Positions 1 to 64,000 of a DNA stretch of 64,000 bases are shown one piece after another; position 1 is the first letter of the stretch, and every line of letters begins with the position of its first letter. Made by a program: the position numbers and the translations under genes. The notes under the pieces were generated by a model. The model saw only the letters and a program-made list of their open reading frames with translations. It was not told the origin of the DNA and made no database searches. The stretch spans positions 60,010 through 124,009 of the forward strand of contig CBIHQV010000011.1 in NCBI GenBank assembly GCA_966212275.1. Reading direction: 5' to 3'. The stretch is from an uncultured Devosia sp. (GTDB lineage: Bacteria > Pseudomonadota > Alphaproteobacteria > Rhizobiales > Devosiaceae).

Positions 1-290
1 GCGCGACCTATATCTCGCCCTTCCTGGGCCGTCTCGATGACATCAACCTCGATGGCGTCGAACTGATCGAGAATATCCGTCAGATTTACGACAACTACGC
101 CTTCGACACCGAGATCCTGGCCGCTTCGATCCGCTCGCCCAACCACGTGACCCAGGTCGCGCTGGCCGGCGCCGACGTTGCCACCATCCCGCCCGACGTG
201 ATCCGCAAGCTGGCCAACCACCCGCTGACCAATTCGGGCATCGAAGGCTTCCTCAAGGACTGGAAGGCTACGGGTCAGTCGATCCTGTAG
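1..290 (+). CDS. tal: transaldolase (short, fructose-6-phosphate-aldolase type), C-terminal fragment; 5' end outside window
   Basis: Frame from nt 3 translates to [49 protein letters not shown]...[23 protein letters not shown], the conserved C-terminal half of short transaldolases. TAG at 288-290. Confidence 0.85.
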
Positions 291-318
291 TTGGTTCTGA
301 AGCTGCAACACACGCGAT

Positions 319-406
319 GTCACCCCGGCCTTGAGCCGGGGTCCATCCTGAGATGATGGTGCGCGGCTAGATATCAGGATGGATCCCGGCCTGCGCCGGG
401 ATGACA
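319..406. repeat. family-1 palindromic intergenic repeat (double hairpin, GTCACCCC...GGGATGAC)
   Basis: GTCACCCCGGCCTTGAGCCGGGG-TCCATCCTGAGAT...ATCAGGATGGATCCCGGCCTGCGCCGGGATGAC. Same architecture recurs at 5364, 45913 and (sub-type) 6587, 49195. Confidence 0.85.
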
Positions 407-446
407 CGGTGGTCGTCGATCCATCGTAGCAATCCGAAAGCCGCCC

Positions 447-1520
447 ATGGCCGATACCGAACTCGCTGCCGCCATCAAGTCCGCCCTTGCTGCCGTCGAG
501 ATTCCCGGCGGCGGTGACCTTGCCGGCTATGGCGGCCTTTCCGATATCATTGTCACCGCGGGCGCCGTGGCTTTCGCCATCGCGGTCGCGCCCGGCATGG
601 AGGCAGCCTTCGGCCCGGCCCGCGAAGAGGCCGCCGCGGTGGCGCAGAAGCTCGCCGGCACGCGCAAGGTCATGGTGTCGCTCACCGGTGGCAAGCCACC
701 GCCGAAGGCTGGTCCAACCTTCTCGCATGGCAAACCGGTTCCTCCGGGCAAGACCGCCGTACCCGGCATCAGGCACATCATTGCGGTTGGCTCCGGCAAG
801 GGCGGCGTCGGCAAGTCGACGACGGCCGTCAACATCGCCCTGGCGTTGCAGGCCGAAGGGCTCAAGGTCGGCATTCTCGATGCGGACCTTTATGGGCCCT
901 CCATCCCTAAGCTGCTGGGACTCGAAGGCCAGCCCGCTATCCGCGACGACGGCATCTTCACACCGCACGAAGCCTTTGGCCTCAAGGCCATGTCGATCGG
1001 CTCCATGCTGGTCAAGGACCAGGCCGTGGTCTGGCGGGGGCCCATGGCGACTTCGGCTTTGCGCCAACTGCTGCGCGAAACCGATTGGGGCAATCTCGAT
1101 ATCCTCGTCATCGACCTGCCGCCCGGCACCGGCGACATCCACATTTCGCTGTTCCAGCAGGCCGAGATTGCCGGCGTCGTCATCGTCTCGACGCCCCAGG
1201 ACCTGGCGCTGATCGACGCCAAGAAGGCCATCGATATGCTGCCCCGTTTCGGCGTGCCGATCCTGGGCCTGGTCGAAAACATGAGCTATTTCATCGCGCC
1301 CGACACCGGCACGCGCTACGACATCTTCGGCTCCGGCGGGGCCGAGCGGGCGGCGGGCGAGATGAACATGCCCTTCCTGGGCGCCATCCCCCTGGTCATG
1401 GCAATTCGCGAAGGCTCCGACGCTGGCCATCCGCCGGTTGCGGCAGCGCCGGACGGGCCTGAGGCGGCGGCCTACCGTGCAATCGCTGATCGCATATTGT
1501 CGCAACTGCAGCCAGGTTGA
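447..1520 (+). CDS. apbC: Mrp/ApbC (NBP35) family Fe-S cluster carrier ATPase
   Basis: 357-aa ORF with deviant Walker A GSGKGGVGKSTTAVN, DADLYGPS and the C-terminal ENMSYF motif typical of Mrp/ApbC. Confidence 0.9.
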   Translation: MADTELAAAIKSALAAVEIPGGGDLAGYGGLSDIIVTAGAVAFAIAVAPGMEAAFGPAREEAAAVAQKLAGTRKVMVSLTGGKPPPKAGPTFSHGKPVPPGKTAVPGIRHIIAVGSGKGGVGKSTTAVNIALALQAEGLKVGILDADLYGPSIPKLLGLEGQPAIRDDGIFTPHEAFGLKAMSIGSMLVKDQAVVWRGPMATSALRQLLRETDWGNLDILVIDLPPGTGDIHISLFQQAEIAGVVIVSTPQDLALIDAKKAIDMLPRFGVPILGLVENMSYFIAPDTGTRYDIFGSGGAERAAGEMNMPFLGAIPLVMAIREGSDAGHPPVAAAPDGPEAAAYRAIADRILSQLQPG

Positions 1521-1557
1521 GTACCACTTTGTTAGGACTGCGGCCCCATCCTGAGGC

Positions 1558-1830
1558 ATGGCAGTCATCGGCGCAGTCAGCAGCTATGACGTAATTCAGG
1601 CTCACCGGGCCCGGAATCGCAGCTATGCCGACTTCGCGGCGCAGCGATCCGAAGCGCGCCAGCAAGCCGCACAGATGACTTTGGCCAAGAGCGCATCGAC
1701 ACTTGGCACGCTGATGGACAGCGTTGCCCAAGCTGGCGCCGGCGCCAGCCAGTTGACCTCGATGATGATCCGCAGCCGCATGGCTGCCGAGGCCAAGGAA
1801 AAGGCAGAGCCCTCCAAGTGGTACGCTTGA
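1558..1830 (+). CDS. hypothetical small protein (90 aa)
   Basis: Only an ORF in an otherwise empty 390-nt gap. No recognisable motif; the SD (GAGG) is too close to the ATG, so the start is uncertain. Confidence 0.3.
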   Translation: MAVIGAVSSYDVIQAHRARNRSYADFAAQRSEARQQAAQMTLAKSASTLGTLMDSVAQAGAGASQLTSMMIRSRMAAEAKEKAEPSKWYA

Positions 1831-1851
1831 GCCGCTAGGCCTTCCGCCTCC

Positions 1852-1863
1852 GCAATCGATTGC
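1852..1863. promoter_or_regulatory. perfect 12-bp palindrome GCAATCGATTGC, LacI-family-operator-like, upstream of the glucosidase genes
   Basis: Perfect palindrome with a central CG, 68 nt upstream of the beta-glucosidase ATG. Shape matches LacI/GalR-type operators (TGNAANCGNTTNCA class). Confidence 0.35.
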
Positions 1864-1930
1864 ATAACCTCTGGACCTGCGCTATCTGGCTTAGCCCAAT
1901 CACGGCGAAATGCCGGCCAGAGGAGCCTTT

Positions 1931-3244
1931 ATGTTCTCAATCGACCGCAAGGACTTCGGTCCAGGCTTCACCTTCGGCGTCGCCACCGCCGCCTACCAGA
2001 TCGAAGGCGGCCAGCGCGACGGGCGCGGCCCTTCCATCTGGGACAGCTTCTCGTCCACGGCGGGCAATGTTCACAATGGCGATACCGGCATCAACGCCTG
2101 CAATCACTACGAACTCTGGCCGCAGGACCTCGACCTGATCCGCGACGGCGGCTTTGACGCCTACCGCTTCTCCTTTGCCTGGCCGCGCCTCATCCCCGAG
2201 GGCACCGGCGCGGTGAACCAGGCCGGCATCGACTTCTACGATCGCCTGCTCGACGGCATGCTCGAACGCGGCATCAAGCCCTATGCTACGCTTTACCATT
2301 GGGATCTGCCTTCGCCGTTGCAGGACAAGGGCGGCTGGATGAACCGCGATATTGCCGGCTGGTTTGGCGACTATGCCGCGCTGGTGGCCGAGAAGTTCGG
2401 CGATCGCCTGCAGGCCACCGCCACTATCAACGAGCCCTGGTGCGTCGCCTTCCTCAGCCACTATCTGGGCATTCATGCCCCCGGCTATCGCGACATCCGT
2501 GCCGCTGCACGCGCCATGCACCATGTGCTGTTTGCCCACGGCACCGCCATCGACGCCCTGCGGGCCAATGGCGCCAAGAATCTGGGTATCGTGCTCAATC
2601 TCGAGAAGTCCGAGGCTGCGTCCGACAAGCCCGAGGACTTGGCGGCCATGGACATGGGCGATGCCCTGTTCAATCGCTGGTATCTCGGTGGCGTGCTCAA
2701 GGGGCAGTACCCTGAGGTCGTCACCAACTGGCTCGGCGACAATCTGCCCAAGGGCTACCAGCAGGATATGGAAGTGGTGTCGCGCCCGCTCGATTGGCTG
2801 GGGATCAACTACTATACCCGCGGCATCTACAAGGCCGGCGAGCCGGGCGGCAGCCCGATCGAGCAGGTCAAGGGGCCGCTGGAGAAGACCGATATCGGCT
2901 GGGAGATCTATCCCAAGGGCCTGAGCGATCTGCTGGTCCGCGTTTCCAACGACTACACCAAGATCCCGCTCTACGTGACCGAGAACGGCATGGCCGAGGT
3001 CGAGGGCAACGACGATCCGCGCCGCGTCACCTATTATGACGACCACCTCAGGGCCGTGCTGACGGCGCGCGAGCAGGGCGCCGATGTGCGTGGCTACTTC
3101 GCCTGGTCGCTGCTCGACAATTACGAATGGGCCGAGGGCTACAACAAGCGCTTCGGTATCGTGCATGTCGATTACGAGACCCAGGTGCGTACGCCCAAGT
3201 CCAGCTACCGCGCCTTCCAGGGCATGCTGCACAATACCCGCTGA
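1931..3244 (+). CDS. bglA: beta-glucosidase, glycoside hydrolase family 1
   Basis: GH1 signatures in translation: FGVATAAYQIEG near the N-terminus, acid/base TINEPW, nucleophile YVTENG, WSLLDNYEW. Start moved to MFSIDRK (ATG 1931) inside ORF 1910-3244. Confidence 0.9.
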   Translation: MFSIDRKDFGPGFTFGVATAAYQIEGGQRDGRGPSIWDSFSSTAGNVHNGDTGINACNHYELWPQDLDLIRDGGFDAYRFSFAWPRLIPEGTGAVNQAGIDFYDRLLDGMLERGIKPYATLYHWDLPSPLQDKGGWMNRDIAGWFGDYAALVAEKFGDRLQATATINEPWCVAFLSHYLGIHAPGYRDIRAAARAMHHVLFAHGTAIDALRANGAKNLGIVLNLEKSEAASDKPEDLAAMDMGDALFNRWYLGGVLKGQYPEVVTNWLGDNLPKGYQQDMEVVSRPLDWLGINYYTRGIYKAGEPGGSPIEQVKGPLEKTDIGWEIYPKGLSDLLVRVSNDYTKIPLYVTENGMAEVEGNDDPRRVTYYDDHLRAVLTAREQGADVRGYFAWSLLDNYEWAEGYNKRFGIVHVDYETQVRTPKSSYRAFQGMLHNTR

Positions 3245-3304
3245 AGCCGCCTTGCCTCCGTCACGAAGGCTGCGTTAATTGGCTCTCGCCCGCAGGAGAG
3301 AGCC

Positions 3305-4978
3305 ATGACCGCCACCTCGCTGATGACCGAGCCGAAGACGAGTGACGAAACCACCATCGATCGCGACTGGTGGCGCGGCGCGGTGATCTACCAGATCTAT
3401 CCGCGCTCGTTCCAGGACCAGAATGGCGACGGCGTCGGCGACCTGGTGGGCATTACCAGCCGGCTCGACTATGTCGCAGATCTCGGCGTCGACGCCATCT
3501 GGCTGTCGCCGGTCTTTACCAGCCCGATGAAGGATTTCGGCTACGACGTCTCCGACTATCGCGGCATCGATCCCAGCTTTGGTACGCTCGAAGATTTCGA
3601 CCGGCTGGTGCAGAAGGCCCATTCGCTGGGGCTCAAGGTCATCATCGACCAGGTGATCAGCCACTCCTCCGACAAGCATGCCTGGTTCGCCGAATCTCGC
3701 CAGTCCCGCACCAATCCGCGCGCCGACTGGTATGTCTGGGCCGACCCCAAGCCCGATGGCACGCCGCCCAATAACTGGCTTTCCATCTTCGGCGGCTCCG
3801 CCTGGCAGTGGGATAGCCGGCGCATGCAGTATTACATGCACAATTTCCTGGTCTCCCAGCCCGACCTCAACTTCCACAATCCCGATGTGCAGGAAGCCCT
3901 GCTCGGCGACATGCGCTTCTGGCTCGAACGCGGCGTCGATGGCTTCCGTCTCGATACGGTGAACTTCTATTTCCACTCGACGGGGCTCGAATCCAACCCG
4001 GTAGTGAAGCCTGAGGATTTCAACGCCTCGACCGCCCCGGCCGTGAACCCCTATAATTTCCAGGAACACCTGTTCGACAAGTCGCGGCCGGAGAACCTCG
4101 ATTTCCTCAAGCGCCTGCGCGCCATGATGGACGAATATCCGGGCACGACGACGGTCGGCGAAATCGGCGACAGCCAGCACCAGCTCGCGATCATGGCCCA
4201 GTACACCTCGGGGCACGACCGGCTGCACATGGCCTATACCTTCGATTATCTCGGTGGCGAATTCTCCGCCGGACATTTCAAGACCTCCATCGCCGCCACC
4301 GAAGCCGGCGCCCCCGAGGGCTGGATCTGCCTTGCTTTCTCCAACCACGATGTGGTGCGCCATGTGAGCCGTTGGGCAACGCATGGGCAGGAGGCGGCCT
4401 TCACCCGCCTCGCCGCCACGCTGATCCTCTGCATGCGCGGCTCGGTCTGCCTCTACCAGGGCGAGGAACTGGGCCTGAAGGAGGCCGAACTGGCCTTCGA
4501 GGACCTGGTCGATCCCTATGGCATCGAGTTCTGGCCGCAGTTCAAGGGCCGCGACGGCTGCCGCACGCCCATGGTCTGGCAGGCGCATGCCGCCAATGGC
4601 GCCTTCTCGACCGCCAACCGCACCTGGCTGCCGGTGCCGGCCGAACACCTGCTGCATGCCGTCGATACCCAGGACAATATCGACGGCTCGGTGCTCGAAT
4701 TCTACCGGGCGCTGCTGGTTTTCCGCAAAGCCCACCCGGCGCTGATCAAGGGTCGTATCGAACTCCTTGAGGCCGCCGACGCCGATGTGCTGGCCTTTAT
4801 TCGCGAGCACGAGGGCGAGCGCCTGCTGTGCGTCTTCAACATGAGCGACGCCGGCGCCGAATTCGCCGTGCCGGCGGGCCTGTCGCCAGCCAGCGCCGAC
4901 TGCCCCGGCGTCACCGCCGCAGTGATCGAGGGCGAAATAGACCTCGAGCCGTTCGGCGCCTATATCGGCGTGCTGTAG
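3305..4978 (+). CDS. aglA: alpha-glucosidase (GH13, oligo-1,6-glucosidase/AglA-like)
   Basis: 557 aa. WWRGAVIYQIYPRSFQD, GDLVGITSRLDYVADLGVDAIWLSP, GFRLDTVNF and EIGD are classic GH13 subfamily motifs. Confidence 0.9.
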   Translation: MTATSLMTEPKTSDETTIDRDWWRGAVIYQIYPRSFQDQNGDGVGDLVGITSRLDYVADLGVDAIWLSPVFTSPMKDFGYDVSDYRGIDPSFGTLEDFDRLVQKAHSLGLKVIIDQVISHSSDKHAWFAESRQSRTNPRADWYVWADPKPDGTPPNNWLSIFGGSAWQWDSRRMQYYMHNFLVSQPDLNFHNPDVQEALLGDMRFWLERGVDGFRLDTVNFYFHSTGLESNPVVKPEDFNASTAPAVNPYNFQEHLFDKSRPENLDFLKRLRAMMDEYPGTTTVGEIGDSQHQLAIMAQYTSGHDRLHMAYTFDYLGGEFSAGHFKTSIAATEAGAPEGWICLAFSNHDVVRHVSRWATHGQEAAFTRLAATLILCMRGSVCLYQGEELGLKEAELAFEDLVDPYGIEFWPQFKGRDGCRTPMVWQAHAANGAFSTANRTWLPVPAEHLLHAVDTQDNIDGSVLEFYRALLVFRKAHPALIKGRIELLEAADADVLAFIREHEGERLLCVFNMSDAGAEFAVPAGLSPASADCPGVTAAVIEGEIDLEPFGAYIGVL

Positions 4979-5363
4979 GCGCGCGAAAGCGCCGCCTGGC
5001 TGCGGTTTTCGTGCGACATGGAGCGAGGCAAGCCTCGGTGCCGGTCGTCCGGCGAAAAATAGACGTGAAGCTGACCTCGCTCCATGTTTCCGAAGGCTCT
5101 GCGGGGAGGACCGTCTGGGCATGGAGTCCGTTGCCAATACTGGTGGGGTGACATGCGCCTGCCCCACCCGACCCGGGGACGAATCCGGATCCAGATCATC
5201 CTCTTGCCGCAGGATCGCGGGCGACCCCGCGACCATCCGGACTCCCCGCACCGACCGTTCGTCGCGACCGCGCAGCATGTGCGGAGATGGGTGATAGTAT
5301 AGGGGCGCGTTTGGTAGACGGGGATAAGTATTGTTGGGGGCGGCTGTAATGCCAACCCACCGT

Positions 5364-5459
5364 GTCATCCCGGCGAAGGCCGGGATCCATCCTGCGGTCT
5401 TTCTACGCCGCAGCGCGACCAGTCATCTCAGGATGGATTCCGGCCTGCGCCGGAATGAC
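5364..5459. repeat. family-1 palindromic intergenic repeat (double hairpin)
   Basis: GTCATCCCGGCGAAGGCCGGGATCCATCCTG...CTCAGGATGGATTCCGGCCTGCGCCGGAATGAC; near-identical modules to 319-406 and 45913-46030. Confidence 0.85.
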
Positions 5460-5585
5460 ATCGTGCTCGTGGGTGGATGGTGCCGCGTCCAGCTGCATGC
5501 GTGCCACCGACAGCCACACACGATCCCATCGGGAACCAAATCGCCTAAGCGGGCTTCTCTCCCTATTCTGGGAGGAAACACACGC

Positions 5586-6554
5586 ATGAAATCTCTGCTC
5601 GCCACCCTGGCCGTCGCCGGGGCGTTTGTCGTCGCTGCGTCTGCGCAGGCACAGGACTTCCCCACCAAGCCCATCAATCTCGTCGTGCCCTTTGCCGCTG
5701 GTGGCTCCACCGATCTGGTCGGGCGCGTCATCGCCGAGGGCATGAGCGCGCAGCTCGGCCAGCAGGTGCTTGTGGTCAACCAGGCCGGCGCCGGCGGCGT
5801 GCTCGGGGCCACGGCCGTGGCCGATGCGGCGCCCGATGGCTACACGATCCTGATGGGCACCATCGCCACTCACGCGCTCAGCGCCTCGCTCTACGCCACG
5901 CCGCCCTTCGACCCCTCGGCCGATTTCGCGCCGATCTCGCTGCTTGTTACGGTGCCCAATGTGCTGCTGGTCAATCCGGACTTCCCGGCCAACACGGTCG
6001 AAGAGCTGATTGCCAAGCTCAAGGCCGAGCCGGAAACGCATGCCTATGCCTCGTCCGGCAATGGCACGCCGCTGCACCTGTCAGGCGAACTGTTCAAATC
6101 CATGGCCGGGGTCGACATGGTCCACGTGCCCTATCAGGGCTCGGGCCCGGCGCTGGTCGATGCGCTGAGCGGCGCGGTGCCCATCATTTTCGACAACCTG
6201 CCTTCGGCGACCGAACACATGAAGGCTGGTACGCTGCGGCCGCTTGCCGTCACCACGCCGGAGCGCGCCGCCAGCTTCCCCGATGTGCCGACGATGGATG
6301 AGGCCGGGGTTCCCGGCTACGAGACCAATACCTGGAATGCGCTGTTCGCCCCGGCCGGCACGCCGCCTGAGGTGATCGCCAGACTCAATGAAGCGGCTGT
6401 TGCCGTGGTCAATGACCCGGCGGTGAAGGAGCGCCTGGCCGGTGTTGGTGCCGTGGTCGTTGGTTCGACAGCGGAGGAACTGGCGGCGCATGTGTCGGCC
6501 GAGGTAGCGCGGTGGAAGCCGGTGATCGAGGCGGCTGGGGTTACGGTGGAGTAA
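5586..6554 (+). CDS. tripartite tricarboxylate transporter substrate-binding protein (TctC/Bug family)
   Basis: Signal peptide MKSLLATLAVAGAFVVAASAQA, then FPTKPINLVVPFAAGGSTDLVGR and HVPYQGSGPALVDALSG, typical Bug/TctC motifs. The 5' part of ORF 5331-6554 only reads through the repeat. Confidence 0.85.
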   Translation: MKSLLATLAVAGAFVVAASAQAQDFPTKPINLVVPFAAGGSTDLVGRVIAEGMSAQLGQQVLVVNQAGAGGVLGATAVADAAPDGYTILMGTIATHALSASLYATPPFDPSADFAPISLLVTVPNVLLVNPDFPANTVEELIAKLKAEPETHAYASSGNGTPLHLSGELFKSMAGVDMVHVPYQGSGPALVDALSGAVPIIFDNLPSATEHMKAGTLRPLAVTTPERAASFPDVPTMDEAGVPGYETNTWNALFAPAGTPPEVIARLNEAAVAVVNDPAVKERLAGVGAVVVGSTAEELAAHVSAEVARWKPVIEAAGVTVE

Positions 6555-6586
6555 GGGGCGCAGACGTCTGCTCCAAAACACTGAGC

Positions 6587-6670
6587 GTCACCCTCGGGCC
6601 TGACCCGAGGGCTCTTCACTTACCGAACGCTCCGCAAGTACAGAGCCCTCGGGTCAAGCCCGAGGGTGAC
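6587..6670. repeat. family-1 palindromic intergenic repeat (CCCTCGGG sub-type)
   Basis: GTCACCCTCGGGCCTGACCCGAGGGCTCT...AGAGCCCTCGGGTCAAGCCCGAGGGTGAC; sister copy at 49195-49279. Confidence 0.85.
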
Positions 6671-6682
6671 GATCCAGTGCGT

Positions 6683-8251
6683 TCAGGCGCTGGCGCCAAC
6701 CTCCGCCAGCCGCGCCGCCATCAGGTCGCGCGTCAGCCGGTGTTGCGGGCGCGCAAAGATCTCGCCCGGCTTGCCTTCTTCCACGATCTTGCCGGCTTCC
6801 ATTACCAGCACCCGGTCGGCCATGGCGCGCACCATGTCGAGGTCGTGGCTGATGATGAGATAGGTCAGCCCGAAATCGGCTTGCAGCCGTGCCAGCAGCG
6901 TCAGCACCTCGCCGCGCACCGAGACGTCGAGGGCCGAGACCGGCTCGTCCAGCACCACGAGCTTTGGTCGCGTCACCAGCGCCCGGGCGATGGCGAGCCG
7001 CTGGCGCTGGCCGCCGGAAAATTCGTGCGGATAGCGGGTCAGCATGCCGGCATCGAGACCCACGGCCTCGATCGCCTCTACAAGCCTTGAACGCTTCGCC
7101 TCGCCGCTCAACTCCGGCTCCAGCCGCAGCGGTTCGCCGACCGAGTCGGCGATCGTCAGTCGCGGATTGAAGCTGCCGAACGGATCCTGGAACACCAGCG
7201 ATATGTCGCGCCGCAGCGCCTTGGGCAGGTCCGAGCCATGATAGGTCGTGCCCGCCAGCCGCACGGCGCCTGATGTAGCCCGGTCCAGCCCGACGATGAT
7301 CTTGGCCAGGGTGGTCTTGCCGCAGCCAGAGGGCCCGACCAGCGCCAGGCACTCCGATTGGGCGACGGAGAAGTGGACATTGTCCACCGCCCGCAGGGGT
7401 TTGTCGGCCCAGAACAGCATGCCGCCCTGGCGGTAATCTCGCGTTACGCCGTCGACTTCGAGCAGCGTGTCGCCTATCGGCGGGCGCGACTGCGGCCGCA
7501 CATCGAAGCGCGAGGCGGCGACCAGCTTTTGGGTATAGGGCTGTTTGGGCGCCGAGAATGTGCCGGTCGTCGTGCCGGTTTCGACCAGCTTGCCCCGGTG
7601 CATCACCGCGACGCGCGTGCAGAGCGCGTTCACGGCCTTGAGGTCGTGGCTGATGAACAGCAGCGCCATATGCCGCCGCGCGCAGATGCTGGCAATCAGG
7701 TCGAGCACCTTGCGTTGGGTAATGAGATCGAGCGCCGATGTCGGCTCGTCGGCGATCAGAATGTCGGGCCGGCTGGCCAGAGCCATCGCGATCATGACAC
7801 GCTGGCGCTGGCCGCCCGAGAGCTGGTGCGGAAAGCGCTCGCCATGGCGGAGTTCGAGGCCGACCTCTTCGAGCAGGTAGGGCACCTCCATCGGCGCCGC
7901 GCCATTGCCCTCTGTGAGGCGGATGGCTTCCTCGATCTGGTCATGCACCCGCATCAGCGGATTGAGCGCCGTCATCGGCTCCTGGAACACCATGCCGATG
8001 CGCTGGCCGCGCAGCCGCGCCATGGCGCGTTCAGAGGTGGGGAGAGGCTCGCCATCGAGGGTGATGCTGCCGCTCATGGCAGCGCCTTCGGGCAGGAGGC
8101 CGGTGACCGCCAGCGCCGTCAGCGTCTTGCCTGAGCCGCTTTCCCCGATAATGCCGAAGCGCTCGCCGCGCTGCAGAGTGAAGCTGACATCGCTGACCGC
8201 CTCGAATGCGCCGAAGCGAATGGAGAGCCCGGAAACCTCAAGCAAGGACAT
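6683..8251 (-). CDS. ABC transporter ATP-binding protein, fused double ATPase (peptide/nickel DppD-DppF type)
   Basis: 522 aa with two Walker A sites (GESGSGKT, GPSGCGKT) and two LSGGQRQR signatures. Overlaps the upstream permease by 14 nt. Confidence 0.9.
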   Translation of the reverse strand: MSLLEVSGLSIRFGAFEAVSDVSFTLQRGERFGIIGESGSGKTLTALAVTGLLPEGAAMSGSITLDGEPLPTSERAMARLRGQRIGMVFQEPMTALNPLMRVHDQIEEAIRLTEGNGAAPMEVPYLLEEVGLELRHGERFPHQLSGGQRQRVMIAMALASRPDILIADEPTSALDLITQRKVLDLIASICARRHMALLFISHDLKAVNALCTRVAVMHRGKLVETGTTTGTFSAPKQPYTQKLVAASRFDVRPQSRPPIGDTLLEVDGVTRDYRQGGMLFWADKPLRAVDNVHFSVAQSECLALVGPSGCGKTTLAKIIVGLDRATSGAVRLAGTTYHGSDLPKALRRDISLVFQDPFGSFNPRLTIADSVGEPLRLEPELSGEAKRSRLVEAIEAVGLDAGMLTRYPHEFSGGQRQRLAIARALVTRPKLVVLDEPVSALDVSVRGEVLTLLARLQADFGLTYLIISHDLDMVRAMADRVLVMEAGKIVEEGKPGEIFARPQHRLTRDLMAARLAEVGASA

Positions 8252-9077
8252 TGGGATTTCCCTGCCGCAGGCGTGGATCTATGGCATCGCGCAGGCCGTC
8301 GCCGGCAATATTGAGCGCGATGACGATGAGCACGATGGAAAGCCCCGGCAGCAGGGTCAGCCAGGGATGGAGCAGGAACACGCCCTGCGCATCGCGCAGC
8401 ATCAGCCCCAGGCTGGTGGCGGGTGGCTGGGTGCCCAGCCCGATATAGGAGAGGCCCGCTTCGGCCAGGATGCCCAGCGACATCTGGATGGTGCCCTGCA
8501 CGATGATGAGGCTCATGATATTGGGCAGGAGATGCCGCCAGGCGATGAGCGCATTGCCCAGCCCTGCCAGCCGGCCCGCCGCCACGAAATCGAGCGTGGC
8601 TATGCTGAGCGCGCCGCCGCGCGCGACGCGGGCGAACACCGGAATATTGAAAATGCCGATGGCGACGATGGCGTTGACGGCGCCCGGGCCGATCAGCGTG
8701 GTGATGAGAATGGCGACGATGACCGCCGGGAAGGCGAAGACGAAATCGGTGAGCCGCAGCACCAGCCACTCGACCGCGCCGCCCCAGGCCGCGGCGGCGA
8801 GGCCCAGCGGCACACCAATGCCGACGCCGATGGCGACGGCCACGGCGGCGACGAGGAAGCTGGTCCAGGTTCCGGCCATGACGAGGCTCAGCATGTCGCG
8901 GCCCAGATTATCGGTGCCCAGCCAGTGCGCCGCCGATGGCCCGAGATAGCGGCGGGCGATGTCGATCTGCTCGATGGGGTAGGGGGTCCATACCAGCGAC
9001 AGCAGCCCGATGACGAGGAAGATCACCGTGGCGCCGAGCCCGATGACGAGGCTGGGATGGCTGAGCAGGCGCCTCAT
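8238..9077 (-). CDS. ABC transporter permease (DppC/OppC-like)
   Basis: Start set at MRRLLSHPSLVIGLGATV (ATG complement 9075-9077), giving a 4-nt ATGA overlap with the upstream permease. Multi-TM with the binding-protein-dependent transport signature region. Confidence 0.85.
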   Translation of the reverse strand: MRRLLSHPSLVIGLGATVIFLVIGLLSLVWTPYPIEQIDIARRYLGPSAAHWLGTDNLGRDMLSLVMAGTWTSFLVAAVAVAIGVGIGVPLGLAAAAWGGAVEWLVLRLTDFVFAFPAVIVAILITTLIGPGAVNAIVAIGIFNIPVFARVARGGALSIATLDFVAAGRLAGLGNALIAWRHLLPNIMSLIIVQGTIQMSLGILAEAGLSYIGLGTQPPATSLGLMLRDAQGVFLLHPWLTLLPGLSIVLIVIALNIAGDGLRDAIDPRLRQGNPNVLA

Positions 9078-10027
9078 GGCGCACTCCTTTCGCGCAGACG
9101 CGGATCGACCAGCGCATAGGCGATGTCGGTCAGCAGCATCGTAGCGGTCACCGTGACGATGAGAATGATGGTGGCGCCGCGCACCAAAATCAGGTCGCGC
9201 TCGGAAATGGCGGTGAAGATCAGCCGGCCCAGGCCCGGCAGGTAGAACACGTTCTCGACGATGATAGTGCCGGCGACGAGATAAGCGAATTGCAGCCCGA
9301 GGATTGTCAGCACCGGTAGCAGCGCATTGCGCACGCCATGGCGCCACACGGCTTCGCCCATGGTGAGGCCCTTGGCGCGGGCGGTGCGGATATAATCCTG
9401 GCCGGTGACGTCGACGAGCGCGGTGCGTATCACCCGCGCGAGGATCGAGGCCTGGGGCAGGGCCAGCGCCAGGCTGGGGAGGATCAGCCCGCGCAGGGCG
9501 GCACCGCTATCCTCGTCCCACGGGGTGAAACCACCGGGCGGCAGCCAGCGCAGCGTGACGGCGAAGAGCAGCGTCAGCAGCATGCCGAACCAGAAATTGG
9601 GGATGGCGACGCCAGTCTGCGCGGTGACCATGATGATGGTATCGAGCGCCTTGCCGCGGCGGCGGGCGGCGAGAATGCCCAGCGGCAGGCCGACCAGCAT
9701 GGAGATTGCCATGGCGAAGACCGCGAGCGGCAGCGTCACGCCCAGCCGGCCCCAGATCAGTTCGGCCACGGGCGCGCGCTGGGTATAGCTGGTGCCGAAA
9801 TCGCCACGCAGCATGCCAAGCACCCAGTCGATGAAGCGTTGATAGGCGGGCGCATCGAGCCCCATCTGTGCCCGCAGGCTGGCCACCGATTCCGGCGTGG
9901 CATTGATGCCCAGGATGAACTGCGCCGGATCGCCGGGGAGCAGATCGAGCAACCAGAAGATGACAATGGCCGCGACCAGGAGGGTCACGGCAAAGCCGAG
10001 GAAGCGGCGGAGGGCGAAGAGGATCAT
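9074..10027 (-). CDS. ABC transporter permease (DppB/OppB-like)
   Basis: 317 aa. MILFALRRFLGFAVTLL..., GDPAQFILG and IRTARAKGL are typical DppB-family motifs. Confidence 0.9.
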   Translation of the reverse strand: MILFALRRFLGFAVTLLVAAIVIFWLLDLLPGDPAQFILGINATPESVASLRAQMGLDAPAYQRFIDWVLGMLRGDFGTSYTQRAPVAELIWGRLGVTLPLAVFAMAISMLVGLPLGILAARRRGKALDTIIMVTAQTGVAIPNFWFGMLLTLLFAVTLRWLPPGGFTPWDEDSGAALRGLILPSLALALPQASILARVIRTALVDVTGQDYIRTARAKGLTMGEAVWRHGVRNALLPVLTILGLQFAYLVAGTIIVENVFYLPGLGRLIFTAISERDLILVRGATIILIVTVTATMLLTDIAYALVDPRLRERSAP

Positions 10028-10035
10028 CGACTCTT

Positions 10036-10190
10036 ACCTCGCCCCTCCGGGGAGAGGTCGGCGCGCAGCGCCGGGTGAGGGGTGGGATGTTGCACAGCAC
10101 GCGGCGCGCTGGGCCAAGACCCCTCACCCCAGCTCTGCCAAGTCGCTGACGCTCCTGGTGGCGCTACCCTCTCCCCGAAGGGGCGAGGGT
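10036..10190. repeat. family-2 nested palindromic repeat (CCTCNCCCC/GGGGNGAGG hairpins)
   Basis: ACCTCGCCCCTCCGGGGAGAGGT ... GGGTGAGGGGT ... ACCCCTCACCC ... ACCCTCTCCCCGAAGGGGCGAGGGT. The two terminal hairpins are reverse complements of each other and an inner inverted repeat is present. Confidence 0.8.
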
Positions 10191-10210
10191 GCGTCGGGGC
10201 AAGGGCCGGA

Positions 10211-11692
10211 TCATTCCACCCAGCGAATATCCCGCAATACCAACCCCTCGATCGGCGAGTTCTGCCACATGCCTTCGAGCTTGGCGTTCCATACGCCGGT
10301 CTGGGCGAGTTCGAAGAGGTAGCCGTTGACGGCATCATTGGCGAGGATGGTCTGGGCTTCGATGGCCAGTTCCTTGCGCGCGGCTTCATCGGTCGTGCCG
10401 TTGAGCTTTTCGATGAGCGCCTGGAACTCGGGATTGTCATAGCCGAAGTAGTAGTCGGGGTTGGCGTAGTTGCCAATGTCGAACGGTTCCACGTGGCTGA
10501 CGATGGAGAGGTCGAAGTCCTTGTTGGTATAGACATCTTCCAGCCACTGCGCCCATTCGACGTTGATCAATTCGATCTTGATGCCGACGGCGGCGAGCTG
10601 GCTGGCGATGATCTGCCCCGAGGTGCGGGCATAGGCCACCGGCGGCAGCTTGAGCGTGGCGCTGAAGCCGTCGGCCAGGCCCGCTTCGGCCAGCAGCGCC
10701 TTGGCGGCTGCGGGGTCGTAGGGATAGGTCGCGGTCAGGTCGACATAATAGGGATTGTGCGGCGCAAAGGGTGCGCCGATCGGCACGCCATAGCCATTGG
10801 TGGTGCCATCGATGATCGCCTTGCGATCGAGGGCGTGGGCGATGGCCTGGCGCACCTTGAGGTTGTCGAAGGGCGGCTTCTTGTTGTTGGTGGCAAGGAT
10901 CGTCTCGCCTTCGGTGGTGCCCACCAGCACGTTGAACTGCGGATTGCCCTCGAACACGGCCAGAGCATCGGTGGCAAAGTTGTTGGTGCCGTCGATATCG
11001 CCGGCCAAGAGCGCATTGGTCATCGTGGCGGTATCGCCGATGAACACATAGCTCGCCTTGGTCAGGTGCACCGGCTCGCCCCAATAGGGGCCATAGGCTT
11101 CCAGGATCACGCGGCTGCCCTTGTCCCACTGCAGGAACGCGAAGGGGCCGGTGCCGATGGGTTCATTGGCATTGTTGGCGGCGCTTTCGGGCGCCACGAT
11201 GACGGCGTCGCCGCGGCCCAGATCGAACAGGAAGCGCCCGATCTGCCGGTCGAGCTTGAACTCGACGGTCAGCGGATCGATCACGGTGATGGCGGTGATC
11301 GGCGCGTAGAATTCGGGATGCGCATTGACGCTGCCATCGGCGAGGATGCGATCGAAGCTGAACTTGACGTCTTCGGCATCGAAGGCCGAGCCATCGTGGA
11401 AGGTCACCCCATCATGCAGCTTGAAGGTGTAGGTCAGGCCGTCCTCGGAAATGGTCCAGCTCTCGGCCAGCCCGGGCTGCACGGCGCCGGTCTGGTCGAT
11501 GCGGGTCAGGCCCTCGAAGACGTTTTGGTAGACCACGATATCGATGGCCTCGGCCGCGCCGGCGGTGGGGTCGAGCGCGGGTGGCTCAAGCGCCACGCCG
11601 ATGCGGATCTCGGTCGGCTGAGCCATGGCCATGCCGGCCAGGGCCGTCGTCAGCGACAGCGCCAGCCCGATTGACTTGGTGATGTGATGCAT
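10211..11692 (-). CDS. ABC transporter substrate-binding protein, family 5 (peptide/nickel, DppA-like)
   Basis: Start set at MHHITKSIGLALSLTTALAGMAMAQ (signal peptide). The body has the family-5 SBP pattern (VTFHDGS.F.A.DV..S). Confidence 0.85.
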   Translation of the reverse strand: MHHITKSIGLALSLTTALAGMAMAQPTEIRIGVALEPPALDPTAGAAEAIDIVVYQNVFEGLTRIDQTGAVQPGLAESWTISEDGLTYTFKLHDGVTFHDGSAFDAEDVKFSFDRILADGSVNAHPEFYAPITAITVIDPLTVEFKLDRQIGRFLFDLGRGDAVIVAPESAANNANEPIGTGPFAFLQWDKGSRVILEAYGPYWGEPVHLTKASYVFIGDTATMTNALLAGDIDGTNNFATDALAVFEGNPQFNVLVGTTEGETILATNNKKPPFDNLKVRQAIAHALDRKAIIDGTTNGYGVPIGAPFAPHNPYYVDLTATYPYDPAAAKALLAEAGLADGFSATLKLPPVAYARTSGQIIASQLAAVGIKIELINVEWAQWLEDVYTNKDFDLSIVSHVEPFDIGNYANPDYYFGYDNPEFQALIEKLNGTTDEAARKELAIEAQTILANDAVNGYLFELAQTGVWNAKLEGMWQNSPIEGLVLRDIRWVE

Positions 11693-11830
11693 TGTCGTTT
11701 TACCCCGCGTCGCGCAACCGTGGCGCCCAGCGCCATCATATATGGAACGGCCACTAACATGGCAGCGGTCGCTGGTATTATTCTTTCCTACGATCACCCG
11801 GCTGCGTAGCAAGAACCACCGCGCGGTGGG

Positions 11831-14524
11831 CTATTCCGGCTGCGGCAGAGCAGGGCGTTCGACGAGGTCGGACGGGATGATCAGGGTGAACAGCATGCCC
11901 TGTTCGCCCGCCGGGTCGACCGAGAGCGAGAAGGCATTGACCGCCAGCAGCGAGCGCGTCAGCGCCAGCCCGACGCTGGAGCGCACCGGCGTCATCACCT
12001 GGCCGTCCTTGCCCACGCCGTCGCGGAAGACGACGAAGCGTTCGGCCATATCCACCGCATTGGTCGAGCTGTCGCGGACATGCACGGCAATGCCGCCATC
12101 GTCCTCGCGCTGGGCTGAGATCACCACCGCGCCGCCGGTCGGCGTCTGGTCGATGGCGCTGGCCAGGAGGTTGAGCACGGCCTGGGCGAGCGAGGCCCGG
12201 TCGGCGGTGATGCGCGGCAGGCTTTCGGAGATGGCGTTGCGCACGATGACGCGCGCGCCGCTGGCCTGCTGGCGGATGCGGATGACGCAGCTTTCGAGCA
12301 AGCCAGTGAGCTCGATGCTGGCCCGCTGCGGCAGGTAGCGGCCGTCGCGCAGACGCGCATAATCGTCCAGCTCATCGACCAGCGCGGCGATTTCCTGGCC
12401 GGCATTGGCGATATCCTGCGCGTAGCTTTCGTAGCGCTCGTTCTTGAGCGCCCCGAAGGCCTCCGAGCGAAGGAGGTCCGAAAAACCGACAATGGTGTTG
12501 AGCGGACGCCGCACGCCACGGCTGATGCGCGACAGCAGCGTCGGATCGGCGTCGGTGAGGCCGATGACGCGCTGCGGCGCCGCCTCGCGGGCCCGCACAA
12601 AGCCGAAATAGCCGGTGATCACCCCGGCCTGACCCTGCGCGAAGAGCGTGATTTCCGCCGCGCCGGAAGCCGAGCGGAGAGTGAGACAGGGGCGAGCGGT
12701 TTCGGCAAAACGCGCCGGGCGCTCGAGGAATTCACGCAGATGCTGGATGTCGCTGCCGGCAACGAGCGCGGAGAGCGCCTTGCCCTCGAGCGGCCCTTCG
12801 ATGCGCAGAAGTCCGGCGCTGCGCGGCGTGGCGGCGCCGATGACGCCGGCGCGGTTGGCTTCGATGAAGCCATCGCCCCTGACATCGGCAAAGGTCTGGG
12901 CAAAGGCGCTGACGGCGGCTTCGTGGCTGGTACGGACCTCGGTGGTGCTTGCCGACAGCATCAAGGCAGGACGACCCTGCCAGGAAATCGACTGCAGCCG
13001 CGCCGTGACCGGCACCAGCGTGCCGTCGCGCTGCACCAGGTGATTGACTGGGCCAGCATCTTGCCCCTCGGGGCCTGCTGCCGGGAACACGGCGGCAAGG
13101 CCGGCGGCGCGCAGGCTTTCCACCGAATCGTAGCCGACCATCTCGGTGATGGCGCGGTTGGCGAACAGCACCTGCTGGTCGCGGAACACCAGGATGCCCA
13201 GCGGCAGCCGGTTGAGCACCAGCGTCTCGCCGCCCAGATTGATCAGCGCACCGCCGCCGCGTGGCGCTTCTTCCATCGGCGGCTTGGCCGGCTGCGCCGG
13301 GTCGCCGATACGGTCATTGAGGATGCGCGACAGCTCGTCGAAATTGTAGCGCGACACCCGCTCGACTGCGTCGACATCGGCAACCGGGGCAGGGGTCAGC
13401 TCGGCCATTTCCTGGGCCAGGCGCTGCACGGCGTCGTCTTCGGCGGTCTGCGTGGTCGCCGGTAGGTCTGTCACAGGTTCGGCTTCTGGTTGCCCGTCGA
13501 GCGCTTCGAGGTTTGCGAGGTCGAGTTCGGCTTCGTCATGCTCCAGACCGGGGTGACGGGGCGCGAAGCCCCGGCCGGTGACCTGGAACAGCGTGCCGGC
13601 GGCTGGCTCGGACACAGCCTCGTCTTCGGCCTCGATGGCAGCGGGCGGCGGATTGTCGTCGGCTTCGGTCAGGGGCGTGAACAGCGCCTCGTCCGAAGCC
13701 AGTCGATCGACCAATTGGCTCAGCCGGCTCGGCACTGGCTCGCTGTACGGCTCTGGTGTGCTGTCGTCAGCGGCATAGTCTTCAACGGCGCTCTCGACAG
13801 GCGTGGGTTCGTCATGGCGCGGCAGGTCGTCCGCGGCCGCTTCGGCTGCTTCCGGCTCGTCCGCGACAGGCGTGGTTTGCTCCACCAGTTCGAGCACCGG
13901 AGCGCCGTCGAGTTCGGCATCGCGCCAGTTTTCCAGCTCGCGCGCATAGGCATTCTCGTCGGTCTCGACAGGAATATCGGCGCGCTCCTGCCCAACGTCT
14001 GGCAGCTCCACCTCCGGCTCCGATAGCGCGCCCTGCGCAGCGGCGAGATCGTCCACCGGGGCGGGGTTCTCGTCCTCGGTCGCATCGCTCTCGGGCGTCG
14101 GGGCGGGTGCCTCGATTACCGGCTCGCTCTCGGTTTCGCCTTCGGCTGCGGCGGTCAGAATGGCGGTATCGATGGCATCGACGCCCACCACAAGCAGCGC
14201 CGTCTGCCCATCCTGCCAGACGAGTGGAGTCGTTGCGCAGGTGCTGGAGGCCGGCTTGTCGCCGGCGAGGAACTGAATGCGGGCGAGGCTCGTGCGCCCG
14301 ATCGAGCCCAGGCGAATGTTGCGGGCGATCTGTCCCTTGATCGGAACGGCAGGCGGCGCGACCTTCAAACCGTGCTTTTTGAGCTTGGCCAGGAACAGCG
14401 GCGCGGCGGCGTTCTGCCACAGCAGCGACAGGCCATCCTGCGACCACAGCCAGGCCGGGCGCGAATCCCCCTCATGCTGCTGCACGCGGCGGGCGCTCGA
14501 CGATGTGGTCCAGTCAGCATCCAT
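11831..14524 (-). CDS. PAS/HisKA/HATPase-like protein with degenerate catalytic motifs (pseudo-histidine kinase) and a long acidic Pro-rich linker
   Basis: 897 aa. The C-terminal third aligns to HisKA+HATPase_c, but the H-box reads LSRISRGVRRPLNTIVGFSDLL (His replaced by Arg), the N-box reads NLLASAIDQT and G1 reads VRDSSTNA. Confidence 0.8.
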   Translation of the reverse strand: MDADWTTSSSARRVQQHEGDSRPAWLWSQDGLSLLWQNAAAPLFLAKLKKHGLKVAPPAVPIKGQIARNIRLGSIGRTSLARIQFLAGDKPASSTCATTPLVWQDGQTALLVVGVDAIDTAILTAAAEGETESEPVIEAPAPTPESDATEDENPAPVDDLAAAQGALSEPEVELPDVGQERADIPVETDENAYARELENWRDAELDGAPVLELVEQTTPVADEPEAAEAAADDLPRHDEPTPVESAVEDYAADDSTPEPYSEPVPSRLSQLVDRLASDEALFTPLTEADDNPPPAAIEAEDEAVSEPAAGTLFQVTGRGFAPRHPGLEHDEAELDLANLEALDGQPEAEPVTDLPATTQTAEDDAVQRLAQEMAELTPAPVADVDAVERVSRYNFDELSRILNDRIGDPAQPAKPPMEEAPRGGGALINLGGETLVLNRLPLGILVFRDQQVLFANRAITEMVGYDSVESLRAAGLAAVFPAAGPEGQDAGPVNHLVQRDGTLVPVTARLQSISWQGRPALMLSASTTEVRTSHEAAVSAFAQTFADVRGDGFIEANRAGVIGAATPRSAGLLRIEGPLEGKALSALVAGSDIQHLREFLERPARFAETARPCLTLRSASGAAEITLFAQGQAGVITGYFGFVRAREAAPQRVIGLTDADPTLLSRISRGVRRPLNTIVGFSDLLRSEAFGALKNERYESYAQDIANAGQEIAALVDELDDYARLRDGRYLPQRASIELTGLLESCVIRIRQQASGARVIVRNAISESLPRITADRASLAQAVLNLLASAIDQTPTGGAVVISAQREDDGGIAVHVRDSSTNAVDMAERFVVFRDGVGKDGQVMTPVRSSVGLALTRSLLAVNAFSLSVDPAGEQGMLFTLIIPSDLVERPALPQPE

Positions 14525-14802
14525 CTAAGACAAGTCTCTCCGTTCCGGGATGCGGCGGGCGTTTCCGTGCCATTTCAGGACAAATTGCTCCCGGAAGCTA
14601 AGGTTTCTTCAATATAGAGTGCATTCCCCGGGGTCCAGTGCAGCACGGCGCCGACACCCGTCGTTCGGCTGGAATGGTTAAACCGCGGCCCGGCCCCGGC
14701 CCGTTATCCGGCGGCAAAATCGGTGCTTGTCATCCCGGGATTCTCGACCTATGTTCCGCCCGCTTTCGGGACGAGCGTTTCGCCGCCCCTCGCAGAGCAT
14801 TT

Positions 14803-14879
14803 GCCGCCTTAGCTCAGTTGGTTAGAGCGCTAGATTGTGGATCTAGAGGTCCCCCGTTCAATCCGGGGAGGCGGTACCA
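14803..14879 (+). tRNA. tRNA-His (anticodon GTG)
   Basis: Cloverleaf readable by eye: acceptor GCCGCCT/AGGCGGT, D-arm AGCTCAGTTGGTTAGAGC, anticodon stem-loop CTAGA-TTGTGGA-TCTAG, T-arm CCCCGTTCAATCCGGGG, encoded CCA. Position -1 is T, with a G1:U72 pair and A73. Confidence 0.95.
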
Positions 14880-14884
14880 TTCCC

Positions 14885-16984
14885 CTAGTGGCTGAGACGC
14901 AGCTCGGAGAGGTTCTCCGCGATATCTGCGAACACGTCCTGCAGCGCCTGACCGGTGCCGGCCACATAGGCCTTGCTTGGATCCGATGCGCAATTGGCCA
15001 TCATCTGCTTGGCGACCGGCTTGTCGTCGATGGCGAGGCCCACCGTGTAGACCGTGATACCGGCAGCCTTCATGTTCTGGCAGAGCGTCGCGGTCTGTTC
15101 GTAGGACGAGGTGTTTGTAGCATCTTGGCCAAACATGTCCTGGTAGCCGCCGCTGCCGGTGGTTGAGTTCTTGGCGATGACGCCATTCTTGTAGATGGAA
15201 TTGTACTCGCCGTCGGTCATGATCACCACGGCCTTGGCCACCGGGCGCAGCGTGTCGCCCACCGCCGGGCGGCTGGCCAACGGCCAGGGGCCATTGAATG
15301 TGGCCGACAGCATGTACCAGGCCCATGCCACGCCGATCTGGCCACCGGTCGAGCCTGTGGCGGTCAGCGTATTGGCAACGCCGTGCAGCGTGGCTTTGTT
15401 GACATTGGTGCCGACGTTCGCCCCCTTGGTGATGGTCAGTGGCAGGATTGTGTCGGCCAGGCAGGTGTTGCTCGAGACCGGGTAGTTCCGCCCGACAAGC
15501 GTCGTCAGATATGACGCGTCGGTAAATGTGTTGACGTCGCGCTCGGTGACGCAGGTGCTACTGGCGTGGCGGCGCTGGGACGTGTTGACGGCGTTCTGGC
15601 CATATATGCCTGGGCTGCTTTCGGGATTGGTGAACAGATACTGCGAGCAGCCCTGCACGACGCAGGCTACCGTTCCACCGGACGTGAAGGTTCCATAATT
15701 CTTGCCATTGGTGGCGGCCGTGCCGGGCAACACGAAAGTGTTGCTGGTCACCGGTCCAGCCACTTTCCAGACGAGGAACCGATAGTCGGTGTCACTCGTA
15801 TTGTTGTTGATCCAGTTATAGTCGACGTTATCGGCCCGGCGGCTGCCGTTGCTGTTGAAGCTTTCGGTGGCGTCGTTGTAGTGACTCTCGAAGGTCGGGC
15901 TGATCGTTGTGCCGTTCGCCCGCGTCGTACTGTAGTTCTCGGTGGTGGTGCCGGCCATGACCACGCCATTGATATAGGCGAAGGAATTCACGCTCAACCC
16001 ATGCGCGTTTGAGGTCACCTGCAGCTCACAGGTTGGAACCAGGCACTTGATCACCCGCCCGGCACTGCCCGAGTAAGTGCTGTAGCTGGTGCCATTGACG
16101 CCCACGAGCCGGAACGTATTGGTGGCCACGTTGGATATCGTGAAGATCTTGTTGTCGATTTGCGACATCGTGCCGCTCGTGCCGGAAATATAGACCGTAT
16201 CGCCATTGGCAAAGCCATGGCTGTTGGCGGTGATGACCACCGGGTTGGCCTTGGTCGCAGCGGAAATGGTCTTGGCCGTGCCGCTTGACCAGGCGATATT
16301 GGTGATGGCCGTCGGCTGCGTGATCGCGCCGCGTACGGCATTGGCAAAGCCGCCCACATTGACGGCCTGCGAATAGGGCACCAGCGCCATTCGCGAGGTG
16401 GTTGGCGTCTGCTGGTCCTGCACGATCAGCTCGATAAGCTGGTTCAGTGCGGTCTTGAGCGACGCGATCTTGGTTGTGTAACCGCCCAGGCCGTTGGGGA
16501 TCGAGTTGTTCATCGAGTTCGATAGATCGACCGCTACTGCCACCTCGATATCGATCGAGCCCTGTGTCGCTTCCGAAACGATGCGGCCGCCAAGTTCGGG
16601 CACGCCGACCAGCGCGACAAAGGCCGTCGGCACGGTGATCGTCGCCTCAAGATAAATCGAGCCGGCCTCCTCGTTCTCGACGACCGACTCGACCTCCGCG
16701 GTGATGGCGGCGCTGATGCTGCCTTCGGCAATGCGATCATCGACCAGCGCTTGCGCCAGTGGTTTGAGCTGGGCCTCGGTGAGGTCGTAGATGCGCGGTT
16801 GCAGGGCCAGCGCCGAGGCATCGAGCGCGATCTGGGCGCGATTGCGCGTCTGCTCGAGCGCAATGTAGTCCACCACCGCGCCCGCCAGCGCGACCAGCAC
16901 GATCGCCATAAGACCAAACAGCACGGCAAAGACGCCGCGTTCATCACGGCCGAAGCGTCTGGCCAGCGAGAGGAAGCGTTGCAT
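14885..16984 (-). CDS. TadG-like (Flp-pilus TadE/G-like N-terminus) protein with a vWA domain split by a large N/S/T-rich insert
   Basis: N-terminus RRFGRDERGVFAVLFGLMAIVLVALAGAVVDY (Tad-like TM segment), MIDAS VAVDLSNSM, late vWA strand AVVIMTDGEYN. Start set at MQRFLSL (alternative ATG at 17011). Confidence 0.75.
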   Translation of the reverse strand: MQRFLSLARRFGRDERGVFAVLFGLMAIVLVALAGAVVDYIALEQTRNRAQIALDASALALQPRIYDLTEAQLKPLAQALVDDRIAEGSISAAITAEVESVVENEEAGSIYLEATITVPTAFVALVGVPELGGRIVSEATQGSIDIEVAVAVDLSNSMNNSIPNGLGGYTTKIASLKTALNQLIELIVQDQQTPTTSRMALVPYSQAVNVGGFANAVRGAITQPTAITNIAWSSGTAKTISAATKANPVVITANSHGFANGDTVYISGTSGTMSQIDNKIFTISNVATNTFRLVGVNGTSYSTYSGSAGRVIKCLVPTCELQVTSNAHGLSVNSFAYINGVVMAGTTTENYSTTRANGTTISPTFESHYNDATESFNSNGSRRADNVDYNWINNNTSDTDYRFLVWKVAGPVTSNTFVLPGTAATNGKNYGTFTSGGTVACVVQGCSQYLFTNPESSPGIYGQNAVNTSQRRHASSTCVTERDVNTFTDASYLTTLVGRNYPVSSNTCLADTILPLTITKGANVGTNVNKATLHGVANTLTATGSTGGQIGVAWAWYMLSATFNGPWPLASRPAVGDTLRPVAKAVVIMTDGEYNSIYKNGVIAKNSTTGSGGYQDMFGQDATNTSSYEQTATLCQNMKAAGITVYTVGLAIDDKPVAKQMMANCASDPSKAYVAGTGQALQDVFADIAENLSELRLSH

Positions 16985-17048
16985 GGAGCGGGCACCCACA
17001 GGTTTCGGCATCTTTACCGAACCCGCTGACTGTCCACGAAAATCGTTA

Positions 17049-17672
17049 TTAAAGCACAACAACCTTCGTATAAAGTTGGACACGATCGTAGAGGTCGATC
17101 ACGTCCGCATTGGTCATGCGGATGCAGCCTGACGACACATTCTGGCCGATGCTCCAGGGCTCGGTGGTGCCGTGGATGCGGTAGAGCGTCGACCCCAGAT
17201 AGAGGGCCCGTGCGCCCAGCGGATTGTCCGGGCCGCCCTCCATATGGCGCGGCAGTTCCGGCCGGCGCTGCAGCATTTCGGCCGGCGGCGTCCAGCCCGG
17301 CCATTCCGCCTTGCGGGTGATCTCGTGCGTGCCGCTCCATTCGAAGCCCGATTTGGCGACGCCGATGCCGTAGCGCAGGGCGCGGCCGTCTCCGAGCACG
17401 AAATAGAGGAAATGCGCGCCCGTATCGACGACGATGGTGCCGCTCCGTTCGCTGGTCGGATATGGCACGACCTGCCGCAGATAGACCGGGGAGACCTGCA
17501 TATTGGCCTGCAGCGCCAGCGCGTGGCGCGGCGTGCCCTGGACGATGGTGACGCCCGGCGGTGGCGCGAAACGCCAGCCCGGCTGCAACCCGGCGCCCTG
17601 CGCCGGCAGCAGCATCGACAGGCCGATCACCAGGGCCAGGAGCCCCTTGCCTTGCGTCTTCATCCCGATCAT
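17049..17672 (-). CDS. L,D-transpeptidase (YkuD domain), secreted
   Basis: Signal peptide MIGMKTQGKGLLALVIGLSMLLPAQG. Catalytic motif LYRIHGTTEPWSIGQNVSSGCIRMTNADV. Confidence 0.9.
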   Translation of the reverse strand: MIGMKTQGKGLLALVIGLSMLLPAQGAGLQPGWRFAPPPGVTIVQGTPRHALALQANMQVSPVYLRQVVPYPTSERSGTIVVDTGAHFLYFVLGDGRALRYGIGVAKSGFEWSGTHEITRKAEWPGWTPPAEMLQRRPELPRHMEGGPDNPLGARALYLGSTLYRIHGTTEPWSIGQNVSSGCIRMTNADVIDLYDRVQLYTKVVVL

Positions 17673-17796
17673 GGCGACTTCCACATTCGCGCCGGCTATC
17701 CGGCTTTGGCTGCAGATTGCCGCAAAATGGCCAACACGCCGTGAAGCGGCATGGTTAAGCCATTGATCGCGCTGTTGGTTAGCGGATGGTAAGCAG

Positions 17797-18270
17797 CTAG
17801 AGGAACACGGAATCGTCGCCGGCAGCGCCGCCCAGGATGCGGCCCAGCGCCGTGCCGAGCTGGTCGGTGGTGAAGGGTTTGACCAGCACCTCGTTGACGC
17901 CCAGTTCGCGGGCCCGGGCGATATTGTCCCGGCTGGCATAGGCGGTCATGAGGATGACAGGCGTCCGTGATGCCGCGCCGATCCTTGGATCGCGCAGCAC
18001 CGTCATTACGCCCGCACCGTTGACGTCGGGCATGTACCAATCCATCAGCATGAGGTCGACCGGCTCGCTCAGCAGAGCCAGGATGGCCGCGGCCCCGCCT
18101 TCGGCTTCCACCACGACGCCCACGCCCAGCTTCTTGAGCCCATTGGCCGAAATGGCGCGCGCATAGGCATTGTCGTCCACGACCAAGGCTCTGAGGCGTC
18201 CGGGAATGATCACCGCTTCACGTCCTCGAAAATCTGCACCGCTGCAAGCCGCCGCGGCTGGTCTCAGCAA
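17797..18270 (-). CDS. single-domain response regulator (CheY-like receiver)
   Basis: LRALVVDDN, phospho-acceptor context LMLMDWYMPDVNG, ILMTAY, VLVKPF. The TTG at 18270 is the longest start; an in-frame GTG at 18213 is equally plausible. Confidence 0.85.
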   Translation of the reverse strand: MLRPAAAACSGADFRGREAVIIPGRLRALVVDDNAYARAISANGLKKLGVGVVVEAEGGAAAILALLSEPVDLMLMDWYMPDVNGAGVMTVLRDPRIGAASRTPVILMTAYASRDNIARARELGVNEVLVKPFTTDQLGTALGRILGGAAGDDSVFL

Positions 18271-18363
18271 AGTCTTTTGTCGAATATATCGGGTCGCAAT
18301 TCCAAACGGGTGAGCGCCAGTCTAAGCATTCTCACGTCCTCGCTTAGTGAAAGTGCGTTGCCC

Positions 18364-18987
18364 ATGTCAATTGAGTCGGTTGCCGATGGCCTGCCGCGGT
18401 GCCCCTGGGCTGGGGATGACGCGCTTTATCGCCACTATCACGACCGCGAATGGGGCAGGCCGGTCACCTCGGATACGCGGCTGTTCGAGAAGATTTGTCT
18501 CGAGGGCTTTCAGTCCGGGCTCTCCTGGATCACCATCCTGCGCAAGCGCGAACGCTTCCGCGAAGTGTTCCACGGCTTCGATATCGCCAAGGTCGCCGCA
18601 ATGACCGAGGCCGATATAGAGCGCCTGCTGCTCGATGCGGGCATCATCCGCCATCGCGGCAAGATCGCCGCTACCATCAACAATGCCCAGCGCACGCTCG
18701 CCATCCAGGCCGAGTTCGGTTCGCTCGCCGCCTACGTCTGGCGCTTCGAGACCCGCCCCGAGCATCGCCCGAATGATTTGAGCTGGGAAAACCTGCGCCG
18801 CCTCGCGCAGACCGAGGCTTCGGTTCGGCTGTCCAAGGACCTGCGCAAGCGCGGCTTCGCTTTTGTCGGCCCCACCACCTGCTACGCCTTCATGCAGGCC
18901 ATGGGCCTGGTCAACGATCACATCGCGGGCTGCTTCTGCCGCGACGAGGTGGAAGCCGAGCGCCACGCGCTGGTGCGGCCCACCTGA
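18364..18987 (+). CDS. tag: DNA-3-methyladenine glycosylase I
   Basis: CPWAGDDALYRHYHDREWGRPV, FEKICLEGFQSGLSWITILRKRE and the C-terminal H..GC.C zinc-snap motif are characteristic of Tag. Start set at ATG 18364. Confidence 0.9.
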   Translation: MSIESVADGLPRCPWAGDDALYRHYHDREWGRPVTSDTRLFEKICLEGFQSGLSWITILRKRERFREVFHGFDIAKVAAMTEADIERLLLDAGIIRHRGKIAATINNAQRTLAIQAEFGSLAAYVWRFETRPEHRPNDLSWENLRRLAQTEASVRLSKDLRKRGFAFVGPTTCYAFMQAMGLVNDHIAGCFCRDEVEAERHALVRPT

Positions 18988-19333
18988 CTAACCTGTTGCC
19001 GATACGCCACATTCAAGGCCAAGTGCGACAAGCCGCCACATCCCCGCTTGCGGATCACGGAATCGAGAGCTAGAAGGCTGGCGTCCATCAAAGCCAACCC
19101 GAGGGAGGCAGCTACATGACAGTCATGTTTGAACTCCGCCAGGGTGATCACGCGCGGCATTGCGCGCGAGGTTAAGCCTCGCTCCCTGCCATCTCGGTCC
19201 TCGTGACCGTGGACACTTTCCTAGCCACCACACCCCGATGAACTGAACCGGGCCGTTTTGCGTCCCCGATTCCAGCCCATCCACCCAACCCATCAGAGGC
19301 CGGTCCCGCGTCTTGGCGCGCCCGGAAACCGTC

Positions 19334-19594
19334 ATGACTTACAACACCCTCCCCGAGGGCAGCATCGTTCTGCGCCTCGAATTCTCCATCGCCGACGCCG
19401 TCCATCAGCGTGGCCTGCTCTCCGTGATCGCCACGGCAATCAGCGCCTGGTGGAACCGTCCGCGGTTGCCCGGAGACTTGCCCGCTTCTTTGCGGGCGGA
19501 CATCGGCCTGCCGCCGGAACCACAGCCCGCCCATTGGCTGCAGATTTCGGCCAGCTCGAGTATTCCAGATCCCCTGCGGAGACCTGGCATGTAG
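19334..19594 (+). CDS. small protein, DUF1127-like motif (paralog 1 of a tandem pair)
   Basis: 86 aa, MTYNTLPEGSIVLRLEFS...[24 protein letters not shown]. About 50% identical by eye to the next ORF. The W-basic-L..L..DIGL core resembles DUF1127. Confidence 0.55.
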   Translation: MTYNTLPEGSIVLRLEFSIADAVHQRGLLSVIATAISAWWNRPRLPGDLPASLRADIGLPPEPQPAHWLQISASSSIPDPLRRPGM

Positions 19595-19679
19595 GGGCAG
19601 GGGGCGCGGATTTCAGTCCGCCTCCCCGGCTCAAACCATCTCAACAGAAGGACGGCGCCTGTGCGCGCCGGATCCCGCT

Positions 19680-19943
19680 ATGTCGTATGATGCACTCAGT
19701 GAGGGCAGCTTCTCGCTGCGCCTCGATTTCAACGTCGTCGAAGCGGTGCAGCACCGCGGTCTTCCCAATGTTCTGCGCGTGGCCCTGGTCGCGTGGTGGA
19801 ACCGGCCCCGGCTGCCCGACGATCTCCCCGCTCGCCTGCGGGAGGATATGGGCCTGCCGCCCGTAGCCAAGTCGGCGTTTTGGCCGGAGCCTTCGGGCGA
19901 TGGCCTGCAACTGCCTCCGCCTTTCTGGAGGCCTGGCCTCTAA
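19680..19943 (+). CDS. small protein, DUF1127-like motif (paralog 2 of a tandem pair)
   Basis: 87 aa, [18 protein letters not shown]...[24 protein letters not shown]. Collinear with 19334-19594, including similar upstream nucleotides (GCGCGCC-GGA..ATG). Confidence 0.55.
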
Positions 19944-19948
19944 GGGCT

Positions 19949-19977
19949 GGGAAGGTCGGGTAATTCCCGGCCTTCCC
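19949..19977 (+). terminator. 12-bp GC hairpin after the DUF1127-like pair (terminator-like, no T-tract)
   Basis: GGGAAGGTCGGG-TAATT-CCCGGCCTTCCC (one G:U), starting 6 nt after the stop codon. Confidence 0.35.
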
Positions 19978-20055
19978 ATGCCTCCGCCGTCTCTCGCACT
20001 GTTGTTTCCATTTCACCGATCCGCTAGGAACGGCGCGACTTGTCAGGACTTCCAG

Positions 20056-21552
20056 ATGACCGAAAAGACCAAGCTGATCACGCCCCGCCTGCCGCGTGGC
20101 TTCGAGGATCGCACGCCCGGCGAAATCGCCGCCGTGGGCGCCATGATCGACAAGATCAGGAAAGTCTATGAGCGCTATGGTTTCGACCCCGTCGAAACGC
20201 CGCTGCTCGAGCTGACCGAGACGCTGGGCAAGTTCCTGCCCGATACCGATCGGCCCAATGCCGGCGTCTTCTCCATCCAGGACGATGACGAGCAGTGGAT
20301 GAGCCTGCGCTACGACCTCACCGCGCCGCTCGCCCGTTACTTCGCCGAGAATTTCGAGACCCTGCCCAAGCCCTACCGCTCCTATCGCCAGGGCTACGTG
20401 TTCCGCAACGAAAAGCCCGGCCCGGGCCGCTTCCGCCAGTTCATGCAGTTCGATGCCGATACGGTGGGCGCTGGTGGCCCCGAGGCTGATGCCGAGATGG
20501 CCATGATGATGGCCGACGTGATGGACGCGCTGGGTCTGGGCGGCAAATATGTCGTCAAGGTCAACAACCGCAAGGTGCTCGACGGTGTGCTGGATGCCGC
20601 CGGCGTCACCACCGACGACCAGAAGCTGATCGTGCTGCGCGCCATCGACAAGCTCGACAAGTTCGGCACCGAAGGTGTGCGGCTGCTGCTCGGCGCCGGC
20701 CGCAAGGACGAGAGCGGCGATTTCACCAAAGGGGCAGGGCTCGCCTCGACCCAGATCGACGCCATCGTCGCCTATACCGAGAGCGGCATTCCGGCCGCCG
20801 GCGTCGACAAGGGCAGCAATGCCCATGTCATTGCCACCATCAATGCGCTGGCCGGCCTGATCGGCGGTTCTGAAACCGGCCTCCAGGGCGTCCAGGAACT
20901 GGCCTCGATCTTCGGCCTCGTCAGCGCCGCTGGGTTCGGTGGTCGCGTGGTGCTCGACCCGGCCGTCGTGCGTGGCCTCGAATATTATACCGGCCCGGTC
21001 TTCGAGATCGAACTGACCTTCAAGGTGCAGAACGAGAAGGGCCAGGACGTGGTATTCGGCGCCGTGGGCGGCGGCGGCCGTTATGATGGCCTCGTCTCCC
21101 GCTTCCGTCGAGAACCGGTACCGGCGACTGGCTTCTCCATCGGCGTCTCGCGTCTCGCCAATGCGCTCAAGCTCACCGGCAATCTCAATGCTGCCGAGCC
21201 GGTTGGTCCGGTCGTCGTCCTCGTCATGGACAAGGAGCAGATGGCTGGCTACCAGGCCATGGTCGCCGAGCTGCGCAATGCCGGCATCCGCGCCGAAATG
21301 TTCCTCGGCAACACCAAGAATTTCGGCAAGCAGGTCGCCTATGCCGACAAGCGCAATTCGCCCATCGTGATCATCGAAGGCAGCCAGGAGCGCGAACAGG
21401 GGCTCCTGCAGATCAAGGACCTGATCGCCGGCAAGCAGGCGGCTGAGGCCATCACCGACAATGCCGAATGGAAGGCTGCACGGCCGGGCCAGTTCGAGAT
21501 CAAGCGGGATGAACTGGTGGCTGCCGTTCAGAAGCTGTTGAGCGAGCAATGA
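20056..21552 (+). CDS. hisS: histidine--tRNA ligase
   Basis: Class II aaRS motifs of HisRS: [42 protein letters not shown]. Start at [10 protein letters not shown] (ATG 20056). Confidence 0.95.
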
Positions 21553-21578
21553 GCTTCATCATTTCGCCCATTCCTGAT

Positions 21579-21604
21579 GTCACCCCGACCTGCGTCGGGA
21601 TGAC
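21579..21604. repeat. family-1 repeat, solo hairpin
   Basis: GTCACCCCGACCTGCGTCGGGATGAC between hisS and hisZ. Confidence 0.7.
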
Positions 21605-21637
21605 ACCGCGTATGTGGGTGGCAAGTGGGGAAGAGCC

Positions 21638-22702
21638 ATGACCGGCGCCGCCATCCGTCGCGCCAATCTCGAATCCCTGGTCGAAGCGCAGGGCGCCACG
21701 CGCGCGACGCCGCCGCTGCTGCTCTCGGCTGATCCCTATTTCGATCTCGCCGGTGAGGAATTCGGGCGTCGGCTGCTGCTGACGACAGACAGGATGGGCG
21801 CCGAATACTGCCTGCGGCCCGATTTCACCCTGCCCATCGTCACCTCCTATATCGAGGACGGGGTCGGCGCGCCTGCCGCCTTTTCCTATATGGGCCCCAT
21901 CTTCCGCCAGCGCGACACCGGTCCGGCCGAGTTCGACCAGGCCGGTATCGAGCTGCTGGCCCAGCCCGATGGCGATGTGGCGCTCGATCAGGTGCTGACC
22001 TTTGCCCGCGCCGCCCTCTCCATTTTCGGCGTCGCCCCCGATATCCGCCTTGGCGGCGTCGGCCTCTTCGAAGCGCTGCTGGTCCAGGCCGACATGCCCG
22101 ATGCCTGGCGCCCGCGCATCCGCAATCGCTTTGGCCACACCGAGGCGCTTGATCGCCTGCTGACCCGCCTCGAAGCCGCGCCCGACGCGCCGCGCGAACA
22201 GCAGCCGGGTCGCAAGGCGCTGGTCGACAGCGTCACCGAGCAGATGGTTGCCGCCGGGCTCAGCCTGTCGGAAGGCCGCACGCCCGACGAGATCGCCGAT
22301 CGCTATCTGGAGCAGCAGGCGCTCGATGCTGCCCATGTTCCGGCTAGTACGCTGAAACTCCTGCGCGACTACCTGGCCATTTCCGGCCCGGTGCTACAGG
22401 CCCTGACCCAGGTCGAGGCCCTGGCCAGCCAGCACAGGCTGATGCTCGGCGCGCCGATCCGCGCTATCAGGCGCCACCTCAACGGGCTGGGCGAGGCGCG
22501 CGTTATCTTCGACGCCAGCTTCTCGCCGCGGCTCGACTATTACACCGGCATCGTCTTCGAGATGACCGGCCCGCGCGGCGAAATCCTTGCTTCCGGCGGC
22601 CAATATGATCGCCTGCTCGAACGCCTGGGCGCCACCGCGCCGATCGCCGCCTCGGGCTGCTCGGTCTGGGTCGATCGCCTCGAAGCGGAGGTCGCCCAAT
22701 GA
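21638..22702 (+). CDS. hisZ: ATP phosphoribosyltransferase regulatory subunit
   Basis: HisRS-paralog lacking the anticodon-binding domain (LRPDFTLP, GGQYDRLL). Sits between hisS and hisG and overlaps hisG by ATGA. Confidence 0.85.
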   Translation: MTGAAIRRANLESLVEAQGATRATPPLLLSADPYFDLAGEEFGRRLLLTTDRMGAEYCLRPDFTLPIVTSYIEDGVGAPAAFSYMGPIFRQRDTGPAEFDQAGIELLAQPDGDVALDQVLTFARAALSIFGVAPDIRLGGVGLFEALLVQADMPDAWRPRIRNRFGHTEALDRLLTRLEAAPDAPREQQPGRKALVDSVTEQMVAAGLSLSEGRTPDEIADRYLEQQALDAAHVPASTLKLLRDYLAISGPVLQALTQVEALASQHRLMLGAPIRAIRRHLNGLGEARVIFDASFSPRLDYYTGIVFEMTGPRGEILASGGQYDRLLERLGATAPIAASGCSVWVDRLEAEVAQ

Positions 22703-23409
22703 GTGGCATCACACTCGCCGTGCCGTCCAAGGGGCGCCTCGAAGAACTGACGCGCGAATGGTTCGCCGGCAAAGGCCTCACCATTACCCGCCCCGGCGGC
22801 GCTCGCTCCTACCTCGGGGCCATCGAGGGCATGCCTGATGTCACCGTGCGGTTCTTCCCAGCCTCCGAGATTGCCCGCGAACTCATCCGCGGCACCATCG
22901 ATCTGGGTGTCACGGGGCTCGACCTCATCCATGAGAGCAGCGAGCAGGGGCCAGATAGTGTGAGCACCGTCAGCCGGCTCGGCTTCGGCAATGCAGATGT
23001 CGTCGTCGCCGTGCCCGATTCCTGGATCGACGTTACCCACATGCACGACCTAGCCGACGTTGCCTCCGATTTTCGCAGCCGCCACGGCCGCTGGATGCGC
23101 ATCGCCACCAAATACATCACCATAACCCGCCAGCACTTCGCCAGCGCCGGCATTGCCGAATACCGCACTGTCGAGAGCCTTGGGGCCACCGAAGCGGCGC
23201 CGGCCTCGGGCGTGGCCGACATCGTGGTCGATATCACCAGCACCGGCTCGACGCTTGCCGCCAACGGCTTGCGCGTTCTGGACGACGGTGTGATGTTGAG
23301 CAGCGAGGCGTGCCTTTTCGCCGCCCGCCGTGGCGAGAAGAACAATGCGAGGCGCGCGGCGGTGGCTGCGCTTATCGCCCGCCTTGGCCTCACGCATGCA
23401 CTGGATTGA
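22699..23409 (+). CDS. hisG: ATP phosphoribosyltransferase catalytic subunit
   Basis: LAVPSKGRLEE, FFPASEIARELIRGTIDLGVTGLDL, DITSTGSTLAANGL. Confidence 0.9.
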   Translation: MSGITLAVPSKGRLEELTREWFAGKGLTITRPGGARSYLGAIEGMPDVTVRFFPASEIARELIRGTIDLGVTGLDLIHESSEQGPDSVSTVSRLGFGNADVVVAVPDSWIDVTHMHDLADVASDFRSRHGRWMRIATKYITITRQHFASAGIAEYRTVESLGATEAAPASGVADIVVDITSTGSTLAANGLRVLDDGVMLSSEACLFAARRGEKNNARRAAVAALIARLGLTHALD

Positions 23410-23414
23410 CGGTG

Positions 23415-23600
23415 ATGGGCGGCGATTGGCTGATCTATGGTTTGCTCGCCATTGCCATCGTCGGCGCCATCCTGCCGCTATGGGGACGAGGCCGGCGCAA
23501 AAAGGGGCGCGAACCACTCATCCCCATTCGGCCACTGCGTAACGACGACCATACCGGCTATTATGGGGAGGCTGACGCCGACCGCAACAACGACGACTGA
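23415..23600 (+). CDS. single-pass microprotein 1 (61 aa)
   Basis: MGGDWLIYGLLAIAIVGAILPLWGRGRRKKG... followed by an acidic tail. Same layout as the next two small ORFs (short N-terminus, TM helix, basic cluster, low-complexity tail). Confidence 0.45.
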   Translation: MGGDWLIYGLLAIAIVGAILPLWGRGRRKKGREPLIPIRPLRNDDHTGYYGEADADRNNDD

Positions 23601-23708
23601 CCCTCATCGAGGAGATATTGTCGTACAGGCTTGCGCGAGGCCCGCCTTGGCGTGCCGGTGCAAAGCGAAGCTGGCCCGTCATAATGCGACTACCGGAGGC
23701 CGCCGCCG

Positions 23709-23825
23709 ATGAGTGGACAATTGTTTGAAATACTGGTGATCGTCGCCGCGGTGTTGGCCATCGTCTACATTCTCTGGCGCAACAATCAGGGTCGTAGGGG
23801 CCCGGGCAACGGCGGTCAGGAATAG
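23709..23825 (+). CDS. single-pass microprotein 2 (38 aa; too short for the ORF track)
   Basis: Hand translation: MSGQLFEILVIVAAVLAIVYILWRNNQGRRGPGNGGQE*. GGAGG lies 9 nt upstream of the ATG, and third-position G/C is about two thirds. Confidence 0.45.
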   Translation: MSGQLFEILVIVAAVLAIVYILWRNNQGRRGPGNGGQE

Positions 23826-23829
23826 AACG

Positions 23830-24051
23830 ATGACCGTGATCTATGGCGGATTTGTCCTCATCGCGATCATGGCCGGCATCATCTACATCGCCGCACAACC
23901 CAGGCTCGCGAGAAGGGGCAAGGGCGACGGCTCTGGCAGCGACAGCGCGACCTACGGCACCTCCAGCCACGACAACAGTGACAGCGGCAGTGGCACCGAT
24001 GGTGGTAGCAGTGGCGGCGGCGATGGTGGAGGGGGCGGCGGTGGCGACTGA
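23830..24051 (+). CDS. single-pass microprotein 3 (73 aa) with Gly/Ser/Asp tail
   Basis: MTVIYGGFVLIAIMAGIIYIAAQPRLARRGKGDGSGSD...GGGDGGGGGGGD. Starts 4 nt after microprotein 2. Confidence 0.45.
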   Translation: MTVIYGGFVLIAIMAGIIYIAAQPRLARRGKGDGSGSDSATYGTSSHDNSDSGSGTDGGSSGGGDGGGGGGGD

Positions 24052-24105
24052 TGCTCTGCCGTTGCGGGCCGGCCCCGATTCACGGCACAAGGCTCTGACA
24101 AGGCC

Positions 24106-25317
24106 GTGGGGGGCACATTGGCCGAACAGCTTGAACTGACCATCCTGATGCCCTGCCTCAACGAGGCGGAGACCCTGGCCCGCTGCATCGGCAAGGCCCG
24201 CGCCTTTCTCGACCGGAGCGGCATAGCGGGCGAAATCGTCATCGCCGACAATGGCTCGACCGATGGATCCCAGGGTATTGCCGAGGGTCTTGGCGCGCGC
24301 GTCGTGCCGGTGCCCGAGCGCGGCTATGGCGCGGCGCTGGGCGGCGGCATTGCTGCGGCGCGAGGCCGCTTCGTCATCATGGGCGATGCCGATGACAGCT
24401 ACGATTTCTCCCGGCTCGATGCCTTTGTCGCCGCCCTGCGCGATGGCGCTGATCTGGTCATGGGCAACCGCTTCGACGGCGGCATCGCTCCCGGCGCCAT
24501 GCCCTGGCACCACCGCTATATCGGCAACCCGGCGCTGAGCGCGGTCGGGCGGCTGTTCTTCCACACGCCGATCCGCGATTTCCATTGCGGGTTGCGCGGC
24601 TTTTCCCGTGCCGCGATCCTGGCGCTCAAGCTGCGCACCTCGGGCATGGAATTCGCCTCCGAAATGGTGGTCAAGGCAACGTTGGCCCATCTCGACGTGC
24701 GCGAAGTGCCCACGACGCTCGACAAGGATGGCCGCTCGCGTCCGCCGCACCTGCGGTCCTTCCGCGATGGCTGGCGCCACCTGCGCTTCCTGTTGCTGTT
24801 CTCGCCGCGCTGGCTCTTTCTCTATCCCGGTTTCGCGCTGCTCGGCTTTGGCCTTGTCGTTGGGGCGCTGCTGCTGCCCGGGCCATTGCGGATCGGGCAT
24901 GTCAATTTCGACGTGCACACTTTCCTCGTGGCGGCGCTCTGCATCATCGTCGGGCTGCAGTCGATTTCCTTCGCCATCATCGGCCGGCGTTTCGCCTCGC
25001 GCTATGGCTTCATCCCCCGCTCGGGCAATTACGACCGCCTGCTCGAGGCGCTGACGCTCGAGCGCATCCTGCTGGTCGCCGCGCTGCTGATGCTGGTCGG
25101 CCTCGTCGCCCTCATCTGGGGCTTGAGCGAATGGGCCGAGCGCGGCTTCGGCCCGCTCAACCTCACCGGCACCATGCGTGCGGTGATCGTCGCGATGACC
25201 GCGATGGTTTCGGGCTTCCAGATGATGATGAGCGGCTTCATGTCGTCGATGATCAACATTCCCATCTACGAACGGCGCATTGCCGACGACCCGACAACGC
25301 GCCAGAACGCGCCCTGA
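24106..25317 (+). CDS. family 2 glycosyltransferase with four C-terminal TM helices (polyprenyl-phosphate glycosyltransferase-like)
   Basis: LTILMPCLNEAETL, IADNGSTDGS and MGDADDSYD (DxD), then four hydrophobic helices. GTG start at 24106 (TTG at 24118 possible). Confidence 0.85.
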   Translation: MGGTLAEQLELTILMPCLNEAETLARCIGKARAFLDRSGIAGEIVIADNGSTDGSQGIAEGLGARVVPVPERGYGAALGGGIAAARGRFVIMGDADDSYDFSRLDAFVAALRDGADLVMGNRFDGGIAPGAMPWHHRYIGNPALSAVGRLFFHTPIRDFHCGLRGFSRAAILALKLRTSGMEFASEMVVKATLAHLDVREVPTTLDKDGRSRPPHLRSFRDGWRHLRFLLLFSPRWLFLYPGFALLGFGLVVGALLLPGPLRIGHVNFDVHTFLVAALCIIVGLQSISFAIIGRRFASRYGFIPRSGNYDRLLEALTLERILLVAALLMLVGLVALIWGLSEWAERGFGPLNLTGTMRAVIVAMTAMVSGFQMMMSGFMSSMINIPIYERRIADDPTTRQNAP

Positions 25318-25330
25318 ACTCTTGGTCTTG

Positions 25331-26077
25331 ATGCTTGATCCCCTGATTCTCCTGGCGCTTGCCGCCGTCGGCATGCTGGCCGGCTTTGTCGATGCCATTG
25401 CCGGCGGTGGCGGCATGATCGCGCTGCCCGCCCTGCTTTCGGCCGGCCTGCCGCCGGTTTCGGCGCTCGCTACCAACAAGCTGCAATCGGTGTTTGGCAC
25501 CGGCATGGCGGCGCTCACCTATTGGCGGCGCGGCTTCGTCTCGCTCAAGGCCTTGGTCCCCGCCATCGCGCTCACCTATGCCGGCAGCCTTGTGGGTGCG
25601 CTGGTGGTCAAGCAGATCGATATCAGCCTGCTCGATGTGGCCGTGCCGGTGGCGCTGATCGGCATCGCGCTCTATTTCCTGTTCGCGCCCAACCTCTCCG
25701 ATGCCGACAAGGCCGCGCGCCTGCCATTTGGGCTGTTCGTGCCGCTCATGGGCCTGCTGGTCGGGTTCTACGACGGCGTCTTCGGGCCCGGGACCGGCTC
25801 GTTCCTGACCATCGGTTTCGTCATGCTGTTCGGCCTGGGACTGACGCGCGCCTCGGGCAATACCAAGATCCTCAACCTGGTCTCGAACCTGGCGGCGCTC
25901 ACCATCTTCATTCCGGCCGGCGACGTGGTCTGGCCGGCCGCGATTGCCATGGCTGCGGGGCAGTTGGTGGGCGGCTATGTCGGCGCCCGCACCGGCATCC
26001 GCTATGGCGCACGCATCATCCGCCCGGTGGTCGTGGTGGTCTCGATCGCCCTGGCGCTGCGCCTGCTGTTCTTCTAG
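25331..26077 (+). CDS. TauE/SafE (DUF81) family anion-export-type membrane protein
   Basis: MLDPLILLALAAVGMLAGFVDAIAGGGGMIALPALL and a repeated GxGGG-type half; 7-8 TM helices. Confidence 0.8.
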   Translation: MLDPLILLALAAVGMLAGFVDAIAGGGGMIALPALLSAGLPPVSALATNKLQSVFGTGMAALTYWRRGFVSLKALVPAIALTYAGSLVGALVVKQIDISLLDVAVPVALIGIALYFLFAPNLSDADKAARLPFGLFVPLMGLLVGFYDGVFGPGTGSFLTIGFVMLFGLGLTRASGNTKILNLVSNLAALTIFIPAGDVVWPAAIAMAAGQLVGGYVGARTGIRYGARIIRPVVVVVSIALALRLLFF

Positions 26078-26084
26078 TGACGAA

Positions 26085-26108
26085 GACAGGGGCGCTGACG
26101 CCCCTGTC
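26085..26108. terminator. 10-bp GC hairpin between convergent genes (bidirectional terminator-like)
   Basis: GACAGGGGCG-CTGA-CGCCCCTGTC in the 36-nt gap between the TauE stop and the EF-hand protein stop. Confidence 0.45.
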
Positions 26109-26113
26109 GCAAA

Positions 26114-26827
26114 TCAGGCAGCCGTGTCGAAGATCGACACCGGTTGCTCCAGCAGGCTCTGCTGTTGGCTGGTCTTGTAGGCACTTTGCGCCATCGAGAA
26201 GAGCGTGGTTGCCGAACTGTCCTCGTCCTCCTCGGCACTACCTGGCGGCGGACCATTCGGTGGCGGTCCCCCTGGGGGCGGTCCGCCCGGCGGTGGCCCA
26301 CCCGCAGGGCGGCTTTCGTTCAGCGCAGACTCGATTGCGTCGAGAAAGTCGGAACTCTCGGTTTCCGTGATCGAGCCGTCCCCGTCGGCATCGATCAGGT
26401 TGAAGAGTTTCTGCAGCGTTTCGCTGCCGATATCGGACGCTGCTTCGTCATTGCCGAATTCCGCGATCGATACGGCACCGTCCCCGTCGGTATCGGTCTG
26501 CGCGAAGATGTCGGCATTGCTGGGCCCGGCGATCTGCTGGGCCATGAACGCCATCGACTGGCGCTGTTCGACCATGGCGGCGTCGAACGTGTCTTTCTCC
26601 GTGCTGGTGATGCTGCCGTCCCCGTCGGCATCCATCGCCTTGAACAGGGCTTCTGCCCGCTTGTCCGCATCGGCACCCTTTGCACCCTTGGGCGCACCGA
26701 GCTTGAGTTCGTCGAGTGAGAGGCTGGAATCGGCGTTAGCGTCCAGGCTCTGGAAGCTCGGCGGACGGAAGGCGGTGAGCATCATCTGCGAAACCGACTG
26801 CCCGCCGCCGATATTGGCGATTGACAT
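26114..26827 (-). CDS. EF-hand calcium-binding protein with a Pro/Gly linker
   Basis: Four DxDxDG-type loops (DANADSSLSLDE, DADGDGSITSTE, DTDGDGAVSIAE, DADGDGSITETE) plus the GGPPPGGPPPGGPPPNGPPPG tract. Confidence 0.85.
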   Translation of the reverse strand: MSIANIGGGQSVSQMMLTAFRPPSFQSLDANADSSLSLDELKLGAPKGAKGADADKRAEALFKAMDADGDGSITSTEKDTFDAAMVEQRQSMAFMAQQIAGPSNADIFAQTDTDGDGAVSIAEFGNDEAASDIGSETLQKLFNLIDADGDGSITETESSDFLDAIESALNESRPAGGPPPGGPPPGGPPPNGPPPGSAEEDEDSSATTLFSMAQSAYKTSQQQSLLEQPVSIFDTAA

Positions 26828-26979
26828 TGGTAGGGGGTCCTCTGCTGTCGCGACCGGACGATCCGGTCATCACAGCAGAGTGTTCGGCATGGTTAACCCG
26901 GTCTTAAGAATGACCCCGGCCGAGGGGCGCCGCCGTCGATTTAATAATCCAGCAATGTTTGCGTAATGTGCCGGAAAGC

Positions 26980-27852
26980 CTAGAGCGCCGAGCCGAAAGC
27001 CGCTTCGATGGCGCGCTGGGTTGCCGGGCCGAAGCTGCCGTCGATCGTGCCATTGTAGAAGCCGTCGCGCTTCAGCATTTCCTGGATGGCGCGGCGATAG
27101 TTCGGCGAGGTATCGGCATTGCGGATGTCCTGGAACTCGTCGAGCGCTACCTGCAGTCCGTTGGTCAGCGCCAGATAGGCCAGCTCGGCCGCTCGCTGCG
27201 AGTCCTTGCCCACGCCATCGCCATAGAGATAGCGCAGCGACAACGACCAGTGGCCATTGGCGTCGCCGCCATCGGAGGCCTTCTGGTACCAGGCCGTGGC
27301 TTCCTCGGCATCTTTGGCCACGCCATTGCCGGCCAGGTACATGTCGCCCAGCGAATACATGGCATAGGCATAATCATTGTCGGCGGCGAGGCGGAACCAG
27401 CGCAGTGCCTCGGCATAGCTCTGCCGCACGCCATCGCCCACATTGTACATGCTGCCGACATTGCTCTGCGCCGCCGGCAGGCCAGCTTCGGCAGCCTTGA
27501 GATACCAGTCGAAGGCCTTGTTGAAATCCTGCGCCACGAACTCGCCGCGGTCATACATCAGCCCGACGCGGTTCATCGCATAGGCATCGCCTGCGTCAGC
27601 CGCCAGCGAGTACATCTCGAAGGCCTTTTCGTAGTCGGGCGTCTGGCCCTCATCGACGAAATAGGCGGCATCGCCTTGGTCGAGGATGGTTTCGAGGTCA
27701 TCGGGGTCGTTCGGGTCGAGCGTGCTGCCCTGCGGCTGGGTGACCTCGGGCGTCGAGCCCTTGGTCTTGGTCTTCTGCGCAAAAGCATCGCCCGTGGCCG
27801 CCAGATTGAGCGCCAGCAGCAAAACCGCAGCCAGAACAACACGCATGGACAT
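26980..27852 (-). CDS. secreted Sel1-repeat protein with a C-terminal peptidoglycan-binding domain
   Basis: Signal peptide MSMRVVLAAVLLLALNLAATGDAFA. Repeated A...G..Y..G.GV..D...A..W/Y..AA Sel1 units. C-terminal KRDGFYNGTIDGSFGPATQRAI (PG_binding_1-like). Confidence 0.8.
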   Translation of the reverse strand: MSMRVVLAAVLLLALNLAATGDAFAQKTKTKGSTPEVTQPQGSTLDPNDPDDLETILDQGDAAYFVDEGQTPDYEKAFEMYSLAADAGDAYAMNRVGLMYDRGEFVAQDFNKAFDWYLKAAEAGLPAAQSNVGSMYNVGDGVRQSYAEALRWFRLAADNDYAYAMYSLGDMYLAGNGVAKDAEEATAWYQKASDGGDANGHWSLSLRYLYGDGVGKDSQRAAELAYLALTNGLQVALDEFQDIRNADTSPNYRRAIQEMLKRDGFYNGTIDGSFGPATQRAIEAAFGSAL

Positions 27853-27948
27853 CTTCAAACCCCTCACTCCGTTCCATCCCGGAAAATGAAACGTCGGCAC
27901 GTTGCTGTCAAATGCCGAAAAGGGCACCCCCTGTAGAGGGGTGGGGCG

Positions 27949-28179
27949 CTATTCGAGGCCGGCCGCAGCGCGCAATGCCGCGTTGATGCGGTCCTGCCAG
28001 CCCGGACCATCTTCCTGGAAATGCTCGAGCACCGCGCGATCGAGCCGCAGCGTCACCATTTCCTTGCCGCTCGGCGGCGTCAGGGGCTTGGCCGGCGCGG
28101 CCTCGACCGGCTTGGTGGTTGCTGACTTGAAGGCGGCCTCTGCCTGGTCGAAGGCGCTGCCGCGCCGGGGTGTCCGCAT
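27949..28179 (-). CDS. BrnA-antitoxin-family-like small protein (solitary)
   Basis: 76 aa. The C-terminal VTLRLDRAVLEHFQEDGPGWQDRINAALR matches the BrnA-type motif. Start set at MRTPRRG. Confidence 0.6.
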   Translation of the reverse strand: MRTPRRGSAFDQAEAAFKSATTKPVEAAPAKPLTPPSGKEMVTLRLDRAVLEHFQEDGPGWQDRINAALRAAAGLE

Positions 28180-28232
28180 GGAATCCTCGCTATGTGTGCG
28201 GCCAGTGTACCGCGCCGCCGGGCATCCGGCAC

Positions 28233-28262
28233 AAGAAAAAGGCGCAGTGTTTCCACTGCGCC
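28233..28262 (-). terminator. rho-independent terminator of groESL
   Basis: On the minus strand: GGCGCAGTG-GAAA-CACTGCGCC followed by TTTTTCTT, about 60 nt after the groEL stop. Confidence 0.8.
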
Positions 28263-28320
28263 TTTCTCGTGAAGTCCGTGACTGGGAAGAAACGAACTCC
28301 AAAGCTCTGGGTCGGACTTC

Positions 28321-29973
<1,653 letters not shown>

Positions 29974-30012
29974 TTAAGTGCGAATTGAAACGACGGAAAG
30001 GGCAGGGAAGCC

Positions 30013-30303
30013 TTAGGCTTCGACGATGCCCATGATGTCGGATTCCTTCATGATCAGCAGGTCTTCGCCGTTGAGCTTGACCTCGGTGCCGCTCCACTTG
30101 CCGAACAGCACGCGGTCGCCGGCCTTGACGTCGAGGGCGTTGATCTTGCCCGATTCATCGCGGGCGCCAGGGCCCACCGAAACGATCACGCCTTCGGACG
30201 GCTTTTCCTTGGCGGTGTCGGGAATGATGATCCCGCCCTTGGTCTTTTCTTCGCTGTCGAGGCGACGGACGACCACGCGGTCGTGCAGAGGACGAAAGCC
30301 CAT
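30013..30303 (-). CDS. groS: co-chaperonin GroES
   Basis: [35 protein letters not shown]... Confidence 0.98.
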
Positions 30304-30346
30304 GTTTTGCTCCTATGGCAGCAATTTCAATGCAATCTTGGCGCTG

Positions 30347-30373
30347 TTAGCACTCACCAATATAGAGTGCCAG
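30347..30373 (-). promoter_or_regulatory. CIRCE operator (HrcA binding site)
   Basis: TTAGCACTC-ACCAATATA-GAGTGCCAG versus consensus TTAGCACTC-N9-GAGTGCTAA, 44 nt upstream of the groES ATG. Confidence 0.85.
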
Positions 30374-30385
30374 CAGGTGACCGGG

Positions 30386-30414
30386 GATATATGACTGGCC
30401 CCCTGACGAGTCAA
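30386..30414 (-). promoter_or_regulatory. candidate groESL promoter
   Basis: Minus strand reads TTGACT-N17-TATATC, ending about 12 nt upstream of CIRCE, the usual promoter/CIRCE arrangement. Confidence 0.5.
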
Positions 30415-30481
30415 GGTCGCGTGAACCGGCTTTCTTCTCGCGCGTTGAGGCACATCGCTGTTTGCTACATGGCAGGACAAC

Positions 30482-30844
30482 ATGACGCGTCAATGTCTGG
30501 ACAAGGATATCAGGATCACGCCGGCCAAGGGTCGCGTGCACGTGGTGTTCGACGATGCCGAAATCGGCAGCTCGCTCAACGCGCTCGAAGTCGACGAACC
30601 GGGCGAACCGCTGCGCATCTATCTCCCGCGCGGCGACATCCGCGAGGATGTGCTGGAGCTATCCGAGACGCGCACCACCTCTCCCTACAAGGGCGAGGCG
30701 CATTACTACACCATCAAGACACTCACCGCCGATGGCCCCGACCAGGCCTGGTACTACCCCGACCCATGCCCGCAGGTGGAACCCATTCGCGACCACCTGG
30801 CCTTCGCGGGTGACCGGATCGAGTATCGGTATTCGGAGGTTTAG
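30482..30844 (+). CDS. DUF427 domain protein
   Basis: 120 aa. SPYKGEAHYYTI...AWYYPDP...IRDHLAF is the DUF427 pattern. Confidence 0.75.
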   Translation: MTRQCLDKDIRITPAKGRVHVVFDDAEIGSSLNALEVDEPGEPLRIYLPRGDIREDVLELSETRTTSPYKGEAHYYTIKTLTADGPDQAWYYPDPCPQVEPIRDHLAFAGDRIEYRYSEV

Positions 30845-30948
30845 GGCCTACTGGGGCCACGCACACCGGCTTCGGCATTGCGCAAGTGCCCCGAACTTTT
30901 CCCGCCTTACCCCTTTCCCCACGCGCCAACCTGCGCCATAACGCGCAC

Positions 30949-31143
30949 ATGACCCAGGACAACACTCTTCAGATCAAGCTGCGCCTCAAGGGCGGCAGCG
31001 GCCCGAACGCCAACTGGCATTGGGAAATTCTCGATGCCGCCGGCAAGGTGGTCAAAACCGGTTCGGCCGTCGGCCCCGAGCACAAGGCCTTCGCCACCGC
31101 GCGCATCGCCAAGGAAAAGCTGGAGCAATCCTCCGGCCGCTGA
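30949..31143 (+). CDS. hypothetical small protein (64 aa)
   Basis: MTQDNTLQIKLRLKGGSGPNANWHWEILDAAGKVVKTGSAVG...; faint resemblance to the YegP/DUF1508 pattern, not verified. Confidence 0.4.
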   Translation: MTQDNTLQIKLRLKGGSGPNANWHWEILDAAGKVVKTGSAVGPEHKAFATARIAKEKLEQSSGR

Positions 31144-31170
31144 TTACGGCTGCCGCACCGAGAGACCGCC

Positions 31171-32136
31171 GTGGCCGCTCCCGCCTCAGAAGCCGCCCCC
31201 AGCCCCGTGCATTATCGGGGCGGGCCGCTGCGCGGCATCACGCTCAAGATCGTCTCGGTCTGCTTCTTCGTCGTCATGGCGACGCTGCTCAAGGCGACGG
31301 GCACCATTCCGGCTGGCGAGCTGGTGTTTTTCCGCTGCTTCTTCGCCATCCTGCCGGTCGTTGCCTGGCTGCTGTGGCGCCGGCAATTGCGCTCGGCGCT
31401 GCACACGCGCAACCCCGTTGGCCATATCGTGCGGGCGCTGGTTGGCGCCTCCTCGATGGGTCTGGGCTTTTTCGCGCTGACCCGGCTGCCGCTGCCCGAG
31501 GCCACCGCTATCGGCTATGCCGCGCCACTGCTCATCGTGGTGTTCAGCGCCCTGTTGCTCAAGGAACGCGTGCAGGTGTTCCGCTGGACCGCCGTCATCG
31601 TCGGGATGATTGGTGTCGTCATCATTCTCTGGCCGCGACTGACCCTGTTCACCAGCGGCGAGCCGCTGGGCAATGACGAGGCGGTGGGCGCCATTGCCGC
31701 TTTCGGCGGCGCAATCCTGACCGCTTTCGCCCTGATGCAGGTGCGCAAGCTGACGCGCACCGAGCGCACCGAGGCCATCGTGGTCTACTTCTTCATCAGC
31801 GCCAGCATTCTGTCGCTGGCCACCATCCCCTTCGGCTGGGCCATGCCCACGCCCCAGCAGGCGGCCTTGCTCATCGGCGCCGGGTTCGCCGGCGGTGTCG
31901 GCCAACTGCTGATGACCTCGTCCTACCGCTATGCCGACATGTCGGTCATCGCGCCGTTCGAATATGTCTCGCTGCTGCTGACGCTGGTCATCGGCTTTGC
32001 GGTGTTTGGCGACATACCGACGCTGAGCATGGTCATGGGCGCCATCATCATCGTGTTGTCCGGCATCGCCGTGATCCTGCGCGAACACTATCTCGGGCTA
32101 GACCGGGCGAAGGCACGCGAAGCCAGCACACCGTAA
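31171..32136 (+). CDS. DMT-superfamily (EamA) transporter
   Basis: 321 aa, about 10 TM helices with duplicated EamA halves. GTG start. Confidence 0.8.
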   Translation: MAAPASEAAPSPVHYRGGPLRGITLKIVSVCFFVVMATLLKATGTIPAGELVFFRCFFAILPVVAWLLWRRQLRSALHTRNPVGHIVRALVGASSMGLGFFALTRLPLPEATAIGYAAPLLIVVFSALLLKERVQVFRWTAVIVGMIGVVIILWPRLTLFTSGEPLGNDEAVGAIAAFGGAILTAFALMQVRKLTRTERTEAIVVYFFISASILSLATIPFGWAMPTPQQAALLIGAGFAGGVGQLLMTSSYRYADMSVIAPFEYVSLLLTLVIGFAVFGDIPTLSMVMGAIIIVLSGIAVILREHYLGLDRAKAREASTP

Positions 32137-32293
32137 AAACCAATCGACATTCGGCCGATGCTGGCCTGCAAATGCCAGTCTTCTGCGCTTCCGGTGCTCA
32201 CGTACTGAATGTACGCTCCGCTCCGGTTCTCGAAGACCGGCATTTTCGGCTCAGCCTGGGCCGAATCTCGATCGGTTTTCCGAGTGCAACTCG

Positions 32294-33721
<1,428 letters not shown>

Positions 33722-33907
33722 GCGGCCCGGTCCTCGTGTTCCGATTACTCACTATGCCGGTTGTCCGGCGTTGCCGCTCTGTCCCGGTGTTGCTGCGATT
33801 GTTCCCCAACAGGGTAAACAAACCGTTCCGCCTGTGTCGCATTTTGCATGTCCAGCGATGGACTTGCCGCTTGATCGGCTGGTCTTCTCAAGATTAAGTC
33901 TGCCGCC

Positions 33908-35107
33908 ATGCAGAAGAAATCCGTAGACGACGGGGTGGCGCGCGGCTTCGCGCAGTCGGGAGTGCGCATCGCCAATGAACGGGCGGTGATGACGCTTATC
34001 GGCCTCAACCCCGGGGCGTCCAACGCCGACCTGGCCCGTCTGTCGGGCCTGGGGCCGCAGACCACGTCGCGGATTGTCTCCGAACTCGAGGCGCGCGAAC
34101 TGGTGCTGCGCGGCGATGTGCTGCGCGGCCGGCGCGGCCAGCCGGCGACGCCGCTGTTTCTCAATCCCGATGGCGCCTTCGGCATCGGCATCGAAATCGG
34201 CTGGCGGCATTTCGAAGTGCTGCTGTTCAGCATGGCCGGCGTCACCCTGGCCAGCATCCGCCGCAGCTATTGCTGGCCGGACTTTCGCACCATCTTTGCC
34301 GATGTCAGCGCCGAGGTCGCGACCATCCGCGCCGGCATGACGGCCAAGCAGGCCGATCGCCTGGTCGGCATCGGCGTTGCCAGCCCGTCGCGCATCGACC
34401 GCCATATCCAGCGCCTGGGCGCGCCGGTCGAACAGGTGGAGCTGTGGCGCGATGTCGACATGGCCGCCGAAGTCGGGCGGGCACTGGGCGAGCCGGTCGC
34501 CTGGTTCAACGACGGCAATGCGGCCTGCTGGGCCGAATTCATCGCCCATGAGGCACCCCGGCCCGATGGCCTGGCCTATCTCCAGGTCGGCACATTGGTG
34601 GGGGCGGGCATCGCCATCAACGGCCAGGTCTGGGAGGGGCGCACCGGCAATGCCGCCAATCTGGGCGCAATCCTCGTGGCCGACGGGCAGGGACAGGCCA
34701 ATTACGTCTATACCATCGCCTCCCTCCTGGCGCTGGAGCAGCGCCTCGAAGCGGCCGGCCACGCGCCGCCGCGCGGCAACCCGATCAATTGGGATTGGGA
34801 CAGTCTCGAGCCGGTGGCTACGGCCTGGCTCGACGATGCCGGCCGGGCGCTGGCCAGCGCGGTGCTCAGCACGCGGGCCGTTATGGAGTTCGATATCGTC
34901 ATTATCGATGGCGTCATGCCGCGCCCGGTAGTCAAGCGCCTGGTCGAGCGCGTCCAGCACCATCTGGCGGCGCTGCCACCGCGTGGCGGCGAGCTGCCGC
35001 GGGTCGTCATGGGCCATATGGGTGGCGCTGCCTCGGCCACCGGCGCGGCCCAACTGGTGCTGTTCCACCGCTTCTTCTCGCGTGGCTGGAACATCTTCGC
35101 CACCTGA
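33908..35107 (+). CDS. ROK-family transcriptional regulator
   Basis: N-terminal wHTH (IRIANERAVMTLI...SNADLARLSGLGPQTTSRIVSELE) followed by a sugar-kinase-like body. Confidence 0.85.
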   Translation: MQKKSVDDGVARGFAQSGVRIANERAVMTLIGLNPGASNADLARLSGLGPQTTSRIVSELEARELVLRGDVLRGRRGQPATPLFLNPDGAFGIGIEIGWRHFEVLLFSMAGVTLASIRRSYCWPDFRTIFADVSAEVATIRAGMTAKQADRLVGIGVASPSRIDRHIQRLGAPVEQVELWRDVDMAAEVGRALGEPVAWFNDGNAACWAEFIAHEAPRPDGLAYLQVGTLVGAGIAINGQVWEGRTGNAANLGAILVADGQGQANYVYTIASLLALEQRLEAAGHAPPRGNPINWDWDSLEPVATAWLDDAGRALASAVLSTRAVMEFDIVIIDGVMPRPVVKRLVERVQHHLAALPPRGGELPRVVMGHMGGAASATGAAQLVLFHRFFSRGWNIFAT

Positions 35108-35168
35108 CCCCTGCAAATAGCCTTGGGCAGCGGCCCCTCCACGCTTTTGCCGCCTCTTGCGCGATGCT

Positions 35169-36446
35169 ATGAGGAAGGGCCGAATCCCGGCATTCGAAGG
35201 GTTCCGAGGTCCGCCCGTGCAGGCATTGGTCTACACGTTCATCGCCCTTGCCGCTGCCGCCATCGGCGCAGCCGCCTATTTCGGCCTGACCTTCACGCCG
35301 GCCGAAGCCCTTCTGGCCGCCGTCGTCTTTGGCTGCGTCTGTGTCGTGCTGATGGAGCGCGCCCTGCGCCAGCGCGCCGAAAACCGGCTGGAAAAGGCCA
35401 TCGAGGACCTGTCCCGGCTGCTCGCCACCGATGCCCAGGCCGGCGCCGTGCTCGGCCAGCGCATCAATGCCATGACCGATCTCAATGCCGGCGCGCGCCT
35501 CGAAGGCGTCGAGGCCGACATTTCGGTGCTGGGCACTGTCATCAGGCAGGTGGCCGAAGCGGTCGCCGAGATCGAGGACCGTGTGGCCAAGCCGGTGACG
35601 CCGGGCCGCGACCGCATGATCGCTGCCCCGCCGCCAGCCGTTGTGCGCGAGCCCGATCCGACCATTCCGCTCGAAATGTTGCGTCAGGCCATGGCCGAGA
35701 ACCGGCTGATCTACCATATCCAGCCCGTCGTCACGTTGCCGCAGCGGCGCCCGCAGGGCTATGACCTGGTGCCGCGCCTGATGATGGAGGATGGCGACCT
35801 GGCCGACCGCGCCGATTTCATGCCGCGCCGCGGCGGCGAGGATGTGCTGCGCCAGATCGAGGGTGCGGGCCTGGTCGAAGCCATCACCATCTGCCGGCGC
35901 GCCCGCACCGGCGGCCAGCCGATCACGCTCTACATTCCGCTGTCGCGCGCCACGCTGGGCGATTCGATGGCGTCCGAGCAGTTGATCGTCTCGCTCGAAG
36001 CCAACCGCGCCATCGCGCCCGGATTGATCTTCGTCATCGGCGAGCTCGAATGGCAGTCGCTCACCACCGGCGAGCGGGCCATTGCCGATGCCGTGGCCAA
36101 GAAGGGCGCCGGCTTCTCCATCGCCAATGTAAAGTCGTTGCGCGTCGACGTCGCGGAATTGGCGGCACAGGGCGTGCGCTCGCTGCGCATCGATGCCGGC
36201 CGTTTTATCGACGAGCCCGAGATTTTCACCGACTTCCACGCCTCCGACATTGCCAATTACATCGCCCGCTTCGATGTGAAGCTGCTGGGCACCGGCATTG
36301 CCAATGAAAGCCAGATCGTCGAGCTGCTCGAAGATGGCATCACCCTGGTCCAGGGGCCGTACATCGCTCCGGCCGGCCCGGTGCGTCCGGACCTGACGAG
36401 CGAACCGCCCCGTCAGGCCCCGCAATTGCGCCGGGTGGAACTCTAG
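35169..36446 (+). CDS. membrane-anchored protein with a degenerate EAL domain
   Basis: Two N-terminal TM helices, a coiled-coil, then an EAL-fold region (LIYHIQPVV...GYDLVPRL...) lacking the EAL, N, DDFG and AEGVE catalytic motifs. Confidence 0.75.
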   Translation: MRKGRIPAFEGFRGPPVQALVYTFIALAAAAIGAAAYFGLTFTPAEALLAAVVFGCVCVVLMERALRQRAENRLEKAIEDLSRLLATDAQAGAVLGQRINAMTDLNAGARLEGVEADISVLGTVIRQVAEAVAEIEDRVAKPVTPGRDRMIAAPPPAVVREPDPTIPLEMLRQAMAENRLIYHIQPVVTLPQRRPQGYDLVPRLMMEDGDLADRADFMPRRGGEDVLRQIEGAGLVEAITICRRARTGGQPITLYIPLSRATLGDSMASEQLIVSLEANRAIAPGLIFVIGELEWQSLTTGERAIADAVAKKGAGFSIANVKSLRVDVAELAAQGVRSLRIDAGRFIDEPEIFTDFHASDIANYIARFDVKLLGTGIANESQIVELLEDGITLVQGPYIAPAGPVRPDLTSEPPRQAPQLRRVEL

Positions 36447-36591
36447 CCGGCGCTGGACGTATCGAGGGAGGCGGAGTGACGGCGCGGTAGTGTCGCGGCA
36501 GGCGCATAGGAGGCCAGTGATGGTTTCCGCTTGATCCGGAGGGGCAAGCTGCCACATAGAACGCCTGTCCTGTTCGCATCGGAATAGCGCG

Positions 36592-37458
36592 ATGACCAGC
36601 CCCCTGCCTTCCATCTCTGGCCTTGCCGATCTGGCAAGCCGCTATGACGCTGTGCTCAGCGACGTGTGGGGCGTCGTCCACAATGGCGTCGAGGCCTTTC
36701 CCAGCGCCGTCGACGCCCTGACCCAATACCGCAAGGCGGGCGGTAAGGTGGTGTTCATCACCAATGCGCCGCGTCCCTCGGGTCCCATCGTGGCCATGCT
36801 CGACCGACTCGGCGTCCACCGCGACGCCTATGACGCCATCGTCTCCTCGGGTGACGCCACGCGCGCCATGATCGGCAAGTATCGCGGCCGCGCCATCCAC
36901 CATGTCGGCCCGCCGACCGAGGATGATGCGCTCTATGACGGCCTCGATGTGCGCCGCACCGGCGCCGACGAGGCCGAGGTCGTGGTCGTCACCGATCTCG
37001 ATACCGATGAAGATACGCCCGAAATGTATCGCGAGCGGGCCAGACTCTGGCTCGGCCGCAAGCTGCCCATGATCTGCGCCAATCCCGACCGGGTGGTCGA
37101 GCATGGCGACAAGATCATCTATTGCGGCGGCGCTCTCGGCGATCTCTATGCCGCCATGGGCGGTATGGTGCTGATGGCCGGCAAGCCCTACCAGCCGATC
37201 TACGAGGAAGCGTTCCGCCTGGCCGAAGAAGCCGCCGGCAAGCCGCTCGATAAGTCGCGCGTCCTCGCCATCGGCGACAGCGTGCGCACCGACGCCACCG
37301 GCGCCGCCAAATTCGGCATCGACCTGCTCTTTGTCACCGGCTCCATCCATGCCGCCGAACTCGATGCCTTCGGCAAGCCCGATCCGCAGGCTATTGCCGA
37401 CCTGGTGGCGCCCAGCCGTGCCCATATGGCCGGCTTCCTGCCCCGCCTTTCCTGGTGA
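36592..37458 (+). CDS. HAD-superfamily hydrolase, subfamily IIA (TIGR01459-like)
   Basis: YDAVLSDVWGVVHNG (DxWG variant of motif I), ITNAPR, GDSVRTD. Usual position upstream of ribF in related genomes (recalled, not checked). Confidence 0.8.
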   Translation: MTSPLPSISGLADLASRYDAVLSDVWGVVHNGVEAFPSAVDALTQYRKAGGKVVFITNAPRPSGPIVAMLDRLGVHRDAYDAIVSSGDATRAMIGKYRGRAIHHVGPPTEDDALYDGLDVRRTGADEAEVVVVTDLDTDEDTPEMYRERARLWLGRKLPMICANPDRVVEHGDKIIYCGGALGDLYAAMGGMVLMAGKPYQPIYEEAFRLAEEAAGKPLDKSRVLAIGDSVRTDATGAAKFGIDLLFVTGSIHAAELDAFGKPDPQAIADLVAPSRAHMAGFLPRLSW

Positions 37459-37462
37459 TCCG

Positions 37463-38437
37463 GTGACTGGTTTCCTTCGCCTCAATTCGCTCGACGCCGT
37501 GCCCGCTGACCTGCGCGGCGCCTATGTCGCCATCGGTAATTTCGATGGCTTCCACCGCGGTCACCAGACGGTGCTAACCACGCTCAAGACCCGCGCCGCC
37601 CAGGCAGGCGTGCCGGCCATGGTGCTGACCTTCGAGCCGCATCCGCGCGACGTCTTTGCCCCGGCGCCCTTCATGTTCCGTCTCACCGAGGGCGACGCCA
37701 AGGCGCGCCTCGCCGAGGCATTCGGGCTCGACGCTATCGCGGTGCTGAATTTCGACCGCGATTTTTCCCAGATCGAGGCGGAGGACTTCGTCGCCCGCTT
37801 CCTCGTCGATGCGCTTGGTGTCACCGGCGTCATTGTCGGCGCCGATTTCCATTTTGGCCGCCAGCGCCGCGGCACGCCGACCTTTCTGAAGGCATCGGGC
37901 GACCAGCATGGCTTTGCCGTCGAAACGCTCGACCTGATGGACGAGGGCGACGAGGTCATCTCGTCCTCGCGCATCCGTGCGGCCCTCAGCGAAGGCGCTA
38001 TCAGCGCCGCCAATCGCCTGCTCGGCTATCACTGGTTCTTCGATGGCTGCGTGGTCAAGGGCGACCAGCGGGGCAGGGAACTGGGCTACCCCACCGCCAA
38101 TACCGCCACCCGCGCCAATTTCCAGTTGGCACAGGGCGTCTATGCCGTCCGCGCCCGGCTGGGCAGCCGCGTCTTCGACGGCGTCGCCGCCTATGGCAAG
38201 CCCATGTTCAACAACCAGTTGCCGCCGTTCGAGACGCATCTGTTCGATTTCGACGAGGATATTTACGGCCAGACCATCACCGTGGCGCTGGTGTCTCATA
38301 TCCGGGGGCAGGAGGTGTTTTCCGGTCTCGACCAGTTGATCGCGGCGATGGACCGCGACAGCGGCAAGGCACGGGACGCGCTGGCCAAGGCCAGGCCGCT
38401 GAGCGAGCTGGATGCGAAGCTGGGGTTTGTGGGGTAG
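37463..38437 (+). CDS. ribF: bifunctional riboflavin kinase / FMN adenylyltransferase
   Basis: VAIGNFDGFHRGHQ, FEPHPR, GDQRGRELGYPTAN, YGKPMF. GTG start at 37463, 5 nt after the HAD stop. Confidence 0.9.
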   Translation: MTGFLRLNSLDAVPADLRGAYVAIGNFDGFHRGHQTVLTTLKTRAAQAGVPAMVLTFEPHPRDVFAPAPFMFRLTEGDAKARLAEAFGLDAIAVLNFDRDFSQIEAEDFVARFLVDALGVTGVIVGADFHFGRQRRGTPTFLKASGDQHGFAVETLDLMDEGDEVISSSRIRAALSEGAISAANRLLGYHWFFDGCVVKGDQRGRELGYPTANTATRANFQLAQGVYAVRARLGSRVFDGVAAYGKPMFNNQLPPFETHLFDFDEDIYGQTITVALVSHIRGQEVFSGLDQLIAAMDRDSGKARDALAKARPLSELDAKLGFVG

Positions 38438-38460
38438 GGCTGAGATCGCAGGGTGTGGGT

Positions 38461-38614
38461 CCTCTCCCGTTCACGGGAGAGGGGGACCACGCAAAGCGTG
38501 GTGGAGAGGGGAGCCCCACGCACAAATAGTCGGGTGGTGCTCATTCACGGCCCTGTGCGAAGGGCTCCCCCTCCACCGCCTATCGGCGGTCCCCCTCCCC
38601 CGCAGGCGGGGGAG
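38461..38614. repeat. family-2 palindromic repeat cluster
   Basis: CCTCTCCCG-TTCA-CGGGAGAGG; GGGGGACCACGC-AAA-GCGTGGTGGAGAGGGG; ...CCCCCTCCCCCGC-AG-GCGGGGGAGG. Kept open by chance in the ileS frame. Confidence 0.8.
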
Positions 38615-38716
38615 GACAGCCCGCAACTCCGCCGCTCGCCCCAAATCATCCTTTGCCCCTTCCGCCCCGCCTTGCTAAAAGGCGCGCAAATCTTCCCATT
38701 TCGATTGCCGTTTCCC

Positions 38717-41689
38717 ATGACCGATACCGCCGCGGGCACCACCGAAACCGATTATTCGGCCACGCTGTTCTTGCCGGAGACTGAATTCCCCATGCGCGCC
38801 GGGCTGCCCGAGCGCGAGCCGGGCTGGCTCAAGCGCTGGGAAGAAATGGACATTTATGCCCTGCAGCGGGAGCAGGCCAAGGACAGGCCGCTGTTCACCA
38901 TCCATGACGGCCCGCCCTATGCCAATGGCAATATCCATATCGGCCACGCGCTCAACAAGACGCTGAAAGACCTCGTTTCCCGCTCCATGCAGATGCTGGG
39001 CTACAACTCGGCCTATGTGCCGGGCTGGGACTGCCATGGCCTGCCCATCGAATGGAAGATCGAGGAACAGTACCGCGCCAAGGGCAAGGACAAGAACGAA
39101 GTTCCTGTCGTCGAATTCCGCCAGGAATGCCGCACCTTTGCCGAGCAGTGGGTCGATATCCAGCGCGAGGAATTCAAGCGCCTGGGTGTGCTGGGCGAGT
39201 GGGACAATCCCTATCTCACCATGAGCTTCGATGCCGAAGCCCAGATCGCTCGCGAGCTGATGAAGGTGGCCAGCACCGGCCAGCTCTATCGCGGTTCCAA
39301 GCCCGTGATGTGGTCGGTGGTCGAGCGCACGGCTTTGGCCGAAGCCGAGATCGAATATGCCGACTACGAGAGCGACACCATCTGGGTGAAGTTCCAGACC
39401 TCGCATATCGCGGCTGCCGCCGGATCGGACGTCCAGGACAATATCGATCGCCGCGAGCACCTGACTGGTGCCTCGGTGGTCATCTGGACCACGACGCCCT
39501 GGACCATCCCCGCCAACCGCGCCATCAGCTTCTCGTCCAAGGTCGCCTATGGCCTCTATGAGGTCACCAAGGCGCCAGACGGCAATTGGGCTTCGACCGG
39601 CGAAAAGTATGTGCTGGCCGACAAGCTGGCTGCCGAAACCTTCGCCAAGGCCAAGGTCGAGGAATTCGTCCGTCTGCAGGACGTGCCGCCGGCCGTTCTC
39701 TCGGGCCTCCAGTGCCATCACCCGCTGCGCGGGCTCGGCGGCGGCTACAATTTCGAAGTGCCGCTGCTCGATGGCGAACACGTCACCGACGATGCCGGTA
39801 CCGGCTTTGTCCACACCGCGCCCGGCCATGGTCTCGACGACTTCGAGATCTGGATGAATTCGGCGCGCCTGCTCGGTGACAAGGGCATCGACACCGCCAT
39901 CCCCTATGTGGTGGGCGACGATGGTTTCTATACCAACGAGGCCCCCGGTCTCGATGGCGGCCGTGTCATCGACGACAACGGCAAGAAGGGTGACGCCAAC
40001 AACCGCGTCATCACGGCGCTGGCCGAGCGCAACGCCATGGTCGCGCGCGGCCGGGTAAAGCATCAGTATCCGCATTCCTGGCGCTCCAAGAAGCCGGTGA
40101 TCTTCCGCAACACGCCGCAATGGTTCGTCTATATGGACCGCGATATCGACGGCGCTGCGGGCGACACGCTGCGCTACCGTGCGCTCAACGCCATCGACGC
40201 CACCAAGTTCTACCCGGCCGCCGGGCAGAACCGCCTGCGCGCCATGATCGCCGACCGCCCGGACTGGGTGCTCAGCCGTCAGCGCGCCTGGGGCGTGCCG
40301 ATTACGGTGTTCGTCGAAAAGGCGACCAACGAAATCCTTCGTGACGACGCGGTCAATCACCGCATCGCGCAGAGCTTCGAGGAAGAAGGCGCCGACGCCT
40401 GGTACAAGCCCGGCGCCGCGGCTCGCTATCTCGGCGCGGGGCGCAATCCCGACGATTTCGAGATGGTCACCGACGTGCTCGACGTGTGGTTCGACAGTGG
40501 TTCGACCCATGCCTTCGTGCTGCGCAACAAGCAGAAGTGGCCGCATCTCAAATTCCCGGCCTCGATGTATCTCGAAGGCTCCGACCAGCATCGCGGCTGG
40601 TTCCATTCGTCGCTGCTCGAAAGCTGCGCCACCAATGGTCACGCCCCCTATGAAAGCGTGCTGACGCACGGCTTCACCATGGATGGCGAAGGCCGCAAGA
40701 TGAGCAAGTCGCTGGGCAACACCGTCGCCCCGCAGGACATCATCAAGCAGTATGGCGCCGATATTTTGCGCCTCTGGGTCGCGTCGTCGGACTATTCCGA
40801 GGACCTGCGCCTGGGCAAGGAGATCATCCAGACCACGGTCGACAGCTACCGCAAGCTGCGCAACACCCTGCGCTGGCTCTTGGGCAATCTCGCTCACTAT
40901 CAGGCGTCCGACGAAGTGCGCTTCGAGGACATGCCCGAGCTCGAGCAACTGATCCTCCATCGCCTGGCCCAGCTCGATGAGCAGGTGGGCGGCGCCTACA
41001 AGGACTATGACTATCGCAAGATCGTCACCCTGCTGACGAACTTCATGAATATCGAGCTCAGCGCCTTCTACTTCGATATCCGCAAGGACACGCTCTATTG
41101 CGATCCCATCAGCTCGATCAAGCGCAAGGCCGCGCTGACCGTGCTGCACCACCTGTTCGATTGCCTCACCGCCTGGCTGGCGCCCATCCTTGTCTTCACC
41201 ATGGAAGAAGTCTGGCTGGAGCGGCATCCGGAGGCCGGCTCGTCGGTGCATCTGCGCCTGTTCCCCGAAGTGCCGAGCGAATGGCTCAATGAGGGTCTCG
41301 CCAGCAAGTGGACGCTGATCCGCGCGGTGCGCCGCGTGGTCACGGGGGCGCTCGAAATCGAACGCCGCGAAAAGCGCATCGGCTCATCGCTCGAGGCAGC
41401 GCCCAAGGTGTTCATCACCGACGAGCGCTACCTCACGGCTCTGGCCGGCGAAGATCTGGCCGAAATCGCCATCACCTCGGCCATCGAGATCGGCAATGCC
41501 GACGCGCCGCCCGAGGCGTTTACGCTGGACGACGTTCCTGGCGTCGCGGTGGTTCCGGCTCTCGCCCAGGGCACCCGCTGCGCCCGCTCGTGGAAGGTTC
41601 TGCCCGAGGTCGGTTCCGACAAGGACTATCCCGACGTCTCCCCGCGCGACGCCCAGGCCCTGCGCGAACGCGCCGCGGCGGGTTTGTAG
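38717..41689 (+). CDS. ileS: isoleucine--tRNA ligase
   Basis: [12 protein letters not shown] (HIGH), KMSKSLGN (KMSKS), and the editing and anticodon domains. Start at [28 protein letters not shown] (ATG 38717). Confidence 0.95.
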
Positions 41690-41698
41690 CGTTTTAGC

Positions 41699-41818
41699 GG
41701 GTACCCCCTCCTAGCCTCCTCCTGATAGGGGAGGAATCCGGCCGGTGGTTGCCGCAAATGGCGCCTCAAACTGAATGTGTTCCTCCCCCTAATAGGGGGA
41801 GGCTAGGAGGGGGTACCC
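41699..41818. repeat. family-2 MITE-like element with 21-bp perfect terminal inverted repeats
   Basis: GGGTACCCCCTCCTAGCCTCC (41699-41719) is the exact reverse complement of GGAGGCTAGGAGGGGGTACCC (41798-41818). Each half carries its own CCTCC/GGAGG hairpin. Confidence 0.85.
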
Positions 41819-41821
41819 CGC

Positions 41822-42397
41822 TTGAACGTGAAATCGCTGACCAACCCCTCCGTCTACCTCTCCCTGACCACGGCCATCCTGGCCTTCGGCCTCGACCGTG
41901 CCCACAAGGCATTTCAGGTGTCCGCCGATTGCATCGCCATCGGCGCGGCGCCCTGTGTCGAGGTGTTCACCAGCTACGTGCCCTTTGCCATGACCGGCTG
42001 GCGCGGTGGCGAAGTGCTGCGCGTCACCGATTTCTTCGACTATGTGCTGGTCTGGAATACCGGCATTTCCTATGGCCTGTTCGATAGCCTGCCGGTCTGG
42101 GCGCTGGGGCTCGTCATGCTGGTGGCCATCGTGGCGCTGGGCATCTGGTGGCTGCGTGCCGATTCCGGGCTGATCCGCCTCGGCCTCGCCTTCTGCATCG
42201 GCGGCGCGCTGTCCAATGCCATCGACCGCTTGATATATGGCGCCGTAGCCGATTTCTTCCACCTGCATTGGGGCACATGGTCGTTCTACATTTTCAACGT
42301 CGCCGACGTGGCGATCACCATCGGCGTCATCCTGCTGATCGCCGATCTCATCGGCCTCGGCCGACCGCGAAAATCTGCTGCCGGCGCCGCCAGGTGA
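41822..42397 (+). CDS. lspA: signal peptidase II (lipoprotein signal peptidase)
   Basis: FFDYVLVWNTGISYGLF, GGALSNAIDRLIYGAVADFF, FNVADVAITIG. Start is TTG 41822 or GTG 41828. Confidence 0.9.
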   Translation: MNVKSLTNPSVYLSLTTAILAFGLDRAHKAFQVSADCIAIGAAPCVEVFTSYVPFAMTGWRGGEVLRVTDFFDYVLVWNTGISYGLFDSLPVWALGLVMLVAIVALGIWWLRADSGLIRLGLAFCIGGALSNAIDRLIYGAVADFFHLHWGTWSFYIFNVADVAITIGVILLIADLIGLGRPRKSAAGAAR

Positions 42398-42515
42398 TGG
42401 TGCATTTGCAGCACGCCCTGACGCGCTGCGAACACACCAGACACGTTGCCGCCAGAATCTGGTCTTAGCTGGGATTATGCGCTATAAGCGCCGCCGACAT
42501 CTTGAAGGACGTTTC

Positions 42516-43229
42516 ATGCGTATTGGTTTGACCGGGCAGCATTCTGCTCTTGGAGCGGTTACCCGGACTGGACTGGCCTCGCTGGGTCTTCTGCTGGCCG
42601 TGGCGCTCACTGCGTGCACCACCGTGGAAGGCACCAATGCCTTGACCGATTTCGGCACCTTCGAGCGCGAGGTCATGATGACCACGGCGCGCGGTGTCGG
42701 CCTGGTGCCCGGCGAGACGCCCAAGGAAGACCTGACCAATGCCCGCGCACCGCTGGTGCTGCCGGCCAGCGGCCAGGCTTTGCCGGCTCCGGCGCCCGAA
42801 GCGGCGGTCGCCCAGCTCCCGGCCAATAGCGACAGCGTCCAGATCGATACGACCAACCTCACCGAGGCCGACCTGACCCGCCTGCGCAATGCCAAGGTCG
42901 TCGACCTGCGCTCGGTTGCCGGCCGGCCGCTGACCGAGCAGGAAACCCGCACCCTGGTGGCCCGCATGCAGGCCGCCAACATGGATGTCAGCACCAATAA
43001 CGGCAAGCGCCCGCTCTACCTGCCGCCCGAGGAATACTTCACCCGCGTCGGCGATGCCGAACTCGTCTGCGCCGTGGGCAATGGCGAGGTGGTTTCGATC
43101 AACGATCCCAAGTGCCCGGAATCGGTGCGCAAGGCGATTCGCGCGGCCTATGCCGCCCCCACCAGCTCGACCAGCAATTCGGGCCCGGGCGTGAAGCTGA
43201 CCGAGAAAGAAACCACTCTCGGTAACTGA
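42516..43229 (+). CDS. hypothetical lipoprotein
   Basis: Signal peptide ending in the lipobox LAVALTAC|T; no other recognisable domain. Confidence 0.65.
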   Translation: MRIGLTGQHSALGAVTRTGLASLGLLLAVALTACTTVEGTNALTDFGTFEREVMMTTARGVGLVPGETPKEDLTNARAPLVLPASGQALPAPAPEAAVAQLPANSDSVQIDTTNLTEADLTRLRNAKVVDLRSVAGRPLTEQETRTLVARMQAANMDVSTNNGKRPLYLPPEEYFTRVGDAELVCAVGNGEVVSINDPKCPESVRKAIRAAYAAPTSSTSNSGPGVKLTEKETTLGN

Positions 43230-43254
43230 CGGCCCTTAGCCGTTCCACATTTTC

Positions 43255-43289
43255 AAGCGGCCGGATCATCCGGCCGCTTCGCCTTTTTC
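43255..43289 (+). terminator. rho-independent terminator
   Basis: AAGCGGCCGGA-TCA-TCCGGCCGCTT followed by CGCCTTTTTCC, 26 nt after the lipoprotein stop. Confidence 0.7.
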
Positions 43290-43335
43290 CGCGCCGCCCG
43301 CCCGAGACATCTCCGGCATATGGGTCCCGCATGAC

Positions 43336-45219
43336 ATGAAAGACCGCCAGATGAGCGACACTGCTCCCGCCAAACCCGATACCGGCGACCGCCTCGCCAA
43401 GGTCATTGCCCGCTCCGGCCTCTGCTCCCGCCGTGACGCCGAGGTGTGGATCACCGAAGGCCGTGTTGTGGTCAATGGCAAGAAGGTGCTGACCCCGGCC
43501 TTCAACGTCACCGACCGCGACAAGATCATGGTCGATGGTGCCCCGCTCGCCGCCCGCCAGGGCACGCGCGTCTGGCTCTACCACAAGCCCGCGGGCCTGG
43601 TGGTCACCGAGAAGGACCCCGAGGGTCGCGAGACCATTTTCCAGCATCTGGAAACCCACGGCCTGCCGCGCGTCGTCACCGTCGGCCGCCTCGACATCAA
43701 TACCGAAGGCCTGCTGCTGCTGACCAATGACGGCGGCCTCAAGCGCGTGCTCGAACTGCCCGCCACCGGCTGGCTGCGCCGCTACCGCGTGCGCGCCCAT
43801 GGCACCGTCACCCAGGCGGCGCTCGACAAGCTCAAGGACGGCATCGAGATCGATGGCATCAAGTATGGCTCGATCGAAGCCACGCTGGAGCGCGAGCAGG
43901 GCTCCAATGTCTGGCTCGTGCTGGCCTTGCGCGAAGGCAAGAACCGCGAGGTCAAGAACGTGCTGGGCGCGCTCGGCCTCGAGGTCAATCGCCTGATCCG
44001 CACCAGCTATGGCCCGTTCCAGCTCGGCGATATTCCGGTGGGCGGCGTCGAGACCATCAAGGCCAAGATGCTGCGCGACCAGCTCGGCAAGAAGCTGGCT
44101 GATGCGGCCGATGTCGATTTCGACAGCGAAATGCCCGAAGCCAACGCGCTCGAAGGCAAGCCGACCCGCGACCGCCTGACTGGCCGTGGTACCAATACGG
44201 TCGAGATCGCCCGCCAGCGCTTCCGCTTCACCGATGGTGCGGAAAAGACCGAGGAAGAGCTCCGCGCCGATCGGCCGCGCCAGGATCGCCCCGGTCGCTT
44301 CGATAGCCGCAAGCCGGCCACCAAGCGCGAAGAGTCCCGCGACGACGAATATGCGCCGCCGCCCCGCCGCGTGCATTTTGACGAAGACGGCCGCGCGCCC
44401 GAGGAATTCGTGGCCAAGCGCAACACGCGCATCGTCAAGCGCCCCGATCGCGACGACCAGTCCGCCCTGAGCTATGGCAAGGCCGCGCCGCGTCCCGCCG
44501 GTGGCAAGAAGCCGTTTGGTGACAAGAAGCCCTTTGGCGAGAAGAAGAGCTTCGGCGACAAGAAGCCGTTCGAAAAGAAGCCCTTCGGCGACAAGACCCG
44601 CGGCCCGCGCCGCGATGACGATCGTCGTCCCGCCGGTGCACGCGGTGGCGCCGAACGCAGCGAACGCCCGGCCGGCAAGTCGTTTGGTGGCCGTCCCGAA
44701 GGCGGCGCACGTCTGCCGCGTGGCCGTGAATTCACCGGCACGCCGCGTGGTCCGCGCCGCGATGAAGCCGGCGCCGGCGAGCGCCCGGCCTTCGCGCCGC
44801 GCGTTCGTCCCGATAGCGAGCGCGGCGAAGGCGCTGCCTTCAAGGGCGAGGCCAAGCGCCCCGGCCGCAACTTCGCCGACAAGCCACAGGGCGGTCGCAG
44901 TTTTGCCGAACGCGCCGATCGTCCGGCACGCGGCGCCCGCCCGGAAGGCAAGAGCTTCCGCCCCGATGGCGACCGTCCGGCCCGTCCGGGCCGCGACAAC
45001 CTGGGCTCCGAGGCCAAGACCTATGGCAAGCCCAAGACCCGGCCCGACGGCAAGCCCTATCCCAAGCGCGACGGCGCCGCGCCGCAGCGTGGACCCAAGC
45101 CCGGCGGCTACGGCAAACCGGCCGGCGGTCGCCCGAGCGGTGGAGCGGGTCGCCCGACTGGTGGTCGTCCGGCAGGTGGCGCTGGTCGTCCGTCTGCGCC
45201 GCGTCGGCCCAAGGCCTGA
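43336..45219 (+). CDS. rluB: 23S rRNA pseudouridine synthase (RluB/RsuA family) with a roughly 370-aa Arg/Gly/Lys/Pro-rich C-terminal tail
   Basis: S4 domain (RLAKVIARSGLCSRRDAEVWI), catalytic VTVGRLDINTEGLLLLTNDG, then a low-complexity basic tail with KKPFGDKKPFGEKKSFGDKKPFEKKPFGDK. Confidence 0.85.
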   Translation: MKDRQMSDTAPAKPDTGDRLAKVIARSGLCSRRDAEVWITEGRVVVNGKKVLTPAFNVTDRDKIMVDGAPLAARQGTRVWLYHKPAGLVVTEKDPEGRETIFQHLETHGLPRVVTVGRLDINTEGLLLLTNDGGLKRVLELPATGWLRRYRVRAHGTVTQAALDKLKDGIEIDGIKYGSIEATLEREQGSNVWLVLALREGKNREVKNVLGALGLEVNRLIRTSYGPFQLGDIPVGGVETIKAKMLRDQLGKKLADAADVDFDSEMPEANALEGKPTRDRLTGRGTNTVEIARQRFRFTDGAEKTEEELRADRPRQDRPGRFDSRKPATKREESRDDEYAPPPRRVHFDEDGRAPEEFVAKRNTRIVKRPDRDDQSALSYGKAAPRPAGGKKPFGDKKPFGEKKSFGDKKPFEKKPFGDKTRGPRRDDDRRPAGARGGAERSERPAGKSFGGRPEGGARLPRGREFTGTPRGPRRDEAGAGERPAFAPRVRPDSERGEGAAFKGEAKRPGRNFADKPQGGRSFAERADRPARGARPEGKSFRPDGDRPARPGRDNLGSEAKTYGKPKTRPDGKPYPKRDGAAPQRGPKPGGYGKPAGGRPSGGAGRPTGGRPAGGAGRPSAPRRPKA

Positions 45220-45331
45220 GTTCTCAACAGACCTCGTCCTGAGCCTGTCGAAGGACGAGGTCGTGGCACCATCCCGCCACGCCCTCGTGGTTCGGCAAGC
45301 TCATCATGAGGGCTACTGAAAAGGTTCGCCC

Positions 45332-45895
45332 ATGCGCATCGTCGCCGGCAAATTCCGCGGCAAGCAACTGACCTCGCCCTCGGACGATTCCATTCGCCCG
45401 ACGGCCGACCGTGTGCGCGAGTCGATGTTCAACATCCTCGCCAGCCGCCTCGGCCCGGTCTTTTCCAATATTCGCGTGCTCGACCTCTTCGCCGGCACCG
45501 GCGCGCTGGGCCTCGAAGCCCTGTCGCGCGGCGCCAGCCACGTCACCTTCGTCGACACCGGCGCCGAAGCGCGCGGCCTGATCCGCGATCACATCGAGGC
45601 CTTCGGGGCAGGGGGCATCACCAAGCTGCTGCGCCGCGATGCCACCGACCTCGGGACACCAGGCACGTTCGGGCAGTTCAATCTGGTCTTCCTCGATCCG
45701 CCCTATGGCAAGGGGCTGGGCGAACAGGCACTGGCCCACATCGCCGCCAATGGCTGGCTGGCGCCTGACGCGACCATCGTCTTTGAAGAGAGCGTCGAGG
45801 CGGCGGTGGAAATCCCCGAGGGCTTCACGCTGGATGACCGCCGGGAATATGGCGCGGCGGCGGTGCATTTTCTGACTTTTGGCGGGAACACATAA
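45332..45895 (+). CDS. rsmD: 16S rRNA (guanine966-N2)-methyltransferase
   Basis: MRIVAGKFRGKQL..P....RPT.DRVRE..FNIL, DLFAGTGALGLEALSRGA, FLDPPY. Confidence 0.9.
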   Translation: MRIVAGKFRGKQLTSPSDDSIRPTADRVRESMFNILASRLGPVFSNIRVLDLFAGTGALGLEALSRGASHVTFVDTGAEARGLIRDHIEAFGAGGITKLLRRDATDLGTPGTFGQFNLVFLDPPYGKGLGEQALAHIAANGWLAPDATIVFEESVEAAVEIPEGFTLDDRREYGAAAVHFLTFGGNT

Positions 45896-45912
45896 GTCGC
45901 CACAAACGCGAT

Positions 45913-46030
45913 GTCACCCCGGCCTCGAGCCGGGGCCCATCCCGAGATCGCGGCGCAGCCGCAAGGTGGCGCTCTTATCCCGACATCTCAGGATGGATCC
46001 CGGCTCAAGGCCGGGATGACACCGGGTGTG
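45913..46030. repeat. family-1 palindromic intergenic repeat (double hairpin)
   Basis: GTCACCCCGGCCTCGAGCCGGGGCCCATCCCGAGAT...ATCTCAGGATGGATCCCGGCTCAAGGCCGGGATGAC. Confidence 0.85.
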
Positions 46031-46045
46031 TGGGAATTGCGGTGA

Positions 46046-46462
46046 CTAAGCCGCCGCCTTCAGGCAAGCCTCGCACTTGCCGCGGATTTCCATCGTCGTG
46101 CGCTCCACCTTGAAGCCTTTGGCGCCGGCCCAATCGCCCAGCCGCTCCTCGATGACGGCATCGGCGAATTCGTCGACCTTGCCGCAGCCCTCGCAGATGG
46201 CGAAGGCGATCAGCCCCTTGCGATGGCAATGCTCGTCGGCGCAGGCGACGAAAGCATTGAGCGATTCCAGCCGATGGGCGAGGCCGCGTTCCACCAGCTT
46301 GTCGAGCGCGCGATAGACCTGCAGCGGCGCGCGCAGGCCATCGGCGCGCAGCTTGTCGAGAATGTCATAGGCGCTCAGCGGCCCCTCGGAATGGTTGAGG
46401 GCGCCCAGCACCAGGCCCTGATTGCGCGTCAGGTCGCCGGGAACATCGTGACTATGCGCCAT
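46046..46462 (-). CDS. zur: Fur-family zinc uptake regulator
   Basis: 138 aa with a Fur-like wHTH and CxxC pairs (CADEHC, CEGC, CEAC). Last gene of the znuC-znuB-zur operon. Confidence 0.85.
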   Translation of the reverse strand: MAHSHDVPGDLTRNQGLVLGALNHSEGPLSAYDILDKLRADGLRAPLQVYRALDKLVERGLAHRLESLNAFVACADEHCHRKGLIAFAICEGCGKVDEFADAVIEERLGDWAGAKGFKVERTTMEIRGKCEACLKAAA

Positions 46463-47270
46463 GGGGCACTCTCCTGCCGAACAGCCGCGAGACGGGAACC
46501 GCCAGCGACACGAGGAATACTACCAGAGCCATCACCACAATCGAGGGTCCGGAGGCCGTATCCCACGTTCTTGATCCGAAAAGCCCGCCGACCACGGCGA
46601 CCGCGCCGAGGATCGCGGCGACCACAGCCATCATTTCCGGCGTGGCGCTGAGCCGGCGCGCCGTCGCCGCGGGAATGATCAGCAGCGAGGTGATCAGCAA
46701 CACGCCCACCAGCTTCATGGCAATGGCGATGACCGACGCCATCAGGATCATCAGCACCAGCCGGTTCGCCTCGGGCCGCAGGCCTTCGGCCTCGGCCAGT
46801 TCCGGGCTGACGGTGGACGCCAGCAGCGGCCGCCAGGCGATGATCAGGATGGCCAGAATGCCCAGCCCACCGCCATAGATGATGGCGATATCTTCCACCG
46901 ACACGGCGAGGATGTCGCCGAACAGGAACCCCATCAGGTCGATGCGCACGGTGGTGAGGAACCCCACCAGCACCAGCCCGACCGCCAGGGTCGAATGGCT
47001 CAATATGCCCAGCAGCGCATCGATCGACAGCGTCGCCTGCCGCTGCAGCACGATCAGCGCCCCGGCCACCAGCGCCGCCACGGCGAAGACGCCCAGGGTC
47101 ATGTTGATCGAGAGCAGGATCGACAGCGCCACGCCCAGCAGCGCCGAATGCGCCATGGTGTCGCCGAAATAGGCCATGCGCCGCCACACGACGAAACAGC
47201 CCAGCGGCCCGGTGACGAGGGCGAGGCCAATGCCGGCGATCAGGGCGCGGGAGAAATAGTCACCGAACAT
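46452..47270 (-). CDS. znuB: zinc ABC transporter permease
   Basis: MFGDYFSRALIAGIGLALVTGPLGCFVVWRRMAYFGD.MAHSAL is the ZnuB/ABC-3 family pattern. Start set at ATG complement 47268-47270. Confidence 0.9.
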   Translation of the reverse strand: MFGDYFSRALIAGIGLALVTGPLGCFVVWRRMAYFGDTMAHSALLGVALSILLSINMTLGVFAVAALVAGALIVLQRQATLSIDALLGILSHSTLAVGLVLVGFLTTVRIDLMGFLFGDILAVSVEDIAIIYGGGLGILAILIIAWRPLLASTVSPELAEAEGLRPEANRLVLMILMASVIAIAMKLVGVLLITSLLIIPAATARRLSATPEMMAVVAAILGAVAVVGGLFGSRTWDTASGPSIVVMALVVFLVSLAVPVSRLFGRRVPHGA

Positions 47271-48099
47271 GGTCATGCCCCGTATGGTCGTGGTGATCAT
47301 GCGCGTGGTCATGATCATGATCATGGTGATGGTCATGCGCATGCCCCTCGGGCACCACGCAGCCATCGTCATGGTGTTCGTGATCGTGGTGATGCTCGTA
47401 GATTGCCAGCGTGCTCGCCGCGCGTTCGCCGAACAGCTTGAGATATTCCGGGCTGCGCTTCACCGCCGAGGGCGTGCCGCGGCAGCAGACATGGCCGTTG
47501 AGGCAGATGACCGTATCGGTCTCGGCCATCACCACATGCAGGTCATGGCTGATCATCAGGATGCCGCTGCGCGTTGTGTCGCGAATCTGCCGCACCAGTT
47601 CGTAGAGGGCCACTTCGCCCGAAAAATCGACACCCTGCACCGGCTCGTCGAGGACCAGCAGGTCCGGCTTGCGGATCATCGCCCGGGCGAACAGCACGCG
47701 CTGGAATTCGCCGCCCGACAGTTCCTGCACCGCGGCCTTCAGCAACCGCCGCGCGCCCACTGCCTCGAGCGCCGCGTCGATCTCGCCCGCCGAATGCCGT
47801 CCGGTCAGCGTCATCAGGCGCTCCACCGTCAGCGGCAGGGTCCAGTCGATGGTGAGCTTTTGCGGCACATAGCCAATCCGCAGCCCCGGCTTGCGTGTCA
47901 CGCTGCCCATGGTGGGCTTCAGCACGCCCGTCGCGAGCTTGGCCGTGGTCGACTTGCCCGAGCCATTGGGGCCGATCAGCGTCACGATCTCGCCGCGTGC
48001 AATGGTCAGATCCACCCCGCTTACCAGCGTGCGCGCACCGTGGCGGACGCCGGCATTGCTCAGGGTGATCAGTGTTTCTTTTGGTGCCAGGGCATCCAT
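47260..48099 (-). CDS. znuC: zinc ABC transporter ATP-binding protein with a His/Asp-rich C-terminal tail
   Basis: GPNGSGKST, LSGGEFQRV, LLVLDEP. The tail is YEHHHDHEHHDDGCVVPEGHAHDHHHDHDHDHAHDHHDHTGHDHVR. Overlaps znuB by 11 nt. An alternative start lies at 48144. Confidence 0.9.
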   Translation of the reverse strand: MDALAPKETLITLSNAGVRHGARTLVSGVDLTIARGEIVTLIGPNGSGKSTTAKLATGVLKPTMGSVTRKPGLRIGYVPQKLTIDWTLPLTVERLMTLTGRHSAGEIDAALEAVGARRLLKAAVQELSGGEFQRVLFARAMIRKPDLLVLDEPVQGVDFSGEVALYELVRQIRDTTRSGILMISHDLHVVMAETDTVICLNGHVCCRGTPSAVKRSPEYLKLFGERAASTLAIYEHHHDHEHHDDGCVVPEGHAHDHHHDHDHDHAHDHHDHTGHDHVR

Positions 48100-48194
48100 G
48101 TCTATCTTCGGCTCCAATCCTGCCGCACGCAGGTGGCGCGGCATCGGCGTTGATTTGGGATTTCCCCAAAACCGCTCTTGACGTCTCTGAATAC

Positions 48195-48238
48195 GTTATA
48201 GCATAACACCGCGGCAAGTGTAATAACATAACATATCA
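48195..48238. promoter_or_regulatory. candidate Zur boxes in the divergent znuC/znuA intergenic region
   Basis: AT-rich island in a GC-rich genome. GTTAT-AGC-ATAAC palindrome at 48195-48207, and GTAATAACATAACATATC at 48220-48237, which shares GTAA-N5-TAACATATC with 49312-49329. Confidence 0.5.
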
Positions 48239-48248
48239 CGAGGATCGC

Positions 48249-49178
48249 ATGAAGCTGTTCGCACCCCTCCTGCTCTCGACGGCTCTCCTCACGACCAGCG
48301 CCATGGCCGCTCCCAATGTCGTGGCCTCGATCAAGCCGGTGCATTCGCTGGTCGCCGCCGTCATGGCCGGCGTGGGCGAGCCAACCCTGATCGTCAAGGG
48401 CTCGGCCTCCCCCCACACCTATGCCCTCAAGCCCTCCGACGCTGGAGCCCTGGAAGCGGCCGATATCGTCTTCTGGACCGGCCATGGCATGGAGCTATTC
48501 CTGGGCGAGGCGTTGGAGACGCTGGCGACCAAGGCAAAGGTGGTCGAGCTGGCCGACGCGCCCGGCATCGAGCTGCTGCCGGTGCGCGAGGGCGGCGCGT
48601 TCGAGCCGCATTCCGATGGCGATGAGGCAGAGCATGACCACGCGCATGAAGAACACGAGCATGGTGAAGGCGACATGCATTTCTGGCTCGATCCGGAAAA
48701 CGCCAAGCTGATGGTCACCCAGATCACCACCACGCTGGCCGAGGCCGATCCGGAAAATGCCACCGCCTACCAGGCCAATGCCGAGGCCGAACTGGTCAAG
48801 CTCGACACCCTCGAGGCCGAACTGGCCGCCACGCTGGCGCCGGTGGCCGACAAGCCCTTCATCGTCTTCCACGATGCCTACCAGTATTTCGAAGCCCGCT
48901 TCGGCCTCAACCTGGCCGGCTCGGTCACCGTCACCCCCGACGTCATGCCCGGTGCCGCGCGCATCGACGAACTCAAGGCCAAGGTCGCCACCCTTGGCGC
49001 CACCTGCGTCTTCGCCGAACCCAATTTCGAGCCGACCATCATCTCGGCCATCAGCGAAGGCACGGCTGCCAAGGCCAGTGTGCTGGACCCCGAGGGCGGG
49101 GCGTTGACCGAGGGGCCGGACCTGTATCCCGAGCTGCTGCGGGGGCTGGCGGCGAGCCTGGTCGACTGCCTGAAGTAG
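48249..49178 (+). CDS. znuA: zinc ABC transporter substrate-binding protein with a His/Asp/Glu-rich loop
   Basis: Cluster-9 SBP (signal peptide, IKPVHSLV, HFWLDP, HDAY.YF) with the loop EPHSDGDEAEHDHAHEEHEHGEGD. Confidence 0.9.
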   Translation: MKLFAPLLLSTALLTTSAMAAPNVVASIKPVHSLVAAVMAGVGEPTLIVKGSASPHTYALKPSDAGALEAADIVFWTGHGMELFLGEALETLATKAKVVELADAPGIELLPVREGGAFEPHSDGDEAEHDHAHEEHEHGEGDMHFWLDPENAKLMVTQITTTLAEADPENATAYQANAEAELVKLDTLEAELAATLAPVADKPFIVFHDAYQYFEARFGLNLAGSVTVTPDVMPGAARIDELKAKVATLGATCVFAEPNFEPTIISAISEGTAAKASVLDPEGGALTEGPDLYPELLRGLAASLVDCLK

Positions 49179-49194
49179 GCCAACAAACTCGATC

Positions 49195-49279
49195 GTCACC
49201 CTCGGGCTTGACCCGAGGGTCCTAAACTTCCTTCCGCACGGAGCAAGTAAAGAACCCTCGGGTCAAGCCCGAGGGCGAC
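49195..49279. repeat. family-1 palindromic intergenic repeat (CCCTCGGG sub-type)
   Basis: GTCACCCTCGGGCTTGACCCGAGGGT...AACCCTCGGGTCAAGCCCGAGGGCGAC; sister of 6587-6670. Confidence 0.85.
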
Positions 49280-49311
49280 GATCTGTCGTGGGGAAAGTTC
49301 GAACTCCAGAG

Positions 49312-49329
49312 GTAACGTGCTAACATATC
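49312..49329. promoter_or_regulatory. candidate Zur-box-like site upstream of the AztD-like gene
   Basis: GTAACGTGCTAACATATC matches the znuA-proximal site GTAATAACATAACATATC at 13 of 18 positions. Both end 10-12 nt before the ATG. Confidence 0.4.
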
Positions 49330-49338
49330 GGAGACATC

Positions 49339-50526
49339 ATGCACGCCCGCTTCCTGCTACCCCTTCTCGCCGCTACTACCCTCGTATCCCCCGCCTTTGC
49401 CGCCGACGTTTCCGCCTGGCGCCTGTTCGTCGCCGATCACACCCGGCCAACAGTGACCGCCATCGATCTGGCCACCGACAAAACCCTCGCCACCTTCCCG
49501 CTGGCCAGCCCGGCATCGCTCTACGCCACCCGTTCCGGCGCGGCCGTCTATGCCGTGCAGGGCGCCGGCAACCAGGTTTCGGCCATCGCCACCGGCATCC
49601 ATCTCGATGACCATGGCGACCACGGCGATATCGAGATCACCGAGCCTACCGCCATCGAGGCCACCGTGCCCGGCACCAAGCCGGTTCACTTCGTCGAGCA
49701 TGACGGCCAGATTGCCCTGTTCTTCGACGGTGAAGGCAAGGCGCGCGTCGTCAGCGAGGCCGACTGGCTCGATGGCGGCGACGTCGCTGCGGCCGAGTTC
49801 GACAGCGGCGCGCCCCATCACGGTGTCGCCGTGCCCTGGGGCGACTACACTATTGTCTCGGTGCCCAATCCGGCCGATCCGACCACCTTGCCCATTGGCG
49901 TCAACGTCCTCGATGCATCGGGCGCCATCGTGGGTGATCTTCATGCCTGTCCGGACCTGCATGGCGAGGCGTCATCGGGCAACATGCTGGCTATCGCCTG
50001 CGCCGAGGGGCTGCTGATCGTCACCGGGTCGGGCGCGCCCGAGATCACGCTGCTGCCCTATGCCGACCTGCCGGAAGGCAAGTCGACCACGCTGCTTGGC
50101 GGCGTTGGCCTGCAGTATTTCCTGGGCAACTACGGAGCCGACAAGGTGGCGATTATCGATCCCACCGCCGACAAGCCGTTCCGCCTCGTCGACCTGCCCA
50201 CCCGCCGAGTGCATTTCGCGGTCGATCCGATCCGGCCGAAATTTGCCTACGTCTTCACCGAGGACGGCAAGCTGCTCCAGCTCGACGTGGTCGCTGGCAC
50301 CATCGCCCGGTCGCTCAAGGTCACCGAGCCCTATTCGATAGATGGCGAGTGGAGCCTGCCGCGTCCACGCATCGCCGTGGCCGGTGACGTGGTGGCGGTG
50401 ACCGATCCCAATGAGGGGGTGGTGCATCTGGTTGATGTCGCGAGCTTTGCCGAAGCGCGGACTATTCCGGTGGCCGGTGCGCCGTATGGCATTGTCGCCG
50501 TGGGCGGGTCGGGAACGGTCCACTAG
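49339..50526 (+). CDS. secreted beta-propeller-like protein, probable periplasmic zinc metallochaperone (AztD-like)
   Basis: Signal peptide, repeated strand-rich blades, and a His/Asp cluster HLDDHGDHGDIEI. Directly downstream of znuA. Assignment rests on recalled family properties plus context. Confidence 0.5.
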   Translation: MHARFLLPLLAATTLVSPAFAADVSAWRLFVADHTRPTVTAIDLATDKTLATFPLASPASLYATRSGAAVYAVQGAGNQVSAIATGIHLDDHGDHGDIEITEPTAIEATVPGTKPVHFVEHDGQIALFFDGEGKARVVSEADWLDGGDVAAAEFDSGAPHHGVAVPWGDYTIVSVPNPADPTTLPIGVNVLDASGAIVGDLHACPDLHGEASSGNMLAIACAEGLLIVTGSGAPEITLLPYADLPEGKSTTLLGGVGLQYFLGNYGADKVAIIDPTADKPFRLVDLPTRRVHFAVDPIRPKFAYVFTEDGKLLQLDVVAGTIARSLKVTEPYSIDGEWSLPRPRIAVAGDVVAVTDPNEGVVHLVDVASFAEARTIPVAGAPYGIVAVGGSGTVH

Positions 50527-50556
50527 AGAGCGCCCAAGACACTCTGCCCCCGACTT

Positions 50557-50663
50557 CACCCCACCCTCGGTCCCTCCCCATCAAGGGGAGGGAGGCGCTA
50601 GATGCGATGCCGGTGTTCATCGTCTCCCTCCCCCTTGTGGGGAGGGATCAAGGGTGGGGGTGG
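50557..50663. repeat. family-2 palindromic repeat, full-length copy
   Basis: CACCCCACCCTCGGTCCCTCCCC-ATCAA-GGGGAGGGA ... TCCCTCCCCC-TTGT-GGGGAGGGATCAAGGGTGGGGGTGG. Confidence 0.85.
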
Positions 50664-50686
50664 TTTGGGCAGGCGGCGGCTGGGAG

Positions 50687-51043
50687 CTACTTGATCGGGC
50701 CCTTGAAGATGAAGAACGCGCCCAGGCCAATCATGGCGAAACCGACGCCATGATTTAGTGTCAGCTTCTCGCCGAAATAGAACACCGTGAACACGGCGAA
50801 GACCGAGAGGGAAATGACCTCTTGGATGGTCTTGAGCTCGGAGGGCGAATAGACCGCCTCGCCGATGCGGTTGGCGGGAACCGCCAGCCAGTATTCGAAA
50901 AACGCAATGCCCCAGCTGATCATCACGGCGATCCACAACGCCGAAGTCGGCCACTTGAGGTGCCCGTACCAGGCGAAGGTCATGAAGATGTTGGATGCAA
51001 GCAGCAGCCCGATCGGCGCCAGCGTGGCAAAGTTGAAGCCCAA
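50687..51043 (-). CDS. DUF486 (small DMT-like) membrane protein
   Basis: 118 aa with four TM helices. SNIFMTFAWYGHLKW is the motif I associate with DUF486. Confidence 0.65.
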   Translation of the reverse strand: MGFNFATLAPIGLLLASNIFMTFAWYGHLKWPTSALWIAVMISWGIAFFEYWLAVPANRIGEAVYSPSELKTIQEVISLSVFAVFTVFYFGEKLTLNHGVGFAMIGLGAFFIFKGPIK

Positions 51044-51052
51044 GGGCGCCTC

Positions 51053-51307
51053 CTAGCGCAGGTGATTGGTGGGCTGTTCGAGCCCGAAAATATCGTCGGT
51101 GAGACTATCCATGCGCTCCCGGATCAGCGTCTGGGCGTCATAGAGGCCGCGGTTGTAGAAATAGGCGCCCATCTTGTCCACGAAGAACATCATCAGCATC
51201 TCCGCCGGGATGGCGCCGATCTGCTGGTCCAGCTCCTCGCGGAAATAGTCCTGGATCTCCCCGACTATGGCCTTGGTTTCCTCTTTGGTGAACTTGATCG
51301 GCTTCAT
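51053..51307 (-). CDS. DUF2164 domain protein
   Basis: 84 aa. IQDYFREELDQQIGAIPAEMLMMFFVDKMGAYFYNRGLYDAQ matches the DUF2164 pattern. Confidence 0.65.
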   Translation of the reverse strand: MKPIKFTKEETKAIVGEIQDYFREELDQQIGAIPAEMLMMFFVDKMGAYFYNRGLYDAQTLIRERMDSLTDDIFGLEQPTNHLR

Positions 51308-51400
51308 GTCTGGGGCTCCTTCAGCTCCCGTTCATAGCGTGAGTCGTTGATTGCAGGCCGAGTCCGGTTCAGACAAACTGCCGCGTCCGAGGAGAAAACC

Positions 51401-52000
51401 ATGCTCGCCCGCCTCTCGCTTTTCGCCCTGCTTGCCGCCGCCTCGCCCGTCATGGCCGAGGACTTTGCCTGCGAGGGCCCATTCGCCATCGACAGCTCCG
51501 AAGCACGGCTCATCGAGACCTATGGCGCCGACAATGTCGTCACCGGCATCGTGCCCGGCCCCGAAGGTACCGAGATGCTGGCCACGACGGTGTTTCCCGA
51601 CAATGCCAAAAAGACCATGCAGTTCGTCTGGTGGGACGAGGATAATCTGAGCGGCCCCAGCTATATCGAACTACCCGCCAAGATGACGGCCCCCGGCGGC
51701 GTCCGTATCGGCCAGACGCTGGCAGAGGTCGTGGCCCTCAATGGCGGGCCGTTCAAGCTCACCGGTTTCGGCTGGGACTATGGCGGCTATGCCGGCTTTG
51801 AATCCGGCGCTCTCGCCGATCTCCCCGGCGATTGCATCCTGAGCCTCCGTTTCGATCCCGGCGAGGCGCCCGCAGGAGTCGACACCACGCCCACCATGGG
51901 CGACAAGGAACTCACCTCCGACGATCCGCTACTGGCGCAGATGCCGGTGACGGTCTATTCGCTGTCGGTGGGTTACCCCCATCCCGATTTCCGCGATTGA
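51401..52000 (+). CDS. hypothetical secreted protein
   Basis: Signal peptide MLARLSLFALLAAASPVMAED; no recognisable domain. Confidence 0.55.
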   Translation: MLARLSLFALLAAASPVMAEDFACEGPFAIDSSEARLIETYGADNVVTGIVPGPEGTEMLATTVFPDNAKKTMQFVWWDEDNLSGPSYIELPAKMTAPGGVRIGQTLAEVVALNGGPFKLTGFGWDYGGYAGFESGALADLPGDCILSLRFDPGEAPAGVDTTPTMGDKELTSDDPLLAQMPVTVYSLSVGYPHPDFRD

Positions 52001-52035
52001 CCGCCACCCCCTCGGGAGCGTAACTCTGGGCCTGT

Positions 52036-52218
52036 GTTGGTTCCCGAAGGCCGTTGTGCCGGAGGGATCAAAAGGGAACACGGTGCGACGTACCCATCAG
52101 GGCGCAAAACCGTGGCTGCCCCCGCAACTGTAAGCGGTGCGCTCCCCTCTCATGCCACTGGCGCAAGCCGGGAAGGCGAGGGGAGTGGCTATCACCGCGA
52201 GCCAGGAGACCTGCCAAC
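52036..52218 (+). promoter_or_regulatory. cobalamin (AdoCbl) riboswitch
   Basis: P1 GTTGG/CCAAC closes the element. Core elements AAAAGGGAACACGGTG, GCTGCCCCCGCAACTGTAAGCGG, GCCACTGG, GGGAAGGC and the B12 box AGCCAGGAGACCTGCC are all present, upstream of cbtB. Confidence 0.9.
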
Positions 52219-52271
52219 GCACGAACCGGGGCGCTTGCGCCTTCTCTATTCCGCGCACGGAGGGTGCTGCC

Positions 52272-52469
52272 ATGAATACGACGACCAATACGACGATCAA
52301 TACCTCGACTGGCATCCAGTCGCTCTCGATTTCCCAGCGCATCATTGCCGGTTCGCTGGCGCTTATGCTCGGTCTGACCCTGCTGGTCGGCACCGGCTTT
52401 GCCGGCGATTTCCGCCTGCATAACGGCGCCCACGACACTCGCCACGCCATGGGCTTCCCCTGCCACTAG
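52272..52469 (+). CDS. cbtB: cobalt transporter subunit CbtB
   Basis: 65 aa with one TM helix and the C-terminal HDTRHAMGFPCH motif. Confidence 0.85.
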   Translation: MNTTTNTTINTSTGIQSLSISQRIIAGSLALMLGLTLLVGTGFAGDFRLHNGAHDTRHAMGFPCH

Positions 52470-52492
52470 GGCAGAGCACGAGAGCAAAGAAC

Positions 52493-53266
52493 ATGATCCG
52501 CAATCTGTTTGCCGCTGCGCTTCTCGCAGCCCTTTGTGCTGGCCTGATCACGGCCGGTCTCCAGCACTTCCGCGTCACCCCGCTCATCCTCCATGCCGAA
52601 ACCTTCGAGGGTGAAGGCGGCCACAGCCATGGCGAAGAAGCCGCCGTCGCCCCGGCCGACCACGAGCATGCCGAAGGCACCGCCGAGCACAGCCACGACG
52701 TCGTTGCCACAACGGCAGCCGAGCCCGAGGAATGGGCGCCGCAGGATGGCTTCGAGCGCACCGCTTATACCACGCTGGCCACCGTGCTCGCCGCCGCCGG
52801 CTTTGCGCTGGTCATCGGCGCCATCTCGATGTTTGCAGGCGTTCCCATCACCTTTGCCAATGGCTTCCTCTGGGGCGCTGCCGGCTTCGTGACCTTCTCG
52901 CTGGCCCCCGCCTATGGCCTCGCCCCCGAACTGCCGGGCATGCCCGCGGCCGATCTTGTTGCCCGCCAGGTCTGGTGGACCGGCACGGCCCTCGCTACCG
53001 GCGCGGCCTGCCTGCTGCTGGCCAAGACCCGGGCAAGCTGGGCCTTTGCCGTCGCCGTGGCTTTGGTCGTCGCGCCCCACATCATCGGCGCGCCCGTGGC
53101 GCCCGATGAGCCGAGCGCCGTCCCCGCCCACCTCGCCACCGAATTCGCTGCCATCACGCTGGGCACCTCGCTGGTGTTCTGGCTGGTGCTCGGCACCGTC
53201 TTCGGCAAGCTCAATGACGTGTTCGCGGCCCGCAGCGCCGCCGTCCCGACGGGAGCCATCGCATGA
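52493..53266 (+). CDS. cbtA: cobalt transporter subunit CbtA
   Basis: 257 aa. N-terminal TM, a His-rich loop (GEGGHSHGEE...DHEHAEGTAEHSHD), then four more TM helices. Follows cbtB. Confidence 0.85.
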   Translation: MIRNLFAAALLAALCAGLITAGLQHFRVTPLILHAETFEGEGGHSHGEEAAVAPADHEHAEGTAEHSHDVVATTAAEPEEWAPQDGFERTAYTTLATVLAAAGFALVIGAISMFAGVPITFANGFLWGAAGFVTFSLAPAYGLAPELPGMPAADLVARQVWWTGTALATGAACLLLAKTRASWAFAVAVALVVAPHIIGAPVAPDEPSAVPAHLATEFAAITLGTSLVFWLVLGTVFGKLNDVFAARSAAVPTGAIA

Positions 53267-54318
53267 CCAAGATTCCAACCACCGTCATCACCGGCTTCCT
53301 CGGCGCCGGCAAGACCACACTCGTCCGCCACCTTCTGGCGCATGCCCCCAAGGGCAAGCGCATCGCGCTGATCATCAACGAATTTGGTGACCTCGGCGTC
53401 GACAAGGATATCCTCGCCGGTTGCGGCGACGAGACCTGTCGCGAAGAGGACATGATCGAACTTTCCAACGGCTGCATCTGCTGCACGGTGGCCGACGAGT
53501 TCATCCCCACCATGCAGGCTTTGCTCGCCCGCCCGGAAAAGTTCGATCACATCGTCATCGAAACGTCTGGCCTGGCTTTGCCGCAGCCGCTGATCCGCGC
53601 CTTCAACTGGCCCGAGATCAAGGCGCAGGTGACCATCGACGGCATCGTCACCGTGGCTGACGCTTCGGCGCTGGCTGAAGGCCGCTTTGCCTCCGACGAA
53701 GCTGCCGTCGATGCGCAGCGCCGCCAGGATGAAATGCTCGATCACGAGACGCCGCTCGGCGAACTGTTCGAGGACCAGCTTTCGGTCGCCGATCTCGTCA
53801 TCATCAACAAGGCCGATCTTGTTGATGCCACGACGCTGGCCGATGTGGAGCGCAATATCCGCGCCGAACTGCGCCCTGGCGTCGGTATCCTCCACGCCCG
53901 CAACGGCCATGTCGATATTGCGGCCCTGCTCGGCATGGGCATGGGCAGCGAGGACGACATCGCCAACCGCCCAAGCCACCACGAGCTGGAGCATGGCGGC
54001 GAAACGCACGAGCACGACGATTTCGACAGCTTCTCGCTGCGCATCCCCAGTGTGGGCAGCAAGGACGAACTGCTCGCCGTCATCGAGCAGACTATCCGCG
54101 AACACGACGTGTTGCGTCTCAAGGGTTTTGCCGCCATCCCCGGCGCCGCTGCGCGTCTCGCGATCCAGGCCGTCGGCCCGCGCGTCACCGCCTATTTCGA
54201 CCGCCCCTGGAGGAACGGCGAAGTGCGCGATACGGCTTTGGTGGTCATCGGCGAAAGCCCGCTCGATCGCGAAGCGATCACGACGAGCCTGCAGCGGGCG
54301 ATGAAGGTCGCCGCCTGA
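53263..54318 (+). CDS. cobW: cobalamin biosynthesis GTPase CobW (G3E/COG0523 family)
   Basis: GFLGAGKTTL, GCICCTV, ETSGLA, INKADL, and a His-rich stretch HHELEHGGETHEHDDFDS. Confidence 0.9.
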   Translation: MTKIPTTVITGFLGAGKTTLVRHLLAHAPKGKRIALIINEFGDLGVDKDILAGCGDETCREEDMIELSNGCICCTVADEFIPTMQALLARPEKFDHIVIETSGLALPQPLIRAFNWPEIKAQVTIDGIVTVADASALAEGRFASDEAAVDAQRRQDEMLDHETPLGELFEDQLSVADLVIINKADLVDATTLADVERNIRAELRPGVGILHARNGHVDIAALLGMGMGSEDDIANRPSHHELEHGGETHEHDDFDSFSLRIPSVGSKDELLAVIEQTIREHDVLRLKGFAAIPGAAARLAIQAVGPRVTAYFDRPWRNGEVRDTALVVIGESPLDREAITTSLQRAMKVAA

Positions 54319-54320
54319 AC

Positions 54321-54767
54321 ATGTCCCGGCGCGATCTGTGGCTCGGCCTGGTATCGGTATTCGTCGGGCCGCTGATCGGCGGCGTGACCTTCATTGCCGC
54401 CGCGATTGCCATCGACGCCATGGTCTATGGCGAGGGGACGCCCAATTTCATGGCGCAGCACTGGCCGATCATCCTGACCGCTGGCTACGTGTTTGGGACC
54501 ATACCAGGGTTGGTCTTTGCCGTGATCATTGCCGTGCTGTCGCGCCGCATCGCCGCCCTGCGGCAGCGCCTGCTGGTTGCCGCCATCGTGGGGGCTGTCG
54601 TCAGCGTGGGGTTGCTGAGCCTGGTGCTCTTCGGCGGGTCGCTGTCGGGACTTGATCCGGTGGTGGCGGCAGCGCTGGGCATCACCGGCGCGGTGGCGGG
54701 CGTCATCAGCCTGGGCCTGGTCGAATTCTTCCATCCGCTGCCAGCGCCGGCAAAAGCCGCACCCTGA
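54321..54767 (+). CDS. hypothetical 4-TM membrane protein embedded between cobW and cobN
   Basis: 148 aa. The ATG is 2 nt after the cobW stop, and its TGA overlaps the cobN ATG (TGATG). No known motif. Confidence 0.6.
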   Translation: MSRRDLWLGLVSVFVGPLIGGVTFIAAAIAIDAMVYGEGTPNFMAQHWPIILTAGYVFGTIPGLVFAVIIAVLSRRIAALRQRLLVAAIVGAVVSVGLLSLVLFGGSLSGLDPVVAAALGITGAVAGVISLGLVEFFHPLPAPAKAAP

Positions 54768-57700
54768 TGCATCTCCTCTCCGCCCAGGCCGGCGCTATCC
54801 AGCAGGAAGGCGAGGCCATCGATCTCAACCAGCGCCCCGGGGCGCTGGTCTTTGCCAGCTCGGCCGATAGCGAACTGGCCATGCTGGCCGGCGCCGCCGA
54901 CCGGGCAGGGGAGGCCGAACTCCGCCTCGCCAACACGCTGCGGCTCTCCAACAATCTCTCGGTTGATCTCTGGCTCGAAGAGACCGTCGCCCTGGCGAGC
55001 CTGGTCGTCCTCCGCCTCATTGGCGGCGCGGCCTATTTCCAGTATGGCGTCGACGAGCTGACGGCGCTCTGCGCCAACCGCCGGATACCGCTGGCGCTGC
55101 TGCCGGGCGACGCCAATCCCGACCCCATCCTGCAATCGCGCTCGACCGTTCATCCGGACGATTGGACGATGCTCCACAGCCTCTTCATATCCGGCGGCCC
55201 CGACAATGCCGACACGATCCTGACGGCGCTTAACTTGCTCTCTCTCCCTTTGGCGGAGAGGTCAGCCGCAACGCGGCCGGGTGAGGGGGCCTTGCTCAGC
55301 GATCTTTCGCCCCAACCCTTCGCCCGCTTCGGCCTCTGGCATCCCGGTACGGGCATGACCGACGAAGCCGGCCTGCGCGCCATCCAACAGGCTGGCGCGG
55401 CTCATGTCCCGATCCTCTTCTACCGCGCCGCCCTCGAAGGCGCCGGTACCGCCACGATCGAAGCGCTGATCGCTGAGCTCGAAGCCCAGGGCCTCGCCCC
55501 GGCCCCCTTGCTGGTCTCCTCTCTCAAGGAGGGTCCGTGCATCCGCTTCGTGCAGGACGCGCTGGCCGCCTTCCCGCCTTCAGCCATCTTCAACCTCACA
55601 GGCTTTGCCTTGGGCATTGATGGCCTCGACGACAAATCCAACCCGTTCTCCGGCAGTGACGCACCGGTCATCCAGCTTATCCAGTCAGGCCGCTCGGAAG
55701 CGCAGTGGCTGGCCGACAGCCAGGGCCTCTCCTCCAAGGACATGGCCATGTTCCTCGTCATGCCCGAAGTCGACGGCCGTCTGGGCGGCCTCATCGTCGG
55801 CCACAAAGCCGACGCCATCTGGCACAACCGCTGCCAGGTGCCACTGACGAGCTATGCGCCAGACACTTCGGGCATCACCCGGGCTGTGGTCCTTGCGAAA
55901 AACTGGGCAAGGTTGAGGGCCGCCCCCCGCGCCGACCGAAAAGTCGCGCTAGTGCTGGCGAATTACCCCATTCGCGACGGGCGGTTGGCCAATGGCGTGG
56001 GCTATGACGCACCGGAGTCGACGGTGCGCATGCTGCGGGAATTGGAGAGGGCGGGCTACACCACGACCCCCACCCCCCACCCCTCCCCTCAAGGGGGAGG
56101 GGAATCCGATCCTGCCCAAACCAATGCCACGTCTCCTGCGCATCCCTCCCCCTTGAGGGGAGGGACCGAGGGTGGGGGTTCTGCAGGCTCCGCATACCCG
56201 ACATCGTCGGAAGCCCTCATCGCCCTCCTGCAATCCGGCCCCACAAACGCCGAGCCCGCTCGCGGCGCCTCACCGGCACGGTTGTCGCTGGCGCGCTATG
56301 CCGATCTCTTCGCCACGCTGCCGGTGAAAATCCGCGACGAGGTCACCACCCGTTGGGGCCACCCGGCCACCGATCCGTTCGTGCGGAGCGATACCTTCCA
56401 CCTGCCCGCCCTCATCTTCGGTAATGTCGCTATCCTGCTCCAGCCGGCCCGTGGCTATCAGCTTGATGAGACCGCGTCCTACCACGATCCGGCGCTCGTC
56501 CCGCCGCATGCCTATCTGGCGGCCTATCTCTGGCTGCGCCACGAGTTCGGTGCCCATGCCCTGATCCACAATGGCAAGCACGGCACGCTCGAATGGCTCC
56601 CGGGGAAGGCGACGGCGCTGGACGCCGCGAGCTATTCCGACGCGCTCTGGGGCCAGTTGCCCCATCTCTACCCCTTCATCGTCAACGACCCCGGCGAAGG
56701 CACCCAGGCCAAGCGGCGCGCCGGCGCCGTCATCATCGATCACCTCGTGCCGCCGCTGACGCGCGCCGAAACCTATGGCCCGCTGAAAGACCTCGAAGCC
56801 CTGCTCGACGAATATTACGCCGCCTCCGGCATGGACCGCCGTCGGCTGGCCGACCTCAAGCGCCGCATCCTCGACTTCACTCGCGATAGCCGCCTCGATC
56901 GCGATATCGGCCTGCCCGAGGACGAGACACAGGCGCTGATCAAGATCGACAACTTCCTCTGTGACCTCAAGGAAGCCCAGATCCGCGATGGCCTGCATGT
57001 GTTCGGTAAATCGCCCCAAGGCGACCTGGAGCGTGACCTGATCGTGGCGCTGGCCCGGGTGCCGCGCGGCGAGGGGCAGGGCGAGGGTTCGCTCATCCGC
57101 GCATTGGCCGATGATCTGAAGCAGGGCTTCGATCCGCTCACGGCCAAGCTCGGCGAGCCTTGGACGGGGCCGACCACAAGCCTCACTCCCTCCCCTCGAT
57201 GGGGAGGGATCGAGGGTGGGGTGGGGCCGCGCACGCTGGGCGATGTGGTGGAATTTCTCGAATCCATCGCCTCCGACCTCGTCGATGGCACCCGCATGGT
57301 CGATCCTGCCTGGACCGCCACATCGGCCGTCCTCGAGACCATCGACACCCTCATCCGCCCCCGCCTCGCAGCCTCCGGTCCTGCCGAAATGGCCGCGTTG
57401 ATCGATGGCCTCGACGGCAAATTCATCCGACCCGGCCCCTCCGGCGCCCCCTCGCGCGGGCGGCTGGACGTATTGCCCACCGGGCGCAATTTTTACTCGG
57501 TCGATAGCCGCGCCGTGCCCACCCCAACCGCCTGGGAACTGGGCCGCAAATCCGCTGAAAGCCTCGTCCTCCGCCATCTGCAGGATCATGGTCATCACTT
57601 GCGCTCGGTGGCCCTCTCTGTCTGGGGCACCGCCAATATGCGCACCGGCGGCGACGACATCGCCCAGGCCATGGCGCTGATCGGCGCCCGCCCCACCTGG

Positions 57701-58645
57701 GACCCGGGCTCGCTGCGCGTCTCGGGCTACGAGATCATCCCGCTGGCCAAGCTCGGCCGGCCGCGCGTCGACGTCACCCTGCGCATATCGGGCTTCTTCC
57801 GCGACGCCTTTCCGGCCCAGATTGCCCTGTTCGATCGCGCCATCCGCGCCATCGGTGCGCTCGATGAACCGACCGAGGACAATCCTATCGCCGCCACCAT
57901 GCGGACGGACGCGCTCGGCCTGATCGCCGCCGGAGAAAGCGACAGCGCCGCCGGACACCGCATCTTTGGCTCAAAACCCGGCACCTATGGCGCTGGCCTC
58001 AATGCGCTGATCGATTCCGGGACCTGGTCGACAAAGGCCGATCTCGCCAACCGCGCCCTCGATTGGGGCCAATATGCCTATGGCGCCCAGGATGCCGGCA
58101 TTGCCCAGCGCGACCGCTTCGCAGCTCGCCTGAGTGACATCGACGCGGTCATCCACAACCAGGACAATCGCGAGCACGACCTGCTCGACAGCGATAATTA
58201 CTACCAGTTCGAGGGTGGCCTAACCGCTGCCGCCGAAACGCTGACCGGGCGCAAGCCTGCCGCCTATCACAACGACCATTCGCGCCCCGAGCGCCCGCTG
58301 ATCCGCACGCTGGAAGAGGAAATCTCCCACGTCATGCGCTCCCGCGTGGTCAATCCCAAATGGATCGCGGGCATGCAGCGCCACGGCTATCGCGGCGCCT
58401 TCGAGATCATCGCCACGGTCGATTTCATGTTCGCCTTCGCCGCCACCACGGGCGCGGTCAAGACGCACCATTTCGACCTCGCCTTCGAGGCCTTCGTCGA
58501 GGACGACGCCGTGCGCGACTGGCTGAAATCGGCCAACCGCTACGGCTATGACGAGCTCATCGCCAAGTTCAACGAGGCAACCAGGCGCGGCCTGTGGACC
58601 CCTCGCTCCAACTCCGCCTATGCTTTGCTAGCGGGGGACCAATGA
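54767..58645 (+). CDS. cobN: aerobic cobaltochelatase large subunit CobN (carries three in-frame palindromic-repeat insertions)
   Basis: 1292 aa. MHLLSAQAG..., GYDAPES, HGTLEWLPGK, DHLVPP, PSGAPSRG, and the CobN/Mg-chelatase-H-type C-terminal half. Confidence 0.95.
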   Translation: MHLLSAQAGAIQQEGEAIDLNQRPGALVFASSADSELAMLAGAADRAGEAELRLANTLRLSNNLSVDLWLEETVALASLVVLRLIGGAAYFQYGVDELTALCANRRIPLALLPGDANPDPILQSRSTVHPDDWTMLHSLFISGGPDNADTILTALNLLSLPLAERSAATRPGEGALLSDLSPQPFARFGLWHPGTGMTDEAGLRAIQQAGAAHVPILFYRAALEGAGTATIEALIAELEAQGLAPAPLLVSSLKEGPCIRFVQDALAAFPPSAIFNLTGFALGIDGLDDKSNPFSGSDAPVIQLIQSGRSEAQWLADSQGLSSKDMAMFLVMPEVDGRLGGLIVGHKADAIWHNRCQVPLTSYAPDTSGITRAVVLAKNWARLRAAPRADRKVALVLANYPIRDGRLANGVGYDAPESTVRMLRELERAGYTTTPTPHPSPQGGGESDPAQTNATSPAHPSPLRGGTEGGGSAGSAYPTSSEALIALLQSGPTNAEPARGASPARLSLARYADLFATLPVKIRDEVTTRWGHPATDPFVRSDTFHLPALIFGNVAILLQPARGYQLDETASYHDPALVPPHAYLAAYLWLRHEFGAHALIHNGKHGTLEWLPGKATALDAASYSDALWGQLPHLYPFIVNDPGEGTQAKRRAGAVIIDHLVPPLTRAETYGPLKDLEALLDEYYAASGMDRRRLADLKRRILDFTRDSRLDRDIGLPEDETQALIKIDNFLCDLKEAQIRDGLHVFGKSPQGDLERDLIVALARVPRGEGQGEGSLIRALADDLKQGFDPLTAKLGEPWTGPTTSLTPSPRWGGIEGGVGPRTLGDVVEFLESIASDLVDGTRMVDPAWTATSAVLETIDTLIRPRLAASGPAEMAALIDGLDGKFIRPGPSGAPSRGRLDVLPTGRNFYSVDSRAVPTPTAWELGRKSAESLVLRHLQDHGHHLRSVALSVWGTANMRTGGDDIAQAMALIGARPTWDPGSLRVSGYEIIPLAKLGRPRVDVTLRISGFFRDAFPAQIALFDRAIRAIGALDEPTEDNPIAATMRTDALGLIAAGESDSAAGHRIFGSKPGTYGAGLNALIDSGTWSTKADLANRALDWGQYAYGAQDAGIAQRDRFAARLSDIDAVIHNQDNREHDLLDSDNYYQFEGGLTAAAETLTGRKPAAYHNDHSRPERPLIRTLEEEISHVMRSRVVNPKWIAGMQRHGYRGAFEIIATVDFMFAFAATTGAVKTHHFDLAFEAFVEDDAVRDWLKSANRYGYDELIAKFNEATRRGLWTPRSNSAYALLAGDQ
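55239..55290. repeat. family-2 repeat fragment inside cobN (site 1)
   Basis: CTCTCTCCC-TTTGG-CGGAGAGG ... GGGTGAGGGGG, the same modules as 10036-10190. Translated in-frame as LSLPLAERSAATRPGEGA. Confidence 0.6.
56067..56178. repeat. family-2 repeat, full-length copy inside cobN (site 2)
   Basis: CCCCCACCCCCCACCCCTCCCC-TCAA-GGGGGAGGGG ... TCCCTCCCCC-TTGA-GGGGAGGGACCGAGGGTGGGGG, collinear with intergenic copy 50557-50663. Translated as PTPHPSPQGGGESDPAQTNATSPAHPSPLRGGTEGGGS. Confidence 0.85.
57187..57226. repeat. family-2 repeat, half copy inside cobN (site 3)
   Basis: TCCCTCCCC-TCGAT-GGGGAGGGATCGAGGGTGGGGTGGGG; translated as PSPRWGGIEGGVG. Confidence 0.8.
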
Positions 58646-59208
58646 ACAACACCATCGTCTATCTCATCGGGCACTATGGCGTGGGCAAGCTGACTATCGC
58701 CCGGGCCATCTGCGCGGCGACGAGCGCCCGGCTGTTCGACAATCACCTCGCCAACAATGTCGTGTTTTCGCTAATTGGCGTCGACGGCAAAACGCCCTTG
58801 CCCGAGCGCGTCTGGGACATGGTCGGCGTCATTCGCGGCCAGGCCCTGCTGGCTATCGAGGAACTCACCCCGCCCGACACCAGCTTCGTGCTGACCAATT
58901 GCCTGCTCGAGGGCGATCCGGGTGACCGCGCGGCATATGAGCGGGTGCAGGGTGTGGCCGAGCGGCGCGGCAATGTCTTCGTGCCTGTGATCTTGCAAGC
59001 GTCCGACGCCGCCCACGCCGCGCGTGTTCCGTCCGTGGAGCGCGGCGTCAACTTCAAGGAGACCGACGTCGAAAGCGCGCTGCATAAGCGTCAGACGACG
59101 GAGCTTTTGGGCGTCGACCATCCCAATCGCCTCGACCTCGACACCACCGACCTGCCGCCATCGGAAGCGGCTCGCCTCATCATCGCCCACGCGGAGCGCC
59201 TTGCATGA
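58642..59208 (+). CDS. uncharacterised P-loop NTPase/kinase-like protein embedded between cobN and cobO
   Basis: 188 aa. Atypical Walker A IGHYGVGKLT. ATGA overlaps with both the cobN stop and the cobO start. Confidence 0.65.
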   Translation: MNNTIVYLIGHYGVGKLTIARAICAATSARLFDNHLANNVVFSLIGVDGKTPLPERVWDMVGVIRGQALLAIEELTPPDTSFVLTNCLLEGDPGDRAAYERVQGVAERRGNVFVPVILQASDAAHAARVPSVERGVNFKETDVESALHKRQTTELLGVDHPNRLDLDTTDLPPSEAARLIIAHAERLA

Positions 59209-59846
59209 CCGACAAGCCAGTCAAGAAAACCGACCTGATGAGCGAAGCCGAGCGCGACGCCTATCACGCCGAAAAAATGAAGAAGAAGAAGGAAGCCCGG
59301 AACAAGATCCTGGCGACCAAGACGCAGGAGCGGGGCCTGCTGATCGTCCACACCGGCAAGGGCAAGGGCAAGTCGACCGCGGCCTTCGGCATGGTGTTCC
59401 GGGCGCTGGGGCATGGCTTCAAGGTGGGCGTGGTGCAGTTCGTCAAGGGTGTCTGGGAAACCGGCGAGCGCGACGTGCTGCTGAAATTCCCCGATCTGGT
59501 GACTATCAACGCCATGGGCGAGGGCTTTACCTGGGACGTCGCCGATCGCCAGCGCGACCTCGCCGCGGCCCGCAAGGCCTGGGAGCAGGCCAAGGCGCTG
59601 ATCGCCGACCCCAGCTACAAGCTGGTGCTGCTCGACGAACTCAACATCGTGCTGCGCTACGACTATCTGCCGATCGAGGAAGTGGTCGAGTTCCTCCGCA
59701 ACAAGCCGGAAGACAAGCACGTCATCGTCACCGGCCGCAACGCCAAGGACGAGCTTATTGAGATCGCCGATCTCGTCACCGAGATGACCGAAATCAAGCA
59801 CCACTTCCGTGCGGGGGTGAAGGCGCAGAAGGGCATTGAGTTCTAA
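59205..59846 (+). CDS. cobO: cob(I)yrinic acid a,c-diamide adenosyltransferase
   Basis: GLLIVHTGKGKGKSTAAFG, VQF.KG, LLDEL, VTGR.A.....ADLVTEM....H are CobA/CobO/BtuR motifs. Confidence 0.9.
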   Translation: MTDKPVKKTDLMSEAERDAYHAEKMKKKKEARNKILATKTQERGLLIVHTGKGKGKSTAAFGMVFRALGHGFKVGVVQFVKGVWETGERDVLLKFPDLVTINAMGEGFTWDVADRQRDLAAARKAWEQAKALIADPSYKLVLLDELNIVLRYDYLPIEEVVEFLRNKPEDKHVIVTGRNAKDELIEIADLVTEMTEIKHHFRAGVKAQKGIEF

Positions 59847-59870
59847 CACCTCTCCCTTGGGGGAGAGGTG
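59847..59870. repeat. family-2 solo hairpin between convergent genes (terminator-like)
   Basis: CACCTCTCCC-TTG-GGGGAGAGGTG, starting at the first nucleotide after the cobO stop codon. Confidence 0.7.
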
Positions 59871-59879
59871 AAGAGTGCC

Positions 59880-60344
59880 CTAGCAATTTCCCTTGAGGCT
59901 CCGCACCAGCCGCTCCACCACCAGGTCCATCTCCGCGCTATCCGTCACCGAATATTCCGCCCGGAATGCCGCATAGCTGCTGCCGTCGCAGAGCAGTACC
60001 ATGCGCTGGTAGAGAATGCGGAAGCCCTTGATGGCCGACCAGCTTGCCCAGCGCGGCGTGGTCGCCTGATAGGTGATGTTCCAGGCCTCGTCCTCGTCCC
60101 AACTCATGCGCTGGGCGATTTCGGACTCGAAGCCTTCCAGCGCATGTCCGCCCCAGACCAAAAGGTCGATCGGCTTGCCATCAATGGCAAAGGCCTGCCC
60201 GTCGCCATTCTCGCTTTCGCCCTGACCGGAAAAGCCCGGTGGCACATCGATGGAGTAGCCGAACCGGGCATTGTCATACTGCTCCCAGCCCTGCGCGAAA
60301 GCGGGGGTGGCGAACAAAGCGAGGAGAATGAAGATGAGGCGCAT
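59880..60344 (-). CDS. hypothetical secreted protein
   Basis: Signal peptide MRLIFILLALFATPAFAQG; no recognisable domain. Last gene of the CDF-led minus-strand string. Confidence 0.55.
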   Translation of the reverse strand: MRLIFILLALFATPAFAQGWEQYDNARFGYSIDVPPGFSGQGESENGDGQAFAIDGKPIDLLVWGGHALEGFESEIAQRMSWDEDEAWNITYQATTPRWASWSAIKGFRILYQRMVLLCDGSSYAAFRAEYSVTDSAEMDLVVERLVRSLKGNC

Positions 60345-60426
60345 GGCGCCAGTGTGCCGTCCCGACTGCTGCGCCGCAAGGGCGGACCGGCCGAGACGCT
60401 TCGGCCGGTCCCGTGACGCTAGAAAC

Positions 60427-60573
60427 TCAGGTGCCGCGGAACAGCACGCCGGCGGCGAGCACAACGAATGCCACCGTCATGATCCAGAACGCATAGACGC
60501 CAATGATCGCAATGGTCGGCACGAAGTAGCCGACAAGCGCGATAAGGGCCAACACAACGGCGATAATGAACAT
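60427..60573 (-). CDS. hypothetical two-TM microprotein (48 aa)
   Basis: MFIIAVVLALIALVGYFVPTIAIIGVYAFWIMTVAFVVLAAGVLFRGT inside ORF 60427-60678. Start choice is uncertain. Confidence 0.4.
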   Translation of the reverse strand: MFIIAVVLALIALVGYFVPTIAIIGVYAFWIMTVAFVVLAAGVLFRGT

Positions 60574-60685
60574 CAGTTGGGTAGGCGCATTCAGGTTCAA
60601 GCTATCCTCCTCCAAAGTGGACGAGATGAGCCTAGCCCTGATTTCGGAATATGAAAGCGCCGGCGGGGCGATACCCACCGCTCAG

Positions 60686-61663
60686 TTACAGCACCACGAT
60701 GCCCGAATGCTTGGCCTTTTCTTCCGGCTCGACATGGATGGTGATCAGCACGTGTTTCACCGTCTCGCGCAGCTTGGCTTCGATTCGGTCGCAGATGGCA
60801 TGCGCTGCGTCGACACTCATCGCGCCGGGCACCACCAGGTGAAAATCGATGAAGGTCATCTTGCCGGCCTGCCGCGTGCGGATGTCGTGGGCTTCGATAG
60901 CGCCATCGGCATTGGTGGCGATCACCTCGCGGATGACCTTCTGCGTTTCGGGCGCTACCGCCACGTCCATCAAGCCGCCAATACTCTGCCGGATGACACC
61001 CCAGCCCGACCACAGGATATTGAGCGCGACGAGCCCCGCCAGGATCGGGTCGAGCACCGCCCAGCCGGTGAGCAACACCAGCGCCAGGCCCACCAGCACG
61101 CCCAGGGTGGAAATCACATCGGTCAGCAGATGGCGGCCATCGGCTTCCAGCGCCGGCGACCGCACCGCGCGGCCATGCCGGATCAGCACGAAGGCCCAGA
61201 GCACGTTGATGACGGTCGCTACCCCGCTGATGGCCAGCCCCTGCATCGGCGCCTCGGGCAGATGAGGCGCCATGAAGCCGAGCGCCGCCTCGCGCGCGAT
61301 CAGGATCGCGGCGACGATGATCATCACGCCGACGATCACGGCCGAGAAATACTCCGCCTTGTGATAGCCGTAGGGCAGGGCGGCATCGGCCGGCTTCTGC
61401 GCCAGCCGCACCGCGATCAGCGCCACGATGGCCGTCACCACATTGACGATCGATTCCAGCGCATCCGAATAGAGCGCGATCGACCCGGTCACGTACCAGG
61501 CGAGGAACTTGAGCCCGAGCACGATGAGCCCGATGAGCAGGCTGGCGGCAGCGATGGCCAGCGTCCTGTTGGCGGCAATGCTCACGGCGCGTCTTTCGGA
61601 GGAGAAGAGGTGTTCGAGGCCATAGCGCCTAGTTTTGTCGCCAGCAAGCCATTGAATTTGCAA
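60686..61663 (-). CDS. cation diffusion facilitator (CDF) family divalent-metal efflux transporter
   Basis: TGSIALYSDALES (TM2 metal site), H..TDV (TM5), and a C-terminal cytoplasmic domain (IHVEPE). The TTG at 61663 is the longest start; an in-frame GTG at 61585 is plausible. Confidence 0.85.
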   Translation of the reverse strand: MQIQWLAGDKTRRYGLEHLFSSERRAVSIAANRTLAIAAASLLIGLIVLGLKFLAWYVTGSIALYSDALESIVNVVTAIVALIAVRLAQKPADAALPYGYHKAEYFSAVIVGVMIIVAAILIAREAALGFMAPHLPEAPMQGLAISGVATVINVLWAFVLIRHGRAVRSPALEADGRHLLTDVISTLGVLVGLALVLLTGWAVLDPILAGLVALNILWSGWGVIRQSIGGLMDVAVAPETQKVIREVIATNADGAIEAHDIRTRQAGKMTFIDFHLVVPGAMSVDAAHAICDRIEAKLRETVKHVLITIHVEPEEKAKHSGIVVL

Positions 61664-61734
61664 ATCATTTTCAGAAGCATTCCGATCTGCGGGTCATCTC
61701 GGGCAAGCCATTGATTGACCACGCGCTTCCGCCC

Positions 61735-61866
61735 GCCTAGAACGGGAAGGCGCAGAGTTCCCACGACGGAACTGAAACAGATTTCGGTGCGGTCGACCCA
61801 AATCGGGGACCAAGTCCGAGGCTGCAACGGTCTAGGCGAACCTGCCTCTTGTTCGAGAGGCGACAG
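61735..61866 (+). promoter_or_regulatory. structured 5' leader of cobE (possible divergent cobalamin-responsive element)
   Basis: Outer stem GCCTAGA/TCTAGGC encloses three hairpins. It is followed by ACCTGCC (identical to the B12-box 3' core) and a hairpin GCCTCT-TGTTCG-AGAGGC that buries the SD GAGAGG 6 nt before the ATG. It lacks the canonical GCCACTG. Confidence 0.35.
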
Positions 61867-62298
61867 ATGACGACCATCCCTGACCACCCCCAACTCATCA
61901 TTGGTCTCGGCTGCTCAACGGCCGCCAGCACCGACGAAATCGTCGCGCTTATTGCCGCCTGCCTCGCTGAAGCCCACAGCGATGCCCGAGCCATAGCGGC
62001 GCTCGCAACCCACAATCGCAAGCGCGGCAGCACGGCGCTGGCCCAGGCGGCCGCGCACTATGACGTGCCGCTCCGCTTCCTCGATGATGACGAACTGGCG
62101 CATGGCGTTCCGGGCACCTGTGAAGCCGTCGCCGCTGCCGCTGGTCCGCTGCTGCTGGGCAAGCGCAAATCGCGCTATGCCACCTGCGCCATCGCCGTCG
62201 CTGCGCCGGGCTTCGACCCTGCCGCCTTCGGTCAGCCGGACAGGCCCAGCGCCGCGATGGCGTCGTCGATGCTGGCCACCTCATTGGCCGGGCCATAG
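61867..62298 (+). CDS. cobE: cobalamin biosynthesis protein CobE (CbiG C-terminal-domain homolog)
   Basis: LIIGLGCSTAASTDEIVALI, ALATHNRKRGSTALAQAAAHYDVPLRFL. Start set at ATG 61867. Confidence 0.7.
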   Translation: MTTIPDHPQLIIGLGCSTAASTDEIVALIAACLAEAHSDARAIAALATHNRKRGSTALAQAAAHYDVPLRFLDDDELAHGVPGTCEAVAAAAGPLLLGKRKSRYATCAIAVAAPGFDPAAFGQPDRPSAAMASSMLATSLAGP

Positions 62299-62960
62299 AC
62301 CGGTCGCGCGATCATGATGACCTTGACCCCCAGCCGCTGGGCCGCTTCGAGCTTGGCAGCCGTCTGCCCGCCGCCCGAATTCTTGGTGACCAGATGAGTG
62401 ATTTCCTCGCGCTCCATCAGCGCCATCTCGTCGCCGACGCTATAGGGCGGCCGCGTCTGCAGCAGCGCCGCGTGGCGCGGCAGGTCCTCGGCTGGCGCCT
62501 CGATGGTGCGCACCACGAACTGGCAATCGTCGCGCTCGAGGAAGTGCGTCAGGCCCGTATGGCCAGTGGTCAACAGCACATCGGCATTGGGCGGCAGGCT
62601 GGCAGCCGCTTCGGCGGCAGTTTCCACCGTGATCCAATCGGCGCCCAGCTTCTGTTCCCAGGCCGGGCGCATGTAGCGCACCAGCGGAATGCCGGTCTGC
62701 TGCGCCGCGACGACCGCATTGACGGAAATCTGGCCCGCATAGGGATGGGTGGCATCCACCAGCCGCTCGATACCGGCCGCCCGCAGATAGGCCGCAAGCC
62801 CAGGTATGCCGCCAAACTTACCCATGCGCAGCTTGCCCTCGGGCAGGATCGGGTCGCTCGTGCGCCCGGCCAGCGACGTGGTGACGTCATGGCCCATCGC
62901 CACCAGCCGGTTCGCCAGTTCCCGCGCCTCCGCCGTGCCGCCCAGGATCAGAATCTTCAT
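62232..62960 (-). CDS. cobK: precorrin-6A reductase
   Basis: MKILILGGTAEARELANRL, VDATHPYA, LVTKNSGG. Confidence 0.9.
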   Translation of the reverse strand: MKILILGGTAEARELANRLVAMGHDVTTSLAGRTSDPILPEGKLRMGKFGGIPGLAAYLRAAGIERLVDATHPYAGQISVNAVVAAQQTGIPLVRYMRPAWEQKLGADWITVETAAEAAASLPPNADVLLTTGHTGLTHFLERDDCQFVVRTIEAPAEDLPRHAALLQTRPPYSVGDEMALMEREEITHLVTKNSGGGQTAAKLEAAQRLGVKVIMIARPVYGPANEVASIDDAIAALGLSG

Positions 62961-63040
62961 CGTGGCCCAGTGCCTCCCTACGGCCAATGTGCCTATTCCT
63001 CCGCTCTCTCTCAAGCCTGCCGTGAACATGTGGCGATGGA

Positions 63041-63076
63041 CCCCCACCCCCAGCCCCTCCCCTCAAGGGGGAGGAG
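63041..63076. repeat. family-2 repeat, half copy
   Basis: CCCCCACCCCCAGCCCCTCCCC-TCAA-GGGGGAGGAG in the cobK/cobA divergent region. Confidence 0.8.
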
Positions 63077-63099
63077 AGCCGTGCATCGAGTTCCTCCCC

Positions 63100-63936
63100 A
63101 TGTTTGACTGGATCCGCCGTCCCGCCCGCCGTGGCCATTTCGCCGCGCTCGATCACGCAGATTTTCCTACCATCGAGCCCGGCACGGTCTGGCTGGTCGG
63201 CGCCGGGCCTGGCGGCCCCGGTCTTGTCTCGCTGCTGGCCTATCACGCCCTCGGCCAGGCCGATGTCATCGTGCATGACGCGCTGGTCTCGCCCGAGCTC
63301 CTGGCCATGGCGCCGCGCCGTGCCCGCCTGCTCTTTGCCGGCAAGCGCGGCGGCAAGCCGTCGCCCAAGCAGACCGATATCTCGCTCAAGCTCATTGATC
63401 TCGCCCGATCAGGCAAGCGGGTACTCCGCCTCAAGGGCGGCGATCCCTTCATGTTCGGCCGTGGCGGCGAGGAAGCCGGCGCCCTGGCCCGCGCGGGCAT
63501 TGCCTTCCGCATCGTGCCGGGCATTTCCTCGGGCCTAGGCGGGCTCGCCTATGCTGGCATTCCGGTGACGCATCGCGACACGAACCACGCCGTGATCTTC
63601 CTCACCGGCCACGATGAAAGCGGCGCCGTGCCCGGCGGGGTGGATTGGAACGCCGTGGCCAATGCTGCGCCGGTCATCGTCATGTTCATGGCGGTCAAGC
63701 ATCTCGGCTCCATTTCGCAGAAGCTGCTCGCCGCCGGCCGCGACGGCGCCGATCGCGTCGCCATCGTCTCCCATGCCGCCACATCAGATCAGTCGGTCAT
63801 CGAAACGACGCTGGCTGAGGCGCACACCATGACCGACGTGCCCACCCCCGCCATCGTCGTGCTCGGCCCGGTCAGCGCCTATCGCCAGTCGCTCGATTGG
63901 TATGTCGGGGAGGCACGCCGGCATGTCTTTGGCTAA
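63100..63936 (+). CDS. cobA: uroporphyrinogen-III C-methyltransferase (SUMT)
   Basis: VWLVGAGPGGPGLVSL, ADVIVHDALV, RLKGGDPFMFGRGGEE, VPGISS. Start at MFDWIRR (ATG 63100). Confidence 0.9.
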   Translation: MFDWIRRPARRGHFAALDHADFPTIEPGTVWLVGAGPGGPGLVSLLAYHALGQADVIVHDALVSPELLAMAPRRARLLFAGKRGGKPSPKQTDISLKLIDLARSGKRVLRLKGGDPFMFGRGGEEAGALARAGIAFRIVPGISSGLGGLAYAGIPVTHRDTNHAVIFLTGHDESGAVPGGVDWNAVANAAPVIVMFMAVKHLGSISQKLLAAGRDGADRVAIVSHAATSDQSVIETTLAEAHTMTDVPTPAIVVLGPVSAYRQSLDWYVGEARRHVFG

Positions 63937-64000
63937 AGGCCTGGTGATCGCCGCGCCGCGTTCGGGCTCGGGCAAGACCGTCATCACGCTTGGCCTCCTG
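63923..64000 (+). CDS. cobB: cobyrinate a,c-diamide synthase, N-terminal fragment; continues past window end
   Basis: MSLAKGLVIAAPRSGSGKTVITLGLL is the typical CobB/CbiA N-terminus. Overlaps the cobA stop by 14 nt. Confidence 0.75.
   Translation, partial: MSLAKGLVIAAPRSGSGKTVITLGLL

Follow-up and report, generated by a model that had tools for sequence, protein, structure and literature searches.

In-frame REP-like repeats in the cobN gene of a Devosia and their association with DUF559 nuclease genes

The 64,000-nucleotide stretch of an uncultured Devosia sp. analysed here (the window) carries a cobN gene for the large subunit of cobaltochelatase, in which an initial annotation had recognised three in-frame palindromic repeats (Table 1). 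The gene is a normal cobN and not a pseudogene, as had been presumed there: its reading frame is intact, its product scores 1141 bits against the Pfam CobN-Mg_chel profile and 1427 bits against TIGR02257 cobalto_cobN (cut-off 822), the operon has its cobalamin riboswitch, and the gene order cbtB-cbtA-cobW-x-cobN-x-cobO is kept in relatives. Devosiaceae yielded 120 CobN orthologues with 73-87% identity to the window protein. Scanning cobN for terminators and promoters returned nothing at the inserts, and no terminator-like T-run lies 3' of the hairpins.

Table 1. Features of the window, with positions counted from its first nucleotide.
Feature	Position	Strand	Description
Intergenic inverted doublet of the site-1 family	10036..10192		Site 1 aligns locally to the copy at 10036
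Intergenic doublet of the cobN-insert family (family 2)	50557..50663		Between convergent genes; -86.9 kcal/mol, z -7.7
Cobalamin riboswitch	52021..52232	+	Rfam RF00174, 124 bits; heads the operon containing cobN
cobN ORF	54767..58645	+	Intact; encodes the 1292-aa large subunit of cobaltochelatase and carries the insertions
Site 1	55241..55291	+	Degenerate second-family unit: CTCTCCC..GGAGAGG, followed by another small hairpin and by GGGTGAGGGG; translated as SLPLAERSAATRPGEGA
Fourth hypervariable CobN loop	55388..55405	+	aa 208-213; no insert in the window, whereas orthologues have as many as 59 additional residues
Site 2, left unit (L)	56065..56102	+	CCCCACCC module and hairpin CCCCTCCCC-TCAA-GGGGGAGGGG; read TPTPHPSPQGGGE
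Site 2, spacer	56103..56143	+	Read SDPAQTNATSPAH
Site 2, right unit (R)	56144..56186	+	Hairpin CCCTCCCC-CTTGA-GGGGAGGG, ACCGA, GGGTGGGGG, tail TTCTGC; read PSPLRGGTEGGGS
Site 3	57185..57226	+	Solo R unit; read TPSPRWGGIEGGVG
Intergenic solo L unit	63039..63077		Between divergent genes that, from their ORF translations, read as cobK-like and cobA-like

The inserts are built from a REP-like unit, a hairpin whose C-run/G-run stem measures 8-9 bp and which is followed by a G-tract (GGGTGGGGG or GGGTGAGGGG), and two such units in inverted orientation make up a REPIN-like doublet. Unit L is the reverse complement of unit R, which gives terminal inverted repeats as in a MITE, and the whole doublet folds as a long hairpin. 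Allowing at most two mismatches, the motif CCCTCCCC-N5-GGGGAGGG has 7 matches in the window against 0.08 expected, a count reached by none of 100 shuffles: two in the intergenic doublet of family 2 (50572 and 50626), two at site 2 (56081 and 56144), one at site 3 (57188), one in the intergenic solo unit (63055) and one in a copy of the other family (10169). In a comparison of the repeats across the window, 56142-56192 and 57186-57236 aligned to 50624-50674 at 75-76% identity and 56065-56103 to 63039-63077 at 92%. A TCGTCT tag precedes the R hairpin of the intergenic doublet (50617-50622). An Rfam search returned no family matching the repeats. SRM-like hairpins are also present elsewhere in the window and belong to a different family from the cobN inserts.

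With 75-92% identity to intergenic copies, and an alignment score of 41 for site 1, the three cobN segments are indeed in-frame copies of dispersed palindromic repeats, and the peptides quoted for them in the initial annotation match the cobN translation exactly. Its striking 'three hits in one gene' stands as a count of copies and not as three recent landings: site 1 is old, site 3 is a reduced doublet, and site 2 belongs to a locus where 22 of 120 orthologues have a DUF559 nuclease gene. Site 1 scores 41 in local alignment to the copy at 10036 (shuffles 15.6 +/- 2.3, with 0 of 1,000 reaching 41). Its hairpin has decayed (fold z = -0.7), its orthologous counterpart in L001 is better preserved at the DNA level, and the segment is missing from P0029, P0030, P0031, P0048 and P0064; it is an ancient and degraded copy that came down with the gene and is common to relatives.

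Site 2, by contrast to the solo unit of site 3, is a complete inverted doublet of 114 nt. It had been described as a full-length copy collinear with the doublet at 50557-50663, and the alignment bears this out apart from the spacer, which by eye, and with no statistic attached, is about 60-70% alike to the doublet spacers of L004 and L003. Its two units pair as a hairpin of about 45 bp and the doublet folds at -77.2 kcal/mol (z = -6.2), in keeping with the strong mRNA hairpin that had been expected. The R unit is free of stops in four of its six frames and has GCGCAT in place of the CGTC tag. No target-site duplication was recognisable at the junction of filled and empty site 2 in the window and L001. 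The half copy proposed at site 3 is a solo R unit, as claimed, and its origin lies in a doublet: DNA comparison with L001 shows that a 57-nt in-frame deletion between repeated CTC(T/C)CCCC arms left the unit and removed the CGTC tag as well. L001 still has the site 3 doublet, with a mismatch in the stem, and P0002, P0005, P0010, P0011, P0012, P0014, P0015, P0023 and P0032 have it in full.

The solved CobN structure 9uk9 offers no homologous residues at the three sites, the outcome anticipated if these are insertions: its residues 422-424 face residues 435-476 of the window CobN at site 2, and at sites 1 and 3 the alignment opens gaps, 14 and 8 residues long. Near-minimal loops exist among Devosia orthologues at every insert site, and together with these gaps they confirm that the positions tolerate changes in length. 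Across the 120 Devosiaceae proteins four CobN loops vary from near-minimal to +59 aa, and at site 2 to as much as 230 aa, each site being vacant in some orthologues and occupied by unrelated repeat families in others; peptides encoded by family 2 occur at site 2 in 39 of the 120, at site 3 in 21 and at site 1 in 14. An AlphaFold2 model of residues 100-1292 is poor (mean pLDDT 58, pTM 0.49) and draws sites 2 and 3 as low-confidence coil (339-375 and 708-719), as it does many other segments; this weak model and the length variation among orthologues weakly suggest that the inserts occupy surface loops. The units are read in different frames in different orthologues (PSPLRGG.., SLPLEGR.., PPLKGEG), and it is therefore the DNA element that is conserved, not the peptide. 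In the window cobN, length-tolerant loops contain three in-frame, non-autonomous copies of GC-rich REP-like elements.

Genic copies are rare, amounting to about 2% of 110 testable R units that a DNA-pattern scan of metagenomes yielded, with about 98% intergenic. A codon-position (GC3) test was passed by one of the 110 (L067, recognised by eye as CobN), and a looser open-frame screen combined with Pfam added L039, also CobN, with no other host among the candidates checked. A word-index peptide search for in-frame copies gave zero matches, and an exhaustive HMMER peptide search gave five, namely four ORFs of repeat arrays or DUF559 tails and one apparently unrelated 626-aa repeat protein; neither search is informative on host genes. 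For 125 metagenomic R units the consensus reads TCGTCT-CCCTCCCC.., with a stem starting TC..GA and a tail AYCRA-GGGTGGGGG; in the 12 nt upstream, 62 of these units have CGTC and none has GTAG, and a partner hairpin lies within 130 nt of 41 of 130 R units.

Twenty-two of the 120 Devosiaceae CobN proteins carry, in frame at site 2, a whole DUF559 (Vsr-like PD-(D/E)XK) nuclease, flanked by the same units as make up the cobN inserts, which are read here as TPTPxPSPQGGGE and PSPLRGGxxGGG. In these carriers Pfam PF04480 and PF18741 are located inside PF02514, and at the DNA level L002-L010 show the flanking hairpins. The embedded nuclease matches the solved DUF559 structure 3hrl (E = 3e-18) and NF007294 (E = 1.4e-22, below the equivalog cut-off), and keeps the motif ADFA.H..KL(V/I)IE(L/V)DG..H. 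It falls into lineages A and B, each showing purifying selection (dN/dS = 0.11-0.27, a range that leaves out L002); nuclease distances track CobN distances in type B (r = 0.65, p = 0.0005), with r = 0.22 and p = 0.11 in type A. The gene occurs in two arrangements, within the doublet and beside it. A tblastn search found no DUF559 gene in the window. The reading of the doublet as a type A element shortened by internal deletion was set aside as unproven, the similarity of the spacer to the DUF559 5' end being non-significant (best p about 0.01-0.07, most about 0.5).

The association extends to free-standing DUF559 genes, 19 of 25 of which are flanked by inverted repeats of 35-75 nt whose score was reached by none of the control pairs (150-220 per locus). 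These repeats are built alike, as a C/G hairpin with a G-tract, while their sequence differs from lineage to lineage, and they accompany DUF559 in Alpha-, Beta- and Gammaproteobacteria and in a Planctomycetota MAG; the free-standing proteins likewise have repeat-encoded tails. The density of GC-rich hairpins is 2.30 per kb up to 250 bp from the ends of DUF559 and 0.26 per kb in the rest of the same loci. Three of the four DUF559 genes in family-2 loci adjoin an exact R unit. Of the 130 R units, only 3 have a DUF559 gene next to them.

The DUF559 link suggests a nuclease partner, of putative activity, for the repeats. DUF559 genes could equally insert beside pre-existing repeats, which we counted against such a partnership, as we did the small number of R units with a DUF559 neighbour and the lack of a DUF559 gene in the window. 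On balance, the REP-like copies in cobN are probably tied to a DUF559 nuclease-repeat system. The dispersed repeats and the DUF559 genes would together form a system analogous to RAYT-REP and Ssn-SRM, in which the nuclease would recognise the unit of hairpin and G-tract and, by acting on it, would let orphan units spread or persist. The site 2 doublet of the window may then be the remainder at a locus that gained or lost the nuclease gene, and selection would act as a filter, cobN copies surviving only where the loop tolerates them, the frame has no stops and the length is a multiple of three. A wider proposal, which we advance tentatively and with rather more doubt than confidence, is that DUF559 represents a third class of repeat-associated nuclease after RAYT and Ssn, each DUF559 protein co-evolving with its own inverted repeats of C/G-run hairpin and G-tract, which might explain much of the GC-rich REP-like repeats and repeat-encoded tails of Alpha- and Betaproteobacteria; in Devosiaceae it would be a long-lived, intein-less passenger in CobN that leaves doublets and solo units where it is lost.

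Among known enzyme-repeat pairs the closest are RAYT-REP and Ssn-SRM. Ssn proteins are GIY-YIG single-strand nucleases flanked by their own hairpin repeats, the SRM (CGTCATTCCCGCG..GCGGGAATC-like) (PMC11893778). As in both systems, inverted hairpin repeats border a small gene for a single-domain nuclease, the repeats also exist as hundreds of orphan copies, and doublets fold into long hairpins. Neither the tags nor the genes point to RAYT itself: GTAG is absent upstream of the 125 units, and the genes found between the units are DUF559. The enzymes differ also in fold, DUF559 being a Vsr-like PD-(D/E)XK protein of putative activity versus the HUH tyrosine transposase of RAYT or the GIY-YIG domain of Ssn, and a DUF559 gene can persist in frame within a host enzyme.

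That last property recalls inteins and homing endonucleases, which share with the embedded gene a nuclease domain in frame at one fixed site of a conserved host and the coexistence of filled and empty alleles; the Vsr/DUF559 clade includes a proven group I intron homing endonuclease, I-Bth0305I (3r3p) (PMC3424549), to which the embedded DUF559 is marginally similar (E = 0.48). Unlike an intein, the carriers have PF02514, PF04480 and PF18741 as the only domains in their precomputed Pfam annotation, which lists no Hint or splicing domain, so the nuclease would stay part of CobN. Unlike homing, there is no co-conversion signal in their cobN flanks. Homing with co-conversion was accordingly rejected, the flanks being no more alike than expected (p = 0.09 for type A and 0.44 for type B).

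The most serious alternative, which we consider unlikely, is that the repeats are ordinary REP-type elements spread by other means (a transposase, an Ssn-type nuclease, or slippage and recombination) and that DUF559 is an independent selfish gene inserting in or beside them, as several IS elements target REPs, in which case the cobN copies owe it nothing. Orphan units vastly outnumber nuclease-linked ones, and the presence of DUF559 inside the site 2 doublet in some carriers versus beside it in others looks like insertion into a resident doublet. The CGTC tag in the family-2 consensus (62/125) is moreover a mark of the REP superfamily described by Di Nocera et al. 2013 (PMC3733652). CGTC likewise opens the SRM repeats that Ssn nucleases cut, and Devosia figures among the SRM-rich genera (PMC11893778). 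Against this, the like-built, lineage-specific repeats at DUF559 genes across phyla fit co-evolving pairs better, the survey of CGTC REPs found no transposase flanked by them and concluded that they have no dedicated one (PMC3733652), and the TC..GA stem and long G-tract tail are unlike the design of CGTC-1 to CGTC-4 or SRM.

Family 2 resembles CGTC REPs in other respects. These elements predominate in Alphaproteobacteria, and GTAG and CGTC REPs and their dimers occur in frame in genes of many bacteria, encoding 20-30 aa and sometimes present twice per gene (PMC3733652, where cobN is not mentioned). Family 2 shares with CGTC REPs the stems of 8-9 bp, loops of 4-5 nt, head-to-head dimers, a mostly extragenic distribution chiefly between convergent or co-directional genes; its consensus has the tag (TCGTCT), of which 62 of 125 copies carry the CGTC, and in doublets the tagged ends face the spacer. 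It differs in lacking the A-T pairs that start the stem (positions 1-2) of CGTC-1 to CGTC-4, in its tail, a G-tract module of about 14 nt and not a 3-nt CCA, and in the untagged copies of the window cobN.

Rickettsia palindromic elements (RPE; Ogata et al. 2000, 2002, summarised in PMC10969869) are palindromes of about 100-150 bp that occupy intergenic DNA and also lie in frame within unrelated genes, where they are tolerated as extra peptide segments whose presence varies among orthologues. The site 2 doublet is similarly palindromic and in frame, leaves the ORF intact and has filled and empty orthologues. The host here, however, is a free-living, GC-rich soil alphaproteobacterium, and we do not assign the units to RPE-1 to RPE-10, from which their composition is very different. 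The unit is a C/G-run hairpin with a G-tract, the repeats are linked to a nuclease gene, and genic copies make up about 2% and are concentrated in one host protein, whereas some RPE families are nearly half genic. The novelty that the initial annotation saw in the in-frame insertion of this kind of palindrome thus falls away beside the described GTAG/CGTC REPs, in addition to RPE; in the literature we found no description of a DUF559-repeat association, and it is there that the finding appears to be new.

A second alternative, that the host has taken the inserts over, with hairpins regulating cobN mRNA (its stability or translational pausing) and the peptides or nuclease domain serving CobN, could draw on the long retention of the embedded nuclease under purifying selection, on the strong mRNA hairpin of the site 2 doublet and on CobN being the sole genic host found in the sample. 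We regard it as highly improbable: every site is empty in some orthologues and occupied by unrelated families in others, one unit is read in different frames, the hairpins decay (z = -0.7 at site 1; stem mismatch at site 3 of L001), and no terminator-like T-run follows them. Native Pro/Gly-rich linkers, an assembly artefact or a decaying pseudogene, for which the linker-like composition of the peptides might speak, are refuted by the palindromic structure and 75-92% DNA identity to intergenic copies, by the lack of the segments in solved CobN, by the recurrence of the same loci in dozens of independent genomes and MAGs, and by an intact, strongly conserved ORF in kept synteny.

As in-frame REP insertion is already known, cobN alone adds one clean, well-documented example. 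The larger question is which enzyme, if any, makes the GC-rich REP-like repeats of Alphaproteobacteria; Ssn nucleases (2025) explain the SRM type only, and the flanking of DUF559 by hairpin and G-tract units offers a concrete candidate enzyme. The gene is also a natural experiment on the load of foreign peptide that a large metabolic enzyme can bear, which here reaches a folded nuclease of 170 aa, with a solved homologue structure, more than 100 filled or empty orthologues and four permissive loops, the fourth of which, like the DUF559 link, the initial annotation had missed.

The cobN gene of the window contains, as the initial annotation had claimed, three in-frame copies of dispersed palindromic elements (sites 1, 2 and 3, from 5′ to 3′). 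Family 2, the repeat family of sites 2 and 3, has the motif CCCTCCCC-N5-GGGGAGGG, of which the window contains seven occurrences where 0.08 would be expected; the left (L) unit of site 2 shares 92% identity with the intergenic unit 63039-63077, and the right (R) unit of site 2 and the site 3 unit are 75–76% identical to 50624-50674. For site 1, alignment with the 10036 unit yields a score of 41, compared with 15.6 ± 2.3 for shuffles. Against a solved CobN lacking the repeats (9uk9), residues 435-476 have no counterpart, and both site 1 and site 3 coincide with gaps of the alignment. Profile searches with the host protein gave 1141 bits for Pfam CobN-Mg_chel and 1427 bits for TIGR02257. Its closest homologues are Devosia CobN proteins (up to 87% identity), which places the window in a Devosia species, and no indication of a cobN pseudogene or replacement copy was found.

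Features of the cobN region and variable CobN loops among 120 Devosiaceae proteins
Feature	Position	Strand	Detail
cobN ORF (1292-aa CobN)	54767-58645	+	ORF call and profile matches
Cobalamin riboswitch RF00174 (124 bits)	52021-52232	+	Heads operon with cobN, upstream of cbtB-cbtA-cobW-x-cobN-x-cobO; gene order common to four relatives
Site 2 doublet	56065-56186	+	Collinear with intergenic doublet 50557-50663, spacer excepted
Loop of site 1	aa 159-177		Aligned segment 10-57 aa; filled in window
Further loop	aa 208-213 (55388-55405)		Aligned segment 8-65 aa; empty in window
Loop of site 2	aa 434-478		Aligned segment 7-235 aa; filled in window
Loop of site 3	aa 802-822		Aligned segment 9-63 aa; filled in window

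Each repeat unit consists of a hairpin (C-run/G-run stem of 8–9 bp, loop of ~5 nt) followed by a short linker and a G-tract. In family 2 it takes the form CCCTCCCC-loop-GGGGAGGG-AYCRA-GGGTGGGGG; in the family of site 1, CTCTCCCC-loop-GGGGAGAGG is separated from a following GGTGAGGGG by another small hairpin. A doublet, made up of two inverted units, folds at −77.2 kcal/mol (z = −6.2) in cobN and −86.9 kcal/mol (z = −7.7) in the intergenic copy, with four and two of six frames free of stops, respectively. Since no T-run was found 3′ of the hairpins, they are not intrinsic terminators. For 125 metagenomic R units the consensus reads TCGTCT-CCCTCCCC-CTTGT-GGGGAGGG-ATCAA-GGGTGGGGGT, with an exact CGTC at most 12 nt upstream in 62, and plasmids of Pannonibacter, Aminobacter, Methylobacterium, Rhizobium and Nitratireductor carry the same family without annotation. 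With its four G-runs, the G-rich half of the R unit (GGGGAGGG-ACCGA-GGGTGGGGG at 56153-56178, 57197-57226 and 50635-50660) formally qualifies as a G-quadruplex motif, and the complementary strand has the matching C-run (i-motif) sequence.

The CobN loops are long-standing insertion hot spots. Alignment of 120 Devosiaceae CobN proteins revealed four loops of widely varying length, outside which hardly any insertions or deletions occur; every loop is near-minimal in some orthologues and elsewhere filled by peptides of at least eight distinct repeat families. At aa 208-213, orthologues are extended by as many as 59 residues, which derive from further repeat families including RPHGEPVEPRGRA, PSPYQGEARRGY and SSSPGLSRQSMDHRD, the last resembling the Ssn-related motif (SRM). 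Across genes, one family-2 unit is read in several frames (PSPLRGG.., SLPLEGR.., PPLKGEG), and selection would pass only inserts that are stop-free, a multiple of three in length and situated in tolerant loops. DNA comparison with the relative L001 shows site 1 to be orthologous to a better kept unit, its hairpin having decayed in the window (z = −0.7), and site 3 to be the L001 doublet minus 57 nt between repeated CTC(T/C)CCCC arms, an in-frame deletion. In the clade closest to the window, site 2 is empty in P0005 and P0009, has an L-DUF559-R arrangement in P0004, carries a doublet in the window and P0003, and shows part of the right unit in P0002 and a shorter remnant of that unit in P0020. 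The initial interpretation was right at its core, although these loop and site histories show that it overstated the independence of the three hits. It also overstated their novelty: in-frame palindromic insertions are established for RPEs, as summarised in PMC10969869, and for GTAG/CGTC REPs of many bacteria, among them dimers encoding 20–30 aa and a pair of insertions within a single gene (PMC3733652). The latter work identified no enzyme dedicated to CGTC REPs, and cobN does not appear in it.

Many relatives maintain an in-frame DUF559 gene, of a Vsr-like PD-(D/E)XK nuclease family, within cobN. The complete domain (PF04480 + PF18741) lies at site 2 in 22 of the 120 orthologues, arranged as L-DUF559-R (type A) or R-DUF559-L-spacer-R (type B, the first R sometimes missing). 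It retains the motif ADFA.H..KL(V/I)IE(L/V)DG..H, with dN/dS of 0.11–0.27 at saturated dS, and embedded copies are closer to one another than to free-standing ones. Nuclease distances correlate with those of CobN for type B (r = 0.65, p = 0.0005) but not clearly for type A. The embedded domain matches the solved DUF559 protein 3hrl (E = 3e-18) and, marginally, the homing endonuclease I-Bth0305I; PMC3424549 assigns the two to a single clade. By eye, the window's site 2 spacer is ~60–70% alike to those of two other doublets, in L003 (type B) and L004. As the riboswitch lies upstream of the cobN operon, repeats and embedded nuclease would be transcribed under B12 control in carrier species. In D. 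yakushimensis cobN (L002, 4496-4510) and some type A carriers an ATG stands 8 nt after the GGAGG of the L hairpin arm, so that the nuclease could be translated on its own; five of the 13 type A copies retain the encoded Met, the others having Leu, Ser or Tyr. In a Devosiaceae MAG (L010, CANU assembly, ~3360-3540) the cobN frame ends 60 codons past the embedded domain, so that the gene is a pseudogene with a frameshift or else affected by a long-read error.

Beyond cobN, repeats of the hairpin plus G-tract design likewise flank DUF559 genes. Across 31 genomic loci, perfect GC-rich hairpins reach 2.30/kb within 250 bp of DUF559 ends, nine times their density elsewhere (0.26/kb), and 19 of 25 free-standing DUF559 genes lie between inverted repeats of 35–75 nt of this design, whose score was reached by none of the control pairs drawn from these loci. 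Tails encoded by such repeats are also seen on free-standing DUF559 proteins in Alpha- and Betaproteobacteria. Four DUF559 genes occur in 831 kb around metagenomic family-2 units, three of them adjoining an exact R unit (~7.5% by chance). By analogy with RAYT-REP and Ssn-SRM, we infer that DUF559 is a candidate partner nuclease of these repeats, and the window copies would be remains at a locus shaped by such a system; the main rival explanation is that DUF559 genes merely insert beside repeats already there. No description of a DUF559–repeat link was found in the literature searched; the present analysis adds this association, together with the nuclease read in frame at site 2, and each is a candidate novelty. 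In P0241, a 210-aa protein from the representative library, the DUF559 C terminus is followed by three tandem R-like plus L doublets (SPSPLAGEGRGGG .. TPTPDPSPQGGGEQK), so arrays of doublets can trail the nuclease gene.

Among 110 metagenomic R units checked for an in-frame genic position, one passed a codon-position (GC3) test (L067, CobN by eye). A looser open-frame screen gave 23 candidates; four were run through Pfam and the rest, judged by eye, seemed spurious. The four comprise a CobN (L039), two without a family and an Extensin-like_C protein (L060), in which the element precedes the domain by a wide margin and is therefore read as upstream of the gene. Genic copies are thus rare (~2%), and these two screens, with Pfam applied to 4 of the 23 candidates, found no host besides CobN. 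L039 (metagenome contig Ga0207789_1000085) encodes a more distant, non-Devosia-like CobN with an in-frame family-2 R-spacer-L doublet in its N-terminal region, between the FxRFGLW- and ILFYRAA-equivalent motifs.

The window also holds repeats of other kinds. Hairpins ATCCCGGC-loop-GCCGGGAT of a different family, flanked by TGTCA(T/C) and GGATGGAT (300-427, 5367-5481 and 45894-46017), resemble the SRM of GIY-YIG Ssn nucleases; Devosia is among the SRM-rich genomes (PMC11893778). A third palindromic doublet family, CCCTCGGG-loop-CCCGAGGG, forms two inverted pairs at 6591-6666 and 49198-49275. GC-rich hairpins CCTCTCCC..GGGAGAGG and CCTCCCCC..GGGGGAGG (38461-38482, 38594-38615) lie at the beginning of a stop-free stretch of 1081 codons (38444-41689, + strand), probably upstream of the true start and outside the gene. 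Tandem 18-nt repeats at 44488-44592 encode KKPFGD-type peptide repeats.
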